A DNA stretch of 22,926 bases from Psammoneis japonica (taxonomy: Eukaryota): NCBI GenBank assembly GCA_008632985.1, contig QPGO01000007.1, positions 868,001-890,926 of the forward strand, given 5' to 3'. The notes under the pieces were generated by a model, which saw only the letters and a list, made by a program, of their open reading frames with translations, had not been told where the DNA came from and ran no database searches. This document shows, in pieces, positions 1 to 22,926 of this stretch. How positions within the stretch are numbered: the stretch's first letter is position 1; each line of letters starts with the position of its first letter. Position numbers and translations under genes: made by a program.

Positions 1-1242
1 CATGAGCTTGTACACACCTGGATCTCCGAATGCTTGCACCGGCATCTTTCCTTGCTCGGCGGCTCGTTGGCGTGCCTGTGCGTCCATGCAAGATTGATGC
101 TGCTCGGTCGTGAGTCCATCGATCGCCCTCACCACTGGTGCGATGTGATGGGGCGGAAGTGCAAGCTCGTTCCGCCCTGGCAGGTCAAGATTGACCTTCT
201 GGTCGAAGTGCCGCATGAGCACTGCATTCGGGGGCTGGGGCATGGTGAGCCACTCTCGCGCAATGGCCGACATGTGGGGGTCCGCCGCCGTGGCGGTGCA
301 TGCAACCTTGAGACAGTCCAACAAGGGACGTGTCGCGTCGACCTCATTCCTGGCCGCAGCCGCTCCAAAAATCTGTGTGAAGGCTTGCTTCGGGGACAGC
401 CCCCCTGGGAGAAGTACGTTCATGCAGGCGAACGGGACGTGCATCGCAAGTCGAGTGCGTGCTTCCACCGTGTTTGCTGCGTTCGGGTCCGCGGGGTCTG
501 CCAACCCTTCAGGGTGCGCCGTGATCTCTGTTGCCATCCCCGCATCATCTGGGACAAATGTGCCAGCGGCGGCAAGACCCATCTCCTCTGGCGGATGCGG
601 GACCACTGTGAACTGGTTGGCGACCAGGTCCCCGGCCAGGGCGCAGGCATTTCCGTCCCACGGCTGTGCAGGCCCAATGACGGCAGTCGGGCAGGTTGAA
701 ACGCGGTGGTGCACCTGAATCGACCCTTCATCGGGTGCGCCCTGCGCACAGCAGAGGCGCACTGACGCCATCGGCACGTTGTGCTCGGACGCCGCCGACA
801 CCCTCTGTGCCAGGGCCTGAGGGTTGTAACGAGAGGCCCCCTGCACACGGGCGGCAAAGTCAATCATGGGCTCCGTGTAGACTCCTTGGTGGGGGTCCTT
901 GGTGTTCGTCGCGAAGAAATCGTGGCAAGTTCGGAGGTTCCCCTGTTGGGGAACCTGAGCTGCACCGGCCTGCTGTGCCGGTTGGGCAGCTGCCTGTGGC
1001 TGCACGCCCGGCCCTCCTTGCGGCGCTTGGCCAGCAGGCACACCCGGTGGTGGCTGGGCTGGTTGCCCTGCTTGTGGCACGGGATGCACCGGCAGTGGCG
1101 GTGCGCCCGGTGGTGGTTGCGGTGGCTGCCCAGGCGGTTGCCCGTCACCGTGATTCACGGCGTTTGGCGGTTGGTCACTCACACTGCGTGCCGTGTCGAA
1201 TTCTTTCTGCGATGGAACAAAGACGGCGGAGGTGTCCTGCAT
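1..1242 (-). mobile_element. Long ORF running off the left window edge; putative ORF1/gag-like protein of a diatom retrotransposon (possibly tyrosine-recombinase DIRS/Ngaro type), TpA-eroded
   Basis: My translation of the minus frame from ATG 1242 to base 1 has no stop, so the track misses it. It reads MQDTSAVF..., a Pro/Gln/Gly-rich stretch (QPPGQPPQPPPGAPPLPVHP), then RTCHDFFATNTKDPHQGVYTEPMIDF, IQVHHRVSTCP...PWDGNACALAGDLV, RTRLAMHVPFACMNVLLPGGLSPKQAFTQI...PLLDCLKVACT and DLPG. It is GC-rich compared with the flanks. The family call rests on recalled similarity to diatom repeat-borne ORF1 proteins; no RT or recombinase domain is in the window. Confidence 0.5.
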
Positions 1243-1460
1243 CGCGGTCTTGTGGCGATTAAACCATGCTGACGACCGTGGCTTGTCTTTGTCGATCTTG
1301 AAAGAATGAGACAGACCGGTGACCGAAGAAAAACAACAACCAACCCTTGCAGCACGTTCAACGTGCGCACGTGGTTCAATGGGCAATGGGTCTTCTCCCT
1401 GATTCTGGCACTGGATGAGGACAGCAATTGACACTGACGTTGCCAGCTTCTGCCAAAGAA

Positions 1461-2406
1461 ACTGACGTTCACGATTGCAAAGTTCCACTTTCTCCTTGAC
1501 AGTGTGAAAAATGAGGTTTGGGTTGTTGCAAGCTTGCTCCAACACGAGTGCCCAAATGCCATCAGGCACCTCTTGATCGCGCACCACTCACAAAATGTTT
1601 CGGCAAAGTTTGATTTCCGCCCTCAGGTCCTCATCCATGCCTTCCCACAAAGCACAATGTTCAGCAGTCCAATTCTGCTTCATGCCTTTTACCAGCACAG
1701 CCTTGCCAACGTCACCAAAAGAGTTTTGCTCAAAATCCACCTCTTCGAGCTTGTTGCTTCGCACAAACATCTCGCCCAATGCTTTCGCACCTTCATCTCC
1801 AATGTCGTTCCCACCAAGGAAATTTTTTTTAATGGATGTGTCATTTTCAAGCTTTCGTGCCAACGATTTGGCTCCCTCATCTTCAATGGAGCAGAGCAAC
1901 AAATGTGCAGTTTTGATGGAGGAACTCTTCTGTGGAAAGTCTCCGATGCACTCTGCACCCTCGCCCCCGATTGGATTTTGGGAGAAGCCAACAGACTCCA
2001 TTCCTGTGCACTGTGCCAATGCTGAAAAGAGTGACTTTGTACCTTTGGGGCCAATGCCATTGTTCGCAAGGTTGACAGAACGCAAGAGAGGCATCAACAG
2101 CAAGACTTGCGACAAAATCTCGACACCGTTGTCCCCAATGTTGCTTTCGGTCAAATGAAGTCCATTCAGCCTTGGAAACAAAACAAGCACTTGACACAAA
2201 CGGCTGATGTCTTCGGGACCAACGTTGTTGCCATTGTGGCATCTGCCTCCCAGACTGAGGTCCCGCAAGTTGCCAAAGGATGGAAGGACGTGGCACAATT
2301 GTGCAATGCCTTCATCCCCGACATCGCCACCGGAAAGATGGATGCTGTGGATCTCTCTCGGGTTCGTTTCGGTCAAAACCTTTTGCAAGCCTGTCAAATG
2401 TGGCAT
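1461..2406 (-). pseudogene. RNI-like (NLRC3/RanGAP-type) leucine-rich-repeat gene with an in-frame TGA; hypermutated, probably pseudogenised
   Basis: Repeats of the LxLxxNxIGDEGAxxL type (GDVGDEGIAQL, SNIGDNGVEIL, NGIGPKGTKSL, NDIGDEGAKAL). First ATG is at 2406. After TGA at 1588-1590 the same frame continues VVRDQEVPDGIWALVLEQACNNPNLIFHTVKEKVEL, which resembles the usual C-terminal motif of diatom RNI-like proteins, so the TGA looks like a nonsense change (CGA->TGA). The 3' end is approximate. There are no Tyr residues. Confidence 0.75.
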
Positions 2407-2780
2407 GGTGACTACAAGAGACGCAACAACAGCAACAGAAGCAGGCACATGTGCCGGGCAACAACCTCATCATTGTGGTTTTGAATGAAAGCGTGATGCC
2501 GAATTTTGAACTGGATACAACGGCTTTCTACTAGAGACTGCTCTTGTGTAGAGTAGGAGGCCGACAAACTGACGCCATACAGACAACTGCAGTAGACCGC
2601 GAAATAAATTTTGGCGCGCTAATAGCTGGCGAGCATTGGGGGCGCGACCAGAAAATAGAAAATACGTTTACGTACTGTAGCAGGGCCCTCTTATCTACTC
2701 TATGATAGAGAGAGAAATGAAAAGACGCATGATACCTGTTCTCTACGTTTAACTAGTTTCCTTTTGTAGCACAGCGCACT

Positions 2781-4696
2781 CTAGTGGTCAATGTATGGCA
2801 CAATACCCATCTTCAAATGACCATGTGCAGCCTCCCTCCCGACATGATGAGCAGAAACGTCGCTCTCTTCGCCGGCTTTCGCTTCGTCCCAATATCCAGA
2901 GAAAACGGACCGAACCTGAACCTGGTTGTTGGCACCCTGACCGTAGGTCTTACCGCAAACCAGAACGATGGGATCGCCCTCCTGTGCCATTTTGGATTTG
3001 CACACTTCGTTGCAGACTTCTGTAATGAGCTCATCGGAATCTTCGAGAGAATCCACAACAAAGCCGTAGACACCCTTGAGGTATCCCGTGCACTGACGAG
3101 CCACGGACGCAGACGGTGTGAGACACAACACGATACAACCAGGTCGGTACTTGGCAATGTTGCGCGCCGTGTTGCCGGTTTCACTCAATACCACAATGAA
3201 CTTGGCCCCAATATCAATGGCAGTCTTGGCGGCCGAAGAGCAAAGAGACTCGGAGGCATTGAGAGCGTGACGACGGACGACAGTGTTACGAACCGACTGA
3301 AAAAGCTCATTGAAGTTCTGAGACGACTCTGCCTCACAACAGGTCCTGGCCATAACCTTCACTGCCTGCTCAAAGTACGGTCCGTTGGCAGTTTCACCAG
3401 ACAACATGACCGCGTCAGTTCCGTCAAAGCATGCGTTGGCTACATCGGAGCACTCGGCGCGTGTAGGACGTGGATTGGAGATCATTGATTCCAACATTTG
3501 CGTCGCGGTAATGACGGGCTTGCCAGCGATGTTGGCTTCTCGGATCATGTACTTTTGAGCCAGGAACACTTTGCTGGGAGGAATCTCCATACCTAAACGA
3601 GAAGCAGAACACACAATACAAGATCAGTTGAAAGGTAATTATGACTTGGTAGATGCTCTTGTGCACTCGTTGAATCACCTACCCAAATCCCCACGAGCGA
3701 CCATGATGGAATCCGTAGCGTTCAAGATATCCACGTAGTTTTCCAAGCCCTGTATTGAGTATCAACAAAGTAAGAAAAGTAGTCGTAGAACTGGTGACGG
3801 TAAAAGAGTCTCAGTACTCACCTCAAGGTTCTCGATTTTCGATATGATTTTGATATCTTGCCCGCCATTGTCGGCCAAGATCTTGCGGATCGTGAGAACA
3901 TCCGACTTCTTACGAACAAAACTCGCCGCAATATAGTCCACTCCATTTTTGATACCAAAGTTGACAATATCATCGATATCCTTCTCTGTCACGGTGGGTA
4001 GATCGACAACAACTCCTGGAAGATTCATGTTTTTGCGTTCGCCAATTGCAACGTCGTTCTCGATCCGGCATCCAACCTCACCTGCCGCTTCGTCAACCTC
4101 AAGGACAGTAAGAACCAGAGAACCATCTGCCACGAGGATTTGTTGACCCGGGCTGACCGACTTGGCAAGGGAAGGATATGAGCAAGCGAGTTTCTTGTTG
4201 TTTCCTTTAAAAGCATAGTCGGCCGTCAAGACCAGGGTTTCCCCCTTTTTCAAATAAATCTTGTCGGCACCATCTGCGAAAAAGCCAGAGCGAATCTCTG
4301 GACCCTTGGTATCCAACAAGACGGCTACAGTATTAATATTACAGAAGATCGACAAGAGGATTGAGCATGATGTGAGAGAAGGGGTGAATGAAAACAAAAC
4401 TGGTAGCGAATCATTGTTTCCTACTTACCGATGTTTGAGTTTTTGTTCTTTGCCGCCTGCCTCAAACGATCCAAGCAGGCCTTGTGCCCAGCGTGGTCAC
4501 CATGAGAAAAGTTGAATCGAGCAACATTCATTCCGGCATCGATGAGAGTTTCCAATTGCTCAACTTCCCAACAAGCCGGTCCCAATGTGCAGATAATCTT
4601 GGTACGGCGAGAACCAACAATGGTGGGACGCTTGATCATATTGAGGTCCACAAAACCACCGGCAAGCATGGGGATATCAGACGTGTTGGAAATCAT
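2781..4696 (-). CDS. PK: Pyruvate kinase, 4 exons: complement(join(2781..3592,3683..3749,3822..4324,4429..4696)), about 549 aa
   Basis: Motifs RRTKIICTLGP, ARFNFSHG, LLDTKGPEIR, ISKIEN, IMVARGDLGMEIP, ATQMLESM, PTRAE and DAVMLSGETA. Three GT-AG introns (4325-4428, 3750-3821, 3593-3682) join in frame to 1650 nt. No obvious targeting presequence. Confidence 0.97.
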
Positions 4697-6884
4697 GGTA
4701 GATACTTTCTTCTTTTGCTTCCTGCTAATCAAACAGGAAATCTCTTTTTTTCTTCTTTTTTCAAATCGTTTGATACCGTCTATTGTGTGTCCACGTTGCT
4801 TTTGTCGCCCTTAGAATGATGGGCTGTCAATGTCGAACGTGCTGTCATGCTTTCATGTGGCGTGTCAACGACGTCGGAGGGAAAAAACGAACCACGTCGA
4901 CCTTTACGTGGGTTTGTAGGGCAGAAAGTACGTCATCGGGCTATGTGTACAAAATTTTGAAAATTCAATATGATCTTCCAGTCTGAAGCTATCTAAATGA
5001 TCCTCATCTGAGCGAAGAGCGAGAACACGCACCATGTACCATGACGGTACCATGCACCATGCTCGATGGAAAAAAAAAACATGAAATTGATCGAGGGTGC
5101 TGTACAACACGTTTGTTGCTTTGAATGACAACCACTGGCTCGATTTTACAAACAGACTCGCTTGAGTTACCGGTATGCTGTCGCAAGACCCTGTTGCAAG
5201 GCCAAGTTGAGGGCTTCGGTTGCTCAGATCGTCTTCACCTTTTTTCTGCGGCAGGCCAGCGAGCTCAGTGTGAAAGTGCGTTCGACACTGCTTTGCATGT
5301 GGAAATTGTCGAAAATCGAGAGCGGAGATTTGTTGCTAAGACGGGTTCTTTCTCGGTTACAGCCAGCAACAGAAGAATCATGGTGCTCAAACACTTTGCG
5401 ACGCGCTGAACGACCGTCAAACACGCCTCTCCCTCCGAATAGAGACGCAGTTGCATTTCAAATCCGCACTCTGTTCCAGTACACCACACATCATAAGACT
5501 CGACTTTTCTATGCATTGACTCCAAAATAGAGATCCGTTGCAGAAGTGAATGACCAAGGACGACGGACGAGACGACTTGATGTACATTTCAACCACATGG
5601 CCTCTGGAGACATTGCAAAAGGCAGAGACAAGCCTCCAAAAGACACATGGTCAATGCGCAGTCGACTACTGATTAATCGGTGGTCCTCGGAACGGAATAA
5701 GGACTGGCTCATCTCGCATGGGAACGTCCAAGTGGCCGCAACTGTCCCGCCTCAACCCATTGATTGAAGGAACAACACTTTCCGTAGTAGAGCGTTGTTC
5801 CGTGCGACTGTGAGTTCCATAGCAGAAAAAATCCTTCCGAGTGAGATTCAATGCTGCAAGTGCCTTTCCACAGTGTTGCGCCCAGCTAACGTTCAACGAG
5901 TGACCCAGCTACTCGTGCCGGCTATCCTCGTCCCACTGGAATCGTCACTTGAAGGCGTTCGGTAGTGCATGGCGATGAAACTTGGGTAAAGATGAGTCCC
6001 GAGATGACAGCTGTTAGTAAAGAGCAAAAACGAATGGACTTAGTACCTACAAATTCATAAGGAGAAGACATGAGGCAAGCATGAGAAACCTGAAACCTGT
6101 CATGGGGCACGGCGCAGCTCATTACCCTGATACGAGGAAGAGTTTGCCGGTGAGTATAAGCGCACAGTCTTCCGTACCGGTACGGATCTCATGCACGTCA
6201 TGTCTCACCACTCTTTCCTTTTTTTCTTCTTATTCAGGCAATCTCTAGTATGCTCTGACGCATTCTCCTGAACCACTCACGGAGGAATACATCCACACAT
6301 TGTCTTGTAATGCCGCTACTGAACGTCTGGAGGCTGCTGGGTGCATTACGTTGGAAGAAGCAGAAGTAAAAGACTCGCTCTCCGCCGAAACTGGTGTGGA
6401 GGTAATCTTTTGCTCTAACCTTCTAACATATGATTGTTTCTCTATCGTTGGTCTATGCTCACCGACATTTGTTGTGTACAACACAATGAAGATTACGTTG
6501 CCATCATTGATTGAAGACGAAGATGAACGAAATGCAGTGAAGAAAACTCTTCTCCGGTCTAGAGACCGGTACCTGGAAGAAAAGCGTGCGAACACTGGAT
6601 TCATATCCGGGTGCACATTTGTGGCACTTGCAATGAGTTTTTCGAAATTCGTACTGTTTATGAAGCCGGTCGAGAAGCTTGGTATTAAGGTGCGACTTGG
6701 CGATGTGTCATTTCGAGAGGCGGGTGATAATGGGCCAGCGCGATGCTGGATTTAGGTTCGAGGCAATGTTGGCTGAGACATGTTTGGAGGAGTAATTGAG
6801 TCGATATTCTCGTCTCATCACGAGACGTTGTCTCATTCGTTCAAATAAGGCTTGGCTGCTCCATACACAACTTGGAAACTCGTA

Positions 6885-7144
6885 ATCATGAAAGCTGCTA
6901 ACTGTTCACAACAAATGCTAACTCAAAAGACACGATGTGCGCTTACTAAGCATCCTCTTAGCTTTCTTGGCGAGCATTACAAATGGAGCCATTCGACCGT
7001 AGCTTCTTCTTTGTATCATAAAAGCTACTAATTGTTATCAACGAATACTAACTCAAACGACGCAATACACGCTTAGTAAGCATCCTTCCAGCTTTCTTTG
7101 CGAGCATTCCAGACAAAGCCAATCGACCGTAACTTCTTCTTTTG
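6885..7144. repeat. Diverged 130-bp tandem duplication (6885-7014 and 7015-7144) of the 3' end and downstream flank of the HA-repeat gene
   Basis: Ungapped alignment at offset 130, e.g. ctaactcaaaaga..gcttactaagcatcc..cgagcatt..tcgaccgtagcttcttct vs ctaactcaaacga..gcttagtaagcatcc..cgagcatt..tcgaccgtaacttcttct. 18 mismatches in the 95 nt counted (6918-7012 vs 7048-7142). Confidence 0.9.
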
Positions 7145-7783
7145 TTCGGCCGTCCGGGTGCTTTTGCGAACTCTTTGAAGCCGAACCCAATTGCCGAGAC
7201 GAGGTGTACTCTGAGGAACCAGAACATGACCATGGGCTTTCTTATATTCCACCAAGCGCTGGAACATTTCGTCCCAGGTTTCAACAACCTTCCAGCTAAA
7301 GCCAATCGCATCGAGCCATTCCTTTCGTTCCTCAGACAGGTGACCCGTCTTGAAGAAAGTCCTTTGATTGTCAACCCATTTCCCGAGCTTTTTATCAAGC
7401 TTGTACTTTTGTGGTACGAGACAATTTCCATGCGCTTGGCGATAGGACTCGAGCTTGGCGTACATTGTATCCCACTCTTCGTGTTTCTGAACGCTCCATG
7501 CAAAATTAATAGAATCAAGTTTGTCCCTACGTTTAGCCGGCATGCTCATCTTCTGACTCCGTTGTTTGTTGATCCATCTTCCTAACTTCGGGTTATCTTT
7601 GAAGTTACGCGGAACACAGCAATCGCCATATTCATCCTTGTACTTCAAAAGCTGATCGTACATGGCTTCCCATGCCTGATCAGCGGCGGCGGCGGCTCCT
7701 TTGCTTGTACCTTCCACCACCTGCTCTGCTTTTCCACGAAGCTCGTCTCTTCCATAGTAGATTCGGGAATTGATACAAGGCAT
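7073..7783 (-). CDS. Helicase-associated (HA, PF03457) repeat protein with three HA domains; may be truncated at either end
   Basis: Three units of W..MY..L..YK..HG.C.VP......LG.WV..QR.........R...L..IGF.W. The ORF ends at WKDAY*, which looks like the start of a fourth unit. Confidence 0.85.
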   Translation of the reverse strand: MPCINSRIYYGRDELRGKAEQVVEGTSKGAAAAADQAWEAMYDQLLKYKDEYGDCCVPRNFKDNPKLGRWINKQRSQKMSMPAKRRDKLDSINFAWSVQKHEEWDTMYAKLESYRQAHGNCLVPQKYKLDKKLGKWVDNQRTFFKTGHLSEERKEWLDAIGFSWKVVETWDEMFQRLVEYKKAHGHVLVPQSTPRLGNWVRLQRVRKSTRTAEQKKKLRSIGFVWNARKESWKDAY

Positions 7784-8671
7784 GATTGCTCCTCGAGTTG
7801 CTCTTGTGAAATGGCATCACTTTTCTCTGCTTTCTTCCTTTGCTGGCGAGTTTACCATTAAAATCCGACTTTGTGAGGAGGCGTTGAGTTGAGATCGCTG
7901 TTCGCTGTAACATGTGCTTCGCACCAATTCCAGCCACATGCATTTCTTATGTCGAAGAAGCCAGTCATAAGACTTCTTTGAACATATCGACCTGAGGAAA
8001 TTTTAACTTGTCGTCAAGAGAGATCATAGGTCTTGGTCCTCCTTCACTGCGTTGGACAACTACCGACTACTCATGCCAACGTCAAACGTCATACTTTCGA
8101 TGCTCACCAAAACAAAACCAGAAACAACCTTATATACAACAAACACGAATCTCGACAGCTGAATAGCGTCTCTTGCCACGAGGCCGTCGTTTGTGGAATA
8201 AGCGCATATCTGTTGCCATCATGGTTTGTACGGTATGTGGTGTGGACGACGGTGCGGGAAAAGAAAGATGCTGCGAGCGACTTGGGTGGTTGAAATGCTT
8301 TCTTCCACTATGAATACTTTCAATTGAACAATAAGTCATTACAAGACATAAAATTTAACGTATCATTATTCAAACAGGTATAAAGATTTTTGTTTTTATA
8401 CCGACACGTCACTATAAATAATATATACTTATAATAATACTCAACAATCATTTCTTGACATATGCCCTGAAATAGACATTAGATCGGTCATTTTGCGACG
8501 CCCACTTTTTGCATTGAAACCGAAAGCACCAAGAGGAACTTGGCCAAAACAACCGCATTGACGTTGCCACTTCGCCGTCGCCTTCGATACGACACAATAG
8601 AGGCAGTTCAGCTGACACTCCTTCGGGATACATGGGACACCTTACGAACTGTGAAGAAAATAACGAAAAAT

Positions 8672-10822
8672 ATGCATTTGGTGTCAGAAGATGATGAGGT
8701 GGACACCTTTAACGACGAGCCGGAAATGCCGGAAGACGCCTTGCAACCCTTTTCCCAGCTTCCAGATCAGGAAGAAATCTCGAACGATTTTATTTCACCT
8801 TTTCAGAGAGCTGCTCAATCAACGAGGGAAATGAGAGACATGTTTCAGTGGTGGACGCAGAAGTCAACTCCAATATCAGACGATGAGTCCTCCGTTGACG
8901 AAGAAGAATTCGACAACGAGAACGAACGAGAAGCATTCAGTCAATGTACGTCACACGCACCACGACGAGGAATATTTCGAGACGACAACATGGTGAAGAG
9001 ATGGAGGCAAAAACGTGTGGTGCCGGGTTTGTATGGACTTGTGATGTATGACAACGAAATCAAGGAAGAGGGATTGGCTAAGAGTGTTGAACCACCGCCG
9101 ACATCTTCATCATCACCAGAAACCGAACAAGATACCTTTTTAGAACGCGTCATTTCAACCAAAGGGGGAGGTGGCTTCTATGAGAAACGAAGCGTTGGGA
9201 CATGTGCGACCGAAGCAATGACTGAAGCTTCGGGGAATTCAAACGACTTGTCGGAGGTCGAAGTCGGCGCTGCTTGCTTAGCAGTGTCGCCGCCGTCTCC
9301 GACTTATCACTCTGTCGAGCAATCTCAAAGTTTTTCGTTGACACCGGAGAGCCAACTGTCAAGCGATGTCGAGCAGTGCACGACAACAACATCTCGGGTA
9401 GGGGCGCAAAACAATAGACAACTTTTGTCCACAAGAAGTTCGAGTTTTCGTCCCATCGACGAGGAATTGGACGAGATAGCAATGCAAGACATGGGATCAT
9501 TTCGAAACAAAGCAGAGAGAGAACCAACAAAACGTCGGAAAGCATGGACAATAAAAGAGAAACTATTTGCTTTTGGGTTACTTTGTACAATTGCCGGGTT
9601 TGTAACAGTGCTGATATTGTTGCTTCAACCTTCTGACCAAGACGACGACGGTGCAAACCAGAATACTGTAAGCAATGAAAATGTGGACATTGACGGACTG
9701 AGTGATTTTGAGAAGTTGAAAGCACTCCTGTCTGAGGTTGCCTTGGACGGTGGAGTAGAATTCAATGATCCGACAAGCTATCAGTCCAAGGCCCTATCAT
9801 GGCTCTCGTCTGACTCTCAGATCGAAGAGTACTCCAAACATCAAATGATTCAACGATGGGTGTTGGCATGTATATACGTTAGTACCAACAATATGAATGA
9901 TTCGTCCTTGGAATGGTTTTCGTCCGACAACTGGCTCGACACCCAGGTTGACGAATGCAAGTGGATGGGGATTGTTTGTAACGACCAAGGCGAGAGGTCG
10001 GTGGTGAGCATTCACTTGCGAAACAACCGCCTGATTGGAACATTTCCCGCAGAAGTATCTCTTTTGGCCGAGAGCCTAGAGGTTCTTGATCTCAGCCGAA
10101 ACTTTCTCGTGAACGAAGGCGTCGAGGGACACATGTTTCTCGAGAAACTCACGAACCTTCGCAAGCTGGATTTCGGGTCAAACTACTTTGCTTTTACTGA
10201 GGGGATTCCACCTCAAATGAAAGAACTGACAAACTTGGTAGGGCTTGACGTCTCGAATACTCGGTACACTGGCAAGCTACCTGGAAACGTTTTTGCTGGT
10301 TTGCAGAGTTTGCAAGATTTGCGACTAGGGAGAAATGTTTTCAACAGCTCCATTCCAGTCGAAATAGGCAACCTGCCTAGCTTGAAGTACTTACACATCG
10401 AGAACGCGGGTATAACGGGTGACCTAGGCTTCATGAAACCAATGGAAACTATTTTTGAAGTATGGCTAGATCAGAACCCCAACCTAAGTGCTACACTTCC
10501 GACTTTTTTGGGTGAGCTGACTTCCTTGGTAAGTTTATCCATCTCTGAGTGCAGTCTCCGTGGCTCCATTCCAACAGAGCTGGGTCAATTGGAGAATCTT
10601 CATCTATTGTGGCTTAACAATAACAAGCTCTCGGGCGACGTTCCCTCCGAGTTGGGAATGTTGGAAGAGCTGAGACGGATGGATATCAAGGGAAACGATC
10701 TCATAGGACAAATGCCTCCGGAGATTTGTGCTAACACCCGACTGCCGAATGGCTTCCTTGCGGTGCTGGAGGCTGACTGTCGTGATCAACTTGAGTGCTC
10801 GTGTTGCTCAGAATGTTTCTAG
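8672..10822 (+). CDS. Type II membrane LRR protein (kinase-less, receptor-like), 716 aa from the first ATG
   Basis: Acidic disordered N-terminus, then a basic patch (KRRK) and one hydrophobic helix (LFAFGLLCTIAGFVTVLILLL). Cap motif PTSYQSKALSWL..QRWVLACIYVST..NWL..ECKWMGIVC, plant-type LRRs (LRGSIPTELGQLENL) and a C-terminal ADC...CSCCSEC. The track start at 8540 is a TTG. Confidence 0.9.
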   Translation: MHLVSEDDEVDTFNDEPEMPEDALQPFSQLPDQEEISNDFISPFQRAAQSTREMRDMFQWWTQKSTPISDDESSVDEEEFDNENEREAFSQCTSHAPRRGIFRDDNMVKRWRQKRVVPGLYGLVMYDNEIKEEGLAKSVEPPPTSSSSPETEQDTFLERVISTKGGGGFYEKRSVGTCATEAMTEASGNSNDLSEVEVGAACLAVSPPSPTYHSVEQSQSFSLTPESQLSSDVEQCTTTTSRVGAQNNRQLLSTRSSSFRPIDEELDEIAMQDMGSFRNKAEREPTKRRKAWTIKEKLFAFGLLCTIAGFVTVLILLLQPSDQDDDGANQNTVSNENVDIDGLSDFEKLKALLSEVALDGGVEFNDPTSYQSKALSWLSSDSQIEEYSKHQMIQRWVLACIYVSTNNMNDSSLEWFSSDNWLDTQVDECKWMGIVCNDQGERSVVSIHLRNNRLIGTFPAEVSLLAESLEVLDLSRNFLVNEGVEGHMFLEKLTNLRKLDFGSNYFAFTEGIPPQMKELTNLVGLDVSNTRYTGKLPGNVFAGLQSLQDLRLGRNVFNSSIPVEIGNLPSLKYLHIENAGITGDLGFMKPMETIFEVWLDQNPNLSATLPTFLGELTSLVSLSISECSLRGSIPTELGQLENLHLLWLNNNKLSGDVPSELGMLEELRRMDIKGNDLIGQMPPEICANTRLPNGFLAVLEADCRDQLECSCCSECF

Positions 10823-11841
10823 CAGTAGCTACTACACAGTTAGAAATGGATACCTGTAGGGGGGAAATGATAGAAACAGAAAAAAACTAGAAACTAGATT
10901 GTTATAACGAGGCGAGTCTTTCACTTATCATCCAACTCATTTTAATCCTAGCTAAATCCAGGCCTTCCGCGACAGTTTTTTTATTTTCAAATCTCGGAAG
11001 AGTTCCAGTTGAGTACTATCCGTAATACTGAAGTACGACTACTTTAGGGCTAGGTTTGGTCCTTACTGACGGTAATAGCCTTCGGGTCCCCAGCATCTCT
11101 ATCCGCGAATGCCTCTTGTGGCCGGAAAAGAAAGGCGTTAAACTGTACGTAGATCCCCATACGAATTGTACGCAATAAATGTTTGCTATGAGAAAATTCA
11201 CGTCAAGTCTTCGTTGTCTGGACAATAATCAACCATCGTGCTTTCTTTTCTGGGCAATAGACATCCTAAATAATTTGATTACGATTCTGTAAGATACTTA
11301 AGGGGTAAAATATTTAGGACGACGGATATAATGACTGTGTATTGTCCTGGGTACACAACCCTCGTATCTAACTTCCGTTGAACGAGGCTTATATGATTAT
11401 TCATAGCATTTGATTGGTTCAGAGATATGTCTAGTCAAATCGTAACCTTTCTGTCGAATGCTTATTCCATCTCGTTTGTGTGCAATTCTACGCACCAGTC
11501 CGGTATATTAATCAATACCGTATTTGGTCAGACATCTCTTGGATGACCTTCCCTATGTACTTTTTGGAGAAAGACACATTCGAAAAATTAGCAGGCTCGA
11601 TATTCGCGAAGGCATGGGTCACACCGCAAATAAGAAGTGAAGTGGTTCTATTCAACACCTTACCCATCGTTTACTTGCAACCCCAAGGGCGTTTCTCATC
11701 GCCTAAAGAGCAAAAAGACTCAACAACAACTCTCTTGAAGACTCCTTTAGTGATCGAAACTAAGGGAAATAACGCGCTGTCTCCCTTACGAGGAGCCGAT
11801 TTAATGAACAAAACAAGAACCCTGAAATTTACAGATTGAAA

Positions 11842-14800
11842 ATGAGCAATAGCGTAACTACGATTGACACTTCCACGTCTGCCGGAGAAGCAACAGCGGA
11901 AAGTGACAATGCAAGTGAGACTAGAATACCGATCGGAACGTCGCAATCCAGTGCCAGCATGCTGCGACATCTCGTGACAAAGATGCAGGCTAACGAGAAT
12001 ATCAACAACAAAAACAGCAGAAACGGGATCGACTCTAGTAGCCTTGAAGAGTCACTGAGTAAGCTGGACAAAATGTCCGAAGAAATCAATATGATCTTTG
12101 AGGATACTGACTATAGCGAGAGTCAGTCCAGGTCGAGTGCTGGCAACTCTTCTGGAGACGGCTTGAAGCCATCGTCTCTGAATAACTGGATCGAGCAGAC
12201 TTACAAGAGCACGAGCCCTTCAGAAGCGACTCGTACCAAACTCAACGAGCACAGCAAAAGTAGAAGGGCCCGGTCCATTTCAACTACACATACTGTTACT
12301 CCTCCCAGCAGCGACAGCTCATCACCAAGCCCTGCTTCTGGTCACAGCAGAGCGAACCACCAACACCACCATGCGGAGCTCGCGTCTGAGCGAGATTCAT
12401 GCAAAGACTCAACACACAACACGGACGATGAAAGCATCACGCTAAGTTCTTCGGGACGTGTTATACGACATAGTATGGATGCAGAAAACATGAAACGCAA
12501 TGCTGAACGGACGGAACGGTTAGAGAAAAAGATAAGACAAGTTCACGAAGAAGAGGAGTCATCATCATCTTCGATACGCTTCGAGCTGGAGAAGACAAAA
12601 TCGGATGAGTCGATGGCAGAATTGGCGGTGGCGGGTGCTCTCAGAAAAATCATGGCAACATCGTCCGAGGAAGAAAGCTCAGAGAGTGGCAGTGACGATT
12701 CCTCCTCCTCTGGATCGTCTCACGAAGAAGTCACACGCGGGGCTACTGGCGGTCATTCACCGAGGCATAAGGCGGTCAGAGCAACACCGCATTCATACGA
12801 CAGTAGTCCCACGGTCTCATCACCACCGCCGAGACAGCATGAGCCAGACGAGGAGGAATGCCAACCGTATCACCCACAACCACGATCGCCACCGCGACAC
12901 GAAATCCGGCGATATCCGCTCCATCAAATACCAGAAGACAGCTCAGGCTCCGGTCCGGTTCAGACAGATCAAGAAGGTATGGAGCATTCGTTCAGTGAAA
13001 TGGACGAGATGATGGCATGGTACAGGGAAAAGGAAGAAAATATCGACACGATGGACGCATTCCTCCCAGGCATCAGAACAAGTAGCAGTTCAACGTCTTC
13101 TACCTGCTCCCACAATCCTGGAAGCCGGGTCAACAGCAACTCATCCTCGGTTAGCCACGGGAGATCCGTCGGAAGCGATCTTTCTTCTGTCAGTCCAGGC
13201 AGCCGAGTCAACAGTGATGCCTCGGCGTCTTCAAACTTTTCCATGTCCCCTTATTACCTTGTTGTTGAAGGTGACAGCGCGCCTTTGTCGTCACAATATA
13301 CAGTACCCCCGCCCCAACAACCTCCAGGGGACTCCCATCCAGGAGAGCCCGGAGGTCAAGCACCAAGTGCCATTCAACCGGAAGAAAATACCGAGTCTTC
13401 GCTTGCAGTTGCGTCAGCAGGGAGCTCCAGAGCTTCTTCGCCGAGTCCTGATTCAGTGGGTTGGGAGGAGCTGGGCCTTTCTGAAGGTGAACGAGAGGCA
13501 CTGCATCGCTACGAGCAGTCTGCCGGAGGGAACAATAGAAGGGCGTCGTTGGACTCCACTGATGTGGAATTGCTTCTCTTGGAACAAGAAATGCTCGCAA
13601 TGCAAGACAAGCAGTCGTCGAAGCGAAGTATAGGCTCTTCTGATAATGGATCGGTAGATTGGGCCGAAGTTGGCTTGTCCAAAGAAGAACGGCAACAGAT
13701 GCATAGTTTGGGCGGTGAGTTCCTTCGCCAGCAGGTCGCAGAGTTGGCAAGGTATGAATTGCAACGTGACAGCCGGCAAGCGTCTTCTTCGGTACAAAGC
13801 ACACAAGGATCGGGATCTCTGAGCGACTCGATTGCGCTTGAGCTGTCCCGTTACGAAACCAAGGAGCTCGAGAAGCTATCACGTGAGCGGGCAGGAAGAC
13901 GCGACCCGCCGAGCTCATCCGATGAGTCGTCACAGGATTCAAGTTCAACGAGTTCGGGATCCTCAAGTGATTCGACCAACTCAGCTATCGCGGCCGATCC
14001 AGAGCTCGTCGACGCTTTAATGGTTGGGATGAAGGCACCTTCGTCAGACGAAATGCTCAAGAAGAAGAAGAAGTCTCGTTCCAGCAAGCGCTGGGACTCC
14101 AGCCTCCCTGGCGCTTACCCTAGCAACAAGGATCCCGATGAAACGTATTGTTCTTTGAAGGGTGCTAGTAAAAAGAGTCACAAGCACAAGGCTGGAAAGG
14201 CAGCCTATCACAGTGCGGGCGACGAAGAAGCGTCCAGCAAGATTCTTATATCGACCGGAGCTCATTCCATGTCGAACACGAGTTCGCTGTTGTCGAAAGA
14301 GAAAAGTAAATTGGCACCTATTGGAAACGAAGAAGTTTATGTCGATCTGTTGCATGAAGAGTCCTTTGTCGACGAACCTGCTTCTGGCGAGCTACTTCCT
14401 CTCCACAGAGGCAACAAAATGTGTGATCGTCGCAAACTGGTGATTTGCTGCATCAGCGGCTGGGTCTTGGCTCTGATTGTCGTGGCGTTTATGATGGGTG
14501 TGCTGGTCACATCTTCCCTGCAGGACGACTCGAGCAACGAGAGTGGATCAACCGGTACGCTGTCTCTGTCGGAAACGTTGTCCAAGGTTGCCCTCCAAGG
14601 TGGGACAGAGTTCAACAACCCCGAAAGCTATCAATCGCGAGCTCTGGCGTGGCTTCAAGACAATGCGAATCTAACTCGCTACTCTGAAGCGCAGAAAATC
14701 CAGCGCTGGGTTTTGGGTTGTTTCTACTTCAGCACAACAGACGTGGAAAATGCTCATACTTGGATTTCAGCGGACAAGTGGTTGTCGAACGCGGAAGAAT

Positions 14801-15657
14801 GTACTTGGAAAGGCGTTGTCTGTGATGGGATCGGCAGATCTGTCGTTGCACTGGAGCTCCCAAACAATCGTCTCAGGGGGGTAGTACCCCCAGAGATATC
14901 GCTGCTATCCTCTACGCTGGTGACGTTGAATCTGCACAATAACTTACTCACAAATAGCGGAGACGATGGGCATAGCTTCTTCCAAGAGTTGACGAAGCTG
15001 CGTCGCCTGAACATTGGCTCGAACGACTTCATCTACGAAGGCATCCCTCTCCAGTTTGCCAAGCTAACGGATTTGCTTGTCCTGGATATTTCGAACTTGG
15101 GCTACTCGGGAGAGCTGAAAGGCAAGGTATTTCAGAGGTTGCACCTTCTAAAAGACCTGAGAATGGGCGGGAACTACTTCAACAGTTCCATTCCGATGGA
15201 GATTGGCAAGATCAAGTCTCTCGAGTACCTACACGTTGAGAATTCAGGCATTACTGGTGACTTGAGTTTCACTAAGCCAATGAACAATGTCATTGAGCTG
15301 TGGCTTGACCGCAATCCAGACATGGAAGGGACGATTCCAACTAACTTAGGCAACACATCGACCCTGGGCAGTCTTTCCCTCTCCGAATGCGGCTTGACGG
15401 GCCAGATACCGACTGAGCTCGGTTGGTTGACAAAGTTGGAGTCGTTGTGGCTTGCGGATAATGAGCTGACTGGGACAGTGCCAAAGGAGTTGGGAAGTAT
15501 GGTGCAACTGCGAAGGCTGGAAATCACAGGTAACGATTTGTCTGGAACAATGCCTGCGGAGGTATGTGTCATGACGCGCCCTCCGGGTATTCTTGCATTG
15601 CTCGAAGCGGATTGCGTGGATGAGGTCATTTGTGACTGCTGCACTCGGTGCTATTAG
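11842..15657 (+). CDS. Type II membrane LRR protein, paralog of 8672-10822, with a very long Ser-rich N-terminal tail (1271 aa)
   Basis: About 870 aa low-complexity N-terminus, RRK plus a TM helix (LVICCISGWVLALIVVAFMMGVLV), cap PESYQSRALAWL..QRWVLGCFYFST..ECTWKGVVC, LRRs (LTGQIPTELGWLTKL) and a C-terminal ADC...CDCCTRC. Confidence 0.92.
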   Translation: MSNSVTTIDTSTSAGEATAESDNASETRIPIGTSQSSASMLRHLVTKMQANENINNKNSRNGIDSSSLEESLSKLDKMSEEINMIFEDTDYSESQSRSSAGNSSGDGLKPSSLNNWIEQTYKSTSPSEATRTKLNEHSKSRRARSISTTHTVTPPSSDSSSPSPASGHSRANHQHHHAELASERDSCKDSTHNTDDESITLSSSGRVIRHSMDAENMKRNAERTERLEKKIRQVHEEEESSSSSIRFELEKTKSDESMAELAVAGALRKIMATSSEEESSESGSDDSSSSGSSHEEVTRGATGGHSPRHKAVRATPHSYDSSPTVSSPPPRQHEPDEEECQPYHPQPRSPPRHEIRRYPLHQIPEDSSGSGPVQTDQEGMEHSFSEMDEMMAWYREKEENIDTMDAFLPGIRTSSSSTSSTCSHNPGSRVNSNSSSVSHGRSVGSDLSSVSPGSRVNSDASASSNFSMSPYYLVVEGDSAPLSSQYTVPPPQQPPGDSHPGEPGGQAPSAIQPEENTESSLAVASAGSSRASSPSPDSVGWEELGLSEGEREALHRYEQSAGGNNRRASLDSTDVELLLLEQEMLAMQDKQSSKRSIGSSDNGSVDWAEVGLSKEERQQMHSLGGEFLRQQVAELARYELQRDSRQASSSVQSTQGSGSLSDSIALELSRYETKELEKLSRERAGRRDPPSSSDESSQDSSSTSSGSSSDSTNSAIAADPELVDALMVGMKAPSSDEMLKKKKKSRSSKRWDSSLPGAYPSNKDPDETYCSLKGASKKSHKHKAGKAAYHSAGDEEASSKILISTGAHSMSNTSSLLSKEKSKLAPIGNEEVYVDLLHEESFVDEPASGELLPLHRGNKMCDRRKLVICCISGWVLALIVVAFMMGVLVTSSLQDDSSNESGSTGTLSLSETLSKVALQGGTEFNNPESYQSRALAWLQDNANLTRYSEAQKIQRWVLGCFYFSTTDVENAHTWISADKWLSNAEECTWKGVVCDGIGRSVVALELPNNRLRGVVPPEISLLSSTLVTLNLHNNLLTNSGDDGHSFFQELTKLRRLNIGSNDFIYEGIPLQFAKLTDLLVLDISNLGYSGELKGKVFQRLHLLKDLRMGGNYFNSSIPMEIGKIKSLEYLHVENSGITGDLSFTKPMNNVIELWLDRNPDMEGTIPTNLGNTSTLGSLSLSECGLTGQIPTELGWLTKLESLWLADNELTGTVPKELGSMVQLRRLEITGNDLSGTMPAEVCVMTRPPGILALLEADCVDEVICDCCTRCY

Positions 15658-15892
15658 ATTTCGAATGTCGTAGTCTAAGTTAAGAATAGAAATGTACACA
15701 ATAATAGTTCGAATCACACGTCATTTGTTTCTTACCGGTACGGACTGGGTTGCCTGGCGGCATTAGCATTGCACTCTGGTGTTCGACTTACTCGTGAATT
15801 AGAGAAATACAGCCAAAACACCACAGACCTAAAAACGATCTCTTCTGAACCGAGACCAAAAACGTTCAGCTTCACACCCATTTGACGATATT

Positions 15893-16072
15893 GGCTTCGC
15901 CAGAGATAGAGCCGCCCACATAATCCTAAAACTTCCCTACTACAATACGATACATTGTACAATATTCTGTGCCCAACACTCTACAATCCTAATTAAAAAA
16001 ACTCTCGGCTTTGCCAGAGCTAGAACCGCCCACTGCAAAGAATGCCAACATAATACTAAAACTTTCCTGCTA
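15893..16072. repeat. Degenerate direct repeat (15893-15942 vs 16007-16072; second copy is 16 nt longer)
   Basis: ggcttcgccagagatagagccgcccac-ataatcctaaaacttccctacta vs ggctttgccagagctagaaccgcccac[16 nt]ataatactaaaactttcctgcta. Confidence 0.75.
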
Positions 16073-16120
16073 AAGTACCTTTAAATAAAGTATATAATTC
16101 AAGAAGTGCTCACAGCAAGG

Positions 16121-16900
16121 TTACGTGAGACGGGCCTTCTTGCGCGCCTCACGTTGCTTCTGGAGTTCTCGAATCTGCTGGAGGAGGGCACGGTCCTGGT
16201 CATCGTCGGCGTCATCGCCACAAGGCTCACCAGCTGCAACTGAAGCGTCGGTCTCGATACCAGAGCCTTCCACGAAATCTTGAGCCACAGCGTCGTCGTT
16301 GAGGTGAACGATGGTCTCGATGCGGAGTCCCAGGTAGCGAATGATGCGATTCTGGAGCTCCCAGACTGTGGCACTGCCCTTCCCGAAATAGAATTTCTCG
16401 TCAGGAAAGTCAGGGTGCTCTCCAAGGCCGTGGTTGTACATCTTGTAGAGCTTCTTCAGACAATCAATACGACCGAGACGGCGAACCGCTAAAATGCTCG
16501 TTAGTCCAAGATCGCGTTGGGTCTTGGTCATCGCCCACTTGGCATAGCGTTTCTCAGAAGAGTGCGTGCGCAAGTAGGCGAGCGTCTGCAGCACCTTCTG
16601 AAGACCGCCGTCGGATGAAAGAAGAACTTGGTAGCGCTGCATGGACTGAGAACGACCGCGCACAAGCTCGTTTCTCTCCTTTTGCTTCTCCATGAGCTTA
16701 ATTTTAAGTTGCAGCACCTCCTTATCTGCTTTTGTACGATCCTCTGCGGTCCCGAAAAGGTACTCCTTTTCCTGCTTCATCTGTTTCCGTCCCGCCTCTT
16801 GCACTTCGACGTTGGTTTCAAAAGCATTTTCCAACTCCACAGGGCAAAGCTCCTCAAATATTTCCAAAAACTCGTCGTCCGGCTTATCCGTAGGCACCAT
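16121..16900 (-). CDS. Hypothetical coiled-coil protein (259 aa); N-terminus may extend to ATG 17055 through a frameshift
   Basis: Long ORF with protein-like composition, charged helical segments (KEVLQLKIKLMEKQKERNEL) and a basic C-terminus (REARKKARLT). No family recognised. Confidence 0.65.
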   Translation of the reverse strand: MVPTDKPDDEFLEIFEELCPVELENAFETNVEVQEAGRKQMKQEKEYLFGTAEDRTKADKEVLQLKIKLMEKQKERNELVRGRSQSMQRYQVLLSSDGGLQKVLQTLAYLRTHSSEKRYAKWAMTKTQRDLGLTSILAVRRLGRIDCLKKLYKMYNHGLGEHPDFPDEKFYFGKGSATVWELQNRIIRYLGLRIETIVHLNDDAVAQDFVEGSGIETDASVAAGEPCGDDADDDQDRALLQQIRELQKQREARKKARLT

Positions 16901-17767
16901 CCAGCTCGGATGTAGCCAAGTTCTTGATGCTGCGACATGAGACTGTCGACAAACGCGACGGTAGCCTCAAACTCACGCTTGAGCTTGTTCGGCGTGGGAT
17001 GGGAAACCATCGTACTCTTGGCAACGGCCGCAGTCAATGCATGGGGACTGAACATGGTTGTGATTTTCAAACTCTGAATATTGTATGAGAGTCCCCAGAG
17101 AGAAAGAGAAGACAGGACATGTGAGGAAATGAGTTGGCCGTTGCGTAAGTGTAAGGGTCAAGCAGAGAGTAACAACAGTCGAAGGCAGAGACGAGCAAGA
17201 AGAGACGGAGAACGATGACACACCATTTTCAAAAACGAACTCACCGTGAAAACTTTTCCAAGTTGAGAGTTGTGGGAGAATGAAGCTTCAAAGGATTTCT
17301 CTCGGATAATTTTGAAACCCACGAATTTCAATTTTTTTTGAAAATTTTCGATGGCAACTCAAGACTCAAGTCAATCCTGACTCGTGATTCGAAATAACGA
17401 GCGAAGACATGTTGTGACCGCCCCGGACCCCATAACACGAACAAGCAACCTCAACGATTGGATATCCTTTTGATAGAGGTTGAAAAGTTTGATGCCGATC
17501 ATATCGAATTGTTCCCGTATGATTAGTTATTACACAAAATCTCGCCATTGACGTTTTCCGTTTCTCGTCGTGCTCTTGCCACATCATTTCCCGCCATTTT
17601 TTCTTTATTTGAGATACAAGTCTGTATATATATTGAACTTCCACGAATATTTTCGAAAGGAATATTTTGAATACAACATACACGAGGATTTCTATTAATC
17701 AACGGTCACAACAAAACATACCGCTCGCTCAAAAGCGTCGTCACGACGCACTCACGCACGAACAAAC

Positions 17768-18556
17768 ATGGCTCGTGCCAAAGCAGTGCTGTTTAGGGCC
17801 TTAGTTATTGTTTCAATTGGTAACCATCGGTCTCTACCACTCCTTATAGCATCCTTACAAACAACATCCATGTCACCAATGTCAAAAACTCCTCCACGTT
17901 CTCCGCTACGGCCATCATCATCGTCGTCATCTGCGTCGTCTCCAAGTCACCGTTCTCCCAATCGTTGTCACGCTCCTGAGAATCAGCCTCGTCGTCCCCG
18001 ACTGGATTCCCGTGAAATTCCCCGTACGTACTCGGGTTTGTACGGCAATGGCGGTCAAGACGGAGACTTGATGCCGTTTGAATTGTCACGAAACCGCAAC
18101 ACGGATTGGATTCTGGAAGGAGGTCTGTTGCTGTTGGCTACGTATATTTCTGCTATTCTCGTGTTTGAGCTCTTGATTTTGGCGCTTGTGAATTTCTCCA
18201 CGTCCTTTACTATTACACACACGGCACACGGGATAATCACGTTGGTGTACTTTCACTGGATCAAGGGATCACCCAACTTTTACGAACAGGGCGAAATGAA
18301 TGCCATGACGCTATGGGAACAAATGGATTGTACCACGGGGCTTTCCAAGGAACGAAGGACGCTCCTGATCATTCCCACGCTGCTGTGTTATGCCGCGTGT
18401 CATTTTTGCAATTACGACAAACAAATGGTGCTTTGGAATTTGGTGGTGTATGGCTTTGAAATTATAGCCAAGTTGCCCTTTATGAATGGAGTGCGAATAC
18501 TTGGAATCAACCGAACTACCGGCATTGATGATGATGGGGAAAAGAAGGTTTTATAG
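17768..18556 (+). CDS. ORMDL: ORMDL/Orm family sphingolipid-synthesis regulator; true start may be a downstream ATG (about 17870)
   Basis: Motifs NRNTDW, HWIKGSP..EQG....MTLWEQMD and KLPFMNGVRILGIN, with hydrophobic segments. Confidence 0.92.
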   Translation: MARAKAVLFRALVIVSIGNHRSLPLLIASLQTTSMSPMSKTPPRSPLRPSSSSSSASSPSHRSPNRCHAPENQPRRPRLDSREIPRTYSGLYGNGGQDGDLMPFELSRNRNTDWILEGGLLLLATYISAILVFELLILALVNFSTSFTITHTAHGIITLVYFHWIKGSPNFYEQGEMNAMTLWEQMDCTTGLSKERRTLLIIPTLLCYAACHFCNYDKQMVLWNLVVYGFEIIAKLPFMNGVRILGINRTTGIDDDGEKKVL

Positions 18557-19409
18557 GAAGCGATGATTCGAGTGACGCTGTTCTTGTCATGTATCTCCGA
18601 CGCTATTGTTTCATTACACACGATGGCATTCTACCTATTACTTTCTCTAGTGTGGGAATCTGAGACCAAGGTTCTTTCATCGGATGTTCTCCTTTAGCTT
18701 ACACTGATTATGGCTGAGAAACTAAAATAATGATCCAAGTTGCATTTCAAAATTGAAGAGCGCCTCTCTCTCGGGCTGTTCAATTGATTGTGAACGCTTT
18801 GTAAAGAGAGGCACATTGCGTACACTTAACCAATTCTGGTTTTTCGCAGCAGCATTTCTGGCAGTTCGGTGCTGGAGCTCCCCACAGCTAGTAGAGACAA
18901 GCGCTTCACTATTGCTACTAGGAAACGCATCCATGCCGGTAGAAGTAGGAAATCTATTCAATTCTTTGAATTCCGTCTCGCTGGTTCGTTCTCTGGCCTT
19001 CTGTCTAGAGAACCGTACAGTACCCCCATTGCTCTCTGCTTCAAGCTACTTCTAGGAATTTACATCGCAACCAGCGTCCTTTTTCGCAGGTTCGTCTTTT
19101 GTACTACCGTAATTTCTCCACAATGTCCAATACTGGTATGGACTCAATCATGGTATACTGGATGCAATCTACACAATTTTGTCTTTTGAAACAATAGCTT
19201 GTCCGCTCTACCTAGATAGAACTGGAACGGCTGCGAGACAAAGGACTTCACTTTACTCGAGAAACGCTCTGATACGGAAGAGGACCCGATACATTCTTCG
19301 TAATCATGGGTAGGATAGAGTCGTCTATTCTGAATGAACAGGCGCCTAATGCAATCTGCTCTAATTACTACCGGTAGCGTCGGTTTGTTCCAATAGCTTT
19401 ATACACATT

Positions 19410-19888
19410 TTAAAACTCGGAATCAGGATCGCTGCCAACATGCTCCTCTACGACATCGTCTTGTACACTTTCCTCCACGACTTTGTGTATGTTGCTTGCA
19501 AGTAACGCCGACAATTCTTCTTGTTCCGCCGCACTATGTATCGTATAAAGTGTTATCCATGTAATCAAGAGCCACGCAAAGGCTTGTACGAGACCCACAA
19601 ATCGCAAATTGCCTTCTGGATAATTGATATCCAGATCCACCACGCCCAAGTACGTTTGACAATACAAAATGGGAACAAACATGATTATATTCATGGCAAA
19701 CACAATCCCAACAAAGCCTTTTTGTTTCAAGTAACCCAGGTACAATCCGTACAGACATCCAAGCACGAGACGCATCGATTGAACACTTTTGGTAATTCGG
19801 GAAAGGTTGAAGCGGTGGGATTGGTGTTCCATTTACCAATCTTGCTCCATAGTGACTGAGGTGTTGCTGTAGTTGTTGCTGTTGACAT
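19410..19888 (-). CDS. Rab5-interacting protein family (RAB5IF/EMC6-like) small membrane protein with an apparent 1-nt frameshift near 19776-19790
   Basis: Frame A from ATG 19888 gives MSTATTTATPQSLWSKIGKW...FPELPKVFN. Frame B continues MRLVLGCLYGLYLG...KGFVG...LYCQTYLG.D...Y......GLVQAFAWLLITWITLYT. Together they match the RAB5IF pattern (LWSK...EF.DV.YW.RQ...V.LG..WG...L.GF.G...GF..SFA.F...WI..YT). Confidence 0.8.
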
Positions 19889-20465
19889 GATGAATCTGTT
19901 GAGAGGGATCGAAGAAGCGAGTGGCATATAAGCGTGTGTAAGAAAGAGCCACTAGCAACCGATCCTTTCAAATCCATATTTTAACGATTGTACTCACAGT
20001 ATTCTGTATGGAAACACGAGGAATGACAGTACCGGTAATGGATCTTAAAATGCCGCTGCATCAGGTGTCGTCATGGCCGATGATGTGTGTGATTCGCGAT
20101 CGATTGATTTTTTCGGTTACTTTGTGCTCGACTGTCCTTCCGTGCGTCGGCAGTGTGCGATTTCCGTTGAATATTCGAATAAGTAAATAGAGTAAAGTAA
20201 ATGTTTCTTTCGAATATTAATATTAAAGATTGAATACTTTTATAACCGTCATGTGAAATCTGTGCAAAACGCCCCTCACATTTTTCCGAAATCGCACCTG
20301 TTTCCAAATTCCCTCGGCTCACACACATATCATCTCGGCACAATCCCGAGGATTCGAGACATTGATCGGTAAGAACGAGCGAGCACAATGATATTCATCA
20401 AACCGGCGTCGTTGATACCTCACAATTTGTCGTTTCTCGTTTGCTCTCAGAATAATCCGGTAACA

Positions 20466-21483
20466 ATGAATCCGTATGCTCCCGCCAACCGAAGCAAATT
20501 CAGCTCAAGTGAGAATTTTGCACTAGTTTCTCCTGTAGAGGCTGTTGCAGACTATCTGGATATGCCTACGACCAATACGATAGTAGACATGAAGACGTTT
20601 GAAACCATTGATTTGGGACTGGGCGATCTCTCAGTCTTTGCCTTGCCAAAAGAACACCAGCTGGTCCCTCTTACTGGATTGTTCCATTGCTCGGTCGTTC
20701 GAGACGGAATGAAGGTAACTCTTTCGTATCAATCCAAGCTAGGGAAGGAATCAGCTGTCTTGATTGCATACAAGCAAAGCAAGCTCAATTCCAAGTACCA
20801 CATTTTCAACGTCTCCGAGGACGGCAATACATACCGCAAGCACCAAAAGGCAGACACTGAGTATGTTGGCAAATTTCGTCGCAACAAGACATGTCCCGAT
20901 GCCCACTCGTACTCGCTCTACTACGTCAAGGATATGAGCGAAACCCATGTGGGAGAGTTTTTGGTGGAGACTCCTACGATTGGAACTATTTTCAAGGAAC
21001 GCGGAGCTCCACCTCGATCCATGCAAGTTGCGGTGCACTCGGACGCGGACGAACTCGAGTGTGGCTCTTATGAGAATGCCCTAGCCGAGTCTGTCAAGGC
21101 GAGTCTCCTTGCGTCGGGTCGACTGGATGGAGTGGCTGCTTCGCATTTGGGACTGCACGTTGTCAAGTCCAAGCCACCCTTTCATCAAGAGACTGGGCGC
21201 TTGGTGTTGGATTTCAAGGGGCGAGGACAAGAAACGTCAATAAAAAATATGCAGCTTGTGGGACGCGATGGAAATATTTTGGCGCAGTTTGCCAAGGTGG
21301 AAAAGGATCGTTTCAATCTGGACTTTGCGTGAGTTCTTTGTAGTTGAGGATGATGTGTATTCTTCGTATTTTTGTGTACCTGCTTTCTGATTCCACTCTG
21401 TTTGATGCCGTTCTTGTAGTGCTCCATTCAACGCGTTTCAGGCCTTTGGTTTCGCCTTGGCTCAACTCGACAAGAAGAACTAG
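20466..21483 (+). CDS. Tubby C-terminal domain protein: join(20466..21328,21420..21483)
   Basis: KPPFHQETGRLVLDFKGRGQETSIKNMQL..QFAKVEKDRFNLDFA, then GT-AG intron 21329-21419, then APFNAFQAFGFALAQLD, which is the Tubby terminal helix. A candidate 5'UTR intron (GTAAG 20369 to CTCAG 20450) contains the track's ATG 20388, favouring ATG 20466. Confidence 0.88.
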
Positions 21484-21714
21484 TAGAGTTGGACTTGTTG
21501 AGTCTCGCGACGCCCAGAGGCGAGATGGGGAAGGTGGTTCCTCCCATTGTTGGATTATGACATTCTAAAATAAACAAGATTACAAGACTTTTTCAATGGG
21601 CAATCCTTGCTACTCTGTATGAATAACATTTCTCAAATGCTTTCCTTTTTCAAATACAAAATTTCCTGAGTTTCGAAAGAACAAACGTCCATGGCTAACG
21701 CCAGAATTGATGAT

Positions 21715-22703
21715 TTAACCCATCCATTCCGTGGAGCGGAATCCCATGCCGGGGTACTTGGCAGAGGAACCAAGCTCTTCTTCAATACGCAAGAGCTGGT
21801 TGTACTTGGCAAGACGCTCACCACGGCAAGGAGCACCCGTCTTGATCTGTCCGGTACAGAGACCAACGGCAAGGTCGGCAATGTAAGAGTCCTCGGTTTC
21901 TCCACTGCGGTGGGAAGTCATGACACCCCATCCGTTCTGCTTGGAAAGCTTGACGGCATCGATACTCTCGGAGATGCTTCCAATCTGGTTCACCTTGAGA
22001 AGGAGGCAGTTGGCAGACTTCTTCTCGACGGCTTCCTGAATCTTGATGGGGTTCGTGACGGTGAGATCGTCTCCAACAATCTGAACCTTCTCTCCAACTT
22101 CAGCGCAGATCTTGGTCCAGTTGTCCCAATCATCCTGGTCAAAGGGATCCTCAATCGTGACAATGGGGTACTTGCCAATCATATCCTTGTAGAATTGAAT
22201 AAGCTCGTCTCCCGTCAAGAGAAGCGACGAGTCCTTGTCGGCTCCCGATGTCTTGAAATCCAAATCATACTCGTTCTTACCCTCCACCTTGAACTCGGAC
22301 GATGCCACATCAAGACCAATCGATACCTTGTCGAGGTATCCTGCCTTTTCGGTGGCTTCCATAATCATTTGAATACCCGACTCCACGTCACAGGGAGGAG
22401 CGAATCCACCCTCGTCTCCGATAAGAGTAGCATCACCACCAAACTTGCCCTTGATGACCGACTTGAGGTTGTGAAAGACCTCGCAACCGATTTCCATCGA
22501 CTCGGTAAACGTCTCGGCACCCGTGGGAATGACAAAGAATTCCTGAAAGGCAAGCTTGTTACCCGCGTGCTCTCCTCCGTTAATCACGTTAAAGCAGGGA
22601 ACGGGAAGAGTTTCAGGAACCGGGTTGCCGGCAATGTCGGCGTAGTGCTTCCAGAGTGGAACACCCTTGGATGCGGCACCGGCCTTACTGGCAGCAAGAG
22701 ACA
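21715..22703 (-). CDS. ENO: Enolase, last exon (5' part lies beyond the window)
   Basis: [102 protein letters not shown]. Acceptor ...CATACAG at 22704-22705. The 5' extension of the track ORF is intronic. Confidence 0.97.
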
Positions 22704-22867
22704 CTGTATGGAAGAAACGTGTGAAAAGACGAGAACATATGGTGAGAAACAAATCCGAAACAAACACATACGTCTCACTATAAGTCAACAAGAACTCAGC
22801 CAACAACCATACTAACAGCTTTGTGCTGCTGTGTACACATCAAACTCCCACTCAAGCACACATCAAC

Positions 22868-22911
22868 ACACACAACTCCACTACACACAACTCCACTACA
22901 CACAACTCCAC
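22868..22911. repeat. 15-bp tandem repeat (ACACACAACTCCACT x about 3) in the enolase intron
   Basis: Units at 22868-22882, 22883-22897 and 22898-22911. Confidence 0.9.
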
Positions 22912-22926
22912 CAATATGTCTTCTTA

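Follow-up and report, generated by a model that had tools for sequence, protein, structure and literature searches.

Near-complete loss of TpA from a multi-copy unit of Psammoneis japonica: a candidate case of two-strand A:T-to-G:C hypermutation

To our knowledge, all described cases of context-specific hypermutation of repeats are either conversions of cytosine to thymine (RIP, APOBEC) or editing of RNA (ADAR). RIP in Neurospora and other fungi, which depends on RID/DIM-2, replaces C:G by T:A pairs, mainly by conversion of CpA to TpA, and hence creates TpA. APOBEC3 causes G-to-A changes on one strand in a GG or GA context and creates stop codons. A-to-I editing of the ADAR type or the fungal ADAT2/3 type takes place on RNA, concerns one strand per molecule, and becomes heritable only via reverse transcription; the fungal mRNA editing prefers a 5′ U, and ADAR also tolerates a 5′ A. 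In Escherichia coli, the depletion of CTAG was reportedly ascribed by Bhagwat and McClelland in 1992 to very-short-patch repair. Full-text searches of the literature yielded neither an account of hypermutation directed at TpA nor any report of diatom elements that lack TpA.

The stretch of DNA analyzed here (22,926 nt, in the following called the window) starts with a domain, positions 1 to 2515, that contains nine TpA dinucleotides (positions 11, 415, 827, 878, 1260, 1690, 1830, 2040, and 2413), corresponding to an observed/expected ratio (o/e) of 0.08 and z = −13. After shuffling of the domain (2000 mononucleotide shuffles), a mean of 118.8 TpA was obtained (standard deviation 8.4, minimum 90), and all other 2515-nt stretches of the window contain between 60 and 144 TpA (median 99.5). 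The o/e of TpA is 0.59 in the window outside the domain and 0.45 to 0.54 in five coding stretches located elsewhere in it. Runs of 373 to 430 nt without TpA, the five longest in the window, are all located inside the domain, whereas the longest run elsewhere has 206 nt. The domain has a GC content of 56.5% and contains 247 TpG (o/e 1.52), 213 CpA (o/e 1.46), and 158 CpG (o/e 0.79); ApA (o/e 1.49), TpT (1.20), and ApT (0.91) are not depleted. The 245 nt immediately following the domain (2516 to 2760) contain 23 TpA (o/e 1.27). As the last TpA of the domain is at 2413 and the next one at 2516, the right edge of the purge lies between 2414 and 2516. These numbers agree with the 9 and 23 TpA given in a preliminary description of this DNA; for the pyruvate kinase exon at 2781 to 3614, the reported value of about 20 TpA in 812 nt had to be adjusted to 22 in 834 nt.

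The depletion extends over parts of different base composition. Positions 1 to 1400 have a GC content of about 62 to 66% and a TpA o/e of 0.10, and positions 1401 to 2515 have a GC content of about 48 to 50%, which equals that of the host, and a TpA o/e of 0.05. The non-coding end of the domain upstream of the LRR frame on the minus strand (2449 to 2515, 67 nt) contains no TpA at all. The earlier statement that coding and spacer DNA are affected alike and that GC content offers no explanation is thus borne out. Since the purge is independent of the reading frame and spans both GC halves as well as non-coding DNA, it points to a process that acted on the joined unit rather than to an inherited composition. 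More than 90% of the TpA steps of the domain have been lost by T-to-C and A-to-G changes, affecting both strands. The CpG o/e varies between 0.61 and 0.86 across the domain; the view that CpG remains common is correct only in part, as the value in the LRR-encoding half is 0.61 and the copies of the domain show CpG decay.

The junction at 2515, which had been marked for confirmation, is not an assembly join, as a 4043-nt Logan contig (depth 59.7) covers positions 2297 to 5000 with one difference; the read run behind this contig may be the source sample of the window assembly. An artefact caused by the miscalling of modified bases was likewise considered and rejected: it would spare about a quarter of the TpA steps and create CpG, neither of which was observed, and the signature was also found in proteins from other sources.

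The genes recognized in this part of the window are all encoded on the minus strand. A 529-codon open frame (1 to 1587), whose C-terminal side is cut by the window edge, represents a degenerate copy. It comprises a region with homology to a family of ~700-aa proteins (about nt 1 to 936) and encodes a Pro/Gln/Gly-rich stretch (about nt 940 to 1140). Six homologues with 41 to 51% identity were found with query residues 225 to 529; a query with the entire 529-aa frame gave no homologue, probably owing to words from the Pro-rich part. The family includes 174 cluster representatives at E ≤ 0.001. A TGA stop codon (1588 to 1590) separates the 529-codon frame from a 286-codon frame of the LRR_6 type (1588 to 2448; PF13516, E 2.4e-17; RNI/NLRC3-like), which is in the same reading frame, has 4 TpA in 861 nt (o/e 0.07), and encodes no tyrosine. 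Its closest relatives are generic NLRC3-like LRR proteins with 25 to 36% identity, and among the LRR relatives of 448 to 1428 aa none was fused to the ~700-aa family. Outside the purged domain, which like the adjacent TpA-rich spacer (2516 to 2780) is not assigned to a strand, follow the exons of a pyruvate kinase (2781 to 4732; PF00224 and PF02887), a flanking single-copy host gene with a depth of about 60 and a normal TpA o/e of 0.47 to 0.54.

The domain, which is cut by the left edge of the window, has a summed contig depth of 180 to 900, compared to about 60 in the flank, and 225 matching pieces with 80 to 100% likeness were found; it is thus multi-copy. Within the window it is not repeated elsewhere, apart from a 39-nt internal repeat, and no reverse transcriptase, LTR, terminal repeat, or target-site feature is present in the window, by whose edge the element is cut. 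None of the RNA runs listed contained the stretch. The domain is the end, truncated by the window, of a multi-copy and probably mobile unit, in which an LRR frame is followed by a gene of the ~700-aa family.

Comparison with the other copies in the same genome revealed two kinds of differences. Of 34 differences listed for the domain, 12 consist of CpA or TpG in the window and CpG in other copies. The stop codon between the two frames is CGA in most other copies: at position 1590, A is replaced by G in four contigs of X1 (depth 240.9/306.3) and in two contigs of X2 (TCA to TCG on the plus strand). TpA-type differences were found at 1655 and 1665 (CA in the window, TA in two contigs), at 1830 (TA in the window, CA in four contigs), and at 1842 to 1843 (CA in the window, TG in six contigs). 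One diverged copy still matches up to position 2601, about 86 nt beyond the edge, and there TpA is retained in both copies. The copy-by-copy comparison of substitutions proposed in the preliminary description was carried out in part on DNA and for the most part at the protein level. In the DNA comparison, the other copies in this genome seem to share the TpA-poor state and to differ from the window mainly at CpG sites, and the purge may be older than their divergence. The decay of CpG to TpG or CpA is, by the same comparison, a second signature superimposed on the TpA loss that makes the window copy degenerate.

Conversion of the tyrosine codons TAY to TGY or CAY yields cysteine or histidine. 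The tyrosine content of the listed relatives with at least 250 aa is 0.4 to 4.1%, mostly 2 to 4%, and that of the window copy is 0.6%; the lowest values among the listed relatives are those of P0005 (0.4%) and of P0020 and P0064 (both 0.7%). At alignment columns where relatives have tyrosine, the window copy has cysteine in three of five, P0005 has cysteine or histidine in three of five, and P0020 in two of six, whereas in all other members pooled 8 cysteines and 20 histidines were counted at 850 such positions. Compared to its 16 nearest relatives, the window copy shows four Y-to-C exchanges (residues 221, 299, 315, and 388), three F-to-H, one F-to-C, and three Y-to-F exchanges; the corresponding numbers for the 16 relatives pooled are 1 for Y to C, 6 for Y to H, 3 for F to H, 3 for F to C, and 31 for Y to F. 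Aromatic residues were replaced by histidine at positions 293, 331, 383, and 460. The codons of these replacements are TGC or TGT (cysteine) and CAC or CAT (histidine), with TGC or CAY at tyrosines conserved in relatives; V-to-A exchanges are encoded by GCA, L-to-P exchanges by CCA, and T-to-A exchanges follow a codon ending in T. All of these fit a change of TA to TG or CA, so that both directions of conversion have occurred, in line with the o/e values of TpG and CpA. CpG-type exchanges were found at conserved residues as well: R to C at 280 and 500, R to H at 497, R to Q at 405 and 463, T to M at 382 and 515, V to M at 389, and A to V at 456. According to the protein alignments, the TpA loss of the window copy is derived and not inherited. 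This polarity is taken from alignments of proteins, and the counts behind it are small. The objection that intact homologs might be equally TpA-poor does not apply at the level of the family, most members of which have a normal tyrosine content. A 4-mer comparison of lost xTAy with gained xTGy/xCAy, with host DNA and not the ancestor of the element as background, showed no clear relation (r = 0.19).

The signature of TpA loss was also found, at the protein level, in two other lineages of the family and in records from other sources (JGI). Tyrosine-poor members occupy three places on a quick maximum-likelihood tree, and its well-supported branches force at least three changes. P0005 and P0161 belong to one 90% cluster, are both tyrosine-poor, and are identical at 546 of 561 positions. 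The 15 differences are C/H (three times), Y/H, V/A (three times), I/T, L/P, K/E, T/A, M/V, D/N (twice), and R/Q, and all seven that can be polarized by the family consensus are T-to-C or A-to-G changes, i.e., AT to GC. A C/H difference, which requires an exchange between TG and CA, occurred in none of the 168 differences of control within-cluster pairs. At the three C/H columns, the near relatives are variable, with tyrosine in 1 of 11, 1 of 12, and 4 of 12 sequences, and these differences could also have arisen from an arginine ancestor (CGY) by CpG decay. At the eight columns with at least 40% tyrosine in near relatives, P0005 and P0161 have the same cysteine or histidine at five and differ at one, suggesting that much of the conversion may be older than the split of the two sequences.

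Like RIP, the process recorded here involves dinucleotide-specific transitions on both strands over repeats, has sharp bounds, can reach saturation, affects copies separately, and is presumably followed by methylation. The duplication typical of RIP targets is present (depth 180 to 900 versus about 60; 225 pieces), but instead of an excess of TpA and a deficit of CpA and TpG the opposite is found, with changes from AT to GC, and the host looks like a diatom and not a fungus. This reversed direction excludes an enzyme directed at cytosine as the agent. The context specificity and the burst-like occurrence, with single copies heavily mutated and relatives normal, are reminiscent of APOBEC3, but in the purge both strands are affected, A/T being replaced by G/C at TpA, and stop codons can never result; a strand-specific G-to-A or C-to-T pattern in GG/GA or TC context was not seen, A-to-G and T-to-C changes at TpA being about equally frequent. 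A-to-G change with a preference for a preceding U or T is shared with ADAR and ADAT2/3, but ApA is not depleted in the domain and the outcomes are symmetric: instead of clusters of A-to-G changes on one strand, 247 TpG and 213 CpA, four Y-to-C and four aromatic-to-histidine exchanges were found. The WA motif of Pol eta, with A-to-G changes at both TA and AA, does not agree with the ApA o/e of 1.49 either. Decay of 5-methylcytosine is present as the second signature and has the same product dinucleotides, as evident from the CpG differences between copies and the CpG deficit; it explains part of the TpG and CpA excess, but it cannot remove TpA, and CpG is only mildly low (o/e 0.79) compared to TpA (0.08). 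The depletion of CTAG also represents a bias of repair or modification from T:A to C:G that depletes a short word, but it concerns a 4- to 5-base context and is genome-wide, mild, and bacterial, whereas the purge concerns a bare dinucleotide, is confined to a repeat, and is nearly complete.

We consider it probable, although well short of certain, that copies of the element underwent a TpA-targeted AT-to-GC hypermutation on both strands by a putative enzyme. Such a process would have turned nearly all TpA into TpG or CpA by A:T-to-G:C transitions on either strand, and since TpA is its own complement, a single enzyme reading it on duplex DNA would act equally on both. Conversion would have been fast relative to ordinary divergence, as expected for hypermutation, would have proceeded copy by copy, and would have reached three or more separate lineages within the element family. 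By a base-modifying activity directed against the DNA of the element, the A in TpA might be deaminated to hypoxanthine, or the T oxidized to a derivative pairing with G; in-place action on DNA that is repeated or silenced, as in RIP, appears somewhat likelier than action on replication intermediates. Ordinary decay of CpG to TpG or CpA would have followed on the same, presumably methylated copies.

An unlikely alternative to mutation bias is selection, by which an active lineage would have purged TpA/UpA to evade a UpA-cutting RNase or a TA-targeting integration or nuclease, at the expense of most of its tyrosines. It would agree with the absence of in-frame TGA from the 529-codon frame, compared to 45 TGA in all frames of the domain, with the occurrence of the TpA-poor state in three lineages, and with the match of P0005 to the family consensus, which is as good as that of normal members (228 of 293 columns versus 283 of 360 for P0001); the untranslated parts of a transcript would also lose TpA. 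Moreover, of the five TpA left in the 529-codon frame, three belong to tyrosine codons, one of them at a nearly invariant column with tyrosine in 13 of 14 relatives, which may indicate that the purge took place under purifying selection. However, open frames are expected regardless of selection, as the conversion of TA to TG or CA creates no stop codons and removes TAA and TAG, and the replacements are the radical ones of tyrosine by cysteine or histidine and not the conservative one by phenylalanine that prevails in normal members (31 Y to F versus 7 Y to C/H). P0005 and P0161 differ almost exclusively by TA-type changes (14 of 15), including discordant cysteines and histidines, so that a raised mutation rate at TpA is needed in any case. 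The window copy itself is not under selection now, as indicated by the CpG-decay replacements at invariant residues and the CGA-to-TGA stop.

We also regard it as rather improbable that a retroelement was edited in transit, its RNA and/or cDNA being deaminated at UpA/TpA in each round of retrotransposition while a normal master persists. This would account for the sharp edge of the purge, for the coexistence of TpA-normal and TpA-poor family members, and for discordant outcomes in near-identical copies, and would suit the finding that up to 28 contigs encode identical proteins, the contigs being 2 to 7 kb long, and that a source gives the name RNA-directed DNA polymerase to a 42-aa member of the P0011 cluster. 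On the other hand, the window contains neither a reverse transcriptase nor an LTR or target-site feature, one diverged copy shares the unpurged flank, a saturation of 92% in a single passage would be extreme, and two substrates would have to be edited equally, as the strands are affected to about the same extent (4 to 5 Y-to-C exchanges versus 4 to histidine). An inherited foreign composition, from a TpA-poor virus or another donor, or an artefact of assembly or sequencing would fit the sharp compositional edge and the GC-rich part, and the only DNA run in which this stretch was found is perhaps that of the source sample itself; both are very unlikely, as two halves of unlike GC content were purged alike, the protein relatives are tyrosine-normal with cysteine or histidine at the conserved sites in the window, a contig bridges 2297 to 5000, the protein-level signature recurs in the JGI records, and no relative was found among viral contigs. 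GC-biased gene conversion, or a general AT-to-GC drift of repeats combined with CpG decay and no TpA-specific agent, is suggested by the multi-copy state, the GC-rich first 1400 nt, and the polarized AT-to-GC changes, but has very little to recommend it, because a general bias would not single out one dinucleotide: ApA, TpT, and ApT are undepleted, and the LRR half has a host-like GC content and yet a TpA o/e of 0.05.

TpA-targeted hypermutation had been put forward in the preliminary description as a candidate "reverse RIP" system of genome defense, with TadA-type adenine deaminases among the activities mentioned. A derived, two-strand conversion of TpA to TpG or CpA over a repeated unit is retained from this proposal, but the defense role and the deamination chemistry found no support; because the conversion never creates a stop codon, it would be a weak means of killing an element. 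In a more specific and tentative form, for which we see less than even chances, diatoms or a resident mobile-element family might possess an enzyme that recognizes bare TpA in duplex repeat DNA and converts it to TpG or CpA, hypermutating copies to saturation before CpG methylation decay sets in; candidates would include a naturally occurring deaminase of adenine in double-stranded DNA and a thymine-oxidizing enzyme of the TET/JBP type. Within the window, no candidate enzyme was seen. If true, a heritable two-strand A:T-to-G:C change restricted to TpA would add a novel mutational signature, and one of the major groups of marine algae would by implication possess a novel DNA-modifying activity. 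The consequences would concern the control of mobile elements by diatoms, the search for natural A-to-G DNA editors, and repeat annotation, as purged DNA is open in six frames, lacks tyrosine, and misleads gene callers. TpA-free tracts together with cysteine or histidine at former tyrosine sites would provide a simple genome-wide marker.

Neither the 529-codon frame nor its six relatives had a Pfam match. No family relatives were confirmed in metagenomes in scans with a reduced alignment and with P0005 alone, and none were found in viral contigs or in contigs of prokaryote genomes. Matches in the Atlas were hypothetical clusters only, one of which is labeled Bacillariophyta. AlphaFold predicts the structure of P0001 with confidence (mean pLDDT 84.3); Foldseek searches of PDB and BFVD with the complete model gave nothing at E ≤ 0.001, and VIA gave nothing at Z ≥ 5. 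At their C-terminus, the relatives carry a Cys/His-rich motif.

In the stretch at positions 1-2515, which runs off the left edge of the window, only nine TpA steps were found (positions 11, 415, 827, 878, 1260, 1690, 1830, 2040, and 2413; observed/expected ratio [o/e] 0.08). Mononucleotide shuffles of this domain contained 118.8 ± 8.4 TpA (z = −13 for the real sequence), and elsewhere in the window every stretch of 2515 nt holds 60 to 144. The first TpA past the edge lies at 2516, and 23 occur within the next 245 nt; in five coding stretches elsewhere in the window, the TpA o/e is 0.45 to 0.54. The expected products of TpA conversion were in near-equal excess (TpG o/e 1.52, CpA o/e 1.46), with a CpG o/e of 0.79 and a GC content of 56.5%. 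The depletion noted in the preliminary description was thus confirmed, as was its statement that base composition and codon bias are insufficient to explain it: the GC-rich half (1-1400; TpA o/e 0.10), the half with 48 to 50% GC (1401-2515; o/e 0.05), and 67 nt of non-coding DNA at 2449-2515 (zero TpA) are all purged, and ApA (o/e 1.49), TpT (1.20), and ApT (0.91) are not depleted. The surviving TpA steps lie in GTAC (three), TTAA (two), GTAA, GTAG, TTAC, and CTAC (one each), and none of the nine in an ATA or TAT context, which hints at a neighbor preference of the process or, alternatively, at small-number chance.

Logan contigs from one DNA run were aligned to window positions 1-5000. The summed contig depth was 180 to 900 over 1-2505 but only ~60 beyond, and 225 contig pieces matched at 80 to 100% likeness, showing that the unit in the domain is multi-copy. 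A single 4043-nt contig (depth 59.7) extends across 2297-5000 with one difference and spans the junction at ~2515, which rules out an assembly join there; this run may have been made from the source sample. Forty of 559 variant places were listed, 34 of them inside the domain. At 12 of these 34 the window has CpA or TpG where other copies have CpG, and at two the reverse holds, a pattern of 5mC-type decay. The listed differences also include places 1655 and 1665 (CA in the window, TA in two contigs), 1830 (TA in the window, CA in four contigs), and 1842-1843 (CA in the window, TG in six contigs). One diverged copy (2496-2601), seen in a contig with roughly half the single-copy depth, could be aligned as far as 2601, ~86 nt past the edge, and TpA is kept there in both copies. 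The duplicated unit may therefore extend beyond the purged tract, which could end, e.g., at a transcription start.

The minus strand of the domain contains an LRR_6 frame at 2448-1588 (286 codons, no Tyr), whose relatives are generic NLRC3-like proteins only. Beyond a TGA stop at 1588-1590, the same frame continues for another 529 codons (1-1587), which run off the window. Since this triplet is CGA in most of the genome's other copies, a single long protein joining the LRR part to an unknown domain may have been encoded by the ancestral unit; in other organisms, proteins related to the unknown domain begin without an LRR part. Three of the five residual TpA in the 529-codon frame belong to Tyr codons, a hint at some selection during the purge. 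Its Pro/Gln-rich coding stretch contains a direct repeat of 39 nt at 1043-1144 (74% identity, spacing 63).

The last ~310 codons of this frame (1-936) show homology to an unnamed family of ~700-amino-acid proteins, with six matches at 41 to 51% identity and at least 174 cluster representatives (E ≤ 0.001); the nearest eukaryote-labeled Atlas cluster is Bacillariophyta. The proteins have a Pro/Gly/Ala-rich N terminus and a Cys/His-rich C-terminal motif, and no Pfam domain was found in them. The AlphaFold model of the member P0001 was confident (pLDDT 84.3) and matched no fold in PDB or BFVD. Family proteins recur in identical form on as many as 28 contigs, the contigs carrying family proteins are 2 to 7 kb long, and one small member of a family cluster is labeled RNA-directed DNA polymerase. 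These features are compatible with a mobile element without proving it, and the family is multi-copy and probably encoded by a diatom mobile element.

As Tyr is encoded only by TAY, the Tyr content of these proteins reports on TpA. It was 0.6% in the window frame and 0.4 to 4.1%, mostly 2 to 4%, in the listed relatives of at least 250 amino acids, the lowest among the listed relatives being P0005 (0.4%) and P0020 (0.7%, tied by P0064). In columns of a 126-row alignment with frequent Tyr, Cys stands at three of five in the window, and Cys or His at three of five in P0005 and at two of six in P0020; the remaining rows together give 8 Cys and 20 His in 850 cells. Measured against a consensus of the 16 nearest relatives, the window copy shows four Y→C, no Y→H, three F→H, one F→C, and three Y→F replacements, and these relatives pooled show 1, 6, 3, 3, and 31, respectively. 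The Cys codons of the window copy are TGC (221, 299, 315, and 388) and TGT (425), the His codons CAC (293, 383, and 460) and CAT (331), in agreement with the predicted change of TAY to TGY or CAY. The V→A replacement at 376 has GCA in place of GTA, the L→P replacement at 346 has CCA in place of CTA, and at T→A 302 the preceding codon ends in T. TG and CA products thus both occur on the coding strand, in keeping with the similar excess of TpG and CpA. Judged from these comparisons of sequence, the TpA loss in the window copy is derived. Conserved residues of this copy also bear replacements of the CpG type (R→C at 280 and 500, R→H at 497, R→Q at 405 and 463, T→M at 382 and 515, V→M at 389, and A→V at 456), which mark it as a decaying one.

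The relatives P0005 and P0161, which form one 90% cluster and are both Tyr-poor (0.4% and 0.2%), are identical at 546 of 561 positions. Their 15 differences are C↔H (three), Y/H, V/A (three), I/T, L/P, K/E, T/A, M/V, D/N (two), and R/Q, and all seven that the family consensus polarizes (V→A three times, I/V→T, K→E, Y→H, and L→P) go from T to C or from A to G. A C↔H replacement needs two nucleotide differences (TG↔CA), as would be expected if one ancestral TA had been resolved differently in two copies, but it could also come from an Arg (CGY) ancestor; control pairs from seven other clusters showed no C↔H among 168 differences. TA-type changes thus account for nearly all of the divergence of the pair, at a TpA rate far above background, and the process continued after their separation. 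At the eight columns with at least 40% Tyr in near relatives, the two proteins have the same Cys or His at five and different ones at one, so that much of the conversion may be shared by both copies. In a quick maximum likelihood tree, Tyr-poor rows fall in three separate positions, and at least three changes are required by well-supported branches.

A change of TA to TG or CA is an A:T→G:C change at a self-complementary step, and an agent that recognizes TpA in duplex DNA should act on both strands alike, as observed. Adenine might be deaminated to hypoxanthine, read as G, or thymine oxidized to a derivative pairing with G; the sequence is compatible with both and does not discriminate between them. 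RIP and APOBEC act in the wrong direction, ADAR and Pol eta do not fit the untouched ApA and the symmetric outcome, and CpG decay, though present in the domain, is incapable of removing TpA. The signature is that of a context-specific repeat hypermutation distinct in chemistry and direction from RIP, APOBEC, and ADAR, and no description of such a TpA→TpG/CpA signature appeared in the portions of text returned by a full-text literature search. Given the strand symmetry and the saturation, in situ action on repeated DNA is slightly preferred to editing in the course of retrotransposition. The preliminary description had proposed a "reverse-RIP" genome-defense hypermutation over a mobile element; a directed conversion across a repeated element has support within the reach of the protein-level and partial copy comparisons, and the defense role and the enzyme are conjecture. 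TA→TG/CA conversions never create a stop codon and remove TAA and TAG, which accounts for the presence of long open reading frames in all six frames of the domain; frame openness is therefore no evidence of function, and the process would be a poor killer of elements, which counts against a pure defense role.

The gene content of the window is eukaryotic. A gene with three helicase-associated (HA) domains (7073-7783, minus) and two large LRR genes of the LRR_1/LRR_8 type (8540-10822 and 11836-15657, plus; 760 and 1273 codons) have a normal TpA content; HA-domain expansions are typical of diatoms, which, with the Bacillariophyta cluster named above, suggests a diatom host. ORMDL and Tub genes lie elsewhere in the window. 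Two enzymes of lower glycolysis, pyruvate kinase (several exons, 2781-4732, minus) and enolase (21715-22806, minus), are encoded less than 20 kb apart.
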